From contig JAQGIV010000084.1 of the NCBI GenBank assembly GCA_028290945.1, positions 11,908 through 75,907 on the forward strand: a stretch of DNA of 64,000 nt, in the 5' to 3' direction. Positions 1-64,000 of this stretch are shown one piece after another. The stretch is from Phenylobacterium sp. (GTDB taxonomy: Bacteria > Pseudomonadota > Alphaproteobacteria > Caulobacterales > Caulobacteraceae). The position numbers and the translations under genes are program-made. Each line of letters starts with the position of its first letter. The first letter of the stretch is position 1. The notes below the pieces were generated by a model. That model was not told where the DNA came from, made no database searches, and saw only the letters and a list, made by a program, of their open reading frames with translations.

Positions 1-694
1 GCAGCGCCTGCAGCAGCCGGTGCACGTGCGCGGCGTCGGCCAGGTCCAGGCCGCGGATCACGTGGGTCACGCCCTGCAGGGCGTCGTCGATCACCGAGGC
101 CAGGTGGTAGGCGACGCGTACGTCTTTGCGGGCCAGCACCACGTCGCCGCCGACCTCGGGCCGCGCCTGGACCACGCCTTCGCCTTCGCCCTCGTCCTGA
201 ACCGTGAAGCTCAGGCGCTCGAAGCCGCCGAGCCGCGCCGCCGCGGCGTCCAGCGACAGCCGCCAGGCGTAGGGCGCGCCGGCCGCCAGCTTCTGCGCTT
301 CGTCTTCGGCCGGCAGGGGCGCGCCGCGGAAGGCGTCCATCGGTCCGTGCGGCGCGGCGGCGAACTCGCCCGCGCGCTCGCCGCGGGTGCGGAAGCAGCG
401 GTAGAGCGCGCCCATGGCCCGCAGCCTTTCCAGCGCGGCGTCATAGTCGGCCATGTGCTCCGACTGGCGGCGCACCGGGGTTTCCCAGGACAGGCCCAGC
501 CAGGCCAGGTCCTCGTGGATCGCGGCCTTATATTCCGGCCGGCAGCGGGTGGCGTCGATGTCCTCGATGCGCAGCAGGAAGCGGCCGCCGGAGTCCTTGG
601 CGGCGGCGTGGGCGGTGAGCGCGGAAAAGGCGTGGCCCCGGTGCAGCAAGCCGGTGGGCGAGGGCGCGAAGCGGGTGACGAATGGGGCTGCCAC
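1..694 (-). CDS. gluQ: tRNA glutamyl-Q(34) synthetase GluQRS (5' part; runs off window start)
   Basis: Manual translation from GTG at 694: AAPFVTRFAPSPTGLLHRGHAFSA...LLRIEDID...DVVLARKD...YHLASVIDDALQGVTHVIRGLDL. GluRS-like HIGH region. Not in the ORF track because truncated. Confidence 0.9.
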   Translation of the reverse strand, partial: MAAPFVTRFAPSPTGLLHRGHAFSALTAHAAAKDSGGRFLLRIEDIDATRCRPEYKAAIHEDLAWLGLSWETPVRRQSEHMADYDAALERLRAMGALYRCFRTRGERAGEFAAAPHGPMDAFRGAPLPAEDEAQKLAAGAPYAWRLSLDAAAARLGGFERLSFTVQDEGEGEGVVQARPEVGGDVVLARKDVRVAYHLASVIDDALQGVTHVIRGLDLADAAHVHRLLQAL

Positions 695-703
695 CCCGCC
701 GGT

Positions 704-1330
704 CTAGTCGTGACGGACGTGCAGGAACAGGCCGAGGTGCGCGAACACCGCCTGCAGGAAGGCGGTCTCGCCGCCCAGCTCCTCTTTCAGGTGGTCGAAC
801 TGCTTGAAGCCGGCCATCTCGGCCAGGCCGTGGGCGGCGCACCAGGCCGCGGTGGTGGCGAGCTCGAGGTCGATGGTGGCGGTGGGATCGGCGCCCAGCT
901 CGACCATGGTGTTGCGCACCTTGCAGTAGGCGCTGTCCTCGCTGTCCTGCATGTCCTCGGGCAGGGCTTCCTTGTCGCGGGCGGCGTCGTACATCACGCG
1001 GTAGAGGGCCGGGTTGTCGCGGGCGAAGCAGACGTAGGCGATGCCCAGGGCATTCAGCTTGTTGCGCGTCTCGGCCTGGGCCTTCGCCTTGGCCATGGCG
1101 GCGTCGAGCATCTGCCAGCCTTCGGAGGCGACGGCGTCCAGCAGCTCGGCCTTGTCCTTGAAGTGATGGTAGGGCGCGGCCGGACTGACGCCGGCTTCGC
1201 GGGCCACGGCGCGCAGCGAGAGCGCCGTCGGGCCCTCCGCTTCCAGGATCCGGCGGGCGGCGTCCACCAGGGCGCGGCGCAGGTCGCCGTGGTGATAGGG
1301 CCGAGCTTCAACGGCGTGAGATTCTCTCAT
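704..1330 (-). CDS. TetR/AcrR family regulator with WHG-type C-terminal domain
   Basis: YHHGDLRRALV...LSLRAVAREAGVSPAAPYHHF HTH; C-terminal AWCAAHG. Confidence 0.92.
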   Translation of the reverse strand: MRESHAVEARPYHHGDLRRALVDAARRILEAEGPTALSLRAVAREAGVSPAAPYHHFKDKAELLDAVASEGWQMLDAAMAKAKAQAETRNKLNALGIAYVCFARDNPALYRVMYDAARDKEALPEDMQDSEDSAYCKVRNTMVELGADPTATIDLELATTAAWCAAHGLAEMAGFKQFDHLKEELGGETAFLQAVFAHLGLFLHVRHD

Positions 1331-1350
1331 GGCCCTTCACCTTAATCGAT

Positions 1351-1414
1351 ATCTGGACGACGTAAAGATATCTTGACGCCGCTTAGATGGGTCCTATCTT
1401 AGCACTGTTCAAAT
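1351..1414. promoter_or_regulatory. Three 19-bp ATCT-N11-A(G/A)AT dyad operators overlapping divergent tetR / micro-ORF1 promoters
   Basis: ATCTGGACGACGTAAAGAT 1351-1369, ATCTTGACGCCGCTTAGAT 1370-1388, ATCTTAGCACTGTTCAAAT 1396-1414; TTGACG (1373) + 16 nt + TATCTT (1395). Confidence 0.75.
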
Positions 1415-1461
1415 AGCAAACGCCCTGGCTCCCCACAGGGTTCAATTCAAAGGTGTGTGTC

Positions 1462-1566
1462 ATGTCCCTCGCGATGTTCGAAAGCCTGTTCGACCGTCTC
1501 GCCCCGGCGCTGCTGTTGGTCCTGGGCCTGGCGTCGGCCGCCGCCGTGGCGGGCGTCGGCGCCTAA
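1462..1566 (+). CDS. Hydrophobic micro-protein paralogue 1 (34 aa, MSLAMFESLFDRLAPALLLVLGLASAAAVAGVGA)
   Basis: AAAGG RBS; frame-preserving paralogy with 1698-1802 and 2028-2129; GC3-rich codons. Confidence 0.8.
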   Translation: MSLAMFESLFDRLAPALLLVLGLASAAAVAGVGA

Positions 1567-1585
1567 GACACAGTCGCCGGCTGCG

Positions 1586-1637
1586 TGCTGCACTGCAGCA
1601 GCGGAAATCTTGACGGCGCTCAGATCGTACCTAAGTA
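1586..1637 (+). promoter_or_regulatory. Micro-ORF2 promoter: CTGC-N3-GCAG box plus ATCT-N11-AGAT operator
   Basis: CTGCACTGCAG 1588-1598; ATCTTGACGGCGCTCAGAT 1607-1625; TTGACG 1610 + 16 nt + TAAGTA 1632. Confidence 0.65.
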
Positions 1638-1697
1638 AGCGCCACCATAAGAAACCACCCTCCGCTCCCCCGGAGGTCCAACTCAAAGGTGTGTGTC

Positions 1698-1802
1698 ATG
1701 TCTCTTCGTAGTTTCGGTCGCCTGTTCGACCGCGCCGCTCCGGCGCTGCTGCTGTTCCTCGGCCTGGCGTCCGCCGCCGCCGTCGCGGGTGTCGGCGCCT
1801 GA
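1698..1802 (+). CDS. Hydrophobic micro-protein paralogue 2 (34 aa, MSLRSFGRLFDRAAPALLLFLGLASAAAVAGVGA)
   Basis: Identical TCAAAGGTGTGTGTCATGTC start context to paralogue 1; synonymous changes in the shared C-terminus; followed by a terminator. Confidence 0.8.
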   Translation: MSLRSFGRLFDRAAPALLLFLGLASAAAVAGVGA

Positions 1803-1828
1803 AGCACCTTCCGCAGGCGCGATGTGAG

Positions 1829-1854
1829 AAGGGCCCCTTCGCGGGGCCCTTTTT
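1829..1854 (+). terminator. Rho-independent terminator
   Basis: AAGGGCCCC-TTCGC-GGGGCCCTT followed by a T run. Confidence 0.85.
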
Positions 1855-1912
1855 CGTCGTTCGACCCGCCGGTCCGGCGAGCGCACGTCCCAGCTCATAC
1901 AGAAACGCATAG

Positions 1913-1976
1913 CTGCGGTGCAGCATTCGATATCTAGACACCGTTCAGATACATGCTATCTAAGCATCGTCCAGAT
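1913..1976 (+). promoter_or_regulatory. Micro-ORF3 promoter: CTGC-N3-GCAG box plus two ATCT-N11-AGAT operators
   Basis: CTGCGGTGCAG 1913-1923; ATCTAGACACCGTTCAGAT 1932-1950; ATCTAAGCATCGTCCAGAT 1958-1976 (26-bp offset, as for 1370/1396). Confidence 0.72.
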
Positions 1977-2027
1977 GGACATGCGGTTCGGGTCCCCGGG
2001 CCGCCAACACAAAAAAGGAATTCGACC

Positions 2028-2129
2028 ATGTCGCTCACCCTGAACCGCACCCTCGACGCCCTGGCTTCCTGGGTCGTCGTGATCCTCGGTCTGGCCCTCG
2101 CCGGCGCCACGCTCGCCGTCGGCGCCTAA
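2028..2129 (+). CDS. Hydrophobic micro-protein paralogue 3 (33 aa, MSLTLNRTLDALASWVVVILGLALAGATLAVGA)
   Basis: AAGGA RBS; shared MSL start, LGLA core and VGA-stop. Confidence 0.75.
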   Translation: MSLTLNRTLDALASWVVVILGLALAGATLAVGA

Positions 2130-2152
2130 GGACCCCATGCAAGCCTGCAAGA

Positions 2153-2185
2153 GGCCTCGCCCGCTGCTTTGACCCGGGCGAGGCC
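2153..2185 (+). terminator. GC-rich hairpin after micro-ORF3 (no clear U tract)
   Basis: GGCCTCGCCCG-N11-CGGGCGAGGCC. Confidence 0.45.
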
Positions 2186-2391
2186 CGTGGCTCCCAAATG
2201 AGCCCGGCAGATAGACGTTGCGAGACATGGAGCTGTCTCAGAATCACTCGTATAGTGGGCCTGCAGCGGGGATCGCCGCACGCGATCAGCCGCCGGCGCT
2301 TTCGCTGACGAGGGCTCGGTCTTCAGGTCAAAGTTTCAAATCATAGGCGTTTCGCCGCCTAATCCGGGGCCACGTAGCAGAGGGCCTGGCC

Positions 2392-2952
2392 ATGCAGGTG
2401 CTTAGTCACGCGCCGAATGGCTGGCCGGCGCTCGTGCTCAACGCCGACTTCCGGCCGCTGTCCTATTACCCGCTGTCGCTGTGGCCGTGGCAGGAGGTGA
2501 TCAAGGCGGTGTTCCTGGAGCGGGTCGACGTGGTCTCCAACTATGACCAGGTGGTCCATTCACCCTCCTTCGCGATGCGGTTGCCGAGCGTGGTCGCGCT
2601 CAAGCACTACGTCACCCAGGACCGGCCGCCGGCCTTCACGCGGTTCAACCTGTTCCTGCGGGACTCGTTCGCCTGCCAGTACTGCCACGCGACGGAGGAG
2701 CTGACCTTCGACCACGTGATCCCGCGCTCGCGCGGCGGGCGGACCACCTGGGAGAACATCGTCACCGCCTGCGCGCGCTGCAACCTGACCAAGGGCGGCC
2801 GCACGCCGCGCGAGGCCTCGATGCACCCGCGCCGCCATCCCCGCCGGCCCACCGCCTACGAGCTGCAGGAGCACGGCCGCCGCTTCCCGCCGCACCACCT
2901 GCACGAAAGCTGGCTCGACTACCTCTACTGGGACATCGAGCTGGAGGCTTAG
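2392..2952 (+). CDS. HNH endonuclease family protein
   Basis: RFNLFLRDSFACQYC...TFDHVIPRSRGGRTTWENIVTACARCN. Confidence 0.92.
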   Translation: MQVLSHAPNGWPALVLNADFRPLSYYPLSLWPWQEVIKAVFLERVDVVSNYDQVVHSPSFAMRLPSVVALKHYVTQDRPPAFTRFNLFLRDSFACQYCHATEELTFDHVIPRSRGGRTTWENIVTACARCNLTKGGRTPREASMHPRRHPRRPTAYELQEHGRRFPPHHLHESWLDYLYWDIELEA

Positions 2953-3590
2953 GCCGGCTCCGCCGCCGGCTGGGCGCGTTCAGCGATCTGGTGGGCCAGG
3001 CGGCCCTGGAATTCCTCGGTGGAATTGACCTTGGGCATCGGCCCCTCCGGGACCGCGACGCCCAGGAAGGCGCACAGCGGCGCCCAGCCCTGCGAGACCT
3101 CATAGACCAGCAGGCGCTGCGCCGGGATGACCTCGCGGACCCGCGCGTTGTGCGCCTGGTAGACCGAGATCAGCCTGTCCTTGTCGTGCATGCGGCGATC
3201 GAACAGGTCGGCGACGACCTTGCCCACCATGCGCATCCAGGGATCGGTGGCGTCCTCGGGGATATCGTTGGCGAAGATGGTCGCCTGGGTGGACTTGAAC
3301 CAGGCTTCCGGGTCGCGCTCGGTGAGGATCACCTTGGCGTCCGGATAGGCCTCGGCCAGTTCCTTGTAGAAGGTGGCGTTCGGCCAATCGACGGTCGAGG
3401 CGTAGCCGGCGAAGATCTTCTCCCAGTCGGGCCGTCCCTCGGCGGCGTCGATCCACCAGAGCGGCGCCTGCGGGTTCTTGAACACCTCGACCATGTGGTA
3501 GCAGGGCCCGAAGCCCAGATGGTCCAGCGCCAGCTTGAGGGACATGGTCCCCGTGCGGCCATAGCCGGCCCCGATCACCTTCAGCGTCAT
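2949..3590 (-). CDS. Sulfotransferase-family P-loop protein
   Basis: LKVIGAGYGRTGTMSLKLAL...CYHM...VDWP...GWAPLCAFL. Confidence 0.85.
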   Translation of the reverse strand: MTLKVIGAGYGRTGTMSLKLALDHLGFGPCYHMVEVFKNPQAPLWWIDAAEGRPDWEKIFAGYASTVDWPNATFYKELAEAYPDAKVILTERDPEAWFKSTQATIFANDIPEDATDPWMRMVGKVVADLFDRRMHDKDRLISVYQAHNARVREVIPAQRLLVYEVSQGWAPLCAFLGVAVPEGPMPKVNSTEEFQGRLAHQIAERAQPAAEPA

Positions 3591-3657
3591 GACGGCCCTC
3601 CCAGACCCGCGTTATCTACGCAGCAGCCTGCGCCCCCGGATGCGGACGCTCAAGTCC

Positions 3658-3936
3658 TCAGCGGAAGATGTGGATGCCGCCGGTGGGGCCGCCGGGCGCT
3701 TCGGCCAGGCCGCGGATCTCCAGCGGCACGCGGCGCGCGCCGCACCGGCAGCGCAGGCGCGGCTCCAGCTGGGCCAGCGGCTGGCGCTTCAGGCCCTGGC
3801 CGACCCAGGGCGCGGGGTCGATGACCGCCTCGCGGCCGCAGCCGCAGACCGCCCATAGGCTGGAGCGGGCGAGCAGGGCCTGGGCGAGCTTCAGCTCGCC
3901 AGGCTCGAGGGGGATGATCCGGTGCGCATCGGCCAT
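3658..3936 (-). CDS. Small Cys-motif (putative zinc-ribbon) hypothetical protein, 92 aa
   Basis: Start re-assigned to ATG 3936 (GGAG RBS just upstream); CGC...RLRCRCG motifs. Confidence 0.7.
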   Translation of the reverse strand: MADAHRIIPLEPGELKLAQALLARSSLWAVCGCGREAVIDPAPWVGQGLKRQPLAQLEPRLRCRCGARRVPLEIRGLAEAPGGPTGGIHIFR

Positions 3937-3953
3937 GTTCGACTCCGTTGTCG

Positions 3954-3968
3954 GAACAAAAGCAGAAC
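3954..3968 (-). promoter_or_regulatory. Alphaproteobacterial LexA (SOS) box
   Basis: GTTC-TGCTTTT-GTTC on the - strand, exact GTTC-N7-GTTC, 17 nt upstream of ATG 3936. Confidence 0.78.
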
Positions 3969-4088
3969 TTTCGGACATGCGCGACTCCCCGGGGGCTGTA
4001 ACTGCGCCGGCCGCAACCCTGGCGGCGATCGGACGTGGTCTGAGCTTGCCGCGATTCACCCGAGCCGAGGCGGGCGTACGGCCGCGAT

Positions 4089-4667
4089 CTACAGCTTTTC
4101 GCTGATCTTGATGGCGGCGCGGCAGCCGGTGCGGATCACGGCCGACAACAGGGCGTAGCCGGGCGCCTCGCGGGCGCCTTCCGCCACGGCCTGGTCGCGG
4201 TGCGCCAGCTCCTCGGCGCGGAAGCGGGAGAGCTCGGCGGCGAGCTGGGGCTCGCGGCCTTCCAGTTCGGCGATCTGGCCGGCGTAGTGCTGCTCGATCA
4301 CCGTCTCGACGGCCTCGGTGCAGGCGTGCGCCGCCTTCTCGCCCATCAGCGCGGTGCCGGCGCCCAGGGCGAAGCCGGCGAGGCGCCAGACCGGAGCCAG
4401 GGCCGTCGGCCGCACCTGGCGCTCGGTGAGCAGGCGGTCGAAGCGGGCCAGGTGCTCGGCCTCATGGGCCTCCATCTCGGCGAGCTGGCCGGCGATGCGC
4501 GTGTGGCCGGGCGCCTCGCCCAGCACGGCCCGCTGGCCACGATAGATGTGCACGGCCCCCAGCTCGCCGGCGTGGTCGACGCGCAGGATCTCGGCCAGGC
4601 GGGCGGCCAGCGCCCCGCGGCCGGGCCTTGGCGGAACAGGTTTGGGTGGGATCGGCTTTTCGGTCAC
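4089..4667 (-). CDS. coq7: Demethoxyubiquinone hydroxylase (Coq7, di-iron)
   Basis: ILRVDHAGELGAVHIYRGQ...EAEH...CTEAVETVIEQHY...EELAH; GTG start overlapping the dsbB stop. Confidence 0.92.
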   Translation of the reverse strand: MTEKPIPPKPVPPRPGRGALAARLAEILRVDHAGELGAVHIYRGQRAVLGEAPGHTRIAGQLAEMEAHEAEHLARFDRLLTERQVRPTALAPVWRLAGFALGAGTALMGEKAAHACTEAVETVIEQHYAGQIAELEGREPQLAAELSRFRAEELAHRDQAVAEGAREAPGYALLSAVIRTGCRAAIKISEKL

Positions 4668-5179
4668 GCTCTCGACCTTTCGCGCAGGGCGGCGGCGAAG
4701 CTGAGCACCGCCAGGCCCAACGAAGCCAGCGCATTCCAGCCCGCCATCGACAGGCCGGCGAACACCCAGGCCGCCTGGTCGCAGGCCGGCGGGCGGATCT
4801 TGGCGCCATTGATCAACGCCTGCATGGACGCCGCGCTGACCCCGCCCGCGCCGCCGGCGCTGGAGCAGGTGGAGGGGCCGGGCCAGAACTTCCACTCGGC
4901 GCCGGCGTGATAGACGGCGATCCCGCAGCCCGCCAGGAAGACGAGGCCCAGCGCCCAGCAGCTCAGCTGGCGCAGGCGCGCGCCGCCGGGCAGCCGGACC
5001 AGGATCATGAAGGCCAGCGCCAGGGCCCCGGCCACCCAATAGACCTCGCGCTGGCGCAGGCAGAGCGTGCAGGGCTGGTAGCCGCCGAAGGTCTGGAAGC
5101 CGTGCGCGATGGCCAGCATCAGGGCCGAGACGAGCAGGGCCGTAAGGCGCCAGCGGTCGAGGATCGGGGTCAGCGGCAT
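4664..5179 (-). CDS. dsbB: Disulfide bond formation protein B family (start could be 5215)
   Basis: PCTLCLRQR, YHAGAE..FWPGPSTC, C...W.FAGLSMAGWN; four TM segments. Confidence 0.85.
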   Translation of the reverse strand: MPLTPILDRWRLTALLVSALMLAIAHGFQTFGGYQPCTLCLRQREVYWVAGALALAFMILVRLPGGARLRQLSCWALGLVFLAGCGIAVYHAGAEWKFWPGPSTCSSAGGAGGVSAASMQALINGAKIRPPACDQAAWVFAGLSMAGWNALASLGLAVLSFAAALRERSRA

Positions 5180-5207
5180 CGGTCTGGATATGGGCGCAAA
5201 ATCGCGA

Positions 5208-5786
5208 TCAGCCAAAGACCTTGAGCGCGACGATGAGGGCGATGAGGGCGACCACGCCGATGGTGGCGTAGAGGGCGATCCGCCGCTCCACCTCCGCCCG
5301 GATGGCCGGGCCGAAGTACTTGAGCAGGGTCGCGGTGAGGAAGAAGCGCGCGCCGCGGGTGACGATCGAGGCCCAGACGAAGGTGAAGAGGTCGAAGCGC
5401 GCCAGGCCGGCGGTGATGGTCACCAGCTTGTAGGGGATCGGCGTCAGGCCCTTGATCAGGATGATCCACAGGCCGTAGCGGGCGAACCAGGCCTGGAACT
5501 CCTGCTGGCCCTGCGGATGGCCGAACAGCGCCAGGATCTGATGGGCGACCGGCCCCAGGAAGACGCCGATGGCGTAGCCCAGCAGGCCGCCGATCACCGA
5601 GGCGGCGGTGCAGATCGCGGCATAGACGAAGGCCTTCCGGGGCCTGGCCAGCACCATCGGCGCCAGCATCAGGTCCGGCGGCATGGGGAAGAAGGAGCTC
5701 TCCGCGAAGGCGACGATGGCCAGGGCGAGGGCGGCGTGGCGGGAGGCCGCGAGCCTCATGATCCAGTCGTAGGTTTTGCGCAGCAT
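5208..5786 (-). CDS. YqaA/DedA family membrane protein
   Basis: FAESSFFPMPPD...GLTPIPYKLVTITAG...RGARFF. Confidence 0.88.
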   Translation of the reverse strand: MLRKTYDWIMRLAASRHAALALAIVAFAESSFFPMPPDLMLAPMVLARPRKAFVYAAICTAASVIGGLLGYAIGVFLGPVAHQILALFGHPQGQQEFQAWFARYGLWIILIKGLTPIPYKLVTITAGLARFDLFTFVWASIVTRGARFFLTATLLKYFGPAIRAEVERRIALYATIGVVALIALIVALKVFG

Positions 5787-5901
5787 CGACGATCCGGCAG
5801 CCAGGTTGAGGCGTTGAGCTAACAGGGCGATGGGGCCTTGTCTCGGGGCTTTCGCAAACTAGTTTCAGATGATACTAACTCCGCCGAACGGGAGATCATC
5901 C

Positions 5902-7011
5902 ATGAACGTCCAGGCGAAACCCACCGACGGCGATCGCGGCCGCGATCTGTTCGAGAACCCGCTGGGCACCGACGGCTTCGAGTTCGTCGAGTTCACCTCG
6001 CCCGAGCCGGAGCGGCTGAAGGGCCTCTTCGAGCTGATGGGCTTCACGGCCACGGCCAGGCACCGCTCCAAGAACGTGCTGCGCTTCCAGCAGGGCGACA
6101 TCAACTTCATCCTCAACATGGAGCCCGTGGGCCAGCCGGCGGAGTTCCGCCAGGTGCACGGCCCCTCGGCCAACGCCATGGCCTTCCGGGTGAAGGACGC
6201 CGCCAAGGCCTTCAAGCTGGCGGTGGAGCGGGGCGCGACGCCAGTCGCCGGCCCGGTCGGGCCGATGGAGCTGAACATCCCGGCCATCGAGGGGATCGGC
6301 GGCTCGCACCTCTATCTGGTCGACCGCTACGGCGCGCAGGAGATCTACGACGTCGACTTCGTGGAAATCCCCGGCGCCAAGGCGGCGATGGCCGCGAACT
6401 CCAAGGGCCTGACCTACCTCGACCACCTGACCCACAACGTGCACCGCGGGCGGATGGCCTATTGGGCGGACTTCTACGAGCGCATCTTGAACTTCCGGGA
6501 AATCCGCTACTTCGACATCGAGGGTTCGCAGACCGGCCTGTTCTCCAAGGCCATGACCAGCCCCTGCGGCAAGATCCGCATCCCGCTGAACGAGAGCCAG
6601 GATGAGCACTCGCAGATCGAGGAGTTCCTGCGCGAGTACCACGGCGAGGGCATCCAGCACGTGGCGCTGGGCACCGACGACATCTTCGCCTCCGTCGAGA
6701 CCATGCGCGAGGCGGGCGTCAAGTTCCAGGACACCCCGGAGACCTATTACGAGCAGCTGGACGGCCGGGTCCCTGGCCACGGCGAGAGCCTGCAGCGGCT
6801 GCGGGCCGACCGCATCCTGCTGGACGGCGCACCCACCGAGGGCCAGGGCCTGCTGCTGCAGATCTTCACCGAGAACATGATCGGGCCGATCTTCTTCGAG
6901 ATGATCCAGCGCAAGGGCAACGAGGGCTTCGGCGAGGGCAACTTCAAGGCCCTGTTCGAATCCATCGAGCTCGACCAGATCCGCCGGGGCGTGCTGCCGG
7001 TCAAGGAGTAG
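5902..7011 (+). CDS. hppD: 4-hydroxyphenylpyruvate dioxygenase
   Basis: NPLGTDGFEFVEF, DHLTHNV, GIQHVAL, EMIQRKGNEGFGEGNFKALFESIE. Confidence 0.97.
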   Translation: MNVQAKPTDGDRGRDLFENPLGTDGFEFVEFTSPEPERLKGLFELMGFTATARHRSKNVLRFQQGDINFILNMEPVGQPAEFRQVHGPSANAMAFRVKDAAKAFKLAVERGATPVAGPVGPMELNIPAIEGIGGSHLYLVDRYGAQEIYDVDFVEIPGAKAAMAANSKGLTYLDHLTHNVHRGRMAYWADFYERILNFREIRYFDIEGSQTGLFSKAMTSPCGKIRIPLNESQDEHSQIEEFLREYHGEGIQHVALGTDDIFASVETMREAGVKFQDTPETYYEQLDGRVPGHGESLQRLRADRILLDGAPTEGQGLLLQIFTENMIGPIFFEMIQRKGNEGFGEGNFKALFESIELDQIRRGVLPVKE

Positions 7012-7018
7012 CCGTCTC

Positions 7019-8002
7019 ATGGCGAAATGGGCGCTGGTGGCGCACGGCGGGGCGGGCGTCATCGAGCGTGACCAGCTGCGGCCCGAGCAGGATGCGGCCT
7101 ATCGCGAGGCCATGGGCCGGGTGGCGCAGGCCGGCGCGGCGGTGCTGAAGGCCGGCGGCGCGGCGCTGGACGCCGTCGAGGCGGCGATCCGAATCCTGGA
7201 AGACGACCCGCTGTTCAACGCCGGCCGTGGCGCGGTGTTCACCGCTGAGGGCGACATCGAGCTCGACGCCTCGATCATGGAGGGCGGCAGGCTGGAAGCC
7301 GGCGCCGTGGCGGGCCTGCGGCGCACGCGGCATCCGATCTCGGCGGCCCGCGCCGTGATGGCCCATTCGCCGCACGTGTTCCTGGGCGGCGAGGGCGCCG
7401 ACGCCTTCGCCCGCAGCCGCGGCCTGGAGCAGGTCGAGCCGGCGTTCTTCTTCACCGAGCGGCGCTGGACGGCGCTGGTCCGCGAGCTGCAGCGCCAGGG
7501 CCTGCCGATCCCGGCCCGGCCCGCCGGCGCCGCACCGGCCGCGCTCGACGCGCGGGCGGCCCTGGCCCACGACGAGGGCAAGCGCGGCACCGTGGGCGTG
7601 GTCGCCCTCGACACCGAGGGGACGGTGGCGGCGGGAACCTCGACCGGCGGGGTCACCGCCAAGCGCTGGGGCCGGGTGGGCGACTCGCCGATCATCGGGG
7701 CGGGGACCTACGCCACCAACGCGGCCGGCGCGGTCTCGTGCACCGGCGCGGGGGAATATTTCATCCGGCTCGCGGTGGCCCGAACGATCTGCGCGCTGGT
7801 CGAGCTGAAGGGCCTCACCCTGCAGGCGGCCGCCGACCAGGTGGTGCAGCGCGACCTCACGCGCCTCGGCGGCGAGGGCGGGGTGATCGCCGTGGCGCCC
7901 GACGGCCAGATGGCCTGGAGCTTCAACACCTCGGGCATGTACCGGGCGCGCATCGCCGACGGCGAGGCTATGGTGGTAGGCATCTACAAGGACGATCCGT
8001 GA
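7019..8002 (+). CDS. iaaA: Isoaspartyl peptidase/L-asparaginase (Ntn hydrolase)
   Basis: HGGAG, FNAGRGAV, GTVGVVA, TSTGG, GRVGDSP. Confidence 0.93.
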   Translation: MAKWALVAHGGAGVIERDQLRPEQDAAYREAMGRVAQAGAAVLKAGGAALDAVEAAIRILEDDPLFNAGRGAVFTAEGDIELDASIMEGGRLEAGAVAGLRRTRHPISAARAVMAHSPHVFLGGEGADAFARSRGLEQVEPAFFFTERRWTALVRELQRQGLPIPARPAGAAPAALDARAALAHDEGKRGTVGVVALDTEGTVAAGTSTGGVTAKRWGRVGDSPIIGAGTYATNAAGAVSCTGAGEYFIRLAVARTICALVELKGLTLQAAADQVVQRDLTRLGGEGGVIAVAPDGQMAWSFNTSGMYRARIADGEAMVVGIYKDDP

Positions 8003-8847
8003 TGGCGACTGAGCGCGTCCAGTACATCCTGGATCTCGACGTTGCCAATGAGAGCGATCTATCGCGGTCCGTACTCCTCGCCCTGATCAGTTGCCTGACT
8101 GTTCAGGAGGCTGCCGAACTTCTTGAAGCGGTTGTTTTCCAGCCAGGCATCCGCCGGAGGTATGCCCTGCGACGCGTCGCCGAGGACATGTATGTCGAAG
8201 TGACGCCCGAGCATGAAGGGCTCCTAGCTACTCTTGCAACTGAGCTTTCTCGATCGAATGTACGGGGCGAGTCCATCGGCTATGCCGCATCGACACTCCT
8301 AGAGTCGGCGCCCAAGGAACGGCGAGCGGAGCTTATCCACTCGATGCTCCACCATCGCCGGAAGGATTTGCGAAACCGCGCCTACAAAGCGCTGACGGAC
8401 AAATGGGACGACGCGTTCACGTCTGACCTCTGGCGGAATGTAGAGCAGCACGGCGACCGTCATGCGGCGGCGCTGCTCGCGCAGCACGAGACGGAGGAGC
8501 GCGTTTGGCGCGACTTTGATCTGCTCAAGGCGACGGGCGGCGCCTGGGTTGCGCGCCTCATCCTCTCGCGAGTCTTGGAAGCAGGCATGCAGGTGAATCT
8601 CGATGCCGTGGAGGATGATCCCATCACGCGGACTTACCTCGCAGCGAAGTTTCATCTGCCCATCGATCTTAGACGGGTGGAACAATCGATGGATCATCTG
8701 TTGGAGGACGACCGAGCGGGTCTCCTGATTTGGTCCTTGGGCAAGCTGAAGGCGTGGGACCTAGTTCTGCTGGCAGATAAGCTGTGGCCGGGCGCACAAG
8801 ACCGCGCTCTCCGGCGCTGGATAACGCCTCTTGAGGAAACGACCTGA
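8002..8847 (+). CDS. Hypothetical helical protein with atypical codon usage (281 aa)
   Basis: ATG 8002 overlaps the iaaA stop (TGATG) and its stop overlaps the hmgA start (TGATG); many A/T-ending codons. Confidence 0.7.
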   Translation: MATERVQYILDLDVANESDLSRSVLLALISCLTVQEAAELLEAVVFQPGIRRRYALRRVAEDMYVEVTPEHEGLLATLATELSRSNVRGESIGYAASTLLESAPKERRAELIHSMLHHRRKDLRNRAYKALTDKWDDAFTSDLWRNVEQHGDRHAAALLAQHETEERVWRDFDLLKATGGAWVARLILSRVLEAGMQVNLDAVEDDPITRTYLAAKFHLPIDLRRVEQSMDHLLEDDRAGLLIWSLGKLKAWDLVLLADKLWPGAQDRALRRWITPLEETT

Positions 8848-9980
8848 TGGCGAACCGCAACTGGATCCCGGTCCGTGGCGCTCAAGGGCGCCACTCGCGC
8901 CAGGCCCATGCCGACATGCCGCAAGGCACCTATGAGCGGGAGATCTCCAAGGAGGGGTTCTTCGGCCCGGCCGCCTTCCTCCACCACCAGCGTCCGCCGA
9001 CCGGCTGGGTGAAGTTCGAGGGGCCGCTCAGGCCGCGGGCCTTCGACCTCAACCGGCTGAACGCCGCCGAGCCCAGCCCCTGGGCGGCCGGCAAGGTGCT
9101 CTACAACAATGCCGTCGAGGTGCGGTTCTGGAAGCTGGCGGAGGCCATGCCGGCGCTGGCCCGCAACGCCGACGGCGACCAGCTGCTGTTCGTCCACCAG
9201 GGGGCGGGCGACCTGTTCACCGACTACGGCCACCTCGCCTACCGGGCCGGCGACTACCTGTACCTGCCGCGCGGCACCATGTGGCGGCTGACGCCCGCCG
9301 AGCCCACCGCCATCCTGATGATCCAGGCGACCAACACCCACTTCGGCCTGCCGGACAAGGGCCTGCTGGGCGGCCACGCCCTGTTCGACCCGGCCATGCT
9401 GCAGACGCCGGAGATGGACGAGGCGTTCCGCGCCCATCAGGCGCAGACCGGCGAGTTCGAGGTCGAGATCAAGAAGCGCGGCGAGGTCTCCCGCGTGACC
9501 TATCCGTACAATCCGCTGGACGCCGTCGGCTGGCACGGCGACCTGGCCCCGGTGCGGCTCAACGTCGAGGACCTGCGGCCGGTGTCCAGCCACCGCTATC
9601 ACCTGCCGCCGAGCGTCCACACCACGTTCCTGTCGGACCGCTTCGTGGTCTGCACGTTTGCGCCGCGGCCCTTCGAGACCGATCCAGGGGCGCTGAAGGT
9701 GCCGTTCTTCCACAACAACGACGACTTCGACGAGGTGCTGTTCTACCACGCCGGCGACTTCTTCAGCCGCGACCACATCGAGGCCGGGATGATGACCTTC
9801 CACCCCTCCGGCTTCACCCACGGGCCGCACCCCAAGGCGCTGAAGAACATGCTCAGCCAGCCCAAGGCCGCCACCGACGAATATGCGGTGATGATCGACA
9901 CCCGCGATCCGCTGGAGGTGGGCGAGGCCGCGTCCTCGGTGGAGAACCCGGCCTATGTGGACAGCTGGAAGGGCGGATGA
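8847..9980 (+). CDS. hmgA: Homogentisate 1,2-dioxygenase
   Basis: RNADGD, PLDAVGWHG, HLPPSVH, PFFHNNDDFDEVLFY, FTHGPHP; context with hppD and FAH. Confidence 0.93.
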   Translation: MANRNWIPVRGAQGRHSRQAHADMPQGTYEREISKEGFFGPAAFLHHQRPPTGWVKFEGPLRPRAFDLNRLNAAEPSPWAAGKVLYNNAVEVRFWKLAEAMPALARNADGDQLLFVHQGAGDLFTDYGHLAYRAGDYLYLPRGTMWRLTPAEPTAILMIQATNTHFGLPDKGLLGGHALFDPAMLQTPEMDEAFRAHQAQTGEFEVEIKKRGEVSRVTYPYNPLDAVGWHGDLAPVRLNVEDLRPVSSHRYHLPPSVHTTFLSDRFVVCTFAPRPFETDPGALKVPFFHNNDDFDEVLFYHAGDFFSRDHIEAGMMTFHPSGFTHGPHPKALKNMLSQPKAATDEYAVMIDTRDPLEVGEAASSVENPAYVDSWKGG

Positions 9981-10050
9981 TCCCCCTTCGCCAAGGCTTC
10001 GGGGGACGGGCCTCCTCGATCCTGCGAAGCTCCGCCAGGAGCGTAGGAGG
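9981..10050. repeat. Short palindromic intergenic element (REP/CIR-like)
   Basis: TCCCCCTTCGCCAAGGCTTCGGGGGA hairpin followed by CCTCCT...GCTCC-N4-GGAGC...AGGAGG; resembles dispersed alphaproteobacterial repeats; single copy in window. Confidence 0.5.
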
Positions 10051-10320
10051 ATGAGCGCCTCCGACGACCTGGCGGAGGCGGCCGGCGACGAGATCGACCG
10101 AGCCTGCACGCTGGCCTGGCGCGAGCTCGCCAAGCACACGCCCTGGGGCGACACCTTCGAAGGGTTCACGCCGTTGGGGCGCGCGGTCTGCTTCGAACGC
10201 AGCTATCTGTGGGATGCGCAGCCCGGCGGTGACATCCGCGTCGAAGTGCATGTCTATGAGCCGAAGAACTACGAAGCGGGGGTCAGGCTCACCCGCGCCA
10301 TCAAGCGGGAGACGGTCTGA
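10051..10320 (+). CDS. Hypothetical protein (89 aa)
   Basis: MSASDDLAE...TPWGDTFEGFTP...FERSYLW; fills the operon gap. Confidence 0.7.
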   Translation: MSASDDLAEAAGDEIDRACTLAWRELAKHTPWGDTFEGFTPLGRAVCFERSYLWDAQPGGDIRVEVHVYEPKNYEAGVRLTRAIKRETV

Positions 10321-10323
10321 GGC

Positions 10324-11328
10324 ATGAAGCTGGCATCGCTCAAGGGCGGCCGCGACGGGCGGCTGGTGGTGGTCTCCAAGGACCTCGCCTGGTTCACCGA
10401 CGCCTGGCATATCGCCCCGACATTGCAGGCGGCGCTGGACCGCTGGGCGGCCTGCGAGCCGGACCTGCGGGGCCTCGCCGAAAGCCTGGAGCACGGCTCG
10501 GTGCCGCGCGAGCGGTTCCACGAGCACGCCGCGGCGAGCCCCTTGCCGCGCGCCTACCAGTGGGCCGACGGCTCGGCCTATGTGAACCACGTGCAGCTGG
10601 TGCGGCAGGCCAGGGGCGCCGAGATGCCCGACAGCTTCTGGACCGATCCCCTGATGTACCAGGGCGGCTCCGACGGGTTCCTCGGGCCGCGCGATCCGAT
10701 CCCGCTGAAGGACGAGGCCTGGGGCTGCGACCTGGAGGGCGAGGTGGCGGTGGTCACCGGCGATGTGCCGATGGGCGTCGATCCGATCGCGGCGCTGGCG
10801 CACATCCGGCTGGTCATGCTGTGCAACGACGTGAGCCTGCGCAACCTGATCCCCAATGAACTCGCCAAGGGTTTCGGCTTCTTCCAGGCCAAGCCGGCGT
10901 CGGCCTTCTCGCCGGTGGCGGTGACGCCGGACGAACTGGCCGGCTGGCGCGACGGCAAGCTGCACGGGGCGCTGGAGGTGGAGGTCAACGGCACGCCGCT
11001 GGGCGAAGCCGACGCCGGCGTCGACATGACCTTCGACTTCGGGACCCTGATCGCCCACGCCGCCAAGACCCGCGCGCTGGGCGCCGGGACCATCATCGGC
11101 TCCGGCACGGTCTCCAACCGCGGCCCGGACGGCGGGCCCGGCAAGCCGGTGAGCGAGGGCGGGGTGGGCTATTCCTGCCTGGCGGAGGTCAGGACCATCG
11201 AGACCATCACCTCGGGCGCGGCCAAGACGCCGTTCCTGAAGGCCGGCGACACGGTGCGCATCGACATGCGCGACGCCAAGCGCCACTCGATCTTCGGCGC
11301 CATCGAGCAGGAGGTGGTGGCGGTATGA
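10324..11328 (+). CDS. Fumarylacetoacetate hydrolase family protein
   Basis: PLPRAYQWADGSAY, DPLMYQGGSD, DLEGEVAV, NDVSLRN, GSGTVSN. Confidence 0.92.
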   Translation: MKLASLKGGRDGRLVVVSKDLAWFTDAWHIAPTLQAALDRWAACEPDLRGLAESLEHGSVPRERFHEHAAASPLPRAYQWADGSAYVNHVQLVRQARGAEMPDSFWTDPLMYQGGSDGFLGPRDPIPLKDEAWGCDLEGEVAVVTGDVPMGVDPIAALAHIRLVMLCNDVSLRNLIPNELAKGFGFFQAKPASAFSPVAVTPDELAGWRDGKLHGALEVEVNGTPLGEADAGVDMTFDFGTLIAHAAKTRALGAGTIIGSGTVSNRGPDGGPGKPVSEGGVGYSCLAEVRTIETITSGAAKTPFLKAGDTVRIDMRDAKRHSIFGAIEQEVVAV

Positions 11329-11789
11329 GCGAGGCGGAGCTGCGGCTCGACGCCTATCTGCCGTACCGGCTGTCGGTGGCCTCGAACGCGGTGTCGGGCC
11401 TGATCGCGCGGGCCTACCAGGACCGCTTCGGGCTCAGCGTGCCGCAATGGCGGCTGCTCTGCGTGCTGGCCGAGGACCGCGCCCTGACCCAGGGCCAGCT
11501 GGTCGCCCGCACGGTGATGGACAAGGTGACCGTCAGCCGCTCGGCCCAGGGCCTGCTCAAGCGCCATCTGGTGAGCCGCTCGGAGCACCACGCCGACGGG
11601 CGCAGCCACGTACTGCAGCTGTCGCCGCAAGGCCAGCGGCTCTATGCCGAGATCGCCCCCTTGGCCCTGGCCTACGAACAGGCGCTCATCTCGGGCCTGA
11701 GCCCTGAGGAGGTCGACGACCTCAAGCGCCTGCTGGGCCGGCTGCAGGAGAGCGCGACCGCGCTGGTCGACGCCGATCCGCCGGCCTAA
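11325..11789 (+). CDS. MarR family regulator
   Basis: YLPYRLSVASN...QWR...MDKVTVSR...DGRS. Confidence 0.9.
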   Translation: MSEAELRLDAYLPYRLSVASNAVSGLIARAYQDRFGLSVPQWRLLCVLAEDRALTQGQLVARTVMDKVTVSRSAQGLLKRHLVSRSEHHADGRSHVLQLSPQGQRLYAEIAPLALAYEQALISGLSPEEVDDLKRLLGRLQESATALVDADPPA

Positions 11790-11801
11790 GAGCGACAGCC
11801 A

Positions 11802-11824
11802 GCAAAAGTGGAGGCCACTTTTGC
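11802..11824. terminator. Perfect hairpin between convergent genes (terminator or REP-like)
   Basis: GCAAAAGTGG-AGG-CCACTTTTGC. Confidence 0.55.
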
Positions 11825-11854
11825 GTCCGGCTGCGCGTCAAAGAGACAACTCAG

Positions 11855-12181
11855 CTAGTGGATCATCGCCGGCTCGGGACGGACGCCCCACCGGTGGGAG
11901 CCCTCGCCGAACGGCAGATGGAAGCCGTAGGTCGCCCGCCGACGCTCGTCGCGCCAGTTGTCCTCAAAGGTGTGGATGAGGGCTTCCTGCAGATCTTCCG
12001 GGATCTGTCGGACATCGTGACCCATCGCGCGGGCCACTTGCTCAATCACCAACGCTCGGTGCGCTTCGCCGCCGAACGCCAGCAGGACCTCACGGACGCG
12101 CTTGGCGAGGAGCTGTTTGCTGCCCCTCGCCGGCATTTTGCCGGTCGCGACGTCTGAGGTGTGTTCCAGGTTTTTTCCCAT
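11855..12181 (-). CDS. Hypothetical protein (possible winged-helix-like; start uncertain)
   Basis: ORF convergent on marR: VREVLLAFGGEAHR...FHLPFGEGSHRWG. Confidence 0.65.
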   Translation of the reverse strand: MGKNLEHTSDVATGKMPARGSKQLLAKRVREVLLAFGGEAHRALVIEQVARAMGHDVRQIPEDLQEALIHTFEDNWRDERRRATYGFHLPFGEGSHRWGVRPEPAMIH

Positions 12182-12280
12182 GACAGGGACCAATTTGCAC
12201 AGTCGCGTTTAGCGCCCGGTTAAGCGTCAAGGCGAATAGTTGGTTAATGCAGCCGTCAGTTGTGCGGCGGTTTCGTGACG

Positions 12281-14212
12281 CTAGCCGAGCCCTGAGGCGC
12301 GGGCGATCTGGTAGGTGGCGAAGGCGGCGAGATAGGCCAACGCGGTCATGTAGCCGAAGGCGATCAGCGGCCATTTCCAGGAATTGGTCTCGCGCTTGAT
12401 GACCGCCAGCGTCGAGATGCACTGCGGCGCGAAGATGTACCAGGCGAGGAAGGCCAGGCCCGTGGCGATCGACCAGTGGTGGGCGAGCGAGGTGGCCAGC
12501 GCGCCGGGCGAGGTCTCGCCGCCCACCGCATAGACCGTGCCCAGCACCGCCACGGCGACCTCGCGGGCCGCGAAGCCGGGGATCAGGGCGACGGTCATCT
12601 GCCAGTTGAAGCCGATGGGGGCGAGGCCGGGCTGCAGCCAGTGGCCGATCACGCCCGCCAGGCTGTAGTTGATCGCCGGGCCGGTGGCGCCGGGCGGCGG
12701 GCCGGGGAAGTTGGCCAGGAACCAGACCACAATCATCAGGGGCAGGATGATGCGGCCGGCCCGGCTGACGAAGATCTTGGCGCGCAGCCACAGACTGCGG
12801 ACCACGTTCTCGATGTCCGGCAGCTTGTAGGTCGGCAGCTCCATCAGGAACGGCTCGACCGCGCCGCGCCAGAAGAGGCGCCGGGTGACGAAGGAGACGG
12901 CCAGCGCCGAGCCGATGCCGGCGGCGTAGAGCCCGAACATCACCAGGCCCTGCTCGCTCATCACCCCCCACACCGTCCGGTTCGGGATGAAGGCCGAGAT
13001 GATCAGGGTATAGACCGGGATCCTGGCCGAGCAGGTCATCAGCGGCGCCAGCAGGATGGTGGTCAGCCGGTCGCGCTTGTTGTCGATCACCCGGGTGGCC
13101 ATGATCCCCGGGATGGCGCAGGCGAAGCTGGAGAGCAGCGGGATGAAGGCGCGTCCGTGCAGGCCGGCGCCGCCCATGATGCGGTCCATCAGGAAGGCCG
13201 CGCGGGCCATGTAGCCGAAGTCTTCCAACAGGATGATGAACAGGAACAGCACCAGGATCTGCGGCAGGAACACCAGCACGCTGCCGACGCCGGAGATCAG
13301 GCCGTCGGTGAGGAAGCCGCGGATCAGGCCCTCGGGCAGGCCCGAGGCGATCAGCCCGCCCAGCGCCTGGAAGCCCAGGTCGATGGCGTCCTGCGCGGGC
13401 TTGGCCCAGGTGAACACCGCCTGGAACATCAGGAACAGTACGGTCAGCAGGATGGCCAGGCCGGCCACCGGGTGCAGCAGCACGGCATCGATCTTGCCGG
13501 TCAGGGTGTCGGGGCGCTCGGGCGGCAGCACATAGGCCTTGAGGATGCGCTGCGCCTCGCGGTGCGCCTGGCGGATCGCGTGGGCGTCCGGCTCGCGCCA
13601 GGTGCTCTGGCGCTGCAGCGCGCCGGAGCGGGCGAGCGCGTCGACCTGGGCGACCAGCTCCTCAATGCCGCGCTTGCGGGTGGCGACGGTGGTGACGATC
13701 GGGCAGCCGAGCTCGAGGGCCAGGCCCTCGAGGTCGATGCGCAGGCCCTGGCGCTGGGCGATGTCGTACATGTTGAGCGCCAGCACCATCGGCCGGCCGA
13801 CCGCCTTCAGCTCGAGGATCAGCCGCAGGACAAGGCGCAGGTTGGTGGCGTCGGCCACGGCCACCAACACGTCGGGGGCCTGCTCGCCGGCCAGCTTGCC
13901 GAGCACCGCGTCGCGGGTGACCACCTCGTCGGGACTGCGGGCGCGCAGGGAGTAGGTGCCGGGCAGGTCGAGGATCGAGAGGGTGCGGCCCTCCGGCGTG
14001 GTCAGCAGGCCCTCCTTCCGCTCGACGGTGACGCCGGCGTAGTTGGCGACCTTCTGGCGGGCGCCGGTCAGCGCGTTGAAGAGGGCGGTCTTGCCGGAAT
14101 TGGGATTGCCGACCAGGGCCACGCGGGCTGGCCCCGATCGGGCCAGAGGCCCGGTCGAATCTTTGCTTGGAGTCCCGCCGCCGAAGGCGGGCGGGTGGAC
14201 AGCGTCGGTCAT
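12281..14212 (-). CDS. feoB: Ferrous iron transporter B
   Basis: GNPNSGKT, NYAGVTVE, DLPG, NMYD, GYMARAAF, MTCSARIP; ATG overlaps the feoA stop. Confidence 0.95.
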   Translation of the reverse strand: MTDAVHPPAFGGGTPSKDSTGPLARSGPARVALVGNPNSGKTALFNALTGARQKVANYAGVTVERKEGLLTTPEGRTLSILDLPGTYSLRARSPDEVVTRDAVLGKLAGEQAPDVLVAVADATNLRLVLRLILELKAVGRPMVLALNMYDIAQRQGLRIDLEGLALELGCPIVTTVATRKRGIEELVAQVDALARSGALQRQSTWREPDAHAIRQAHREAQRILKAYVLPPERPDTLTGKIDAVLLHPVAGLAILLTVLFLMFQAVFTWAKPAQDAIDLGFQALGGLIASGLPEGLIRGFLTDGLISGVGSVLVFLPQILVLFLFIILLEDFGYMARAAFLMDRIMGGAGLHGRAFIPLLSSFACAIPGIMATRVIDNKRDRLTTILLAPLMTCSARIPVYTLIISAFIPNRTVWGVMSEQGLVMFGLYAAGIGSALAVSFVTRRLFWRGAVEPFLMELPTYKLPDIENVVRSLWLRAKIFVSRAGRIILPLMIVVWFLANFPGPPPGATGPAINYSLAGVIGHWLQPGLAPIGFNWQMTVALIPGFAAREVAVAVLGTVYAVGGETSPGALATSLAHHWSIATGLAFLAWYIFAPQCISTLAVIKRETNSWKWPLIAFGYMTALAYLAAFATYQIARASGLG

Positions 14213-14547
14213 TGGGCGTCCAGCAGGACCCAGATGTCCTCGGCGTCGCGGCGGCGCAGCGCGATGCGCATGGAATCCAGCCTGACGGCGATGGGATCGC
14301 GGCGGATCGCGCCCTCGTGCAGGATCTCGATGCCGGCGCCTTCCACGAAGCCGAACTCCAGGAGCCGGCGCTGCAGCTCGTCGACGCCCACGCCGTGGTC
14401 GCCGGGATGGGTCTCGGCCCGCACCTCGACGATGACGCCGCGGTCGCCGGGCCGCGCCTGGCTGAGGCGCACGAGCCGGCCGTCCGCCTGGCCGACCGCT
14501 TGGGCGGCGGCGTCGGGGGTCATAGGCTCGGGCAGCATGTCGTGCAT
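14209..14547 (-). CDS. feoA: Ferrous iron transport protein A (start uncertain, 14523-14547)
   Basis: RRLLEFGFVEG...DPIAVRL...IALRR. Confidence 0.9.
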   Translation of the reverse strand: MHDMLPEPMTPDAAAQAVGQADGRLVRLSQARPGDRGVIVEVRAETHPGDHGVGVDELQRRLLEFGFVEGAGIEILHEGAIRRDPIAVRLDSMRIALRRRDAEDIWVLLDAQ

Positions 14548-14566
14548 CGGCGGGGCGGTCCTGCAC

Positions 14567-14584
14567 TTGCGACTGATTATCATT
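14567..14584. promoter_or_regulatory. Probable Fur-type iron box upstream of feoAB
   Basis: TTGCGACTGATTATCATT, an AT-rich imperfect dyad directly 5' of feoA. Confidence 0.6.
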
Positions 14585-14726
14585 TACGCATTTGGGAGCC
14601 AAAGCACAAGGGCGACAGCGCGCCAGGCGGCCGTTGGAGCCCGGCCGCGGAGACGGCGCTGCTAAGCTCTCTTGCGAGATTGGCTATGCGACGGATAAGG
14701 AAGACGGGCTTCTCAGGGCGAGCGAC

Positions 14727-15758
14727 GTGTCCACGGTCACCATCGACGACGTTGCCAGGCTTGCGGGCGTTTCCATCAAGACCGTTTCGCGGGTGCTCAA
14801 CCGCGAGCCCTATGTGCGGGACTCCACGCGTGAACGCGTCGAGGCCGCCGCGGCCCAGCTGGACTACACGCCCAATGTCTCGGCCCGGGCGCTGGCCGGC
14901 GGCCGCTCCTACCTGATCGCGCTCTATTACGACAACCCGAGCCCCGGCTATGTCGGGCAGATCGAGCAGGGGGCCATGGCCGCCTGCCGCCGCGCCGGGC
15001 ACCACCTGATCGTCGAGGAGATGCTGGAGATGGGGGCCGGCGTGCAGGACAGCATCGCCGCCTTCCACGCCCGCGTGCGCCCCGACGGCGTGATCCTGAC
15101 GCCCCCCCTGTGCGACCGGCCCGAACTGCTGGCCGCGCTCGACGCCGTGAACGCCGCCTATGTGCGCATCGCGCCCTCCTGGGGGCTGGAGCGCAGCCCC
15201 TATGTCTATATGGACGACCGCGAGGCGGCCTATGAGATGACCGCCTATCTGCAGTCCCTGGGCCACCGCGACATCGCCTTCATCGGCGGGCCGCTCGACC
15301 ACGTCGCCGCCGCGCGCCGCACCGAGGGCTTCTCCGACGCCATGGCCGCGGCCGGCCTGGCGGTCGGCCCCGGACGCATCCAGCGCGGCGAATTCAGCTT
15401 CCGCTCGGGCTGGGAGGCCGGCGAGCGGCTGCTGCAGGATCCGCAGCGGCGGCCCACTGCGATCTTCGCCGGCAACGACGACATGGCGCTGGGGGTCATG
15501 GCGGTGGCCAACCGCCTGCACATCGAGATTCCGCGCGACCTGACCCTCGTGGGGTTCGACGATTCGCCCAGCGCCCAGGTGGTCTGGCCGCAGCTCACCA
15601 CGGTGCGCCAGCCGACGGCGGAAATGGCCGCTGTCGCCGCCGACATCCTGATCAAGCGCAAGGCGGCCGACAAGGACGCCCGCGGCCGGCTGCTGGACTT
15701 CAAGCTGGTGATCCGCGAGTCCTCCGGGCCGCCGCGCGGCGCCGGCGCCGCTTCCTGA
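14727..15758 (+). CDS. LacI family regulator
   Basis: VTIDDVARLAGVSIKTVSRVLN...YTPNVSARAL; periplasmic-binding-like C-terminus; GTG start. Confidence 0.95.
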   Translation: MSTVTIDDVARLAGVSIKTVSRVLNREPYVRDSTRERVEAAAAQLDYTPNVSARALAGGRSYLIALYYDNPSPGYVGQIEQGAMAACRRAGHHLIVEEMLEMGAGVQDSIAAFHARVRPDGVILTPPLCDRPELLAALDAVNAAYVRIAPSWGLERSPYVYMDDREAAYEMTAYLQSLGHRDIAFIGGPLDHVAAARRTEGFSDAMAAAGLAVGPGRIQRGEFSFRSGWEAGERLLQDPQRRPTAIFAGNDDMALGVMAVANRLHIEIPRDLTLVGFDDSPSAQVVWPQLTTVRQPTAEMAAVAADILIKRKAADKDARGRLLDFKLVIRESSGPPRGAGAAS

Positions 15759-15798
15759 GGCCGCAGGCTTGACCCGCTCATCCCGCAGGTTCGCGACT

Positions 15799-15810
15799 GA
15801 CAGCGCTGTC
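15799..15810. promoter_or_regulatory. LacI-type operator 1
   Basis: Perfect palindrome GACAGCGCTGTC; same 12-mer at 22604, 22915, 32179. Confidence 0.8.
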
Positions 15811-15819
15811 CGAGGTGGC

Positions 15820-17556
15820 ATGATCTTCCTCCTGGCGCTGGCGGCCTGGCTCGTGGCCCTGGCGGCGCCCGTCGCAGCCGCCGAGCGGCCAGCCTGCACG
15901 CCGCCGACCGTCGCGGCCCTGCCGCCCGAGCTCACCGCCGGCCGCGGCGCGCGCCCGCCGTTCGTGGAATACGAGGCGGAGAGCGGCCTCACCAACGGCC
16001 AGGTCATCGGCCCCGACCGGACCTTCGGCGCCCTGGCGTCGGAGGCCTCGGGGCGGCGGGCGGTGCGCCTGGAGGGCGTCGGCGGCTTCGTGGAATTCGT
16101 GCTGTGCCGGCCCGCCAATGCGGTGACCCTGCGCTATGCGCTGCCGGATTCTCCGGACGGGCAGGGCCTGACGGGCCGGATCGCCGTGCTGGCCGACGGC
16201 CAGCGGATCGGCGCGCTGGAGCTGACCTCCCGCTATGGCTGGTTCTACGGCCGCTACCCGTTCACCAACGATCCGAAGGACGGCAAGGCGCACCATTTCT
16301 ACGACGAGGCGCGGCTGCTGTTCGGCCGGACCCTGGCGGCGGGGACGCGCGTGCGTTTCGCGGTGCAGGCGCCGGACGCGGCGGCCTGGCGGGTCCTCGA
16401 CCTGGCTGATTTCGAAATGGTCGGCCCGCCGGGGCCCAGGCCGGCGACGGCGATCTCCGTCCTCAACTTCGGCGCGGACCCCAAGGGCGCGCGCGACTCC
16501 GGCGCGGCGATCGACGCGGCCCTGGCGGCGGGCCAGGCCTCGGGCCGAAGCGTCTGGCTCGATCCGGGCCGCTACCGGGTGGACCGGCACATCGTCGTCG
16601 ACCGCGTGACCCTGGCCGGCGCAGGCCCGTGGTACTCGATCCTCACCGGAAGGGGCGTCGGGGTGTTCGGCCGCAGGACCGGCGGCGGCAGCCATGGCGT
16701 CGGGCTGCGCGACTTCGCCATCCTCGGCGAGGTGCAGGCGCGCGACGACCACGCGCGGCTGGCCGGGGTCGGCGGGGCCATGTCGGCCTCGACGATCTCC
16801 AACCTGTGGATCCAGCACACCAAGGGCGGGGCCTGGTTCGACGGGCCGATGTCGAAGCTCACGCTGAGCGGCCTGCGCATCCTCGACCAGACGGCGGACG
16901 GGGTGAACTTCCATCGCGGGGTGAGCGATGCGGTGGTCGAGGACAGCTTCGTGCGCAATTCCGGCGACGACGGCCTGGCGGTGTGGTCGCACCGGACCCC
17001 CGACGCGCGCATCACCTTCCGCCGCAACACCGTCATCGCCCCGATCCTGGCCAACGGCGTCGCGGCCTACGGCGGCCGCGACATCCGCATCACCGACAAC
17101 CTGGTGGCCGACACGGTGACCGAGGGCGGCGGCTTCCACCTGGGCGCGCGGTTCAAGGCGACGCCCTTCGCGGGCCGCATCGAGCTCAGCCGCGACATGG
17201 CCGTCCGCGCCGGCGTGCTGGACCCGAACTGGCGGCGCGGCGTCGGGGCCCTGTGGCTCTATGCCCTAGACCGGCCGATCGCCGGCGCCGACATCCGCAT
17301 CGAGGACGTGGAGCTGATCGACAGCAGCTACGAAGCCATCCAGTTCACCGGCCAGGCGATCGACGGCGTGGCGTTCGAGCGGGTGCGGATCGACGGCGCC
17401 GGGACCTACGCCCTGCAGCTCGACGGTCCCGGACGGGCGAGCTTCGCCCACGTGACGGCGCGCAACCTGGGGCTCGGCGGCGTGCACGACTGCGCTTCGG
17501 GGTTCGTGGTGGTGCGCGGCCCGGGCGACGACGGCTGGGACCCCAGCGTCTGTTGA
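15820..17556 (+). CDS. Secreted GH87-like alpha-1,3-glucanase (mutanase/mycodextranase-like beta-helix)
   Basis: Signal peptide; RGARPPFVEYEAE...LASEASGRRAVRL, HHFYDE, TADGVNFH, RNSGDDGLAVW, LANGVAAYGG. Confidence 0.8.
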   Translation: MIFLLALAAWLVALAAPVAAAERPACTPPTVAALPPELTAGRGARPPFVEYEAESGLTNGQVIGPDRTFGALASEASGRRAVRLEGVGGFVEFVLCRPANAVTLRYALPDSPDGQGLTGRIAVLADGQRIGALELTSRYGWFYGRYPFTNDPKDGKAHHFYDEARLLFGRTLAAGTRVRFAVQAPDAAAWRVLDLADFEMVGPPGPRPATAISVLNFGADPKGARDSGAAIDAALAAGQASGRSVWLDPGRYRVDRHIVVDRVTLAGAGPWYSILTGRGVGVFGRRTGGGSHGVGLRDFAILGEVQARDDHARLAGVGGAMSASTISNLWIQHTKGGAWFDGPMSKLTLSGLRILDQTADGVNFHRGVSDAVVEDSFVRNSGDDGLAVWSHRTPDARITFRRNTVIAPILANGVAAYGGRDIRITDNLVADTVTEGGGFHLGARFKATPFAGRIELSRDMAVRAGVLDPNWRRGVGALWLYALDRPIAGADIRIEDVELIDSSYEAIQFTGQAIDGVAFERVRIDGAGTYALQLDGPGRASFAHVTARNLGLGGVHDCASGFVVVRGPGDDGWDPSVC

Positions 17557-17563
17557 GCGCGCC

Positions 17564-19099
17564 TCAGGCGCCGCTGAGCGCCGGGGCCGGCTGAACGGCG
17601 TCGGCGGCGGGGCAGTAGCCCTGCACGAAGCGGGCGTGGTCGGGCATGGCCGCGACCCGGTCGGCGATGCGCGACCTGAGGGCGTCCATGCTGCGGATCA
17701 CCTGGTCGAAGGGCAAGCTGTCGGCCAGCCGCTCATAGCCGCGCGGCGCCAGGCCCTGGCCCACATAGACCGCCAGCCAGCTCGGTGGCGCGAACAGGCC
17801 GTCCTTGTAGGCCTCGATCTGACCGCGGTGGGTGAACAGCGCGATCTTCTCCTGCAGGCTGTCCGGCGGTTCGGTCTCGCGGCAGTGGCGCCACAGCTCG
17901 GCGTCGTCGCGGGTGTTGGCATGGTAGTGCAGGATCAGGAAGTCGCGGACCCGCTCGTACTCGACATCCATCAGCCGGTTGAACTCATCGGCCAGCACCG
18001 GATCGACCCGAGCGCGCGGGAACAGCCGCAGCAGGTTCATCACCGCCACCTGGATCAGATAGATGCTGGTGGACTCCAGGGGCTCCAGGAAGCCGCTGGC
18101 GAGGCCGATGGCGACGCAGTTCTTCAGCCACGAGGCGGTGCGCCGGCCGGCGGTGAAGCGCAGCGGCCGGGGATCGGCCAGCGCCGCGCCGTCGAGGTTG
18201 CTCATCAGGGTGGCGGCCGCCGCCTCGTCGCTGATGAAGGCGCTGGAATAGACGTAGCCGTTGCCGGTGCGGTGCTGCAGCGGGATGCGCCATTGCCAGC
18301 CGGCCTCGCGGGCGGTGGAGCGGGTATAGGGGCTGAAGTCGTCGGACCTCGCGCAGGGTACGGCCATGGCCCGGTCGCACGGCAGCCATTTGGTCCATTC
18401 CTCGAAGCCGCCGCCCAGCGCCTGCCCGATCACCAGGGCGCGGAAGCCCGAGCAGTCGAGGAACAGGTCGCCCGCGATCACCTCGCCGGACTGCATGGTG
18501 ACCGACAGCACCTCACCGCGCTCGGGATGCAGGGCCACGTCGACCACCTTGCCCTCGATGCGCTGCGCGCCGCGCGCCTCGGCGAAGCCCCGCAGGTACT
18601 TCGCATAGAGGTGGGCGTCGAAATGGTAGGCGTAGCTGTAGGTCGACTCGATCGCCTCGGGATCGCTGGCCGGGAACTCGAAGCGGTTCTGGCGGCAGGC
18701 GACGATGGGATAGGAGAAGTCCTGGATCTCGTAGGGCCGTCCCGCCTGCAGGGCGCGCGCCCAGTGCTGGTGGAAGGCCACGCCGCCCCACGGTTCCCCG
18801 TGCTTGCCGAACGGGTGGACGTAGGACGAGCCCTTGAAGCCCCAGTCGCGGAACTCGATGCCCAGTTTGAAGGTGGCGTTGGAGGCGGCCATCATCTCGG
18901 GCTCGCTGACCCCGATGGCCTCGTTGAAGTCGCGGATCTGCGGCAGGGTGGCCTCGCCCACGCCGACGATCCCGATTTCCTCGGACTCGATCAGCCGCAC
19001 GCGGCAGATGTTGGGCTTCAGCACGCCGACCAGGGCCGCGGCCGACATCCAGCCGGCCGTGCCGCCGCCGACGATGACCACGTCGATAGGTTTCGTCAT
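17564..19099 (-). CDS. Tryptophan halogenase family flavoprotein A
   Basis: GGGTAGW, GVGEAT, ATFKLGI (catalytic Lys), WQWRIP, FLEPLESTSI. Confidence 0.92.
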   Translation of the reverse strand: MTKPIDVVIVGGGTAGWMSAAALVGVLKPNICRVRLIESEEIGIVGVGEATLPQIRDFNEAIGVSEPEMMAASNATFKLGIEFRDWGFKGSSYVHPFGKHGEPWGGVAFHQHWARALQAGRPYEIQDFSYPIVACRQNRFEFPASDPEAIESTYSYAYHFDAHLYAKYLRGFAEARGAQRIEGKVVDVALHPERGEVLSVTMQSGEVIAGDLFLDCSGFRALVIGQALGGGFEEWTKWLPCDRAMAVPCARSDDFSPYTRSTAREAGWQWRIPLQHRTGNGYVYSSAFISDEAAAATLMSNLDGAALADPRPLRFTAGRRTASWLKNCVAIGLASGFLEPLESTSIYLIQVAVMNLLRLFPRARVDPVLADEFNRLMDVEYERVRDFLILHYHANTRDDAELWRHCRETEPPDSLQEKIALFTHRGQIEAYKDGLFAPPSWLAVYVGQGLAPRGYERLADSLPFDQVIRSMDALRSRIADRVAAMPDHARFVQGYCPAADAVQPAPALSGA

Positions 19100-19238
19100 C
19101 CGGCCCCGCTCCGAAGCGCCGACCCGGACCCACGAGCCCGGATCCCAAGTCTCCGACACCCTATCGCGCGTCCGGCGCCGGCTCCAAGGCCGGCCGCGCC
19201 GCCGGGGGAGCGGCGGCGCGGCCCTAGGCCCGCGGACC

Positions 19239-22200
19239 TCAGTACTTGAGGCGCAGTCCGAACACGACCCGGCGGTCGTTCTGGAACCAGCTGCCGGGCT
19301 TCAACAGGCCGCTGGCGTCCACCTGCTGCTTGATGACCGTCTTGGTGTTGAGCAGGTTGCTGCCCTGCAGGCTGAGCTCGACGTTGTCGCTCACCTTGTA
19401 GCGGACCGAGCCGTCGAGGAAGCCCGCGGACTGTTCCCACATGGGCAGGTAGATGCAGCAGTCCACCGAGGTCACCAGCCACTGCGAGCGCCAGTTGTAG
19501 GCGGCCCGCACGGCCCAGCGGCCCTTCTCGTACATGCCGACGAGATTGTAGGCGTGCCGCGAAAGGCCCTCGAGGGAATTGACCGGCAGGGAGGTGTTGC
19601 TGGTGCCGCCCTGCGCGGTCTGCGCGGACTCCCCGCCCGAAGCGACCTTCAGGTTGGAGTTCGAGATGCCGCGGTTGTCGACGAAGGTGTAGTTCGCCTG
19701 CACGCCCAGGCCGTCCCAGGGGCCGGGCAGGAAGTCGAAGAACCGCTGATAGGCGACCTCGAAGCCCTGCAGGCTGGCGCCCTGGCCGTTCTGCGGGCCG
19801 GTGACCGAGACCGTGCGGCTGACCCCGCCGACCGTCACCTGGCGGTTGTAGGTGCCGTACTGAATGTAGTTGTAGAATTTCTTGTAGAAGACATCGAGGC
19901 TGAAGGACCCGACCTTGCCGAAGTAGTGCTCCAGCGACAGGTCGAAACCGTCCGCCGTGGTCGGCGCCAGGCTCGGGTTGTAGGCGTTGGCGATATAGGT
20001 CGGGACCACCGCGATGGGATTGCCGGCCGCGTCCTTGATCCAGCGCGGATCGCTGAGCGACTGGCCGCCGGGCAGCACCGCCTGGATGCTGGTGTAGTTC
20101 TTGAGCAGGCCGATGTCCGGCCGCGACATGGAGCGTGATGCCGCGAAGCGCAGCAGCCAGTCGTCGGTCAGCCCGATCGTCAGGTTGAAGCTCGGCAGCC
20201 AGTTGGTGTGCGGCGTCTTCACCGTCGAGGACACGCCCGCCCCGGTGTTGAACGGGATCTCCCCGGTCAGGTAGCAGCCGATCGACTTCGGCACCGCCAG
20301 CGGCGGCGCGCCGGGCGGCGGCGCGGTCAGGGTGTGGCAGTCGAGCGTGGTCGACGAGAACGGCCTCGGGGCCACCACCGAGCCGCTGCTGGTGTCGTCG
20401 GTCTTCACATAGCGCACGCCGATGTTGCCGGAGATGCGGAAGCCGCCGATCTGGCTGTCGCGGCCGCCGAACTTCAGCTCAACGAAGGCCGCCTTGGCCT
20501 TCTCGTTGACGTGATCCAGCTCGGAGTCGCGGAAGCAGCCGTCGGTGAGCCCGGTCCGCTGGCAGATCGGCGACCACTGGTCCTGGCCCACGCCCAGGTT
20601 GGCGTAGCTGAGCAGGTCCGCCTTGTGTGCGGCCAGCGCGTCCATGTTGAAGAACACGATGTTCTGGGTCGGGCCGCCGAAGAAGCCGTTGCCGAACGGA
20701 ACCACCTCGTAGAGGCCCGTCGGATAGCCCTTGAAGGCGCCGTTGGGCGAGGTCTTGTCGATGTTCCAGAAGACGTACTGGTTGTTGTTCAGGTTCCAGT
20801 CGTTGGCGATGTTGCCCCAGTTGAAGGCGCTGTAGCGCACCCGCTGGTCGCGGTCGGCGTAACGGATGCCGAAGTCGAGCGCGTTCAGCCACTCCGACTG
20901 GAAGCGGTACTCGCCATCGAGGCGCAGCGCGGTCTCGGTCCCGCTGTCGCTCTCGGTGTGGTCCATGACGTGGTTGTAGCGGTAGTTGTCCGGGTTGCTG
21001 AGGCCGCCGGGCGACTGGTTGATGTTCGAGGGCGGCAGCAGGGTCATCACCGGCTGCGAGCCGGTGGCGTCCAGCTGCAGGTTGGCGAACGAATATTGCC
21101 CGACCTCGACGTCGTAGTTCTGCACCGTCGAATGCACGTGCTGGACGTCGAAGTTGAACTTCCACTGGTCGTTCGGCGTCCACTTCAGGTGGATGGCCGC
21201 GTCCTCGGTCATGTCCTTGGTGTTGTTGAACCGGCTCACCGCGTTCAGGTCGTTGCCGCGCCCCGGGAAGGCGCAGGCCGTGCCCTGCCAGGAATAGCAG
21301 GGGTTCAGCATGTTCCGGCCGGTCGAGTTGAGCGCGATATTGCCCGCGTCGCCCTGGTTGGTGTCGTTGCCGGGCGGGATGCCCCACCAGCTGTTGCCGG
21401 TGGCGTTGGGACCCGTGCAGCACTGCAGGGTGGTCAGCACGCCGCTGCGGAAGTTGCCGGCGTCGTCGAAGGTGAACGAGCTGCCCGGCGCCGGCACCGG
21501 CGCCTGCTCGGGCTTGAAGGCGTTCGAATAGACGGTGTCGACCGGATTGCCGAACGGGTCGCTGATGTAGCTGACCAGGCCCCGTTCCTTCCAGGTGTCC
21601 TCGAATTCCGACCGGTTGTACTGGGCGGTCAGCAGGAAGTGGTGGTCGTTGTCCTGCCACTGGCCGGCCAGCGCCACGCCCTTGCGGACCCGCTCATAGT
21701 CCACGTCGCGATTGGCGATGCTGGCGGGGATGTACTTCAGGCCCGGGCCGAACAGGTCCTTGAAGACGCCCATCTGGCCGTACTGGACGCCCTGCGACTT
21801 CGTCTTCACGTCCGAGTAGGCGAGGTTGGCCAGCAGGCCGAACTCACCCATCGAGGTCTGCCAGCGGTCGCCGACCATGCCGGAGACGTCGGGCGTCCAC
21901 TTCTTCGACAGGTCGCCGTAGTTGCCGTTGATGCTGAGCGCCAGGATGCGGCCGGTCTGGTCGAACGGCACGCGGGTGCGCAGGTTCACCGTGCCGGCGA
22001 TGCCGCCTTCGATCAGGTCCGCCGTCTGGTTCTTGTAGACGTCGACCCCGGCCATCAGCTCGGGCGACACGTCGCCCCAGCCCAGGCCGCGCGAGGAGTT
22101 GGCGCTGAAGGTGTCGCGGCCGTTGAATTGGGTCAGCACCTGCGGCAGGCCGCGCACCAGCACGCCGGACGGCTCCGCCGAGAAGTGCGAGGTGTCGTCG

Positions 22201-22520
22201 CTGGCGGCGAAGCGGTTCACGGTGATGCCGGGAACGCGCTGCAGGGCCTCGGCGATGGACTTGTCGGGGAAGGCGCCGATGTCGGTCGCGGTGATCGAGT
22301 CGACCACGGTGTCGGCGTTGCGCTTGATCTCCTGCGAGGTGGCGAGCGCTGCCCGCACGCCGGTGACCACGACCTCCTGGACGGCCGGCGGGTCGGTGGG
22401 CTGGGCCTGGGCCGACGCGGCCACCGGGGTCAGCGCCAGCGCCGCTGCGCCGAGCGCGAAGACCGAGGCGCTCTGCGTCAGGGCTCGCCGAAAGACAACC
22501 CTATCGTTGGGCGTGCTCAT
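19239..22520 (-). CDS. TonB-dependent receptor (glycan uptake)
   Basis: EVVVTG, DSITATDIGAFPD..IAEALQRVPG plug, C-terminal FGLRLKY. Confidence 0.95.
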   Translation of the reverse strand: MSTPNDRVVFRRALTQSASVFALGAAALALTPVAASAQAQPTDPPAVQEVVVTGVRAALATSQEIKRNADTVVDSITATDIGAFPDKSIAEALQRVPGITVNRFAASDDTSHFSAEPSGVLVRGLPQVLTQFNGRDTFSANSSRGLGWGDVSPELMAGVDVYKNQTADLIEGGIAGTVNLRTRVPFDQTGRILALSINGNYGDLSKKWTPDVSGMVGDRWQTSMGEFGLLANLAYSDVKTKSQGVQYGQMGVFKDLFGPGLKYIPASIANRDVDYERVRKGVALAGQWQDNDHHFLLTAQYNRSEFEDTWKERGLVSYISDPFGNPVDTVYSNAFKPEQAPVPAPGSSFTFDDAGNFRSGVLTTLQCCTGPNATGNSWWGIPPGNDTNQGDAGNIALNSTGRNMLNPCYSWQGTACAFPGRGNDLNAVSRFNNTKDMTEDAAIHLKWTPNDQWKFNFDVQHVHSTVQNYDVEVGQYSFANLQLDATGSQPVMTLLPPSNINQSPGGLSNPDNYRYNHVMDHTESDSGTETALRLDGEYRFQSEWLNALDFGIRYADRDQRVRYSAFNWGNIANDWNLNNNQYVFWNIDKTSPNGAFKGYPTGLYEVVPFGNGFFGGPTQNIVFFNMDALAAHKADLLSYANLGVGQDQWSPICQRTGLTDGCFRDSELDHVNEKAKAAFVELKFGGRDSQIGGFRISGNIGVRYVKTDDTSSGSVVAPRPFSSTTLDCHTLTAPPPGAPPLAVPKSIGCYLTGEIPFNTGAGVSSTVKTPHTNWLPSFNLTIGLTDDWLLRFAASRSMSRPDIGLLKNYTSIQAVLPGGQSLSDPRWIKDAAGNPIAVVPTYIANAYNPSLAPTTADGFDLSLEHYFGKVGSFSLDVFYKKFYNYIQYGTYNRQVTVGGVSRTVSVTGPQNGQGASLQGFEVAYQRFFDFLPGPWDGLGVQANYTFVDNRGISNSNLKVASGGESAQTAQGGTSNTSLPVNSLEGLSRHAYNLVGMYEKGRWAVRAAYNWRSQWLVTSVDCCIYLPMWEQSAGFLDGSVRYKVSDNVELSLQGSNLLNTKTVIKQQVDASGLLKPGSWFQNDRRVVFGLRLKY

Positions 22521-22603
22521 CCTGTCGTCCTCCCAAAAGGGCGGAGCTTCTGGGGCCCCGCGCCTTTCCCAAGCCTGCGTCCGTCGCCGCCTTGATCGGC
22601 TAC

Positions 22604-22615
22604 GACAGCGCTGTC
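22604..22615. promoter_or_regulatory. LacI-type operator 2
   Basis: GACAGCGCTGTC upstream of the TBDR. Confidence 0.8.
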
Positions 22616-22914
22616 ATTTCAGTTCCAAATAAAGCGGCACAATCGTGCCGCGCCACCCCGACGTCACCGAGGTTCCGTCGCCGACACACTAACGACGCCT
22701 GCAACGGTGAAGCTAGACCTCGCGCAAATTTTTTCCGTCAAGGCCCCCAAGGCGTGACATTTTCGACACTTCGTTGTTCTGCGGACCGACTTCCCGCAGG
22801 ACGCGTGCCCTACCTGATCTCCAGCGGCCGAAGCGCCACTCGCCGCGTCAGGCGCCGCCGCGCCTCTGCGAAAACCCGAGCGGATCCTCAACAAAGGCCG
22901 TCGCGCGGCAAATT

Positions 22915-22926
22915 GACAGCGCTGTC
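22915..22926. promoter_or_regulatory. LacI-type operator 3 overlapping TTGACA -35
   Basis: TTGACAGCGCTGTC upstream of the MFS-glk-GH97 operon. Confidence 0.82.
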
Positions 22927-22994
22927 GGACCCGACCTAGTGTCGCGTGGAACCCGCGCCTTGGCAGCACGAGCGGCGGGCAGTCGAGGAAACCT

Positions 22995-24395
22995 ATGCCC
23001 CCGCCCCCAGCTCCGACCGGCGCCCCCAGCGCCCGCGCGCCCGACGCCGGCTTCCAAGCCGCCCGCAGCACGGCCTGGCTGCTGCCCTTCGTGGTGACCC
23101 TGTTCTTCGCCTGGGGCTTCGCCACGGTGATGATCGATTCGCTGATCCCCAAGCTGAAGGGGGTGTTCGCGCTGAACTACGCCCAGTCGACGCTGATCGC
23201 CTCGGCCTTCTTCATCGCCTATTTCCTGGTGTCCCTGCCGGCCGGCGCCCTGCTGGCGCGGATCGGCTACCTGAGGTCGATCGTGGTGGGGCTGGTGGTC
23301 ATGGCCATCGGCTGCCTGCTGTTTTCGCCGGCCGCCTCGGCGGGCGTCTATTGGGGTTTCCTGGCGGCGCTGTTCATCATGGCCGCCGGCATCACCACCC
23401 TGCAGGTCGCCGCCAACCCGCTGATCGCCATCCTCGGCGCGCCGGGCAAGTCGCACTTCCGGCTGAACCTGGCGCAGGCGCTGAATTCATTGGGCACCTT
23501 CGTCGGCCCCTTCGTCGGCGCGGCCTTCATCCTGAAGAGCGGCGTGACGCCGCCCGATCCGCACACCACCGCGCCGCAGGTGCTGGCCGCCTATCGGGTC
23601 ACCGAGGCGCACGCCGTGCAGGCGCCGTTCCTCGGCATCGCCGCGGGCCTGGCGGTGCTGGCCCTGGTCTTCTGGCTGTTCCGCAAGAACCCGGACGTGC
23701 CCACCGCGGCGAGCAATGAGGTGGGTCTGAAGAGCTTCACCCTGCTCAGGCGCCCGCGCCTGGCGCTCGGCGTGCTGGGCATATTCCTCTATGTCGGCGC
23801 CGAGGTGACCATCGGCAGCCTGATGGTCAACTACCTGATGCAGCCGAAGATCCTGGGCGTGACGGCGCAGGCCGTCTGCCGGGCCGTGCCCTTCGACCAG
23901 CTGCGGCTGGTCTACCCCTGCATCCACACCGCCGCCGACGCCGGCAAGATGGTGGCCTTCTACTGGCTGGGCGCCATGGTCGGCCGCCTGGTGGGCTCGG
24001 CGCTGCTGTTCGCCAAGGTCCCTGCCGGCCGCCTGCTCGCCGCCTGCGGCCTGGGCGCGGTCGCCCTGGTCAGCGTCTCGATCCTCAGCGACGGCTGGAC
24101 GTCGGCCTACGCGCTGATCGCCGTGGGCCTGGTCAACTCGATCATGTTCCCGACCATCTTCACCCTGGCCATCGAGGACCAGGGCAAGCACACCGGCCAG
24201 GCCTCCAGCCTGCTCTGCATGGCCATCGTCGGCGGCGCGGTGATCCCGCCGCTCACCGGGCTCGCCGCCGACCGCATGGGGCTCAGCCTGGCGCTGTTCG
24301 TGCCGGTGGCCTGCTACCTGCTGATCGCCCTCTACGGCGAGTTCAGCCACTCGCGCCGCGCGCTGGGCGACGCGCCGGTCGTGCTCACCCCATGA
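22995..24395 (+). CDS. Glucose/galactose MFS transporter (GluP/FucP family)
   Basis: LFFAWGF, LQVAANP, RLNLAQALNSLG, FLYVGAEV, SIMFPTIF. Confidence 0.9.
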   Translation: MPPPPAPTGAPSARAPDAGFQAARSTAWLLPFVVTLFFAWGFATVMIDSLIPKLKGVFALNYAQSTLIASAFFIAYFLVSLPAGALLARIGYLRSIVVGLVVMAIGCLLFSPAASAGVYWGFLAALFIMAAGITTLQVAANPLIAILGAPGKSHFRLNLAQALNSLGTFVGPFVGAAFILKSGVTPPDPHTTAPQVLAAYRVTEAHAVQAPFLGIAAGLAVLALVFWLFRKNPDVPTAASNEVGLKSFTLLRRPRLALGVLGIFLYVGAEVTIGSLMVNYLMQPKILGVTAQAVCRAVPFDQLRLVYPCIHTAADAGKMVAFYWLGAMVGRLVGSALLFAKVPAGRLLAACGLGAVALVSVSILSDGWTSAYALIAVGLVNSIMFPTIFTLAIEDQGKHTGQASSLLCMAIVGGAVIPPLTGLAADRMGLSLALFVPVACYLLIALYGEFSHSRRALGDAPVVLTP

Positions 24396-25402
24396 GCGGT
24401 TCGGACCTTGAACTCGGGCTGGTCGGCGACGTCGGCGGCACCAACGTCCGCTTCGCACTGGCCGACCTCTCGGAGGCCACGCCGCGGCTGCTGGGGGCGG
24501 AGACCTTCCTGCGCGACCACTTCGCCACCCTGCAAGCGGCCATCGAGCACTACCTGCGCGGCGCGAAGGCCTATGGCCCGCGCCCGCGCGGCGCCGTCCT
24601 GGCGGTCGCCGGACCCGTGGCGCAGGGATCGGCGGCGCTGACCAACGGCCAGTGGCGGATGTCGGTGGACGGCCTGCACCAGGCCGGTTTCGCCACTGCG
24701 CGGCTGGTCAACGACTACGAGGCGCTGGCGCTGTCGGTGCGCCATCTTCGCGCCGAGGACCTCGGCCAGATCGGACCGGCGGCGCCGGTGGCCGGCCAGA
24801 CCGCGGCCATACTGGGGGCCGGCACGGGCCTCGGCGTGGCGGCCGCGCTCGACGACGGCCGCGCCGGGATGGTCGCGGCCACCGAGGGCGGGCACGCGGC
24901 CTTCGCCCCTTCCGGTGAGCTGGAGATCGAGATCCTGCGCCAGCTGGCCGGCCGGTTCGGGCGGGTGTCGCTGGAGCGCATCCTGTCGGGGCCCGGCCTG
25001 GTCAACCTGCATTGGGCGCTGGGCCGCATCACCGGGCGCGAGGGGCCGGCGCTCGAGCCGGAAGAGATCGTGACCCTGGCGACGCAGGGCGACGACGTGC
25101 TCTGCGTCGAGACCCTGGACCGGTTCTGCGCCATCTACGGCGCGGCGGCCGGCGACCTGGCGCTGGTCTACGGCGCGCGAGGCGGGATCTATCTCGGCGG
25201 CGGGATCGCGCCGCGCCTGCTGCCGTGGCTGCGGCGCGGGACCTTCCGCGCCCGCTTCGAGGCCAAGGGCCGCTTCGCCGCCTATGTGCAGCCGATCAGC
25301 ACCCAGGTGATCCTGCACCCCTACGCCGCCCTGCTGGGCGCCGCGACCGCGCTGCGGGCCGCCCGCCCACTGGAGGCCGCGAGCGCCGCCCATGTGGCCT
25401 GA
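24392..25402 (+). CDS. glk: Glucokinase
   Basis: GDVGGTNVRF, VNDYEA, GAGTGLG, TEGGH, ERILSGPGL, YLGGGI. Confidence 0.93.
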   Translation: MSGSDLELGLVGDVGGTNVRFALADLSEATPRLLGAETFLRDHFATLQAAIEHYLRGAKAYGPRPRGAVLAVAGPVAQGSAALTNGQWRMSVDGLHQAGFATARLVNDYEALALSVRHLRAEDLGQIGPAAPVAGQTAAILGAGTGLGVAAALDDGRAGMVAATEGGHAAFAPSGELEIEILRQLAGRFGRVSLERILSGPGLVNLHWALGRITGREGPALEPEEIVTLATQGDDVLCVETLDRFCAIYGAAAGDLALVYGARGGIYLGGGIAPRLLPWLRRGTFRARFEAKGRFAAYVQPISTQVILHPYAALLGAATALRAARPLEAASAAHVA

Positions 25403-25460
25403 ACGTCACATCCAGCCGCGCGCCGGACGCGCTAAACATGCCCGCCCCGGAGGCTCCGCC

Positions 25461-27518
25461 ATGCTGTTCCGACTGCTGTCGCTCGTCCTGCTGCTGGTCG
25501 CCGGCCCGGCGCTGGCCGCCCCGGTGCGCGTCGCCTCCCCTGACAATGTGCTGAGCGTCGAGGTCACCACCGACGGCGACGGCCGGGCCAGCTATGCCGT
25601 GGCGCGCTTCGGCAAGCCGGTGATCGCGCCCTCCAAGCTCGGCTTCCTGCTGGTCGACGCCCCCAAGCTGGACCGCAACATGGCGGTGGCCGAGCTTGGC
25701 CGGCGCTCGGTCGACGAGACCTGGCAGCAGCCGTGGGGCGAATGGCGCGAGATCCGCAACCGCTTCAACGAGCTGCGCGTCGGGGTCACAGAGACCGGCG
25801 GGCTGAAGCGCCATTTCGACGTGGTGTTCCGGGTCTATGACGACGGCGTCGGCTTCCGCTACGAGTTCCCGCAGCAGCCGCAGCTGACCACCGTCAAGGT
25901 GGGCGAGGAGCTGACCGAGTTCGTGCTGGCCCAGCCCGGCGAGGCCTGGTGGAACACCGCCTTCGAGTGGGACCGCGAGGAGTACCTCTACAACCGCACC
26001 CCCATCGAGCAGGTGGGCCTGGCCCAGACCCCGATGACCGTGCGCTATGCCGACGGCCTGCACCTGGCGATCCACGAGGCCGCCCTGGTCGACTATTCCG
26101 GCATGAACCTGGCGCGCGTGGAGGGCCGGCGCTTCAAGGCCGCCCTGACGCAAAGCGTCGGCGACGCCAAGGCGACGCGCACGACGCCGTTCACCACGCC
26201 CTGGCGGACCCTCCAGATCGCCGACAGCGCCGGCGGCCTCTACCAGTCGCACCTGATCCTGAACCTCAACGAGCCCAACAAGCTCGGCGACGTGTCCTGG
26301 TTCAAGCCCGGCAAGTTCGTCGGCATCTGGTGGGACATGCACCTGGACAACAAGACCTGGAACTCGGGGCCCAAGCACGGCGCCACCACGGCCGAGGCCA
26401 TGCGCTACATCGACTTCGCCGCCGCCCACCACATCCAGGGCGTACTGGTCGAGGGCTGGAACAAGGGTTGGGACGGCGAGTGGTTCGGCCACGGGTCGGA
26501 CTTCAGCTTCACCGAGGCCTATCCCGACTTCGATATCGAGAAGGTCACCGGCTACGCCCGCTCCAAGGGCGTGCGCCTGGTCGGCCACAACGAGACCGGG
26601 GCCAACGCCGCCCGCTACGAGAGCCAGATGGAGGCGGCCTTCGCCCTCTACGAAAAGCTGGGGATCGAGCAGGTGAAGACCGGCTACGTCTCCGACGCCG
26701 CCCAGGCCCAGGTGATCGGCGCCGACGGCAAGCCGCACCTCGCCTGGCACGAAAGCCAGGACATGGTGCGCCACTACCAGCGCGTGATCGAGGCCGCCGC
26801 CCGCCACCATATCGCCATCGACACCCACGAGCCGGTCAAGGACACCGGCCTGCGGCGCACCTACCCCAACTGGGTGGCCCGCGAGGGCTCGCGCGGCCAG
26901 GAGTACAACGCCTGGGGCAGCCCGGGGAATCCGCCGGAGCACGAGACCAACCTGCTGTTCACCCGCATGCTCGAGGGGCCCATGGACTTCACGCCCGGCG
27001 TGTTCGGCATGAAGACCCGCTCGCCCGACGGGGTGCCGACCACCTGGGCCAAGCAGCTGGCGCTCTATGTGGTGCTCTACAGCCCGATCCAGATGGCCGC
27101 CGACCGGATCGAGAACTACGAGGCCAATCCCAAGCCCTTCAAGTTCATCGAGGACGTGCCCACCGACTGGTCCGACACCCGCGTGGTGAACGGCGAGGTG
27201 GGCGACTACGCGACCGTCGTGCGCAAGGACCGTCGCAGCGACGACTGGTATCTGGGCTCGATCACCGACGAGTTCGGCCGCGTGCTGACGGTGCGGCTGG
27301 GCTTCCTCGATCCCGGCCGCCGCTACCGCGCGGAGATCTATCGCGACGGCCCGGCCGCCGACTGGAAGACCGCGCCCAGCGACATGGTCATCGAGCAGCG
27401 CGAGGTCTCCTCCGCCGACACCCTGACCCTGCGGCTGGCGGCCGGCGGCGGCCAGGCCATCCGCTTCACCCCGATCCCGGGCGGCAAGCCGCAGAGGGAG
27501 GCCGATCATCGCCATTGA
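25461..27518 (+). CDS. Glycoside hydrolase family 97 (SusB-like alpha-glucosidase)
   Basis: Signal peptide; FRVYDDGVGFRY, TPWR, WFKPGK..GIWW, LVEGWN, VKTGY, REGSRGQEY, GPMDFTPG. Confidence 0.93.
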   Translation: MLFRLLSLVLLLVAGPALAAPVRVASPDNVLSVEVTTDGDGRASYAVARFGKPVIAPSKLGFLLVDAPKLDRNMAVAELGRRSVDETWQQPWGEWREIRNRFNELRVGVTETGGLKRHFDVVFRVYDDGVGFRYEFPQQPQLTTVKVGEELTEFVLAQPGEAWWNTAFEWDREEYLYNRTPIEQVGLAQTPMTVRYADGLHLAIHEAALVDYSGMNLARVEGRRFKAALTQSVGDAKATRTTPFTTPWRTLQIADSAGGLYQSHLILNLNEPNKLGDVSWFKPGKFVGIWWDMHLDNKTWNSGPKHGATTAEAMRYIDFAAAHHIQGVLVEGWNKGWDGEWFGHGSDFSFTEAYPDFDIEKVTGYARSKGVRLVGHNETGANAARYESQMEAAFALYEKLGIEQVKTGYVSDAAQAQVIGADGKPHLAWHESQDMVRHYQRVIEAAARHHIAIDTHEPVKDTGLRRTYPNWVAREGSRGQEYNAWGSPGNPPEHETNLLFTRMLEGPMDFTPGVFGMKTRSPDGVPTTWAKQLALYVVLYSPIQMAADRIENYEANPKPFKFIEDVPTDWSDTRVVNGEVGDYATVVRKDRRSDDWYLGSITDEFGRVLTVRLGFLDPGRRYRAEIYRDGPAADWKTAPSDMVIEQREVSSADTLTLRLAAGGGQAIRFTPIPGGKPQREADHRH

Positions 27519-27522
27519 CCGC

Positions 27523-29142
27523 GTGACCCGCGCCGCCCCCGCCGCCGGCGTGCTCGCCGACCGGCGCGGCGCCTGGGCCTTCTGGATCGGCTGTGCGGCC
27601 GTGACCGCCGGCGTGCTGGCGCACCTGCCGATGGTCTGGATGGGCCGCCACATGGGCTTCCGCCTGGCCGGCATGCCGATGGATCCCCTGATGATCGGCG
27701 GCATGGGGCTGATCGTGGCCGGCGTCGCCGTGGCGGGCTTCGGCCTGCTGCCGCGCCGCGGCCCCGACGCCAGGGCGCAGGCTTCCACCGTGCAGGTCAC
27801 CCCGCCGGAGGACGCGCCGCTGACGGCGGCCCACTGGCGGCTGATGGCGCTGTTGGTGGTGGCCCTGGTGATCGACGTGATGAAGCCGGCCAGCCTCGGG
27901 TTCGTGGTGCCGGGCATGGTCGCCGAATATGGCGTGCCGCGGGCCACCGTCGCCATCCTGCCGTTCACGGCCCTGGCGGGCACGGCCTGCGGCTCGGTGG
28001 TCTGGGGCGTGCTGGCCGACATCTATGGCCGAAGGGCCTCGATCCTGCTGTCGGCGGTGATGTTCGTCGGCACCTCGATCTGCGGGGCCATGCCGAGCCT
28101 GTGGTGGAACGTCGGCATGTGCTTCCTGATGGGCGCGGCGGCGGGCGGCATGCTGCCGGTGGCCTACGCCCTGCTGGCCGAGGCCATGCCGTCGCGGCAC
28201 CGGGGCTGGAGCCTGGTGCTGATCGGCGGGCTGGGCGCGGTCGGCGGCTATCTGGCGGCCAGCGGCCTCTCGGCCCTGCTGCAGCCGACCTTCGGCTGGC
28301 GGATCATGTGGTTCCTGGGGATGCCGACCGGCCTGATCCTGATCCTGCTGAACGGCGCCATCCCGGAGTCCGCCAAGTTCCTGCTCAGCCTCGGCCGGGT
28401 CGAGGAGGCGCACGCCGTGCTGCGCCGGTTCGGCTCGCGCATCGTCGAGGCGCCGGACCCCCAGGCCGCCCCCGCCGGAGCCGTTCGTGGGCTCGCGCCG
28501 ATCCCGCCGGTCGCCGGCGTCTATCTCGGCAAGGCCGTGTCGCTGTCGATCGTCGCCCTGGCCTGGGGCCTGGTGAATTTCGGCCTGCTGCTCTGGCTGC
28601 CCGCCGACCTGGCCGCCCGGGGCTATTCCATGGGCGCCCTCAGCCGCCTCCTGGCGCTGTCGGCGCTGATCGCCGCGCCCACGGTGTTCGTATGCGCCTT
28701 CCTCTACAGCCGCTGGAGCGCCAAGTGGTCGCTGATCGTCATGATCGGGACCATGGCGCTGGGCCTGGCGCTGGTGCTGCAGATGCTGACCGCCAGCGGT
28801 CCGACGCTCAGCCCGATCCTGCCGGTGGCGCTGCTGATCGTCGGCTCGAACGGCGTGCTGGCGATCCTGCTGCCCTACACCGCCGAGAGCTATCCGCTGC
28901 GGGTGCGCGGCCGCGCCACCGGCTGGGTGGCCGGCTGCTCCAAGTTCGGCGGCCTCGTCGCCCAGCTGCTGTCGATGCTGGTGGTGGTCCCCGCCGTGGG
29001 CCTGGCGGCGGGCCTGATCATGATCCCCACGCTGCTGGCCATGGTCCTGGTCGCCCGCTTCGGCACCGAGACCCGCGGCCGCGACCTGCGCGAGCTGGAA
29101 GCGCCGGCCGCGCCGGCTCTCGCGGCCGTGGCCGGCGGCTAG
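27523..29142 (+). CDS. MFS transporter
   Basis: ADIYGRR motif A, PESAKFL, YTAESYP..VRGRATG. Confidence 0.88.
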   Translation: MTRAAPAAGVLADRRGAWAFWIGCAAVTAGVLAHLPMVWMGRHMGFRLAGMPMDPLMIGGMGLIVAGVAVAGFGLLPRRGPDARAQASTVQVTPPEDAPLTAAHWRLMALLVVALVIDVMKPASLGFVVPGMVAEYGVPRATVAILPFTALAGTACGSVVWGVLADIYGRRASILLSAVMFVGTSICGAMPSLWWNVGMCFLMGAAAGGMLPVAYALLAEAMPSRHRGWSLVLIGGLGAVGGYLAASGLSALLQPTFGWRIMWFLGMPTGLILILLNGAIPESAKFLLSLGRVEEAHAVLRRFGSRIVEAPDPQAAPAGAVRGLAPIPPVAGVYLGKAVSLSIVALAWGLVNFGLLLWLPADLAARGYSMGALSRLLALSALIAAPTVFVCAFLYSRWSAKWSLIVMIGTMALGLALVLQMLTASGPTLSPILPVALLIVGSNGVLAILLPYTAESYPLRVRGRATGWVAGCSKFGGLVAQLLSMLVVVPAVGLAAGLIMIPTLLAMVLVARFGTETRGRDLRELEAPAAPALAAVAGG

Positions 29143-29145
29143 ACC

Positions 29146-30672
29146 TCAGGCCGGGACCGGCGGCGGCTTGGCCGCGCAGTGCTGGTCGATGAAGGCCTGG
29201 TGGCTCGGCATGGCCGCCACCCGGTCGAGCACGCCACGCCGGACATTGGCCAGCAGCAGGTTCAGCTCGTCGTCGGCCATCACGTCGGCCACCGGATGGT
29301 GGTCCTGCGGCGTCAGCCCCTGGCCGTAGAGGATGGCGAACCAGTTCATCTCCTGGAACAGCTCCTGCGGCTCGGCCAGCACCTCGCCGCGGGTGCGGAA
29401 CCACGCCAGCTTGGCGTCCAGCGAGTCGGGCACGCTCATGTGCTTGCAGTAGCGCCAGAACGGCGTGTCCTCGCGCTCGGTCACCTTGTAGTGGGCGATG
29501 ACGAAGTCGCGGACGTGGGCGAACTCGCGCTCCAGCTCGAGGTTGAAGCGGTCGATCACCCGGCTGTCGAGCCGTCCCTGCGGGAACATCGCCAGCAGTT
29601 TGGAGATGGTCGCCTGGATCAGGTGGATGCTGGTGGACTCCAGGGGTTCGAGGAAGCCGCTCGATAGGCCGAGCGCCACGCAGTTCTTCACCCAGCTGGC
29701 CTTGCGCCGGCCGGTGACGAACCTGAGGATCCGCGGCTCGGCCAGCGCCGCGCCGTCGAGGCGGCCCGACAGCGCCTCGACCGCCTGGTCCTCGCCGATG
29801 AACTCGTTGCAGAACACATAGCCGTTGCCGGTGCGGTTCTGCAGCGGGATGCGCCACTGCCAGCCGGCCTCGCGGGCCGTCGAGCGGGTGTAGGGGATCG
29901 GGTCCTCGATCCGCGCGCAGGGCACGGCGGCGGCCCGGTTGACCGGCAGCCAGCGGCTCCAGTCCTCGTAGCCGGCCTTCAGGGTCTCCTCGATCAGCAG
30001 GCCGCGGAAACCGGAGCAGTCCAGGAAGAAGTCGCCGCGGACCTTGCCGCCGTCCTTCAGGTCGAGGGCCTCGATATAGCCGCTCTCGGGATCCTGATGG
30101 ACCTTGACCACCTGGCCCTCCACCCGCTTGACGCCGCGCTTCTCGGCGTAGCGGCGCAGGTAGGCGGCGTAGAGGCTGGCGTCGAAATGGAAGGCGTAGT
30201 TGATCTTCGGCAGCCGCCCGCCGGCGCCGTCGGGCGTGCGCATGAACTTGCCCTGACGCGCCGCCTCGCCCTCGGCGATGAAGCGCAGGTTGTCCGGGTC
30301 GCCGCCAGCCTTCAGCCAACGGATCCAGTGGTGCGAGAAGGCGATGCCGTTGGCGTTGACGCCGAACGGCCCGAAGGGGTGCAGGTAGCGGTGGCCGAGC
30401 CGGCGCCAATCCTCGAACTCGATGCCCAGCTTGAAGGTGGCGTTGGTCTCGCGGACGAACTCGTCCTCGTCGATGCCCAACAGGTTGTTGAACAGGATGA
30501 TCGGCGGGATGGTGGCCTCGCCGACCCCCACCGTGCCGATCAGGTCGGACTCGATCAGGGTGATGGTCTGGCCTTGCGTCCCCACCACCTTGGAGAGGGC
30601 GGCGGCGGCCATCCAGCCGGCGGTGCCGCCGCCGACGATGACGATGTCGCGGATCCGGCTGTCCTGGCTCAA
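29146..30672 (-). CDS. Tryptophan halogenase family flavoprotein B
   Basis: GGGTAGW, GVGEAT, ATFKLGI, WQWRIP, FLEPLESTSI. Confidence 0.92.
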   Translation of the reverse strand: MSQDSRIRDIVIVGGGTAGWMAAAALSKVVGTQGQTITLIESDLIGTVGVGEATIPPIILFNNLLGIDEDEFVRETNATFKLGIEFEDWRRLGHRYLHPFGPFGVNANGIAFSHHWIRWLKAGGDPDNLRFIAEGEAARQGKFMRTPDGAGGRLPKINYAFHFDASLYAAYLRRYAEKRGVKRVEGQVVKVHQDPESGYIEALDLKDGGKVRGDFFLDCSGFRGLLIEETLKAGYEDWSRWLPVNRAAAVPCARIEDPIPYTRSTAREAGWQWRIPLQNRTGNGYVFCNEFIGEDQAVEALSGRLDGAALAEPRILRFVTGRRKASWVKNCVALGLSSGFLEPLESTSIHLIQATISKLLAMFPQGRLDSRVIDRFNLELEREFAHVRDFVIAHYKVTEREDTPFWRYCKHMSVPDSLDAKLAWFRTRGEVLAEPQELFQEMNWFAILYGQGLTPQDHHPVADVMADDELNLLLANVRRGVLDRVAAMPSHQAFIDQHCAAKPPPVPA

Positions 30673-32174
30673 CGGGGGGCTCCTCGTGCGGATCGGGCGG
30701 CGGCGAGCTGCGACTGCAGGGTGGGCGCCGCGGTCACCTCGGCGGCGATGAACCGCAGCATGTTCTGCAGCTGCTGGATCTGTTCCTGCGGCGTCACCAG
30801 GCCGACCAGCGGGTCGTGGTCCTGCGGGATCAGGCCGTGGCCGACGAAGATCGAGGTCCAGCTGGAGGGCTGGAAGGTCTCGTCGTCGTAGAGCGCGATG
30901 CGGCCGCGGCCGGCGAACAGCCGCAGCTTGTAGGCCAGCTCGTCCGGCGCCGGCGTGTCGCGGGCGCGGTCCCAGAAGGCGTCGTCGCGCCGCTGGTTCA
31001 GCTTGTAGTGGGCGATCTGGAAGTCGCGGAGGTTGCGGGCGTGGGCGGCGAGGCGGGCGTTGTAGGCCTTGGCCTCCGCCATCTCATCGGCGTCCACCGG
31101 GAACAGCGAGATCAGCAGCGACAGGCCGGTCTGGACGAGATGCAGCGGGGCGGCGTCGAGCGGCTCCAGGGCCACCGCTGCGTCGCCGATCGCCACGCAG
31201 TTGCCGACCCAGGCGCCCGGCCTGCGCCCGGCGCGGAACGGCGCAGCCACCGCCTCGCCCTGCAAGGTCAGGCCGGTGAGCACCGGCAGGGAGGCCAATA
31301 GGTCCTCGTCCGAGGTGCCGGCGGAGTCGTAGCAGCACACGATCGCGGTGCGGTCCTGCAGCGGATAGAGGCCGATCCAGCCGCCGCGGAAGGCCGCGAT
31401 CTGGCTGTAGGCCGGCGCGGGGTCGAGGCGCGGACCCGACGCGACCAGGACGCGGTCGCAGGCCAGCCACTGGCTCCACGGCTCGAACCCGGCGCCCGGC
31501 AGGCGCTCGATCAGGGCGCCGTGGGCGCCGGAGGCGTCGACGAACAGGTCGGCCTGCACAAGGCTGCCGTCGCTCAGCGTCAGCGAGACGATCCGCTCGC
31601 CCTCGACCTCTATCTCGCCGAGGCCCGAGGCGACGCCGACCACGCCCATCCGCAGCGCCTGCTCGCGCAGCAGCCGCACGTAGGCAAGCGCGTCGAGGTG
31701 ATAGCCATGCGCCGGCTGCGCGAACCCCTGGGCGGGCTCGCCGGCCGGCGGCATCCGGCCCTGTTTGGCCATGGCCGCGCCCAGCGAGAACTCCTCGAAA
31801 TCGAGCTTCAGCCCCTCGGCGCGGCCTCTGACCCAGTAGTGGATCAGGTCGACGTTGTTGAGGCCCACCGGCTGGGTGTCGTAGGCGTGCAGGAACGGCG
31901 GCCGGCCCGCCGACCAGTTGGCGAACCGCTGGCCGAGCGCATAGAGGCCTGAGCAGGCCGCGATCAACTGGGCCTCGTCGACGCCCAGGATCCGGTGCAG
32001 GCCGGCCAGGCTCGGCAGCGACATGTAGGCGTCGACCGGCGACAGCAGCGAGGGCAGCTCGACCACCTGCACCTGCACGCCGGTGCGGCCGAAGGCCCGC
32101 TGCAGGCCGAGCGCGGTGAGCCAGGCCGCGGCGTCGCGGCCGACCACCACCACCTTGGCGATCGGCCGGGTCAT
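30669..32174 (-). CDS. Degenerate tryptophan-halogenase-like protein C
   Basis: Full-length colinear homologue with GRDAAAW, LYALGQ, WIGLYP and LEPLDAAP replacing the canonical motifs. Confidence 0.85.
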   Translation of the reverse strand: MTRPIAKVVVVGRDAAAWLTALGLQRAFGRTGVQVQVVELPSLLSPVDAYMSLPSLAGLHRILGVDEAQLIAACSGLYALGQRFANWSAGRPPFLHAYDTQPVGLNNVDLIHYWVRGRAEGLKLDFEEFSLGAAMAKQGRMPPAGEPAQGFAQPAHGYHLDALAYVRLLREQALRMGVVGVASGLGEIEVEGERIVSLTLSDGSLVQADLFVDASGAHGALIERLPGAGFEPWSQWLACDRVLVASGPRLDPAPAYSQIAAFRGGWIGLYPLQDRTAIVCCYDSAGTSDEDLLASLPVLTGLTLQGEAVAAPFRAGRRPGAWVGNCVAIGDAAVALEPLDAAPLHLVQTGLSLLISLFPVDADEMAEAKAYNARLAAHARNLRDFQIAHYKLNQRRDDAFWDRARDTPAPDELAYKLRLFAGRGRIALYDDETFQPSSWTSIFVGHGLIPQDHDPLVGLVTPQEQIQQLQNMLRFIAAEVTAAPTLQSQLAAARSARGAPR

Positions 32175-32178
32175 GCCC

Positions 32179-32190
32179 GACAGCGCTGTC
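32179..32190. promoter_or_regulatory. LacI-type operator 4
   Basis: GACAGCGCTGTC 4 nt upstream of the halogenase C ATG. Confidence 0.8.
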
Positions 32191-32302
32191 TATGCGGCCC
32201 AGCCGTCATGCTTGAAACGCGCGCCACCCGGCCGATCCCCCCAAGGTCTTATGACGCCAAGCTAACCTCAGATGGCCGGCTCCGCCACTGTGGGCGAGGC
32301 GA

Positions 32303-33151
32303 TCAGTCGAACAGCTTTCGCGAGGCCTCGGCCGCCGCCTGGCCGTGCGCGGCGTCGTGGATCGCCTGGTTCTTCGCCAGGTGGGCGAACATCTGGATGC
32401 CGAACCCGCCGTCCAGGTCGTCGGTGATGCGGCGCTTCCACGGACGCCGGATGACTTGGGTGGTCAGGCGGCGCGTCACCCGGGGCTGGCTCATGATGTG
32501 GTCGGCCAGCGTCCAGGCGCGGTCGAGCAGCCGGTCGCGCGGCAGCACCTCGTTGACCATGCCCCAGTCGAGCGCGGTCCGGGCGTCGATGCGCTGGCCG
32601 GTGAGCAGGGCGTAGGCCGCCCGCTTCACGCCGAGCAGTTCCTGCAGGCAGCTGTGGATGCCGTCGCCCGGCACCGAACCCATGTTGAAATGCGGATCGA
32701 AGATCACTGCCTCTTCGGCGCACAGCGTCAGGTCGCACATCAGGCAGATCTCGGCGTGGGCGGCGTGGCCGTTGAGCACCCCGATGGTCGGGATCTCCAG
32801 GTCGTTGATCAGGGCGCTGACGTTTATCCGGCCGTCCTTGTAGGCGTATTCGTAGGCCCAGTGCTGCAGGTCGGCCTCTTCCAGGGCGAAGCCCTCCGGG
32901 TCCAGGGTGGCCAGGAAGTGCTCGCCCGAACCGGTGAGGATCAAGAGCTCGTTCTCGGGGTCGGCGCCGATGGTCTTGAACAGCTGGCCCAGCGCGCGGT
33001 GGTTCTCGACGCTGAGCTGGACCGAGCCGCCCAGGGTGTGCGCCTGGGCCAGCAGCACGCCGTCGGCGCGCCGCTCCAGCTTGAAATGGTCCTTAAAGCG
33101 CTCCTTGTAGTCTTCGAATTTCGGCGTCGGCACGAATGGGCTGAGCGACAT
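32303..33151 (-). CDS. Crotonase superfamily (enoyl-CoA hydratase / beta-diketone hydrolase-like)
   Basis: IPTIGVLNG, HAE..LMCD, DPHF..GSVPGDG, LLTGQRIDA..ALDWGMVNEV. Confidence 0.85.
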   Translation of the reverse strand: MSLSPFVPTPKFEDYKERFKDHFKLERRADGVLLAQAHTLGGSVQLSVENHRALGQLFKTIGADPENELLILTGSGEHFLATLDPEGFALEEADLQHWAYEYAYKDGRINVSALINDLEIPTIGVLNGHAAHAEICLMCDLTLCAEEAVIFDPHFNMGSVPGDGIHSCLQELLGVKRAAYALLTGQRIDARTALDWGMVNEVLPRDRLLDRAWTLADHIMSQPRVTRRLTTQVIRRPWKRRITDDLDGGFGIQMFAHLAKNQAIHDAAHGQAAAEASRKLFD

Positions 33152-33172
33152 GGCCGTGTCTCCGATCAGGGT

Positions 33173-34060
33173 CTAGGTGCGGTCGATTTCGGTGAAGCAG
33201 CTCCAGTCCTTGTCGCGCCAGCCGCGGGCGACGGCGGCGTCCAGCTTGGCGCGCAGCGCCTCGGCGCTCGACAGTCGCAGGTCCACACCTTGCGCGGCGT
33301 CGATCATCAGCTGCACGTCCTTGAGCCCGCCGGCCGCCGTGAAGCCGACGCTGTCGAAGTCGCGCTCGCCGATCTTGGCGATATATTCCCGGGTCCCCGG
33401 ATTGCCGAAGAAGCCCGCCAGCATCTGCGGGACCAGGTCCGGCGGCAGGCCGGCCTTCTCGCCCCAGGCCAGGGACTGGCCGATCAGGTCCATGCCCGAG
33501 GCGCCCAGGAAGTTGGCGATCAGCTTGGCGACGGCGGCCTGCCCCTGGCGCGCGCCGACAACCACCATCATCGGTGCGTAGGCGACGATCACCGCCCGCA
33601 CGCTCTCGATGGCCGTGGGGTCGCCGGCGACGAAGGTCACCAGCTGCGCCGCCTCGGCGGCCGGCACGCGGCCGACGACGGGGCCGGCGACATAGCGGCC
33701 GCCCGCCTCCGCGTGCACTTGGGCGAGCTCATCCGAAAGGCTCGGCGAAACCGTGCTCGTGCCGATGTGGATCGCCCCGGGCCTGAGGCCCGCGAGGACG
33801 CCGTCCGGTCCGGCGACGACGGCCCTCAGCGAGGTGTCGTCCGCCAGGCTTGAGACCACGATGTCGGCCGCCTGGACTGCGGCCGCCGGCGATGTGGCGA
33901 GCTTGGCGCCGGCGCTCACCAGCGGCCCGGCCTTATCCGGCGACCGGTTCCAGACGACCAGGGGATGGCCGGCCCGTTGCAGGTTCGCGGCCATGGCGAG
34001 GCCCATCTTGCCCAGGCCGAGGAAGGCGACGGACGGCTTGTCGGGCGACGGCGTGGTCAT
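33173..34060 (-). CDS. NAD(P)-dependent beta-hydroxyacid dehydrogenase family
   Basis: FLGLGKMG..MAANL, VWNRS, STVSP, AKLIAN, KDV. Confidence 0.9.
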   Translation of the reverse strand: MTTPSPDKPSVAFLGLGKMGLAMAANLQRAGHPLVVWNRSPDKAGPLVSAGAKLATSPAAAVQAADIVVSSLADDTSLRAVVAGPDGVLAGLRPGAIHIGTSTVSPSLSDELAQVHAEAGGRYVAGPVVGRVPAAEAAQLVTFVAGDPTAIESVRAVIVAYAPMMVVVGARQGQAAVAKLIANFLGASGMDLIGQSLAWGEKAGLPPDLVPQMLAGFFGNPGTREYIAKIGERDFDSVGFTAAGGLKDVQLMIDAAQGVDLRLSSAEALRAKLDAAVARGWRDKDWSCFTEIDRT

Positions 34061-34069
34061 CGGACATCT

Positions 34070-34141
34070 CCGTGCATAATGCACGGGCCATCTAGCTCGC
34101 CAGCGTTGCGTCTGACAAGGATATCCGTGCATCATGCACGG
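34070..34141. promoter_or_regulatory. Two MarR-type palindromic operators
   Basis: CCGTGCAT-A-ATGCACGG 34070-34086 and CCGTGCAT-C-ATGCACGG 34125-34141. Confidence 0.8.
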
Positions 34142-34618
34142 ATGAAGGATTGGTCCGACGACATCCACGCCGTTCTGCTGCAGCTCCACGGCTACATGAA
34201 CCGGCCCGATCTCGATCAGGCGTTCCTGGGCCGCGCCGGGGTGAAGCTGGACCGGGCGCTGTTTCCCCTGCTGACGCGGATCGGGCGCTCGCATCCGATC
34301 AGCGTCGTCGAACTGGCCAGCCTGGTGGGCCGCGGCCATTCCACGGTCAGCCGCCAGGTGGCCAAGCTGGAGGCTCTGGGTCTCGTGGAAAGGCAGGTGG
34401 CGAAGGGCGACCAGCGCGTTCGGCTGCTGGAGCCTTCGACAGCCGGCTGGAAGATGCTGGACCGGTTCGCCGTGGCGCGCCGCACGTTCCTGAGCGAGCG
34501 CCTCGGCGGCTGGACGGACGAGGAGCGGTCGACCCTGCTCACCCTGCTGACCAGGCTATCGGCGACGATCGCCACCGACCTGCCGGAGGCACGGCCTGCC
34601 GAGCCGCAACGCTCCTAA
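34142..34618 (+). CDS. MarR family regulator
   Basis: ELASLVGRGHSTVSRQVAKLEALGLVER...DQR. Confidence 0.9.
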   Translation: MKDWSDDIHAVLLQLHGYMNRPDLDQAFLGRAGVKLDRALFPLLTRIGRSHPISVVELASLVGRGHSTVSRQVAKLEALGLVERQVAKGDQRVRLLEPSTAGWKMLDRFAVARRTFLSERLGGWTDEERSTLLTLLTRLSATIATDLPEARPAEPQRS

Positions 34619-34630
34619 GAGCGCGAAGGC

Positions 34631-34687
34631 TGGCGCCCCGGGTCGGACTCGAACCAACACGTCCTCGCGGACAACAGATTTTGAGTC
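34631..34687 (-). pseudogene. 3' half of tRNA-Leu(CAA), att-site remnant
   Basis: - strand GACTCAAAATCTGTTGTCCGCGAGGACGTGTTGGTTCGAGTCCGACCCGGGGCGCCA: CAA anticodon loop, long variable arm, T arm, CCA; no D arm or 5' acceptor strand. Confidence 0.85.
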
Positions 34688-34758
34688 ACACAAGTCTGCG
34701 CCTGGACCAATGACCCGCGGGTGAACGGTCATGGCCGATCCAGTCGCAGCCGCGGATT

Positions 34759-35595
34759 CTAGTTCCGTCCCCGCGAGATAGCCGCACCGGCGCCGTCTTC
34801 CCGAATCCGACGGGTCTCATCGGTCACGTGCGTAACCTGATGGGTATCGAAATGCGCCGACAGCGCATTGCGGAATCCCTGGATATCCGCGGTGCGGTTG
34901 AGCGACCGCTTGAGCACCTGAAGGGCGAACGGCGGCGTCCGGGCGATCTTTTCGGCCAGCGCCAGGGTCTCAGCCTCCAGCTCCGCCCGCGGCGTCACGC
35001 GGTTGACCATGCCGATCCGGTGGGCCTCGGCGGCGGGCATCCGTTCGCCCGTGTAGAGGAACTCCTTCGCGGTCCGAAGGCCCATAACCCACGGGTGGAC
35101 CAGCACCTCGACCGCGGCGGCGGCGAGGGTCTGGCAGACCGGGTCGGAGAAGTAGGCCTCGTCCGAGGCCACCACCAGGTCGCACATGTTGGCGACCATG
35201 AAGGCGCCGCCGACGCATGCGCCTTGCACCTGGGCGATCGTTGGCTTGGGGCAGTCCCAGATCCGCAGGGAGTAGCCGTAGTAGCGCGTGGCCTCGTACT
35301 CCCAGCGCTGCTCGACCGTGTAGAGGCTGCGATCGCTCATCGCCTCCTTCAGGTCGTGGCCGGCGGAGAAGTGGTCGCCGACCCCGGCGATGACGATCAC
35401 GCGGACCAGCGGATCGGCGATGGCCTCACGCAGCGCCGCATCCATCTCGTCCAGCAGCGGGGTATTCTCGGCGTTCCGCTGCGCCGGTCGATTGTGGGAG
35501 ATCCGCGCGACTGCCCCGAGCCGCTCGTAGAGGACGTTGACGTAGGTCGCGGCCGGTTTGGCCTGAGGTTCGGCAATCGCGATCACGTCGTCCAT
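34759..35595 (-). CDS. Enoyl-CoA hydratase/isomerase family
   Basis: NRPAQRNA, FSAGHDL, PKPTIAQVQGACVGGA. Confidence 0.9.
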   Translation of the reverse strand: MDDVIAIAEPQAKPAATYVNVLYERLGAVARISHNRPAQRNAENTPLLDEMDAALREAIADPLVRVIVIAGVGDHFSAGHDLKEAMSDRSLYTVEQRWEYEATRYYGYSLRIWDCPKPTIAQVQGACVGGAFMVANMCDLVVASDEAYFSDPVCQTLAAAAVEVLVHPWVMGLRTAKEFLYTGERMPAAEAHRIGMVNRVTPRAELEAETLALAEKIARTPPFALQVLKRSLNRTADIQGFRNALSAHFDTHQVTHVTDETRRIREDGAGAAISRGRN

Positions 35596-35845
35596 CTGCG
35601 TCTCTCCTCGTTGTGGACGGCTACGATCCCATCGGCCGGCGGAGAGTGCATTGCCGTTGTATTGGTCGATGGATAACGCTTCGAATATAGCGCGCGGCGA
35701 CGGCGGTATGCTCCGCCGCCTGGGCGCGCACTAGGGTGGCCTTGAGCGCGCATAAGAAGCGTACGGTTCGGTTCGCGCCTGGCGTCCAGGAGTACGGTCG
35801 CGGCATCCGACCTCCACGCAGGCGACCGTAGGAGGGGAAGCGACC

Positions 35846-37192
35846 ATGGTGACATCCGACATCCCAAGCGCTGCCGGCGCAGGTCTGATGACCACAGGCG
35901 ATGCGCCGTTCGTCTCTGGCGCGGCGACGCCGATCTCGAAGCCGACCTGGTACTCCTATTATGTGCTGGGGCTCCTGGTGCTGGTCTACATGTTCAGTCA
36001 GGTCGATCGGAAGCTGCCCCTGATCCTGATCGAATCCGTCAAACATGATCTGAAGCTCAGCGACACACAGATCGGCCTCGCGACAGGTATCGTCTTCACG
36101 CTGGTCTATTCAGTCTTCGGCATACCGGTGTCGCGGGTGGCCGACCGCTACGGCCGCAAGGCGGTCATATGCTGGTCGCTGCTGGTGTGGAGCTCGATCA
36201 CGGGACTGAACGGCCTGGCCACCAACTTCTGGCAGTTCGCGATGGCCCGGGGTGGCGTGGCGATTGGCGAGTCGGGCGCGACGCCCTCGGCCCAGTCCTT
36301 GCTGCCGGACTTCTTCCCGCCCCGGCGGCTGGCTATGGCGGGCGGCATCTTCATGGCGGCATCGCCCATCGGCTATCTGGTGGCGGTGGCCGGCGGCGGA
36401 ATGCTCAACGACCTCGCCAGTTGGCGGGTGGCGATGATGGTGATGGCCGTGCCGGGGTTGTTGCTCACCGTGCTCGCCGCGCTCACCATCCGGGAGCCAA
36501 AGCGGGCGAAGGCGGTGGTCGGAGAGATCCCGCCCCTGTGGACATCGCTGCTCATCCTGTGGCGGATCAAGACGTTCCGGTACATGAACTTCGCGGCCAT
36601 GGCCTCGGGCTGCGCCGTCGGCGCTCTGGGCTCGTTCACGCCGGCCTACATCATGCGCCACTTCGGCTACACGTCGGGGCATACAGGGGTCTCCTACGGC
36701 CTGCTGGCCGCGGCCGCGGGCCTGTTCGGATGCCTGTCTGGCGGCGTGGTCGCCGACCGCCTCGGCGATCGCAACGTCCGGGCGGGTCTTTGGTACGTCG
36801 CCGCCATCGCGGCGCTCTCGGCGCCGGCCAGCATCGGCGCGTTGTTCTCGCCAAGCTACGGGCTGTTCCTGGCCCTGATGTTCATCCCCGAAGCTTCGAT
36901 CACCGCCTGGTCGGGTCCGAGCACACCCATCGTCATGACGCTCGTCGACCCGCGAATGCGGGCGCTCGCCTCGTCGGTCTATCTGTTCTCTTTCATGGGG
37001 GTCGGGTTCAGCATCGGCCCGGTGCTGGCCGGCGCATTCAGCGACCTGCTGCGCCCGACGCTGCACGCCGATTCGCTCAAGTGGGCGCTGGTGGGCATCG
37101 CCTCGCTCCGGATCCTGACCGCGATCTACTACGCGATTGCGGCCTCGAAGCTGAAGGGCGACCTGGCCCGAGCGGCAGCGCCCGCGGCCTAG
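35846..37192 (+). CDS. MFS transporter (spinster-like)
   Basis: VDRK, LSDTQIG, ADRYGRK, IGESG..P.A.SL. Confidence 0.9.
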   Translation: MVTSDIPSAAGAGLMTTGDAPFVSGAATPISKPTWYSYYVLGLLVLVYMFSQVDRKLPLILIESVKHDLKLSDTQIGLATGIVFTLVYSVFGIPVSRVADRYGRKAVICWSLLVWSSITGLNGLATNFWQFAMARGGVAIGESGATPSAQSLLPDFFPPRRLAMAGGIFMAASPIGYLVAVAGGGMLNDLASWRVAMMVMAVPGLLLTVLAALTIREPKRAKAVVGEIPPLWTSLLILWRIKTFRYMNFAAMASGCAVGALGSFTPAYIMRHFGYTSGHTGVSYGLLAAAAGLFGCLSGGVVADRLGDRNVRAGLWYVAAIAALSAPASIGALFSPSYGLFLALMFIPEASITAWSGPSTPIVMTLVDPRMRALASSVYLFSFMGVGFSIGPVLAGAFSDLLRPTLHADSLKWALVGIASLRILTAIYYAIAASKLKGDLARAAAPAA

Positions 37193-37641
37193 CTGGGCGC
37201 GGCCCGGTGGTAAGGCGAGATGGGCGAATCCCAGCGGATCTTCACCCGCCGGTTCACGAACAGCCAACGCTCGCCCACCGGCGCCAACCGGTCGATGTAG
37301 ACGCCCGCGTGATCGAAGCCAAAGTCCGTCACGACGAAGAAATAGGTCCAGGCGCCGGCCGCCGTCGGCGAGTCGAATTCGATGTGACAGGTGGTCAGGT
37401 TGTGCTGCGTGAAGCTGACCCGCGGCCCAGGTCGATCGCCGCGGGCGCGGCGGGCGGCGGTGAGGCTTTCCACGATCGCGTCGCGTCCGACGAGCGGACC
37501 GGAAGTGGTTTCAAGCACCCCATCCTGGGCGAAGGTCGCGGCCATGTCCTCGAACCGGCCCCGGTCGCCATTCATGCTGTAGATCGCCATGGTGCGGCGG
37601 ATTTCTTCCCGCGCGCGTAGGTCGTCGAAGGACGTTTCCAC
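37189..37641 (-). CDS. SnoaL/NTF2-like protein
   Basis: AREEIR...D...GRDAI...HNLT...GVYID...WLF..R. Confidence 0.85.
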   Translation of the reverse strand: METSFDDLRAREEIRRTMAIYSMNGDRGRFEDMAATFAQDGVLETTSGPLVGRDAIVESLTAARRARGDRPGPRVSFTQHNLTTCHIEFDSPTAAGAWTYFFVVTDFGFDHAGVYIDRLAPVGERWLFVNRRVKIRWDSPISPYHRAAPS

Positions 37642-37883
37642 TTTGGCTTCAGCTCCGTTCCGGACGTCTGGGCGTCGCGGCGGGAAAGCTGGAGGCGGGG
37701 CCCTTGGCTGTCACGCTTGGACGCGAGGCCAGCCCATACTCGATCAAATATGTCACCCCGATCATTGGGTCACGACCACAACCAAAGCGTCAGCTAGCAA
37801 TCTGCGGCGAGCCTCCCGGGGGGCGCTGCATCTGCAAAGGCAATGGGGCGCCGCCGGCCAACGACGACGCGGAGAGGGATGGA

Positions 37884-39032
37884 ATGGAACTCGCTTGGGC
37901 GCAGGAGCATGACCAGTATCGCGAGCGGCTGAGGGCGATCCTCGCCCGCGAGCTGCCATCGAACTGGATGCAGGACTATGCGCATGGCCGCGGGACGCAG
38001 GGCGAGATCGCGTTCTCGCGCACCTTCTGTCCCAAACTCGCCGCCGAGGGCCTGCTGATCCCTCATTGGCCGAAGGAATATGGCGGCCAGGACGGCGACG
38101 CCTGGGAGCATTTCATCCTGTCGGAGGAGATGTGGACGTGGGGAGACCCGCGGGGCCCGCAGTACATGAACGTCAACTGGATCGGCCCGACGTTGATGAA
38201 GTTCGGTTCGCCGGCCCAGAAGGAGGAGCACCTCACCCGCATCGCCAACGGCTCGGTGATCTGGTGCCAGGGCTTCTCCGAACCGCAGGCCGGGACCGAC
38301 CTTGCCGCCCTGCGCACCCGCGCCACCCGGACCAACCACGGCTATGTGATCAACGGATCGAAGATCTGGACCTCCTACGCCAACGGGTCCGACTGGTGCT
38401 TCCTGCTGACCCGGACCTCGGACGAGCGTCGCGCGATCTCGGTGTTCCTGGTGCCGATGGACACGCCGGGCATCGAGGTGTTCGCGATCCCCGGCCTGGT
38501 CGAGGAAGGCCACATCCACGAGGTCTTCTTCAAGGACGTCGAAGTGCCGTTTTCGGCTCTCGTGGGCGAGGAAGGCATGGGCTGGGAGGTGGTCACTCAT
38601 GCGCTCAGCCTCGAGCGGGTGGGGATCCCGAGGTACCACCTGGGCCGGCTGGCGATGGACGCCGCCATCGGCAAGCTGAAGCGCGAGGATCGCTATGGCG
38701 ATCCGCTGATGCGGGCGGCGGCCGGGCGGATCATCGCCAAGCTCGAAGCGGCGCGCATGCTGACCTACCTGGTCGTCGACCAGCGGGCCAAACAGCAGCC
38801 GGCCAACGCCATGACCAACATCGCCCGAGTCTCCAACGCCGAGGCGGTCACCGACACGCTCAACTTCCTGATGGAATATGCGCCCGGCTGCCTGACCAGC
38901 CGCGACGACCCGTATCTGACGCTGTTCTACCGGTACGCGATCACCAACACGATCGCCTCTGGCGCCTACGAATTGCAGCTGAACATGATCGCACAGCGTG
39001 CGCTCAATCTTCCCCGGGAGCGCAGGCAATGA
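37884..39032 (+). CDS. Acyl-CoA dehydrogenase (large subunit type)
   Basis: WPKEYGG, WCQGFSEPQAGTDLA, INGSKIWTS, EVFF. Confidence 0.92.
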   Translation: MELAWAQEHDQYRERLRAILARELPSNWMQDYAHGRGTQGEIAFSRTFCPKLAAEGLLIPHWPKEYGGQDGDAWEHFILSEEMWTWGDPRGPQYMNVNWIGPTLMKFGSPAQKEEHLTRIANGSVIWCQGFSEPQAGTDLAALRTRATRTNHGYVINGSKIWTSYANGSDWCFLLTRTSDERRAISVFLVPMDTPGIEVFAIPGLVEEGHIHEVFFKDVEVPFSALVGEEGMGWEVVTHALSLERVGIPRYHLGRLAMDAAIGKLKREDRYGDPLMRAAAGRIIAKLEAARMLTYLVVDQRAKQQPANAMTNIARVSNAEAVTDTLNFLMEYAPGCLTSRDDPYLTLFYRYAITNTIASGAYELQLNMIAQRALNLPRERRQ

Positions 39033-39955
39033 ATCTCGAGTTCACCGAGGACCAGGCGGTCCTGGTCTCCAGCGTCGAGAACATCCTCGACAAATACGCC
39101 GAGCTGCCGACCGCGAACCGGCGGGACTACCACTATTACGCCCGCGACCTCGACCAGGCGCTGGTCGCCAATGGCTTCCTGGACGCGGTCAGTTCGATGG
39201 GATCGCTCGAAGCGGTGCTGGTGGTGGAGGCGGTCTCCAAGATCGCTCCGGTGGTCGAGATCGCGACCTCGACCCTGGTCGCGCCGCATATCTCGGCCGA
39301 GGAACTGCCGCGGCCGCTGGCGATCGTGTCGGGTGACCTGAGCCAGGCGCAGCGCTATCTGTCGGTCGCCAAGGCGGCCCTGCTCGACACCGGGGACGAT
39401 ATCCTGCTGATCGACATCCGGCCGGGCGACGTCGAAGCCGTGGATACCATCTTCGCCTACCCGTTCGGGCGCTTCACGACGGCCCCAGACCTCTCCAAGG
39501 CCCGCTCGCTGGGCGCCGCCGCGGTCGGACCCTTCCGCCAATGGCGACAGGTGGCGCTGGCGGCGGAGGCCATCGGCGCCATGCGCAGCGCGGTCGATTT
39601 CACCGTCGACTACGTCAAGCAGCGTCAGATGTTCGGCCATGCGCTGGGCCTCTTCCAGGCCGTGCAGCACCGTCTCGCGCAATGCCACCAGGCCACCTGC
39701 GCGGCCCAGTACCTGACCTATCGCGCGGGGTGGAGCGGCGATCCGCTGGACGCCGTGCTGGCTGCGACCTACGCCCAGTCGCATATGCCAAAGCTGTGGT
39801 TCGACCTGCACCAGTTCAACGGCGCCATGGGCGTCACCAACGAGCACAAGCTGCACTTCTGGACCTACCGGTTGCGCGCCCTGCAGTCGGAGATGGGCGG
39901 CGCCAACGAAGGCGCCTTGCAGGCGGCTGAGCGCGTGTGGGGCAAGGTCGCCTGA
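39029..39955 (+). CDS. Short acyl-CoA dehydrogenase (probable heteromeric partner)
   Basis: MNLEFTEDQ, YVKQRQMFG..LG.FQAVQHRLA, HQFNGAMG.T.E; ATGA overlap with the upstream ACAD. Confidence 0.88.
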   Translation: MNLEFTEDQAVLVSSVENILDKYAELPTANRRDYHYYARDLDQALVANGFLDAVSSMGSLEAVLVVEAVSKIAPVVEIATSTLVAPHISAEELPRPLAIVSGDLSQAQRYLSVAKAALLDTGDDILLIDIRPGDVEAVDTIFAYPFGRFTTAPDLSKARSLGAAAVGPFRQWRQVALAAEAIGAMRSAVDFTVDYVKQRQMFGHALGLFQAVQHRLAQCHQATCAAQYLTYRAGWSGDPLDAVLAATYAQSHMPKLWFDLHQFNGAMGVTNEHKLHFWTYRLRALQSEMGGANEGALQAAERVWGKVA

Positions 39956-39967
39956 GGTAGGGCCGGG

Positions 39968-41131
39968 ATGGCGAGGACCATGGCTGAGGTCGACTGGGAA
40001 GACGGCGCGATCACCGACGACGGCATCGCGGCCATGCGGGCGCAGATTGGCGTCAGCCGCCCGACGCCGGCTTGGGATCGCGATGTCACGCTGGACGGCG
40101 TGGAGCACTTCGCGCTCGGCATCGGTGACGACAATCCCCTCTGGTGGGACGAGGCCCATGCGCTCGCCTCCCGATGGCAGGGCCGCATCGCTCCGCCCTG
40201 CTATCTCTACGCCCACTTCAACGGCCCGCGGCTGCGGCCGGAGGATGGCGACAGCTCGGTCGAGACCTTCCTGCCCGGCGCGCTCGGTCTCTTGGCCGGG
40301 GAGCGCTGGCGCTGGAGGCGGCCGGCGCGGGTGGGCGAGCGCATCGGCGCGGACGCGGCCCTGGTCGAGGTCACCGATCAACCCAGCAAATTCGGGGGAC
40401 GCTCCGTGGCGCAGGTCGAGCGGACCACGCTGCGCAGCGTGACGGGCGAGGTGGTCGCCGAGGTCGACCAGACCATCCGCCGTTTCGAACGCCGGGCGAC
40501 CCGCGAGCGGCGGACCTATCTCGATCGTCCGCTGGCCGCCTACACGGCCGCGGACCGCGCGCGCTTCGCCGCGCAATACGATCGCGAGGCCGAGGCGCGG
40601 CGTGGCGCACGGCCGCGCTATGTCGAGGATACGCCCACGGGCGAGATCCTCGGACCGATGCTCAAGGGCCCGCTGACCTTCACCAATACGGTGGGGTTCC
40701 TGCTGGGAATCGGATGCCCCAACACCCCGACCAATCGGATGGCCGCGGCCTTCCTGCGCCTGCATCCGGCCCAGAAGCTGGTGAACCCGGCAAGCGGCGT
40801 AGCCGACACGCTGAAAGCCTCCCACTTCGAGCCCGCAATCGCCCGCGCCGGCGGACTGCCGGCGGGCTATGACCTCGGCATCGCGCGGGTCAGTTGGTTC
40901 TCGCACCTGATCACCGACTGGATGGGTGACGACGGCTTCCTTGAAGAGCTCGACGTCCGGATCCGGCGACCGAACTTCCTCGGCGACGTCACCTGGCTCG
41001 CCGGATCGGTGGACAAGCGCGACCTCGAGAACGGCGCCGTCGCGGTGGCTGCGGAGGCGACCAATCAGCTGGGCGAGGTCACAGCCACGGCGACCGCGCG
41101 CATCATCCTGCCGCGGCGCGGCGCGGCCTAG
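39968..41131 (+). CDS. Double-hotdog MaoC/FAS1-like dehydratase paralogue 1
   Basis: HFALGIGDDNPLWWD...APP; GPMLKGPLT; SWFSHLITDWMGD. Confidence 0.82.
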   Translation: MARTMAEVDWEDGAITDDGIAAMRAQIGVSRPTPAWDRDVTLDGVEHFALGIGDDNPLWWDEAHALASRWQGRIAPPCYLYAHFNGPRLRPEDGDSSVETFLPGALGLLAGERWRWRRPARVGERIGADAALVEVTDQPSKFGGRSVAQVERTTLRSVTGEVVAEVDQTIRRFERRATRERRTYLDRPLAAYTAADRARFAAQYDREAEARRGARPRYVEDTPTGEILGPMLKGPLTFTNTVGFLLGIGCPNTPTNRMAAAFLRLHPAQKLVNPASGVADTLKASHFEPAIARAGGLPAGYDLGIARVSWFSHLITDWMGDDGFLEELDVRIRRPNFLGDVTWLAGSVDKRDLENGAVAVAAEATNQLGEVTATATARIILPRRGAA

Positions 41132-41270
41132 AGACATACCCGCTCGGATATGGCGGCGCGGCCGGCGGAGATGTCGCCAGGGTTGGCGAGGGGCTAGCGT
41201 TGAGGCCAACACAGGGCGGCGCGGCCCGTGTGACGCGGCGCGCCAGCCCCGGCCATGGGCGGGAAACGCG

Positions 41271-42500
41271 ATGCTGACCAAGGACGAGAACGATCTGCTG
41301 ACGCTGGTCGAGGGCGACGCCCCCATGGGGCGGATGCTGCGCGAGAACTTCTGGATGCCCGCCATGCTGGCCGCTCCGCTGGAGGCCGATGGGGCGCCGA
41401 TCCGCGTGCGGCTGCTGGGCGAGGACTTCGTGGCCTTCCGCGCCACGGACGGCCGGGTGGGGTTCCTCGACGAGGCCTGTCCACATCGGGGCACCTCTCT
41501 CGCGCTGGCGCGCAATGAGGACTGCGCGCTGCGCTGCATCTTCCATGGCTGGAAGATCGACGTCTCGGGCCAGGTGGTGGAGATCCCCACCGAGGCCGGC
41601 GAGGCCGCCGTCGAGCGGGCCGCCCAGGTGAAGGTCAACCACTATCCCGCGCGCGAAGCCGGCGGGCTGATCTGGGTGTGGCTCGGCAAGTCGGCGCCCG
41701 GGCCGTTCCCCGATCTCGGATTCTGCCACGTGCCCCTGAGCCAGGTGTCGGCCGCGGTCACCAAGGTGCCCTACAACTGGGTAGGCTCGATCGAGGCGAC
41801 GGTGGATTCGGCCCACATCGGCTTCCTGCACCGCGACTGGCTGAAGAACCTGCCGACCCTGGGCGGCGCCAGCATGGAAAACACCGCGCCCACCTATGAA
41901 TTCGAGGACCGTCCCTACGGTTATCGCGCGGCGGCGCTGCGCCGGCTGGGCGACGGCACGACCCATGTGCGGATCAATGAGTTCGTCATGCCGTTCCACT
42001 CCTCGCCGGGCGGATCTGGGGACACCCAGTCGTCGTACCAGATCAGCGTTCCGGTCGACAACGAGACGACCAACTTCTTCTTTGTGCGATGGAATACGGC
42101 CGGCCCTGTCAACACCGGCAACCTGGCGCCGGCGGGCGCCGACCTGAACAATTGGGTGCCGCTGCCTGGAACCCGAGAGAACAACTGGGGGCAGGACCGC
42201 GAGGCGATGACGCGGGGCTCGTTCTCCGGCTTCGACACCTTCGGCATCCTGACCGAAGACACGGTGGTGCAGGCCAGCATCGGGCCGATCGCCGACCGCA
42301 CCCGCGAGCAGCTCTCGGCCAGCGACATGTGCGTGGTGCGCACCCGGCGGCTGCTGATCAAGGCGGCGCGGGACTTCATGGCGGGCGAGCGGCCGCTGGG
42401 GGCGACCGGCGAGGTCCCCTATCCGCACATCCGCGGCGCCACCGGCGTGCTGACGCCCGGCCAGAAATGGCAGGACGAGCTGCGCATGGAAGCGGCCTGA
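41271..42500 (+). CDS. Rieske non-heme iron oxygenase (phthalate dioxygenase/LigX-like)
   Basis: CPHRG...CIFHGW Rieske motif; DSAHIGFLH mononuclear Fe motif. Confidence 0.9.
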   Translation: MLTKDENDLLTLVEGDAPMGRMLRENFWMPAMLAAPLEADGAPIRVRLLGEDFVAFRATDGRVGFLDEACPHRGTSLALARNEDCALRCIFHGWKIDVSGQVVEIPTEAGEAAVERAAQVKVNHYPAREAGGLIWVWLGKSAPGPFPDLGFCHVPLSQVSAAVTKVPYNWVGSIEATVDSAHIGFLHRDWLKNLPTLGGASMENTAPTYEFEDRPYGYRAAALRRLGDGTTHVRINEFVMPFHSSPGGSGDTQSSYQISVPVDNETTNFFFVRWNTAGPVNTGNLAPAGADLNNWVPLPGTRENNWGQDREAMTRGSFSGFDTFGILTEDTVVQASIGPIADRTREQLSASDMCVVRTRRLLIKAARDFMAGERPLGATGEVPYPHIRGATGVLTPGQKWQDELRMEAA

Positions 42501-42507
42501 GGCGGCG

Positions 42508-43428
42508 ACGCTGTCGTTCCAGGGAAAGGCGGCGATCGTCACCGGCGCCGGTCGCGGCATCGGTCAGGCGATCGCCCGGGCGCTGGCGCGGCAGGGCGCA
42601 GCCGTGGTCGTCAACGATTTCGGGGTCGACCCGAACGGCGGCTCGCCGAGCGCCGGACCGGCGGAGGAGACGGTGGCGCAAATCCTCGCCGAGGGCGGCC
42701 GCGCGGTCGCCCACGCGGGCTCGGTGGCCGCCGCGCCCGACGTGCGCGAGATGGTCGAGCTGTGCCTGCGCGAGTTCGACCGAGTGGACATCCTGGTGAA
42801 CAATGCCGGGATCATCATCCGCAACCTGGTCATCGACACCACCGAGGCAGACTGGGACCGGCAGATCGACGTGCTCTTGAAGGGCAGTTTCCTGTGTGCG
42901 CGCGAGGTGGCCCCGCACATGATGGCCCAGGGATGGGGGCGGATCGTCAACCTGACCTCGGCGTCGGGCCTGCTCGGGCTTCCGGGATCGAACGCCTACA
43001 CCGCGGCCAAGGCGGGCGTCATCGGCCTCACCCGGCTGCTGGCGCAGGAGCTCGCCTTCTACGGCATCACGGTCAACGCCGTGGCGCCGGGCGCCCATAC
43101 CCGAATGGGCTCGGCCCATCCGCCGGCGGTGGATCGCGTACGGCGCGCCTATGGCCTGACCCGCGAGCAATTGCGTGGGGCCGTTCAGGCGGCGCGTGAG
43201 CCCGACGCGGTGGCGGCCGGGGTCGTCTATCTCGCGTCGGACGAGGCGAGCTACGTCAACGGCCAGGTGATCGGGGTGGCGGGCGACCGGCTGGACCTGT
43301 GGTCGCATCCGCAGATCGTGCGCTCGGCGTTCAACGGGGACCCCCTGACCTACGAAGCCGTGCGCCGGCGGTTCCGGGACTCGGTCGGCGCGGGCTTGTC
43401 GAACGTCGTGCCGCCCCTGCCGGACTGA
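42508..43428 (+). CDS. SDR oxidoreductase (no canonical start codon before the Rossmann motif)
   Basis: In frame LSFQGKAAIVTGAGRGIG, NNAG, YTAAK; only ACG 42508 or CTG 42511 available after GAGG. Confidence 0.82.
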   Translation, partial: TLSFQGKAAIVTGAGRGIGQAIARALARQGAAVVVNDFGVDPNGGSPSAGPAEETVAQILAEGGRAVAHAGSVAAAPDVREMVELCLREFDRVDILVNNAGIIIRNLVIDTTEADWDRQIDVLLKGSFLCAREVAPHMMAQGWGRIVNLTSASGLLGLPGSNAYTAAKAGVIGLTRLLAQELAFYGITVNAVAPGAHTRMGSAHPPAVDRVRRAYGLTREQLRGAVQAAREPDAVAAGVVYLASDEASYVNGQVIGVAGDRLDLWSHPQIVRSAFNGDPLTYEAVRRRFRDSVGAGLSNVVPPLPD

Positions 43429-43453
43429 GGCCGGTCCGTGCGCGCGGCGGCGA

Positions 43454-44386
43454 CTAGCTGTGCGCCATCTCCGAGGCTTCGCGGCTCGCGAACTGCTGCG
43501 CAAGTTTCCAGAACCACTCCACCGGCGCCGGCTGCGGACCCGGCAGTTTCAGGAGGTGCACATGCATGGAGGCGTCGACCCCGATCAGCGGGCGTAGCAC
43601 CATGTCCGGATAGCCCTGGTTCGGCTCCTGCATCTGGCCGCGCCACTTGTGGACGATGACGCAGATCCGTTTCCGGGCCGCGAAGTGCAGCAGCATGTTG
43701 TGCTGCGGCTCGTAGGCCTCGATCAGAACCGCGCCGGCGCGCTGCAGCACGGTGTTGGAATGCAGCAGGTAGGAGGTGCCCGAGAAAGCCGGCATCACCG
43801 CGACCTTCACCCCCGCCATCTGCTCCAGGGTGACCTGCCGGCAGTCGGCCAGCGGGTGTTCGCTGGGAATTGCCAGGAAAATCTGGCTGGATTCCAGCGG
43901 CAGGGCGACCAAGCCCGCCGGCTCGAACGGCACCATGGCGAAGGTCAGGTCAAGCTTGCCCTGGCGCAGTCGCTCGACCAGATGGTTCGAATAGCCGCCT
44001 TCCATGCGCAGGCGGATGGCCGGATGCCGAGCCGCGAACTGGTCGAGGATCTCGAACCGATCCGGGTAGCGCACCGTGGTGCTCATCGGCGAGCCGATGC
44101 GCAGGCGCGCGCGGATGTTGGCCCGCAAATCCCAGACCGAGCGGTCGAAATGCTTCAGCGCCCCGTCGATCTCCTTGGCGTAGTCGAGGAACTGCCCGCC
44201 CTCGCGGCTGAGCTGGACGTGGTGCGGAGCGCGGACGAACAGGGCGAAGCCGAGCTGGTCCTCGAGTTTCTTGATGAGCAGCGAAAGGCGAGGCTGCGAA
44301 ACCCCGATCTCGTCGGCGGCCTTCGTGAACGACAGCTTCTCCGCTGTCGCGAGGAAGGGCTTCAGGAGACGGACATCGATGGACAT
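43454..44386 (-). CDS. LysR family regulator
   Basis: LSFTKAADEIGVSQPRLSLLIKKLEDQLGFALFVR. Confidence 0.93.
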   Translation of the reverse strand: MSIDVRLLKPFLATAEKLSFTKAADEIGVSQPRLSLLIKKLEDQLGFALFVRAPHHVQLSREGGQFLDYAKEIDGALKHFDRSVWDLRANIRARLRIGSPMSTTVRYPDRFEILDQFAARHPAIRLRMEGGYSNHLVERLRQGKLDLTFAMVPFEPAGLVALPLESSQIFLAIPSEHPLADCRQVTLEQMAGVKVAVMPAFSGTSYLLHSNTVLQRAGAVLIEAYEPQHNMLLHFAARKRICVIVHKWRGQMQEPNQGYPDMVLRPLIGVDASMHVHLLKLPGPQPAPVEWFWKLAQQFASREASEMAHS

Positions 44387-44579
44387 GAGATTGGTCCGGC
44401 GGTCCCAGGCTTCGCGCCTATATCAACCTCGATATGGTAAGACGGGTGTCCAATCATGACAAGTTGGTCGCCTCGTCTAGCATTCCCTCAATATCGGCGA
44501 GCACTACCGGCCCGCGAGCGAGCCTGAGTTTTCAGGCTCAAAGCAGACGAGGTTCCGGCGGCCGATAAAGGGGGAAGCG

Positions 44580-46718
44580 ATGGCCTATGGATACGGACGC
44601 GTAGCGACGTTGTTTGTGGGCGCAGCCGCCGTCGCGTTGCTGGCGGACACCGCCCGCGCGCAGAGCGCCGCGCCGCGCCCACCGGTCTTGGACCGCGCCG
44701 CGACGATCGAGGAACTCGTCGTCACCGCGCGGAAGGTGACCGAGAACCTGCAGGACGTGCCGATCTCGATGACCGCCATTTCGGCGGAGAAGCTGGATTT
44801 CGGCCGCATCTCCACCCAGGAGACGCTGAACAACATCTCGCCGAACGTGCAGGTGTGGAAGCCGGTCAACACCTCCAACAACTACAGCGTCTACATCCGC
44901 GGCGTCGGCCGGAATTCCAACTTCTTCAACGCCGAGTCGCCGGTCGCCATCTATGTGGACGACGTGGTCTTCCCCTACCAGGTCGGCCCGGTGGTCGACG
45001 TGGGCGGGCTGGAGCGGGTGGAGGTGCTGCGCGGACCGCAGGGCACCCTCTACGGCCGCAACGCCACGGTGGGCGCGGTGAAGTACGTGACCCAAAAGCC
45101 AAGTCTGACCGACGAGCTGACCAGCTATGGCTTTACGGCTGGCAAGTTCGGCCGCGCCGAGGGCCAAGTCTCTGAGAGCATCCCGGTGGTGAGCGGCGTA
45201 TGGGCCGCCAAGGCCGATTTCGCGGTTCGCAACTACGACGGCTATGTGCACGACCTGACCACCGGCGGCCAGGTGAACGGCACCCACACCATGAATGGGC
45301 GCTTCTCCACCTTCTGGAAACCGGCTCCGGATCTCAATATCTACGCTTCCGTCGACGGCACTCACGCGAAGGACCCAATCGGCATCAACGTGCCGGTTGT
45401 GGTGGTCGGGACCAACGTGCAGCCGTTCTTCGGCAGCTGGTACACCACGGCCTCCAGCAACGCGCTGCCGCACGTCAACAATCTCGACACCTTGGGCGGC
45501 ACCGTGCAGGCGGTGCTCGACTACCACGGCGTCACACTCAAGTCGGTGACCGCCTACCGGACCTTCCTGCAGGACTTCGTGCAGAACCCGCAGGGCCGCA
45601 CCGACATCCCCTCGACGGGCCTAGAATCGAAGACCCACGACGGCACCTTCACCCAAGAGTTCCAGGCGACAGGGGGGCTGATGGACAGCCGGCTGACCTA
45701 TGTGGCCGGCGTCTTCCTGCTCGACGGCGTCACCCAAAACCGGACCTCGCAGCCGCCGCTCGCCAACCGGCCGGTGTTCACCACCCGTCAGGCGGTGAAG
45801 AGCTATGCGGGCTACATCGACGGCACGGTGAAGATCCTGCCGCAGTGGAGCGTGTCGGCCGGCGTCCGCCAGACCCGCGACGAGAAGACCGCCCACCAGA
45901 CCGAGACCTCGACCACCGTCAACTATGACGCGGGATCGAAGAAGCACTCGTGGCAATCGACGACATACCGGTTCAGCACGGACTACAAGATCACGTCCGA
46001 CATCCTGGCCTACGCCAGCTACGGCACCGGCTTTAAGGGCGGCCAGCTGAACACCGTCCAGCCGACCTCGCTGGCGGCCGCCGACGTCTTCATTCCGCCA
46101 GAGACGGTGACGAACACTGAGGCCGGCCTGAAGACCGAATGGCTGGAGCATCGGCTGCGGGTGAACGTCGATTATTTCTGGACCAACTACAAGAATATGA
46201 CCCAGGCGATCCTCGTGCCGGGCGGCGTCACGCAACTTGCCGTAGCGGATGCCAAAATCGACGGACTGGAGCTGGAGTTCACGGCCCGGCCCCTGCCGGA
46301 TTGGTCGATCTCGGGCATCGTCGGGACCATGAACAGCCGCTACGTGAACGCGCAGCCCGGCAACCCGGTGTTCGGCCTGGCCGACCCGACCCTGCAGCAC
46401 GCGCCGAAGCTGTCCTACCACCTGTGGACGGACTACACCTTCGACAGCCTGCCGATCCCCGGCTCGCTGACGGTGGGCGCCGACTATGCGTGGACCGACA
46501 AGACCTACGAGAGCATCAACCACTCGGCGGTCACGACCCAGAGCCCCTACGAGCTCCTGGGCTTCAAGGTGATCTACGTGCCCGCCGAGCACCACCAGAT
46601 CATCCTGCAGGGCACCAACGTGACCAACACCGTCTGGTTCCTGCTGGGCTCCTCCAACAACGCCCGATTCATCGAACCGCCGTCGGAATTCAGCATCACC
46701 TACAAATACACGAGGTAG
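44580..46718 (+). CDS. TonB-dependent receptor
   Basis: ELVVTARK..ENLQDVP, ERVEVLRGPQGTLYGRNA. Confidence 0.93.
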   Translation: MAYGYGRVATLFVGAAAVALLADTARAQSAAPRPPVLDRAATIEELVVTARKVTENLQDVPISMTAISAEKLDFGRISTQETLNNISPNVQVWKPVNTSNNYSVYIRGVGRNSNFFNAESPVAIYVDDVVFPYQVGPVVDVGGLERVEVLRGPQGTLYGRNATVGAVKYVTQKPSLTDELTSYGFTAGKFGRAEGQVSESIPVVSGVWAAKADFAVRNYDGYVHDLTTGGQVNGTHTMNGRFSTFWKPAPDLNIYASVDGTHAKDPIGINVPVVVVGTNVQPFFGSWYTTASSNALPHVNNLDTLGGTVQAVLDYHGVTLKSVTAYRTFLQDFVQNPQGRTDIPSTGLESKTHDGTFTQEFQATGGLMDSRLTYVAGVFLLDGVTQNRTSQPPLANRPVFTTRQAVKSYAGYIDGTVKILPQWSVSAGVRQTRDEKTAHQTETSTTVNYDAGSKKHSWQSTTYRFSTDYKITSDILAYASYGTGFKGGQLNTVQPTSLAAADVFIPPETVTNTEAGLKTEWLEHRLRVNVDYFWTNYKNMTQAILVPGGVTQLAVADAKIDGLELEFTARPLPDWSISGIVGTMNSRYVNAQPGNPVFGLADPTLQHAPKLSYHLWTDYTFDSLPIPGSLTVGADYAWTDKTYESINHSAVTTQSPYELLGFKVIYVPAEHHQIILQGTNVTNTVWFLLGSSNNARFIEPPSEFSITYKYTR

Positions 46719-46727
46719 GAGCCCTTA

Positions 46728-47903
46728 GTGCCCGCAACGCGTGATCCCCGCACCCCCATCCACGACGTCGACTGGGCCGACGGGCGGATCACCGACGCGG
46801 CGATCAAATACATGCGCGGCCATGTGGGCCAGCCCTACCCGATGCCGAGTTGGCGCCGGCAAGTGACGGCCGAGTCGATCGAGCATTTCGCGCTGGGCCT
46901 CGGCGACGACAACCCGCTGTGGTGGGACGGCGCCTATGCCGAAGGCTCGGCGCTGGGCGCTCGGACCGCGCCACCCTGCTACCTCTACAACCACATCCGC
47001 GCCCCGCGGGTGCGGCCGGACCAGGGGATGAGTTCGGTGGAGCAATTCCTGCCGGGCGTGCTGGGCATACTGGCCGGCGAGACCTGGCGCTGGAACCGCC
47101 GAGTGCGGGTCGACGAGCGGCTTCGCGCCGAGGGCTGCCTGATCGACGTCACGGTGGAGGAGGCCAAGTTCGGCGGTCGCTCCGTCACCCAATACGAGCG
47201 CCACCAGTTCCTGGCCGAAGGCGACGAAGTGGTGGCCGAGTTGGACCACGTCATCAAGCGCTACGAGCGCGGCCAGACCCGCAGCCGCAAGACCTATATG
47301 GACCGGCCGCTGGCCAGCTATTCGGCGGACGACCGCGAGGGGTTCGAGCGGCAGTACGCGGCCGAGGCAGACCAGCGTCGCGGCGCCCGCACCCGCTATA
47401 TCGAGGACCTGACGGTCGGCGACACGCTGGGGCCGATGCTCAAGGGCCCGCTGACCCTGACCAACATCGTCGGCTTCGTCTTGGGCGCCGGCAGCTCGTT
47501 CAACCCCACCAACCGCATGCTGCGGACCTTCGAGAAGCTGCACCCCGGCGCGATGATGATCCACCCGGACAACGGCACACTGGACACCGTCGAGGCGGCC
47601 CACTGGGACGAAGGTTTCGCCCGCGCCAGCGGCATGCCGGCGGCCTATGACCTGGGCATCGCGAGGACCAGCTGGTTCTCGCACCTGGTGACCGACTGGA
47701 TGGGCGACGAGGGCCTCCTGCTCGAACTGGGCACGCGGATGACGCGGCCGAACCTGCTGGGCGACGCAACCTGGCTGACCGGCAAGGTCTCCGCGCTCGA
47801 CCCAGCGTCCGGCGTGGCGACGCTGGAGCTCACGGCGACCAACCAGTTGCAGGAGACCACGGCGACCGCGCGTGCGGACGTGCGCCTGCCGCGGCGGGCC
47901 TGA
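46728..47903 (+). CDS. Double-hotdog MaoC/FAS1-like dehydratase paralogue 2
   Basis: Same motifs as paralogue 1. Confidence 0.82.
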   Translation: MPATRDPRTPIHDVDWADGRITDAAIKYMRGHVGQPYPMPSWRRQVTAESIEHFALGLGDDNPLWWDGAYAEGSALGARTAPPCYLYNHIRAPRVRPDQGMSSVEQFLPGVLGILAGETWRWNRRVRVDERLRAEGCLIDVTVEEAKFGGRSVTQYERHQFLAEGDEVVAELDHVIKRYERGQTRSRKTYMDRPLASYSADDREGFERQYAAEADQRRGARTRYIEDLTVGDTLGPMLKGPLTLTNIVGFVLGAGSSFNPTNRMLRTFEKLHPGAMMIHPDNGTLDTVEAAHWDEGFARASGMPAAYDLGIARTSWFSHLVTDWMGDEGLLLELGTRMTRPNLLGDATWLTGKVSALDPASGVATLELTATNQLQETTATARADVRLPRRA

Positions 47904-47958
47904 CAAGGATTTCTGGGATCGGCCTTCGCCACCGCGGAGGCCACGTGGAGGCGGCCGG

Positions 47959-49113
47959 ATGGCGGACGACGTAGACTGGCGTGACGGCAAGATCACCGAT
48001 GCCGGGATCGATTTCATGCGCTCGCGCCTGGGCAAGAAGCACCCGATCCCAACCTGGAACCGTGCAGTCACCAAGGACGGGATCGAACATTTCGCCCTGG
48101 GGATCGGCGACAACAATCCGCTGTGGTGGGAGGACGCCTACGCGCAGGCCTCGCCGCACGGCAAGCGGGTTGCGCCGCCCTGCTACCTCTACAGCCACAC
48201 CCGCGCGCCGCGCATCAAGCCGGAACACGGCGGCCAGAGCGTCGAGGTCTATCTGCCCGGCGTGCTGGGCATCTGGGCCGGGGAGCACTGGCGCTGGAAC
48301 CGGCTGCCGGCCGAGGGCGACGTGATCACCGGCCAGGCGGAGCTGGTGGACGTCAGCGTCGGCGAGGGCCGGTTTGGCGGCCGCACAGTGGCCCACGTCG
48401 AGCGGATCAGCCTGGTGACCGTGGAGGGAGAGGTCGTCGCCGAGGTCGACCACACCATCAAACGGTTCGAACGCAGCGAGACGCGCGAGCGGCGAACCTA
48501 TCTCGACCGGCCTCTTGCCCGCTATTCGGCGGCCGACCGCAAGCGCTTCGCCGACCAGTACGAGGCCGAGGCCGCCGCGCGGCGCGGAGGCCGTGAGCGC
48601 TATGTGGAGGAGGTGCGGGTCGGGGAAACGCTCGGTCCGATGCTGAAGGGGCCGCTGACCATCACCAACATGGTGGGCTGGCTGCTCGGCGGGGGCAGCA
48701 ACCTCAATCCGACCAACCGCATGCTGCACGAGTTCGGCAAGCTGCACCCCGGCGCCATGATGCTGCATCCCGAAACCGGCATTCTCGACACCATCGAGGC
48801 GCCGCACTGGGAGCCGGTGTTCGCCCAGGCGAGCGGCCTGCCCACCGGCTACGACATCGGCTGCATGCGGATCAGCTGGTTCTCGCACCTGGTCACCGAC
48901 TGGATGGGCGACCACGGCCTGCTCACCGACCTGCAGACCAAGATCGTCAAGCCGAACCTGATGGGCGACGTCACCTGGCTGACCGGCGAGGTGACGGGCA
49001 TTGAAGACGCCGCCGAGCGGTTGGTGAGCGTGCAACTGACCGCCACCAACCAGCTCGACGAGGTCACCGCCATCGGCTCGGCCAAGGTCAAACTCCCGCA
49101 AAGGATATCGTGA
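47959..49113 (+). CDS. Double-hotdog MaoC/FAS1-like dehydratase paralogue 3
   Basis: GGAGG RBS, ATG 47959 MADDVDWRDG; same motifs. Confidence 0.82.
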   Translation: MADDVDWRDGKITDAGIDFMRSRLGKKHPIPTWNRAVTKDGIEHFALGIGDNNPLWWEDAYAQASPHGKRVAPPCYLYSHTRAPRIKPEHGGQSVEVYLPGVLGIWAGEHWRWNRLPAEGDVITGQAELVDVSVGEGRFGGRTVAHVERISLVTVEGEVVAEVDHTIKRFERSETRERRTYLDRPLARYSAADRKRFADQYEAEAAARRGGRERYVEEVRVGETLGPMLKGPLTITNMVGWLLGGGSNLNPTNRMLHEFGKLHPGAMMLHPETGILDTIEAPHWEPVFAQASGLPTGYDIGCMRISWFSHLVTDWMGDHGLLTDLQTKIVKPNLMGDVTWLTGEVTGIEDAAERLVSVQLTATNQLDEVTAIGSAKVKLPQRIS

Positions 49114-49117
49114 CGCG

Positions 49118-50161
49118 ATGAGTGATGTGATGTCGGCCGGCGCCGTCGGCCAGCGTTGGAAGCAGCGCCCGGAAGGGTCGAACTGGGGTGAGTTCGGGCC
49201 GGACGACCAGCTCGGCCGGCTGAACCTGATCACGCCCGAGGTGGTGAAGGCCGCTGTCGCCGAGGTGATCGAGGGGCACAGCTTCTGCCTGAGCCTGCCG
49301 CTCGACCTGCCCGGCGGCAATCAGTTCGATCGCCGCCATCCGCCGAGGCTCGCGCCCACCGGCACGGCCGACGACCCGCACATGCACCGCCACGCCGAAA
49401 GTGAGCGCTGGCCGAACGTCACGGACTACATCTGCGACGACGTGGTCACCATGGTGCTGCAGTATTCCACCCAGTGGGACAGCCTGTGCCACCACGGCTA
49501 CCTGTTCGACGCGGACGGCGATGGCGTGGAGGAGCCGGTCTATTACAACGGCTGGCGGCCGCAGGAGATCTTCCGCGGGCCGGACGAGGAGCCCGAGAAG
49601 GGTGTCCGCCGCCTCGGCATAGAGAACATGGCGGTCAAAGGCATCCAGACCCGCGGCGTGATGTTCGACTTCCACCGCCACTTCGGGCCGGGTCGCCGGG
49701 CGGTGAGCTACGACGATCTGATGCAGGTGATCGAGGTCGACGCGATCGACGTGCGACGCGGCGACATGATGTGCCTGCACTCGGGCTATGCTCAGACGAT
49801 CATCGAGATGGCCGGCCAGCCCGACCTCAGCCGGCTGCGGCTGCTGGGCGCAGAGCTCGACGGCCTCGACCAACGGCTGCTTCGCTGGATCGACGAGTCC
49901 GGGATCGTGGCCATCGCTGCCGACACCGTCGCGGTGGAGACCTTCCGCCGGCCGACCGGGGAGGGCCCGCGCAAGGCGCTGATGCCGCTGCACGAGCACT
50001 GCCTGTTCAAGCTCGGCATGCCGCTGGGCGAATACTGGTGGATGACGCCGCTGGCCGCGGCGCTGGCCGAACGCAAGCGGACCGCATTCCTGGTGACCGC
50101 CCCGCCGCTCCGTCTGCCCGGGGCCGTCGGCTCGCCGGTGACCCCGATCGCCACGATCTGA
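49118..50161 (+). CDS. Cyclase family (kynurenine-formamidase-like) metallohydrolase
   Basis: SNWGEFGPDDQLGRLN, QYSTQWDSLCH, HEHCLFKLGMPLGE, GAVGSP. Confidence 0.88.
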   Translation: MSDVMSAGAVGQRWKQRPEGSNWGEFGPDDQLGRLNLITPEVVKAAVAEVIEGHSFCLSLPLDLPGGNQFDRRHPPRLAPTGTADDPHMHRHAESERWPNVTDYICDDVVTMVLQYSTQWDSLCHHGYLFDADGDGVEEPVYYNGWRPQEIFRGPDEEPEKGVRRLGIENMAVKGIQTRGVMFDFHRHFGPGRRAVSYDDLMQVIEVDAIDVRRGDMMCLHSGYAQTIIEMAGQPDLSRLRLLGAELDGLDQRLLRWIDESGIVAIAADTVAVETFRRPTGEGPRKALMPLHEHCLFKLGMPLGEYWWMTPLAAALAERKRTAFLVTAPPLRLPGAVGSPVTPIATI

Positions 50162-50162
50162 C

Positions 50163-51317
50163 ATGGGCCAGTCCGGGGCGGAGTACGGCAGGATCACCGA
50201 CGCCGCCCTGGAGCGCGTGCGACGCGCGGTGGGCGTGCGTACGCCGGTGGCGGGCTGGAACCGCACCGTTAGCCGCGAGGGGATCGAGCACTTCGCGCTC
50301 GGCATCGGCGACGACAATCCGCTGTGGTGGGACGATGACTACGCCGCGGCTTCGCCGCTCGCCGGGCGGACCGCGCCCCCCTGTTACCTGCACAGCCACC
50401 TGCGCGGCCCGAAGTTGCAGCCCGAGCATGGCCGCTCCAACGTCTCGGCGCACCTGCCCGGCGTGTTCGCCCTGGTGGGTGCGGAGACCTGGCGCTGGCG
50501 CCGGCCCGTGCGGGTCGGCGAGACCCTGAGGGCGGAGAGCACACTGGCCGAGGTCTCCGAGCACCAGGGCCGGTTCGGCGGACGCACCATCCGCCAGCTG
50601 GAGCGCATCTCTGTGACCAGCGACGCCGGTGACGAGGTGGCCGAACTGGACCACGTCATCGACCGCTTCGAGCGTGACGAGACCCGGGCGCGGCGCACCT
50701 ACCTGGACCGGCCGCTCGCCGTCTGGTCAGCGGCCGACTGGGCCCGGTTCGAAGGGCAATATGCCCAAGAGGCCGCCGCCCGGCGCGGCGCCGAGCCGCG
50801 GTTCATCGAGGAGGTGCAGAGCGGCGACGGACTGGCGCCGATGCTCAAGGGCCCGCTGACCCTGACCAACATCATCGGCTTCCTGCTCGGCATCGGCAGC
50901 CCGAACACGCCGGCCAACCGTACAGCCGCGCAGTTCTACGCCCGCGATCCGGACGCTCGCCTTGTCGAAGCCGGCCTCGTCGACACCATTGAGGCGCCGC
51001 ACTGGGACGCGGCCCTGGCCCGGGCCAGCGGCCTGCCGAGCGGCTATGATTTTGCCCGCCAGCGGGCGAGCTGGTTCTCGCATCTGGTCACGGACTGGAT
51101 GGGCGACGCAGGCTTTCTCACCGAACTGGAGTCGAAGATCACCCGTCCCAACCTGATCGGCGACGTCACCTGGCTGGCGGGTCGCGTCGTGGCCGTCGAG
51201 CCGGCCACGCGGTGCGTCACCCTGGCGCTCTCGGCCACCAACCAACTCGAGGAGATCACCGCCAAGGCGATGGCGCGGGTTCGCCTTCCGTCGCGCGGCG
51301 GGGACGCCGGGCCGTGA
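50163..51317 (+). CDS. Double-hotdog MaoC/FAS1-like dehydratase paralogue 4
   Basis: Same motifs as paralogues 1-3. Confidence 0.82.
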   Translation: MGQSGAEYGRITDAALERVRRAVGVRTPVAGWNRTVSREGIEHFALGIGDDNPLWWDDDYAAASPLAGRTAPPCYLHSHLRGPKLQPEHGRSNVSAHLPGVFALVGAETWRWRRPVRVGETLRAESTLAEVSEHQGRFGGRTIRQLERISVTSDAGDEVAELDHVIDRFERDETRARRTYLDRPLAVWSAADWARFEGQYAQEAAARRGAEPRFIEEVQSGDGLAPMLKGPLTLTNIIGFLLGIGSPNTPANRTAAQFYARDPDARLVEAGLVDTIEAPHWDAALARASGLPSGYDFARQRASWFSHLVTDWMGDAGFLTELESKITRPNLIGDVTWLAGRVVAVEPATRCVTLALSATNQLEEITAKAMARVRLPSRGGDAGP

Positions 51318-52966
51318 CCCGGGAGGATTGGATGGAGCCGCCGGACTACCCGGCCACGATCGCCTCGCTTCTGCATCATGCGGTGGCGGCCCATGGCGAG
51401 CGCGAGTTCGTGGTCAGCGGCGAGGCGCGGACCACCTTCGCGCAGGCGGAGCGCGGTTCTGCCCAACTCGCCGCGCGGCTGCTGGCGGCCGGCATCGGCA
51501 AGGGGACCCGGGTCGGCATCCTGATGCCCAATACGCCCGACTGGGCGGTGGTCTTCCTCGCGGTGACCCGCATCGGCGCCCTGGCGGTGCTGATCTCCAC
51601 CACCTATCAGCGCCGCGACCTGGCCCATGTGCTGCGCCACGGAGACATCGACACCCTGTTCATGGCCGGGAAGTTCCTGAACCACGACTATGTGGCGCGC
51701 CTGGAGGAGATTGCCCCCGAGCTGCGCGGGCAGGAGGGCGTGGGCGACCTGCGCTGCCCTTCGCTGCCGCTGCTGCGGCGGGTCTATGTGTGGGGCGCCT
51801 GGCCCGGCTGGGGTCGTTCGGCGGAGGAGCTTCTGGAATGGCGCCCGGCGGCGGGCGACGAACTGCTGCGGGCGGTGGAGGCGCAGGTCACCCCGGCCGA
51901 CCTCTGCCTGGTCATCTACACCTCCGGCAGCACCGCGGCGCCTAAGGGCATCGTCCACGCCCACGGCCCGATCGTACGGCGGCCGCACATCGTGCGCGGC
52001 CAGAAGATGTACGAGGCCGACGACCGCCTCCTGCAGCTGGGTCCGTTCTGCTGGGTCGGCGGCGTGCTCTCGCTCCTGTGGGCCCTGGAGATCGGGCTCT
52101 GCGTCGTCTGTCCGCCCGATCCGAAGACCGAGACGGTGGTGGCGACCATCGCCCGCGAGAAACCGACGCGCATCCAAGCCCAGCCGGGTCAGATCAAGCT
52201 GCTGCGCGCCCATCCGGGCGTCGCGGCGATGGACCCGGCGACCGTGCGCTTCCTCGACGGTGAGCGCGGCGCGGATGGCGAGCTGATCGCGGAGGATCGT
52301 TTCTCCCGCGGCCTCGGGATGACCGAGACCGTGGCGATGCACAGCCTCGAATTGTGGGGCGAGATGGCGCCCGACAAGGTCGGCGCCTTCGGGCGCGGCG
52401 CACCGGACATCGAGCGCCGCATCCGCGATCCCGAGACCGGCGACTGGCTGGGACCGGACCGGGAAGGTGAGCTGTGGGTCCGTGGGCCCGGCGTGCTCAA
52501 CGGCCTCTACAAAGAGGACCGCGCCGAGGTGTTCGACGCCGACGGTTTCTACCCGACGGGCGACCGCTGCCGTATCGACGCCGACGGGTTCCTCTATTTC
52601 CTCGGCCGCAGCGGCGAGATGATCAAGACAGGCGGCGCCAACGTCTCGCCCCGCGAGGTCGAAGCCGCGATCGAGGCCTATCCCGAAGTCGAGGAGGCCG
52701 GCGTCTTCGCCCTCCCCGGCGAGGGTCACGACCAGATGGTGGCTGCGGTGGTCATTGTGCGGCCCGGGACGAAGCTGTCACCCGACGACCTGCGGCAAAG
52801 GCTGCGCGGTGAGATCTCGGCCTTCAAGATCCCCAAGCTGGTGTTCGTCGAGACCTACGAGGCGACGCCGCGCACCCGCAGCGGCAAGCTGGACAAGCGG
52901 CAGTTCGCCAAGGCGGTCATCGCCGGCGAGCGCGGCCCCGCGGCGGTCGCATATCCGCCGCGCTGA
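51314..52966 (+). CDS. Acyl-CoA synthetase (class I adenylate-forming) A
   Basis: YTSGSTAAPKG, GMTET, TGD, IKTGGANV, SGKLDK; GTGA overlap. Confidence 0.92.
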   Translation: MTREDWMEPPDYPATIASLLHHAVAAHGEREFVVSGEARTTFAQAERGSAQLAARLLAAGIGKGTRVGILMPNTPDWAVVFLAVTRIGALAVLISTTYQRRDLAHVLRHGDIDTLFMAGKFLNHDYVARLEEIAPELRGQEGVGDLRCPSLPLLRRVYVWGAWPGWGRSAEELLEWRPAAGDELLRAVEAQVTPADLCLVIYTSGSTAAPKGIVHAHGPIVRRPHIVRGQKMYEADDRLLQLGPFCWVGGVLSLLWALEIGLCVVCPPDPKTETVVATIAREKPTRIQAQPGQIKLLRAHPGVAAMDPATVRFLDGERGADGELIAEDRFSRGLGMTETVAMHSLELWGEMAPDKVGAFGRGAPDIERRIRDPETGDWLGPDREGELWVRGPGVLNGLYKEDRAEVFDADGFYPTGDRCRIDADGFLYFLGRSGEMIKTGGANVSPREVEAAIEAYPEVEEAGVFALPGEGHDQMVAAVVIVRPGTKLSPDDLRQRLRGEISAFKIPKLVFVETYEATPRTRSGKLDKRQFAKAVIAGERGPAAVAYPPR

Positions 52967-52980
52967 AGGAGACGGCGACC

Positions 52981-53826
52981 ATGGACACCATGCTGCCCAA
53001 GGACACCTTCAAGGACGCCGTCGTGCTGGTCACCGGCGGCGGCACGGGCCTGGGGCTCGCCATGTCGCTGGCCTTCGCGAGCCTGGGCGCCGGCGTGGTC
53101 GTGGCCAGCCGCAATCCGGCCCACCGCGAGCGCGGCCTCGAACTGATCCGCGAGCTGGGGGGTCCGGCGGCCGGAGTCGAGCTGGAGGTGCGCGAGGCGG
53201 CCTCGGTCGCCGCGGCCTTCGACGCGGCGGAGGCGGCGCTCGGCCCGGTGCGGGTGCTGGTCAACAACGCCGCCGCCAACTTCTTCGCCAAAGCCGAGGA
53301 CATCACCGCCAACGGCTGGGACACCGTGGTCGACCGGGTGCTGAAGGGCGGGTTCCTGTGCAGTCGCGAGTTCGCTGCCCGGCGCATCGCCACGGGCCAG
53401 CCGGGCGCGATCCTCAACATCGTCAGCGCGCCGGGCTTCATGGGCGGCCCCGGCGTCGCCCATAGCGCCGCGGCCAAGGCCGGGATGATCAACCTGACGC
53501 GCACGCTCGCCGTCGAATGGGCGCCGCACGACATCCGGGTCAACGCCATTGCGCCCGGCACCTTCCTGCACGACGACGGCGACCCGGCGGTCCGCGCGGG
53601 CCGCCTTCACTGGGAGGACGCCCATCGCCGGATTCCGCTGGGTCGCACCGGCGAGCTGCAGGAACTGGGCTGGCTGGCGACCTATCTTTGCTCCACCTAC
53701 GCGGGCTTCATGACCGGCCAGGTGATCGCGCTCGACGGAGGCGGCCACCTGCCGCGGACCGTCGCTCAGCCGGAGTTCACGCCGATCGCCGAACAGCTGC
53801 GGCGCGCCGACGCGGCGGCCTCCTAG
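52981..53826 (+). CDS. SDR, 2,4-dienoyl-CoA reductase-like
   Basis: TGGGTGLG, NNAAANF, HSAAAKAG, LAVEWA. Confidence 0.88.
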   Translation: MDTMLPKDTFKDAVVLVTGGGTGLGLAMSLAFASLGAGVVVASRNPAHRERGLELIRELGGPAAGVELEVREAASVAAAFDAAEAALGPVRVLVNNAAANFFAKAEDITANGWDTVVDRVLKGGFLCSREFAARRIATGQPGAILNIVSAPGFMGGPGVAHSAAAKAGMINLTRTLAVEWAPHDIRVNAIAPGTFLHDDGDPAVRAGRLHWEDAHRRIPLGRTGELQELGWLATYLCSTYAGFMTGQVIALDGGGHLPRTVAQPEFTPIAEQLRRADAAAS

Positions 53827-55454
53827 CCGGCCGCCAGCATCTCGCGGAGCCGGGGCTTGTGCAGCTTGCCGCTGCCTGTGCGTGGCGCATCTTCGTGCGA
53901 CATGGCGACAATCAGCTTGGGGATCTTGAACGAGGCGATCTCGCCGCGTAGCCCCGCCCGCAAGGCCTCGATGTCGATACTGGCCTCAGGCTTGGGCACG
54001 ACAACCGCCGCCACGATCGGAGCGTGGCCGTCCCGGATCAGTTCGAAGACGCTGGCCTCCTGGACTTCGGGATAGGCCTCGATCGCCAACTCCACCTCGC
54101 GCGGCGCCACGTTGGCTCCGCTGACTTTGATCATCTCGCTGTTGCGACCGCTGAAGAAGAGCCAGCCCTCGGCGTCGATGCGGCAGAGGTCGCCGGTGTC
54201 GTAGAAGCCGTCGGCGTCGAACACCTCGTGGCGTTCCTTCTTGTAGAGCGCCGGGGTGATGTTCGGGCCGCGCACCCAGAGCACGCCCTCTTCGTCGACG
54301 CCCAGCCAGGCGCCGGTGGCGGGATTGCGGATGCGCCGCTCAATGTCCGGCACGCCGCGGCCGAAGGCTTCGATCTTGGCGGCCGGGACCTCGTCCTTGC
54401 GAGGCTCGGCGCTGTGCTGCCCGAAGGTCTCGGTCATGCCAAGCCCGCGCGAGGCCTGGTCCGACCGCGCGCCGGTCAGACGACTGTCCAGCAGGGCGAG
54501 CACCTCGGCGCCCGCCTCGCCGGCGGCGATCCTGGGATGCTCGCGCAGCTGCTTGATCATGCCGGGCTGCGCCGACAGGTCGGTGGGCTGGCCCTCGGCC
54601 ATGGCGGTGACGATGTCGTCGATCTTCGGCGAGACCGGGCAGAGCATGCTCCCGCCCATCAGCAGCGACATGTTGAGGGTAATGAAGCCCGCCGCCCAGC
54701 AGAACGGCCCCACCACCAGGCTCCGGTCCTCGGCCGACGATTGGCGGATGTGGGACAGGATCTGCATGCGCCGCACGATCGCCCCGTGGGTGTGCAGGAT
54801 GCCCTTCGGATCGGCGGTGCTGCCGGAGGTGTACATCAGCACCGCCAGGTCGGCCGGCGCGATGGTCGCCTCGATCTGCCGCAGCATGGCGTCGTCCAGG
54901 CGCGGGTCCTGCGTGGCGGCATCCAGACAGGCCTGAGGCGTCAGCGCCCAGGCGGGCAGCGGGCCCTCGCCCCAGACGATCACCTGGCGCAGATAGGGCA
55001 GCGCGGGCGTCAGCAGCGGACCCGCCGCGGCGTCCTGGCCGGCGAGGTCGGGCGCGATCTCCTCCAGCCGGGCCACATAGTCGTGGTTCAGGAAGCGGTG
55101 GGCGAGCAGCAGGGTGTGGACGTCGGCGTGCCGCAGCACCCAGGCCAGGTCCTTGCGCTGATACAGCGTCGACAGCAGCACGGCGATCGCCCCGACCCGG
55201 GTCACCGCGAGATAGCAGGTCAGCCACTCTGTGGTGTTGGGCATCAGAAGACCGACCCGGGTCCCCTTGCCGACGCCGCGCGCCACCAGCGCCTTGGCAA
55301 GCGCGCGCGAGTCCGAGTCTGCATCGGCGAAGGTCAGGGTCCGCGCACCGCAGGTCAGCAGCGGCCGTGGCCCATGGCGCGCCACCGCCTCGCCGAGCAG
55401 GCGTGGCAGGGTGGCCTCGTCGTCGGGCGGCCGCAGCCACGCTTCCCTGGTCAC
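53823..55454 (-). CDS. Acyl-CoA synthetase (class I adenylate-forming) B
   Basis: YTSGSTADPKG, GMTET, TGD, SGKLHK. Confidence 0.92.
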   Translation of the reverse strand: MTREAWLRPPDDEATLPRLLGEAVARHGPRPLLTCGARTLTFADADSDSRALAKALVARGVGKGTRVGLLMPNTTEWLTCYLAVTRVGAIAVLLSTLYQRKDLAWVLRHADVHTLLLAHRFLNHDYVARLEEIAPDLAGQDAAAGPLLTPALPYLRQVIVWGEGPLPAWALTPQACLDAATQDPRLDDAMLRQIEATIAPADLAVLMYTSGSTADPKGILHTHGAIVRRMQILSHIRQSSAEDRSLVVGPFCWAAGFITLNMSLLMGGSMLCPVSPKIDDIVTAMAEGQPTDLSAQPGMIKQLREHPRIAAGEAGAEVLALLDSRLTGARSDQASRGLGMTETFGQHSAEPRKDEVPAAKIEAFGRGVPDIERRIRNPATGAWLGVDEEGVLWVRGPNITPALYKKERHEVFDADGFYDTGDLCRIDAEGWLFFSGRNSEMIKVSGANVAPREVELAIEAYPEVQEASVFELIRDGHAPIVAAVVVPKPEASIDIEALRAGLRGEIASFKIPKLIVAMSHEDAPRTGSGKLHKPRLREMLAAG

Positions 55455-55558
55455 GATGTCCTTCCCCGTGCGTGGCGCCGCCTTGAAGGCCGGCGAGCGC
55501 CTTCACCTTTGCTAACCCAGGAGACGGGCCCCGGTCGATTCGCCTGGGCTGTGTGGAT

Positions 55559-55601
55559 CATACCCGACCCGATATGCGCGGATCATAACCGCGGCGATAT
55601 G
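55559..55601. promoter_or_regulatory. Tandem CATA-N10-TATG sites (putative LysR recognition sites)
   Basis: CATACCCGACCCGATATG 55559-55576 and CATAACCGCGGCGATATG 55584-55601; related sites at 35672, 37735, 41135, 44419, 58392. Confidence 0.65.
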
Positions 55602-55683
55602 GCGGGCGGCGAGAGGGCGCCGCGACAAGTGGCGCACGGCGGCGCTAGCTGGGGCTGCGGGCAAACATCGCGGGGGATTGCAT

Positions 55684-56742
55684 ATGGCCAGCGCGGAGCT
55701 CGGCGTCGGGGTGATCGGCACGGGCGTGGGCGCCAGGGTCCACGCGCCAGCGGTCGCGAACACGCCCGGCGCCCGGGTCGTGGCCCTGTGCGGCGGCGAC
55801 GCGGAGCGTACCGGCGCACTGGCCCGCAAGCTTGGCGTGCCGCGCGCCACCGGCGACGTCCACGAGCTCGTCGCCATGCCCGAGGTCGACCTGGTCTGCG
55901 TGGCCTCGCCGCCGCACCTGCACCACGCGGCGGTGACGGCGGCGCTGGCGGCCGGCAAGCATGTGGTCTGCGAGAAGCCCTTCGCCCTCGACGCCGGCCA
56001 GGCCCGCGAGATGCTCGAGCTGGCCCGCGCACGCGGCGTGCGCCACGTCATGAACCACGAGTTCAGGCTCAGTCCGGCGCTGGTCGAGCTGCGCCGGCGG
56101 ATGGCCGCGGGCGAGCTGGGGACGCTGCAGCAGGTGGTCTACACCGGGGCGGGGACCTTCGCCCGGACCCAGCAGGGTCGGCTCGGAGACTGGTGGTTCG
56201 ACGCCGCGCGCGGCGGCGGCTGGCTGGGCGCGGCGGGCTCGCACCGCATCGACAGCTTCCGCTGGCTGTTCGGGGAGATCGAGGCGGTCGCCGCGACCCT
56301 GGAGACCCGCGTCCGCCACCCGACGACCCGCGATGGTCCTGTCGAGGCCACTGCCGATGACGGGTTCACCCTCTTGATGCGCTTCGCCGGCGGCGCGACG
56401 GGATGTTGCGTCAGCACGGCTGCGGCCGGCGCGGCCGGCCCGCCGGACCGCATGGTGGTGATGGGCGACGCCGGAACCCTGACGGTCGAGGGCGAGCGGC
56501 TGTTCGCGGGCGGCCCGGATGGAGGGCGGGAGATCGCGCTCAAGGCGCTGCAGGCGCTGCCGGGCGAAGACCGGGTGCAGACCCTGGTGCGACATTGGAT
56601 GGGCGCCATCGTCGAGGCGGTTCGCGACGACGCTCCGCTGCGGCCCGACTTCGAGGATGGCTGGCGCTGCCAGTTGGTCATGGACGCCGCCCGGGAGGCG
56701 GCGCGTGACGGGCGATGGGTGCGGATCGCCGATGGGGGTTAG
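55684..56742 (+). CDS. Gfo/Idh/MocA oxidoreductase
   Basis: GVIGTG, GKHVVCEKP, GGGWLGAAGSH.ID. Confidence 0.92.
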   Translation: MASAELGVGVIGTGVGARVHAPAVANTPGARVVALCGGDAERTGALARKLGVPRATGDVHELVAMPEVDLVCVASPPHLHHAAVTAALAAGKHVVCEKPFALDAGQAREMLELARARGVRHVMNHEFRLSPALVELRRRMAAGELGTLQQVVYTGAGTFARTQQGRLGDWWFDAARGGGWLGAAGSHRIDSFRWLFGEIEAVAATLETRVRHPTTRDGPVEATADDGFTLLMRFAGGATGCCVSTAAAGAAGPPDRMVVMGDAGTLTVEGERLFAGGPDGGREIALKALQALPGEDRVQTLVRHWMGAIVEAVRDDAPLRPDFEDGWRCQLVMDAAREAARDGRWVRIADGG

Positions 56743-58373
56743 GCGCCCGCCTCACCACGGATCAGGGCCGCGGCGCGTTCGCCGATCATGATCGTCGGCG
56801 CGTTGGTCCCGGCCTTGGGGATCACCGGGATCACCGAGGCGTCGGCGATCCGCAGGCCTTCGACGCCGCGCACCCGAAGCTGTTCGTCGACGACGGCGTC
56901 ATCGTCCAGCCCCATGCGCAGGGTGCCAACCGGGTGATAGGCGTGCGACGCGCTGCGGGCGATGCTCTGCGCCGTGGGCTCGGGGTCCTGGGCCCGGTCG
57001 ATGACCTCCGCCATCGCCGACTGCGCCAGGATCGCCTTCACCCGAGCCAGCCCCCCCAGCAGGGCCGTCATGTCGCGCGGATCCTGGAAATAGCCCGTCG
57101 CGATGCGCGGCGCCTCCAGCGGATCGGCCGAGCGCAGCCGCACCTTGCCCCGGCTCCACGGCCGCGCGTTGCGCACGAACAGGCTGAAGCCGTGGGCGCG
57201 CGGCAGCATGCCGAGGCCAGAGCCAGGGGTCATCAGACCGGGTGTGAAGATCACGCCGATGTCAGGTCCCTCGGCTTGAGGCGAGCTGCGCAACAGGCCC
57301 CCCGCCGTCAGCACGCTGCGACCTAGCGCGCCCCGCCGCCTCAGAGCGTAGGCCGCCACCGCCTCGACGAGAGCTGTCGGCGCCAGCAGGCCGTAGGCGG
57401 TGATTGGTCGCCGGGTGGTGAAGCCAAGTTTCTGGCGGGTGTGGTTCTGCAGGTTGCCGCCCACCTCAGGGCGATCGAGCGCGACCGCGATCCCGAGCGC
57501 GCGCAGATCCTCCGCCGGTCCCAGGCCCGAGAGCATCAGCAGCCGTGGAGAATTGATCGCGCCGGCGCAGACCACCACCTCGCACCGGGCCGCCAGCTCC
57601 ACCACCACGCCGCCGCGCAGCGCCTGAACCCCCACCGCGCGTCCACCCTCGAGCCGGACCTTGAGCGCCTGGGTCCCGGTCATCACCGTGAGGTTGGGGC
57701 GTTCTTCCGCCGGCCGCAGGTAGCCGTCCATCGTGCCGCTGCGCCGGCCGCGGCCGATCGAATAGTCAAAATAGCCGAAGCCCTCGGCCTCTTCGCCGTT
57801 CATGTCGTGCAGCCGCCGGTGGCCGGCGGCCGCGGTGGCCGCGAGGAACAGCTCGCAAGCCGGCGTCAAGGCGGCGCCCCGGCTGATTTCGATGCCGCCC
57901 GGCCGGGCCTCGGCGCGCTCGAAATAGGGACGCACCGCCTGGTAGCGCCAGTCCGGGCACGCCCAGGCCTCGAAGTCGTCGCGGTCGCCGCGCGAATAGA
58001 GCATGCCGTTGATCGCCGAACCGCCGCCCAGCACCCGGGCCTGAACAAACCTCAGGCTCCGTCCCGCGAGGCCCCGATCGGGGTCGGTGAGATAGCCCCA
58101 CTGGTGCTGAGGCAGGCCGCTGGTGATGAAGTTCATTAGGGGAACGGACATGGCCGGATGGCGCGCGCGTCCGCCCGCTTCGAGCAGGCATACCGTCACC
58201 GCCGGGTCCGCGGAGAGCCGCGCGGCCACCACGCAGCCTGCCGTGCCGCCGCCGACGACCAGGTAATCGAAGGTCGAGCGGGCCGGCGAAGGATTCAGGA
58301 GGTCCTCTCCACGAGGTTCGCGCGCCGCCAGGCGCTGGGCGGTCAGTCTCCGCCGCCGCGCGGGAATGTCCAT
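56739..58373 (-). CDS. GMC family oxidoreductase (start uncertain: ATG 58373 or CTG 58298)
   Basis: FDYLVVGGGTAG, LGGGSAING, GAINSP.LL.LSG, YHPVGT, GLRIADAS, TNAP. Confidence 0.9.
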   Translation of the reverse strand: MDIPARRRRLTAQRLAAREPRGEDLLNPSPARSTFDYLVVGGGTAGCVVAARLSADPAVTVCLLEAGGRARHPAMSVPLMNFITSGLPQHQWGYLTDPDRGLAGRSLRFVQARVLGGGSAINGMLYSRGDRDDFEAWACPDWRYQAVRPYFERAEARPGGIEISRGAALTPACELFLAATAAAGHRRLHDMNGEEAEGFGYFDYSIGRGRRSGTMDGYLRPAEERPNLTVMTGTQALKVRLEGGRAVGVQALRGGVVVELAARCEVVVCAGAINSPRLLMLSGLGPAEDLRALGIAVALDRPEVGGNLQNHTRQKLGFTTRRPITAYGLLAPTALVEAVAAYALRRRGALGRSVLTAGGLLRSSPQAEGPDIGVIFTPGLMTPGSGLGMLPRAHGFSLFVRNARPWSRGKVRLRSADPLEAPRIATGYFQDPRDMTALLGGLARVKAILAQSAMAEVIDRAQDPEPTAQSIARSASHAYHPVGTLRMGLDDDAVVDEQLRVRGVEGLRIADASVIPVIPKAGTNAPTIMIGERAAALIRGEAGA

Positions 58374-58892
58374 TCGCCCGAGCCGCGGACGCATATCGAC
58401 TGCGCCATGTTCGAGCTTGCGTGCGGATCCTATGCGCGCCGCGTCCCGTGACCGGCCCCACGGCCGAGGGCAGACCTGAGATGAACCGCGCTTTGCCCGC
58501 CCAAATAATGGGCCCACCTGCAATTCATTCGAGCGTCTGCGCAATGTTACGGCAAAACGCGGGCCGACAAATCCTCTTACCTGCCTCCCTGAAACCCCAT
58601 CCACCGCCTTGTACGTAGAAATAGGCGCCATCAGAGAAGACGCTTCCTTGCCATCCGTAGCGTTAGAACTGCGCAATTACCGGAGTCTGCATCCAGGCGT
58701 GCGGAGATTGCTCGACCTTCCGGCAATCTGACCCATTAAACTAGGTTCCCGCCACACATCGGTCACCCGTCATTGCCACGGGGAATTTCCCCGTTCTCAT
58801 GGCCCCAAGAGCGAGCCGCGGAGAAATCCGAGCGCCCGCCAGGGGGACGCCCGCGAAGGAGCCGGACCATGGGCTCATGACGCGGGGGATAG

Positions 58893-61328
58893 ATGCGCTT
58901 TTCTTCATATAGGCACCTGCTACTTGCCGGGATTTCGGGCTGCACGCTGGCCACGGCGGACGCGGCGCTGGCCGCAGGACCGGCCAGTGCTGTCGATGAG
59001 TTGATCGTGACGGGCACCCGATCCACCGCGCGCACCGTCACGACCAGCCTGGCGCCCATCGATGTGCTGTCGGCCTCGGTGATGGAGAAGAGCGGAAAGA
59101 TCTCGACGCGTGATCTGATCTCCACCCTCATCCCATCGGCCAACACCTCAAATTCCGGCGCCGGCGCGAGCTTCGCGGTGAAGACCCTCTCTATCCGCGG
59201 GTTGGCGGGCGACCAGACGCTGGTGCTGGTCAACGGCAAACGGCGTCACAACACCTCGATCCTGTTCGTCAACGGCACCACACAGAACGGCCAGTCGCCG
59301 CCCGACCTCGACCTGATCCCTTCGCAGGGCATCGAGCACATCGAGGTGCTCCGCGACGGCGCCTCGGCTCAGTACGGCTCCGACGCGCTCGCGGGCGTCG
59401 TCAACATCATCCTGAAGAGCGGCGAAGGCGGCTCGGCCCAGATCATGACCGGCGCCACCGGCAAGGGTGACGGCGCGACGCTGCAGGGCTCCATCAACTA
59501 TGGCTGGAAGCTGGCCGACAAGGGCTTCCTCAACTTCACCTTCGACGCCCAGACCACGACCCTGATCGATCGCGGCAAGCAGTCGATCAACACCGCCGTG
59601 CTCTATCCGCTGATCAACGGACAGCCCGATCCGCGCGAGCTGACGGCCGACCGCCACACCGCCCATCCGGGCGCGCCGGCGTCCCAGCTCTATGTGGCCA
59701 GCTTCAACGGCGAGTACGCCGTGAGCGATGCGGTGAAGCTCTACAGCTTCGGCACCATCTCGCGCCGCTATTCGGCGGCCTGGCTGACCTACCGGATCCC
59801 CAGCGCCGCCAACAACAACATGGCGGTCTATCCCAACGGCTACTCGCCGCGCCTCTTCCTGCATGACCGCGACTTCCAGGTCGCCTTGGGCGCCAAGGGC
59901 CAGGTCGCCGGCTTCAACTGGGACCTGTCGACCACCCCCGGCCAGAACGAAAACGTCTTCGACACCAACTCGCTGAACGCCTCGCTGGGCCCGGCCAGCC
60001 CCAGCTACTTCTATGCCGGGACGCTCAGGTTCAACGAGTGGACGACCAACCTCGACGTCAACCGCGAGTTCAATCTCGGCCTGTTCAGTCCGATGTTCGT
60101 CGCCGCCGGCCTGGAATACCGCCGAGACCAGTTCGAGATCGTCGCCGGCCAGCCGGAGTCCTACCTCATCGGGACCTATGTCGCGCCGGTCGGGCAGCCC
60201 AACGCCGGGGTGGTCACCCAGGGCGGGTCGCAGGGAGTCAGCGGCTTTTCACCCTTCGCGGCGGGCCGCTTCAAGCGACAGAACCAGAGCGCCTATATCG
60301 ACATCGAACAGAAGTTGACCTCCAACCTCGAGGTCTCGGTCGCGGGGCGCTATGAGCACTATTCGGACTTCGGAGACACCGAGACCTACAAGGTCTCGGG
60401 GCGCTGGGAGCCCATCGAGAACTACGCGCTGCGCGGGACCATCTCCACCGGCTTCCGGGCGCCCTCGCTGCAGCAGGAGCATTACGGCTCGTCGAGCACC
60501 ATCGGCGTTGTCCTGCCGCCCTCGACGGTGACCCAGCTCTATCCCGTGCAGCTCCTGCCGCCGGACAACCCCGCGGCGGCGGCGCTCGGCGCCAAACCCC
60601 TGCAGCCGGAGAAGTCGCAGACCTATTCCATCGGCGTGGTCGCGCGCCCGACCGCCAACCTGAACCTCACGCTCGACCTCTATGAGATCAAGATCAAGAA
60701 CCGCATCCTGCAGACCGCGGTGCTGGGCCCGAGCGTCACCATCAGCAACCTGCTCCGGAACCTGGGCCTGAACCCGCAGCAGGCCGTGTTCTTCTATGCG
60801 AACGCCGCCGACACCACGACGCGGGGCGTGGACTTCGTGGGCGACTACCGCAGCGATTTCGGCGAGTGGGGCGAAGTCCACTGGACCGTGTCGGCCAACT
60901 ACAACGAAAACAAGTTCGATCGCATCATCCCGCCGGCGTTCGGCTTCAACCTCATCGACCGGGTGCGGCAGGGCGACTTCACCGTCGGCCAGCCGAAGGA
61001 CAAGGAGATCTTCTCCGCCGACTACACGCGGGGCCGGTTCGAGGCGACCGTGCGGATCACGCGCTACGGCAAGCTGATCCAGCGGAGCACCAACCCGCTG
61101 CTCGACGAGACCATATCGCCGGCCGGCCTCGCCGATGTGGATCTGAGCTATCAGGTCACACCCAAGCTGCGCGTGGCGATCGGCGCCAACAACATCACCA
61201 ACGTCTATCCAGACGTCGTGCAACCCGCCAACCGGGGCGGCGCAAACCCCTTCACCTACTTCAACCAGTATTCGCCTTACGGCATCGCCGGCGGGTTCTA
61301 CTATCTGAAGCTCAACGCCGAGTTCTGA
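58893..61328 (+). CDS. TonB-dependent receptor
   Basis: ELIVTGTR, LVLVNGKRRH, IEVLRDGASAQYGSDA, terminal F. Confidence 0.94.
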   Translation: MRFSSYRHLLLAGISGCTLATADAALAAGPASAVDELIVTGTRSTARTVTTSLAPIDVLSASVMEKSGKISTRDLISTLIPSANTSNSGAGASFAVKTLSIRGLAGDQTLVLVNGKRRHNTSILFVNGTTQNGQSPPDLDLIPSQGIEHIEVLRDGASAQYGSDALAGVVNIILKSGEGGSAQIMTGATGKGDGATLQGSINYGWKLADKGFLNFTFDAQTTTLIDRGKQSINTAVLYPLINGQPDPRELTADRHTAHPGAPASQLYVASFNGEYAVSDAVKLYSFGTISRRYSAAWLTYRIPSAANNNMAVYPNGYSPRLFLHDRDFQVALGAKGQVAGFNWDLSTTPGQNENVFDTNSLNASLGPASPSYFYAGTLRFNEWTTNLDVNREFNLGLFSPMFVAAGLEYRRDQFEIVAGQPESYLIGTYVAPVGQPNAGVVTQGGSQGVSGFSPFAAGRFKRQNQSAYIDIEQKLTSNLEVSVAGRYEHYSDFGDTETYKVSGRWEPIENYALRGTISTGFRAPSLQQEHYGSSSTIGVVLPPSTVTQLYPVQLLPPDNPAAAALGAKPLQPEKSQTYSIGVVARPTANLNLTLDLYEIKIKNRILQTAVLGPSVTISNLLRNLGLNPQQAVFFYANAADTTTRGVDFVGDYRSDFGEWGEVHWTVSANYNENKFDRIIPPAFGFNLIDRVRQGDFTVGQPKDKEIFSADYTRGRFEATVRITRYGKLIQRSTNPLLDETISPAGLADVDLSYQVTPKLRVAIGANNITNVYPDVVQPANRGGANPFTYFNQYSPYGIAGGFYYLKLNAEF

Positions 61329-61354
61329 GCCCGGCGTCCAACCACGGAACCCGC

Positions 61355-64000
61355 ATGACCCATCCATCGCGTGGCGGCGTAGATCGCCGGCGCCTGCTCT
61401 CGCTGGGCGGCGCGGGCGTCGCTGCCGGCGCCATCCCTGCGGCCGCCGTCGCCGGGGCCAAGGCGAAGCACCGCGGAGCCAAGCTCCAGGTCTCGATCAT
61501 CGAGGGGACCAATATCGCGGTTTCCGTCGCCCCGGACGGCAAGACCCTGGCCTTCGATCTCTTCGGCGTGATCTGGACCCTGCCGATCAACGGCGGCGCG
61601 GCCCGGCGGCTGACCGACGACCTTACCGATGGCGCCCAGCCGGACTGGTCGCCGGATGGCCGGCGGCTGGTCTTCCAATCCTACCGCGACGGGACCTTTC
61701 AAGTCTGGACGGTCAACGCCGACGGCTCGGGGCTCGCTCAGCACACGCACGGCCCGTTCGATTGCCGGGAGCCGCGCTTTTCGCCGGACGGCAAGACCGT
61801 CGCCTTCTCGTCCGACCGCAGCGGCCGCTACGCGATCCACGTCCTCGACCTGGGGTCCGGGGAGGTCCGGCTCTGGGCTAGCAGCGAGGGCGAGGCCTGC
61901 GAACCGGCCTGGTCGCCGGACGGGACCAAGATCGCCTTCGCCGTTGACCGCGCGCGGATCGAGGTTGTCGACGCCCAGGGCGTTCGCACCACGGGCCCCA
62001 GCGTCACGGCCTCCACGGACCGGATGGTTCCGGTGGAGCTGCACAGCCCGGCCTTCACGCCCGACGGGCGACACCTGGTGTATTCGGTGATCGACCACGG
62101 CCGAGCCGAGCTGCGCGGCCCGGCCGGCGCTCTGGTCACCGGGCAGGATGTCTTCCCCTTCCGCCCGGCCTGGCTGCCCAACGGCGACTTGATCTACGCC
62201 GCCGACGGCAAGATCCGGCGGCGGCCGAAGGCCGGCGGCCAAGCCACCGATATCGGTTTTTCGCTCAAGGTCCCGGTGGTGAAGCCGGCCTATGTGAAGC
62301 GCGGCCGCGACTTCGAGGGCGGGACGCCAAGGCCCGTGGTCGGCATCGGCAGCCCCGCGCTGTCGCCGGATGGCGGCCAGGTGGTGTTCCGCGCCCTCAA
62401 CGGCCTTTGGCTGCTGACCCGCGGCGCCAAGGCGGCGCCTTTGGTGAAGGACGGCTTTTGGGTGTGCGATCCCGCCTGGTCGCCGGATGGACGGACCTTG
62501 GCCTATTCCACCGACCGGGGCGGCAAGCTCGACATCTGGCTGCGCGACATGGCCAGCGGAACGGAGCGCAACCTGACCCGCCACAAGGACGCGGCGCTGT
62601 CGGCGGCGTGGTCGCGAGATGGCAAGACCATCGCCTTCCTAGACCAGACGGGCTCGCTCCACACCGTGGACGTCGCCAGCGGTCAGATCAGCCAGGTGTT
62701 CGGGGCCATCTGGGAGCCGGGCAAGCCCACCTGGAGTCCGGATGGGCGAACCTTGGCCTTGGCGGCCTTCAAGCCCTATTCGAGCCGTTTCCGCGAGGGG
62801 CTCAGCGAGATCCTCACCGTGGACGTGGCCAGCGGCGCGGCGACCTACCAGGCGGTGTTGCCGCACAAGTCGCTGGGCACGCGTGGCGACGACGGCCCGG
62901 TCTGGTCGCCGGACGGGACGCGGCTGGCCTTTGTGTTCGCGAGCCGGCTGCATGTGGCGGAGGTGGACGCCAAGGGTCGCTTCAGGGGGCCGCCCAAGGC
63001 GCTCAACGACGAGGTCACCGACGCCCCGACCTGGAGCGGCGACAGCGGCAGCCTGCTCTATCTCAGCAACGGCAAGCTCCGCCTGATCGGCGCGGCCGGC
63101 GGCGCGCCGACCACCATCCCGCACGGGATCACCTGGGCGACCGCCAAGCCGAAAGGCCGGGTTGTGGTGCGCGCCGGCCGCCTCTGGCAGGGCCTGACGC
63201 CGGAGGTCCGCAGGGACGTGGACGTGGTGATCGTCGGCAATCGGATCGCCGATCTGCTGCCGGCCGGGTCGGCGGTTGGCGACGCCCGCGTGGTCGACGC
63301 CAGGGGCGCGACCGTCATCCCCGGCCTGGTGGAGATGCACGCCCATCGGCAGATGCAGGGCTACGGCTATGGCGACCGGGAGGGTCGGCTGTGGCTGTCG
63401 CTGGGCGTCACCACCACACGCTCGCCCGGCTCGCCCGCCTACCACATGGTCGAAGACCGCGAGGCGATCGATGCCGGCGCCCGCGTCGGGCCGCGCTACT
63501 TTGCGACCGGCGAGGCGATCGACGGGTCACGGATCTTCTACAATTTCATGCGCCCTGTGACGGAGCCGGGGCAGATGGCGCTCGAGCTCTCGCGCGCCAA
63601 GGCGCTGGGTTACGACCTCATCAAGTCCTACGTCCGCCAGCCGCTGCAGGCGCAGCGCGACGTCACCGCCTGGGCGCACGCCCACGGCATCCCGGTGACC
63701 TCGCACTACCATTATCCGGCGCTCGCCTTCGGGCTCGACGGCATGGAGCACATCGGAGCCACGGCGCGCACCGGCTATTCCCGCACCACCAGCGCGCTCG
63801 GCCTGAGCTACCAGGACGTCACCGCCCTGTTCGTGGCCAGCCAGGCGCGCCGCACTCCGACCCTGTTCACCGCGTCGGCCCTGTACGGCCAGGACCGCTC
63901 GCTGGTCGACGATCCGCGCATCGCAGCGCTCTATCCGCCCTGGGAGCTCGCCAAGCTCAAGCAGCGGGCGGAGCAGTCGGCCTCAGGCGACAACAGCGTC
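61355..64000 (+). CDS. Tat-exported TolB-like beta-propeller (PD40) plus amidohydrolase fusion (runs off window end)
   Basis: Manual translation: DRRRLL twin-Arg signal, repeated P.WSPDG motifs, in-frame VIPGLVEMHAH near 63314-63346. Confidence 0.88.
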   Translation, partial: MTHPSRGGVDRRRLLSLGGAGVAAGAIPAAAVAGAKAKHRGAKLQVSIIEGTNIAVSVAPDGKTLAFDLFGVIWTLPINGGAARRLTDDLTDGAQPDWSPDGRRLVFQSYRDGTFQVWTVNADGSGLAQHTHGPFDCREPRFSPDGKTVAFSSDRSGRYAIHVLDLGSGEVRLWASSEGEACEPAWSPDGTKIAFAVDRARIEVVDAQGVRTTGPSVTASTDRMVPVELHSPAFTPDGRHLVYSVIDHGRAELRGPAGALVTGQDVFPFRPAWLPNGDLIYAADGKIRRRPKAGGQATDIGFSLKVPVVKPAYVKRGRDFEGGTPRPVVGIGSPALSPDGGQVVFRALNGLWLLTRGAKAAPLVKDGFWVCDPAWSPDGRTLAYSTDRGGKLDIWLRDMASGTERNLTRHKDAALSAAWSRDGKTIAFLDQTGSLHTVDVASGQISQVFGAIWEPGKPTWSPDGRTLALAAFKPYSSRFREGLSEILTVDVASGAATYQAVLPHKSLGTRGDDGPVWSPDGTRLAFVFASRLHVAEVDAKGRFRGPPKALNDEVTDAPTWSGDSGSLLYLSNGKLRLIGAAGGAPTTIPHGITWATAKPKGRVVVRAGRLWQGLTPEVRRDVDVVIVGNRIADLLPAGSAVGDARVVDARGATVIPGLVEMHAHRQMQGYGYGDREGRLWLSLGVTTTRSPGSPAYHMVEDREAIDAGARVGPRYFATGEAIDGSRIFYNFMRPVTEPGQMALELSRAKALGYDLIKSYVRQPLQAQRDVTAWAHAHGIPVTSHYHYPALAFGLDGMEHIGATARTGYSRTTSALGLSYQDVTALFVASQARRTPTLFTASALYGQDRSLVDDPRIAALYPPWELAKLKQRAEQSASGDNSV

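Follow-up and report, generated by a model that had tools for sequence, protein, structure and literature searches.

TetR regulators commonly serve to gate efflux. The Tn10-type TetR/tetA and QacR/qacA systems combine a divergent TetR-family repressor with more than one palindromic operator over both promoters and with autoregulation, and the locus described here, in a 64-kb Phenylobacterium window (the whole stretch of DNA that was analysed), shares this design, autoregulation being probable in its case. By contrast, its targets are peptides of 33-34 aa rather than a transporter or an enzyme, each extra target comes with an operator-promoter cassette of its own, such cassettes are also dispersed in the genome, and the C-terminal domain of the repressor is TetR_C_33 (WHG type). 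In size and topology the peptides fall into the same class as AcrZ, KdpF, CydX and MgtS, which are small single-TM accessory proteins of membrane complexes, and xenobiotic-sensing regulators control AcrZ together with the pump to which it binds. Unlike these proteins, the peptides have no pump adjacent to them in the genome and no partner known, and several paralogues are served by separate promoters. Another likeness is to TisB and DinQ of E. coli, LexA-controlled single-TM toxins (for DinQ, PMC3567139), in that very small peptides, predicted here to be single-pass in the inner membrane, are preceded by a structured 5' UTR and would have their transcription held off by a stress-sensing repressor. 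However, repressor family and signal are not the same, the weak tests applied here found no antisense RNA, and sequence similarity is nil.

Micro-genes beside a divergent tetR gene

The tetR gene (704-1330, minus strand) encodes 208 aa with TetR_N and TetR_C_33 (WHG-type) domains, PF00440 matching residues 21-67 (9e-15) and PF13305 matching the C-terminal ligand-binding helical part (4.2e-11) in Pfam. The closest solved chain in a structure search was 3on2 (1e-23), and the solved structures closest to this TetR are regulators without names, so that no ligand can be named from them. An orthologue of tetR is present in 23 of 24 genomes of the same genus, and the HTH region is invariant between genera in a cross-genus alignment. 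The neighbouring genes at the locus are gluQ-like, tetR, HNH and sulfotransferase (Pfam), and the gap between tetR and the HNH gene holds three ORFs and six 19-bp palindromes.

The original prediction had placed three ORFs below the listing cut-off in this gap, and all of them are present on the plus strand. Micro-gene 1 (1462-1566) encodes a 34-aa peptide of type A, with an FExLFDR head and a TM tail, and has AAAGG about 9 nt 5' of its ATG. Micro-gene 2 (1698-1802), also recovered as an own-genome match, is a type A paralogue of 34 aa that is 82% identical to micro-gene 1, while micro-gene 3 (2028-2129) encodes 33 aa of type B, with an NRxLD head and a LAGAT-type tail. Aligning the peptides bore out the features proposed to be common to the three: each starts with MSL and finishes with VGA, with an invariant D and an LGLA core in between. 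The short N-terminal head is polar or amphipathic and carries a conserved motif, either [FL]-[ED]-R-x-[FL]-D-R or N-R-x-L-D; from there to the C-terminus the chain is hydrophobic for about 20 residues, with Gly, Ala and Ser abundant, the best 19-residue Kyte-Doolittle score being 2.15-2.25 across the peptides. They would thus be tail-anchored, single-pass proteins of the inner membrane. Being hydrophobic, single-TM and shorter than 60 aa, the peptides also fit the size and hydrophobicity criterion of type I toxins, and could be repressor-gated membrane toxins of that kind, like the LexA-controlled TisB and DinQ; once induced, the peptides would depolarise the membrane and slow growth, and the structured leader would limit translation. 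We consider this rather unlikely, and a net charge of only -1 to +2 with no basic cluster argues against it; further evidence on both sides comes from the leaders and the genomic context described below.

Codon comparison of ORF1 and ORF2 gave nine synonymous and six non-synonymous differences. From codon 12 onward there are seven synonymous differences and two replacements only (codons 13 and 20), in keeping with the synonymous change that had been noticed in the conserved tail. For micro-gene 2 against micro-gene 1, dN was 0.147 and dS 0.457. The dN/dS check that had been proposed returned 0.48 in the ORF frame, while the shifted frames gave 1.0 and 2.25; a value of 0.48 means that constraint on the peptides is moderate only. 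GC3 of the micro-genes is 0.79-0.94 (0.94 in both micro-gene 1 and micro-gene 3). Given that frame, start, stop and Shine-Dalgarno are kept beside the TetR orthologue, that no frame but that of the ORF has a dN/dS below 1 and that GC3 is high, the three ORFs are shown, on comparative grounds, to be genuine protein-coding genes; they form one undescribed family, in which two subtypes can be told apart.

Pfam searches with the peptides returned no family at E up to 0.1, and nothing exceeded the cut-off in NCBIfam; ORF3 gave a PEPxxWA-CTERM match of 14 bits, below the cut-off of 35, which was discarded as compositional. The nearest Atlas clusters are annotated as 'hypothetical protein' with no Pfam family, and their members are without NCBI protein accessions and labelled 'hypothetical protein' by JGI. 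A single JGI label of a cluster member as 'NADH:ubiquinone oxidoreductase subunit K' is wrong. Literature searches on TetR with small membrane proteins, on Caulobacter small proteins and on the peptide motifs did not find a description of the system. On these searches the peptide family and its TetR system are previously undescribed, and the original prediction had likewise not recognised them as a described system.

Operators, promoters and leaders

The candidate operators follow the 19-bp palindromic consensus ATCTnrrCrnyGyynAGAT. Six dyads had been predicted, and the pattern ATCT-N11-ARAT occurs in the 64-kb window at exactly these positions (1351, 1370, 1396, 1607, 1932 and 1958) and nowhere else in it; the shuffle mean was 0.85 with a maximum of 6, and the observed count was attained in 0 of 100 shuffles. 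A looser operator pattern, tried in five complete genomes, gave chiefly G+C-rich chance matches within genes and was replaced by the stricter pattern together with a weight matrix derived from the sites of relatives. The six operators score 27-30 bits with this matrix and the rest of the window below 12 bits. Extending the scan to the whole genome, a check called for by the original prediction, gave a runner-up site of 20 bits, leaving the six operators as the sole high scorers in an assembly that is 68% complete.

Closest to the tetR start lies O1 (1351-1369, ATCTGGACGACGTAAAGAT, 28.2 bits). It is followed by O2 (1370-1388, ATCTTGACGCCGCTTAGAT, 27.7 bits), which contains the -35 box of micro-gene 1 (TTGACG, 1373-1378), and by O3 (1396-1414, ATCTTAGCACTGTTCAAAT, 28.9 bits), which overlaps its -10 box (TATCTT, 1395-1400); the micro-gene 1 promoter, TTGACG-16-TATCTT at 1373-1400, was located by promoter scan. 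The other two promoters were assigned by eye. That of micro-gene 2, TTGACG-16-TAAGTA at 1610-1637, has its -35 box (1610-1615) within O4 (1607-1625, ATCTTGACGGCGCTCAGAT, 27.5 bits) and its -10 box at 1632-1637. That of micro-gene 3, TAGACA-16-TATCTA at 1935-1962, has its -35 box (TAGACA, 1935-1940) within O5 (1932-1950, ATCTAGACACCGTTCAGAT, 30.4 bits), while O6 (1958-1976, ATCTAAGCATCGTCCAGAT, 28.8 bits) overlaps its -10 box (TATCTA, 1957-1962). The expected overlap of dyads with promoter boxes separated by 16-nt spacers is thus found in every unit, by promoter scan in unit 1 and by eye in units 2 and 3. The operator pairs of both unit 1 and unit 3 keep the predicted 26-bp offset, and relatives likewise have offsets of 26-27 bp, but pairing does not extend to unit 2, which has a single intact operator only.

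Each micro-gene is preceded by a predicted leader hairpin on the plus strand: at 1422-1441 with a C-rich loop for micro-gene 1, at 1659-1676 (CCTCCG-CUCCCC-CGGAGG) for micro-gene 2, and at 1983-2004 with a 9-bp stem for micro-gene 3. Across 53 leaders, a set from which type B leaders were left out, compensatory changes were found in all five pairs of the helix core, with 90.5% of cells paired. The leader element AAAGGTGTGTGTCATG is nearly invariant. Downstream of micro-gene 2 lies a predicted intrinsic terminator (1821-1858, plus strand) with UUUUU after its 12-bp G+C stem (-31.2 kcal/mol, z-score -2.87), and downstream of micro-gene 3 a G+C-rich hairpin with an 11-bp stem in the fold (2153-2185, plus strand), possibly a terminator without a U run, which lies in a 69-nt stretch with a z-score of -1.97. 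The kept leader hairpin suggests, from comparison of the leaders, an additional post-transcriptional step.

A conserved hairpin in the 5' leader would also fit the toxin reading. However, searching 1200-2500 against Rfam (E up to 1) gave no match, so no antisense RNA family either, and a promoter scan of the minus strand of the array gave no promoter-like site, both being weak tests for antisense RNA. That nucleotide conservation is higher in the leader than in the ORF, together with the hairpin covariation and the near-invariant leader element, raises the possibility that the transcripts are non-coding regulatory RNAs in which the ORFs are incidental. By contrast, frame, start, a stop at fixed length and the hydrophobic pattern persist in relatives although the DNA diverges, and these observations, with the frame-specific dN/dS, the high GC3 and the empty Rfam scan, make this reading very improbable. 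The only trace of RNA was one adapter-flanked 140-nt fragment (1752-1891), 100% identical, in one soil metatranscriptome; it extends beyond the terminator and could represent DNA carry-over, and is thus unusable as proof of expression. DNA sequencing runs, in which small shares of the stretch were examined, contained diverged relatives only.

Conservation and other operator targets

In nearly all sampled Phenylobacterium and Caulobacter genomes, the peptide with its start, stop and Shine-Dalgarno is kept beside the TetR orthologue; micro-genes adjoin tetR in other Caulobacteraceae too, and type B orthologues occupy the identical position in relatives. The strict operator pattern was found in 44 of 45 genomes of the genus, with none in any of them for a reversed-pattern control, and operators were present at all 80 named TetR loci. 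TetR, operator and peptide thus co-occur strictly. A profile search, whose first row was a 40-aa natural homologue, collected over 715 clusters with lengths of 33-37 aa, all of them lacking a Pfam domain. Judged from these genomes, the TetR-operator-micro-gene system is family-wide and not restricted to this window.

Micro-gene copies vary from one to nine per genome, and dispersed cassettes occur. Satellite operator-plus-peptide cassettes, with the operator about 95 nt 5' of the peptide ATG, stand with no tetR nearby; some lie at the ends of contigs, and one adjoins an IS110 transposase. Such copy number and dispersal are what toxins might be expected to display, but the synteny gluQ-tetR-peptides-HNH, which a proposed homologue search found kept in the same order in relatives, is stable and of core-genome type. 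Small, tandem, strain-variable paralogous genes could alternatively encode precursors of peptides that are secreted or modified, such as bacteriocins, RiPPs or signalling peptides; yet neither the locus nor the satellites contain a modification enzyme, exporter or immunity gene, and the peptides are neutral or acidic, have no leader or cleavage motif and stay hydrophobic to the last residue, leaving this reading with next to no likelihood.

Because each micro-gene promoter has operators overlapping its -35 and -10 boxes, and because stand-alone operator-plus-peptide cassettes occur elsewhere in some genomes, the locus probably represents a dedicated TetR regulon made up almost wholly of membrane micro-protein genes, a reading to which we assign a probability of about 0.7. 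The TetR-controlled paralogous micro-genes with their own promoter and operator cassettes that had been predicted thereby gain support from cross-genus frame conservation, dN/dS, co-occurrence and stand-alone cassettes, as far as genome comparison allows. That the regulon consists of micro-proteins only, as the original prediction had it for the visible regulon, is not true across species: the same operator lies 5' of an OMF-MFP-MFS efflux operon in two species (G210 and G650), of gshA in G004 and G020, and of a membrane-protein gene in a few genomes. These extra targets hint at a xenobiotic or electrophile stress response. The hint is a weak one because they are rare, being confined to few species, are missing from the assembled 68% of this genome, and partly lie next to a different TetR gene.

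The efflux operon behind the same operator, with efflux being a typical target of TetR regulators, also raises the possibility that the peptides, like AcrZ, KdpF, CydX and MgtS, serve as inducible accessory subunits. They would change the activity or specificity of a housekeeping membrane complex, for instance an efflux pump or a respiratory complex, when TetR meets its ligand. The head motif on the cytoplasmic side is conserved, as is the LAGATA-type TM motif, which suggests a specific partner, and distant TetR relatives with the same operator adjoin small polytopic membrane proteins (DoxX_2, DUF2306 and ABA4-like). Against this, the satellite cassettes, whose neighbours were searched for a clue to a partner, have heterogeneous, patternless contexts with no fixed neighbour gene, no operator was found at a pump gene in this 68%-complete genome, and no candidate partner complex has emerged so far. 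Accessory function is thus a possibility that we hold tentatively.

Proposed regulation and role of the micro-proteins

For the dedicated regulon, the protein and operator sequences point to a divergent TetR_C_33 repressor that would bind the 19-bp palindromes as dimers. Given that the palindromes appear to span the -35 and -10 boxes at all of the micro-gene promoters and lie within about 20-85 bp of the tetR start codon, TetR would shut off both the micro-genes and tetR when its ligand, probably a lipophilic one, is missing. In the presence of ligand, all micro-genes and tetR would be transcribed from separate promoters. The idea that the repressor binds its own product was not supported by complex prediction of the TetR dimer with peptide 1 (score 0.02), a score that we do not interpret further.

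As to the role of the peptides, the operators at efflux and glutathione-synthesis genes in some species lead us to suggest, with low confidence, that they might be effectors in a response to xenobiotic, electrophile or membrane stress, packing their helices inside the membrane against each other (A with B) or against a housekeeping membrane machine. More broadly, and as speculatively, Caulobacteraceae might possess a hitherto undescribed inducible membrane response in which TetR, on sensing a lipophilic or electrophilic compound, induces tail-anchored peptides that either form assemblies in the membrane or attach to a housekeeping pump or respiratory complex, altering its activity. Within such a response, the Phenylobacterium type A would be specialised in its head and type B in its tail, both from one ancestral peptide.

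The importance of the system would be smaller if the peptides were minor, redundant membrane fillers. If the inducible response is real, nearly all effectors of its regulon would be micro-proteins. Annotation routinely overlooks small membrane proteins and a regulator is known for few of them, whereas here an entire undescribed family of over 700 sequence clusters is accompanied by a repressor of its own, a clear operator and a simple genetic arrangement. The family is also a clean example of regulon growth via copied operator-plus-gene cassettes, in a lineage whose genetically tractable Caulobacter species make peptide function directly testable.

Three micro-genes in an apparently empty stretch

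The stretch of about 1 kb between a minus-strand tetR gene (704-1330; 208 aa, TetR_N and TetR_C_33), next to a minus-strand gluQ-like gene (2-694), and a plus-strand HNH endonuclease gene (2392-2952) looks empty but contains, as the original prediction had it, three plus-strand ORFs. These are ORF1 (1462-1566; 34 aa, MSLAMFESLFDRLAPALLLVLGLASAAAVAGVGA), ORF2 (1698-1802; 34 aa, MSLRSFGRLFDRAAPALLLFLGLASAAAVAGVGA) and ORF3 (2028-2129; 33 aa, MSLTLNRTLDALASWVVVILGLALAGATLAVGA), the latter two peptides aligning to that of ORF1 with 82% and 45% identity, respectively. All three have an AAAGG or AAGG box about 8-10 nt 5' of the ATG, and their GC3 of 0.79-0.94 with a codon-position-2 GC of 0.50-0.59 is typical of coding sequence in high-G+C genomes. 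The C-terminal 19-20 residues of the peptides are strongly hydrophobic up to the stop (Kyte-Doolittle mean 2.15-2.25). A strong intrinsic terminator (1821-1858, z-score -2.87) lies 3' of ORF2, and the G+C-rich hairpin after ORF3 lacks a U run. Synteny of the HNH gene that stands 3' of the array extends to a related species (locus L155, 5446-6708); one relative has a phage-type integrase after it, and another lacks the HNH gene.

Of 24 Phenylobacterium genomes sampled, 23 contain a TetR orthologue together with a 30-40-codon ORF at a fixed distance from tetR that keeps the start, stop length and pattern, so that the reading frame is conserved in relatives. Across 19 orthologues of one peptide subtype (type A, 34 codons each), summed dN/dS was 0.48 in frame, compared with 1.0 and 2.25 in the other two frames of the same alignment. 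The suggestion that synonymous changes between ORF1 and ORF2 reflect selection on the peptide was likewise borne out, with 9 synonymous and 6 non-synonymous codon differences (dN 0.147, dS 0.457). Taken together, these sequence comparisons show that the three ORFs are genes. A profile built from 21 peptides retrieved over 715 clusters from public data, of 33-37 residues and without a Pfam domain; where named at all they are called 'hypothetical protein'. The sequences lack NCBI protein accessions and so are mostly unannotated. Searches of Pfam, NCBIfam and Rfam with the peptides or the array gave no match to a characterised family, and a protein atlas returned unnamed clusters only. Secretion or modification of peptides that are hydrophobic up to the stop is poorly supported and the least probable of the readings considered. 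One adapter-flanked 140-nt contig from a soil metatranscriptome matches 1752-1891 exactly, spanning the ORF2 3' end, the terminator and 33 nt past it; it represents either read-through or DNA carry-over and is no proof of expression.

Operators, promoters and leaders

The dyad ATCT-N11-ARAT occurs in the 64-kb window only at the six predicted positions (1351, 1370, 1396, 1607, 1932 and 1958), compared with a mean of 0.85 matches in shuffled sequence. Sites from relatives gave a 19-bp palindromic consensus, ATCTnrrCrnyGyynAGAT, and the corresponding weight matrix scored the six sites at 27-30 bits and everything else in the window below 12 bits. In the genome-wide motif scan that had been proposed, the next best site of this 68%-complete genome reached 20 bits. 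A 646-aa gene whose N-terminus is rich in Gly and Pro begins about 195 nt downstream of that site, AACTGAGCATTGCTAAGAT (G000:C113:3366 of the window's own genome; locus L162, 2067).

The claim that the dyads overlap promoters with 16-nt spacers was recovered by a promoter scan for unit 1, the cassette of ORF1 (TTGACG-16-TATCTT, 1373-1400), where operator 1370-1388 encloses the -35 box and the -10 box shares bases with the first half-site of operator 1396-1414. The same layout was recognized by eye in units 2 (TTGACG-16-TAAGTA, 1610-1637) and 3 (TAGACA-16-TATCTA, 1935-1962). The 26-bp offset between paired operators holds in units 1 and 3 and does not extend to unit 2, which retains the distal operator alone. 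Across relatives, operator starts fall near -113, -93 and -67 when counted from the ATG of the gene adjoining tetR; at the remaining genes they fall near -96/-91 and -70/-65. GCTGC...GCAGC inverted repeats stand directly upstream of the unit 2 and 3 operators (1586-1606, 1910-1926), the one between units 1 and 2 folding weakly 3' of ORF1 (hairpin z-score -0.73).

Folding placed a hairpin with a C-rich, CUCCC-type loop in both type A leaders (unit 1, 1422-1441; unit 2, 1659-1676). Among 53 non-redundant leaders (alignment A6), all five pairs of the helix core showed compensatory changes; 90.5% of cells were paired compared with 79% in shuffles, 32 cells had changed on both sides compared with 8.2 (none of 500 shuffles equalled 32), and the signal was lost when one arm was slid. 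The 16-nt segment 5' of the start, AAAGGTGTGTGTCATG, hardly varies between genera, exceeds the ORFs in conservation, and precedes only ORF1 and ORF2 in this genome. The covariation together with this near-invariant segment makes a post-transcriptional layer on the micro-genes likely. Such leader conservation could also suit transcripts acting as non-coding RNA, a reading that is poorly supported beside the frame-specific substitution pattern and very improbable. The 3' half of the proximal operator extends into a small palindrome, GTCCAGATGGAC (1966-1980; also in leaders of type B, the second subtype, and of satellite copies in relatives), which would form a hairpin at the extreme 5' end of the transcript.

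Co-occurrence and duplication of the cassette

Operators of at least 20 bits stood beside tetR in all 80 named TetR loci fetched from Phenylobacterium, Caulobacter segnis, C. radicis, several Caulobacter sp. and other Caulobacteraceae. The profile detected the peptide at 66 of them; of the remaining 14, 12 were viewed by eye (all except L116 and L127): a diverged peptide was present at 11, and at the other the contig ends just past the operators. The GTDB genus containing named Caulobacter species has the TetR orthologue in 69 of 71 genomes, and three further loci there carry operators and one peptide gene each. Family-wide, the profile matched 52 of 201 genomes and 10 of 27 genera, a lower bound given that diverged peptides escape it. 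Other alphaproteobacterial families have distant TetR relatives (L131-L153, E 1e-36 to 1e-48) with the same ATCT...AGAT operator and with divergent genes for small polytopic membrane proteins (DoxX_2, DUF2306, ABA4-like) or no visible target. At one of these loci, L136, a gluQ-like gene also follows tetR.

Some genomes hold up to 9 peptide copies. Satellite copies, with no tetR nearby, each have an operator about 95 nt 5' of the ATG, indicating that the duplicating unit is operator, promoter, leader and micro-gene; their neighbours are mutually unrelated (EamA, beta-lactamase, CobQ, a Gly-zipper protein, IS110 transposase, SOUL, a TonB receptor and AcrB). Some satellites are located at contig ends or by an IS110-family transposase (L043 in G216:C67; L176/L178 at contig ends of G015; contig ends of G216), which is expected of repeated and perhaps mobile copies. 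Type A (MSLxxFERLFDRxAPxxLLxLGL...) and type B (M..NRILDxVxSxAxVxLxLxLAGATAxxGA) peptides recur in Phenylobacterium, which makes the window array A, A, B. Single-peptide genera combine a type A head (FERxFDR) and a type B tail (LAGATAxxG) in one peptide; in Phenylobacterium the head is retained in type A and the tail in type B, a split that would fit post-duplication division of labour and perhaps an A-B heteromer.

Reach of the predicted regulon and a working model

The strict operator pattern was present in 44 of 45 Phenylobacterium genomes, mostly clustered at the tetR locus, with the reversed-pattern control giving 0 in every genome. Among 20 outlying sites fetched, 13 were 5' of a peptide gene (two being tetR loci on other contigs) and two resembled chance. 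One preceded an outer-membrane efflux gene (G650:C56:861, L165) that adjoins a second, unrelated TetR gene (TetR_C_7) with its own palindrome; in G210, a site precedes an OMF-MFP-MFS operon (G210:C1:2098570, L159/L163), and both are 28-bit operators about 85-100 nt upstream of the outer-membrane efflux gene. Two genomes closely related to each other carried a single 26-bit operator whose distance to the downstream gshA, the gene of a GCS2-type glutamate-cysteine ligase, is about 55 nt (G020:C90:1986, L172; G004:C14:1017, L173). The last two sites, a canonical 26-bp-offset pair in G021 (C18:161724, L180) and a single site in G663 (C210:1477, L183), precede an unnamed membrane-protein gene without a Pfam match in the fetched part and adjoined by a YbjN-like gene. 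An rpoH-like sigma factor gene has a 26-bit operator-like site about 180 nt 5' of it (G234:C1:1911671, L160), which may be chance. This survey indicates that micro-genes form the core of the predicted regulon and account for almost all of it, with efflux and glutathione genes as occasional additions; the proposed micro-protein-only regulon thus stands for the core and nearly all targets and fails for the efflux, gshA and membrane-protein genes of a few genomes.

In the best-supported model, a TetR dimer would block each micro-gene promoter until released by ligand, and induction would yield tail-anchored single-pass peptides. The efflux and glutathione targets, the sole functional hint, point to xenobiotic or electrophile stress. 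The peptides could tentatively serve a membrane machine as accessory or modulator, or self-assemble; a TisB/DinQ-like membrane toxin gated by the repressor is unlikely. Judged from sequence, the evidence supports a repressor-operator system that would target an undescribed micro-protein family, and the function of its peptides is now directly testable.
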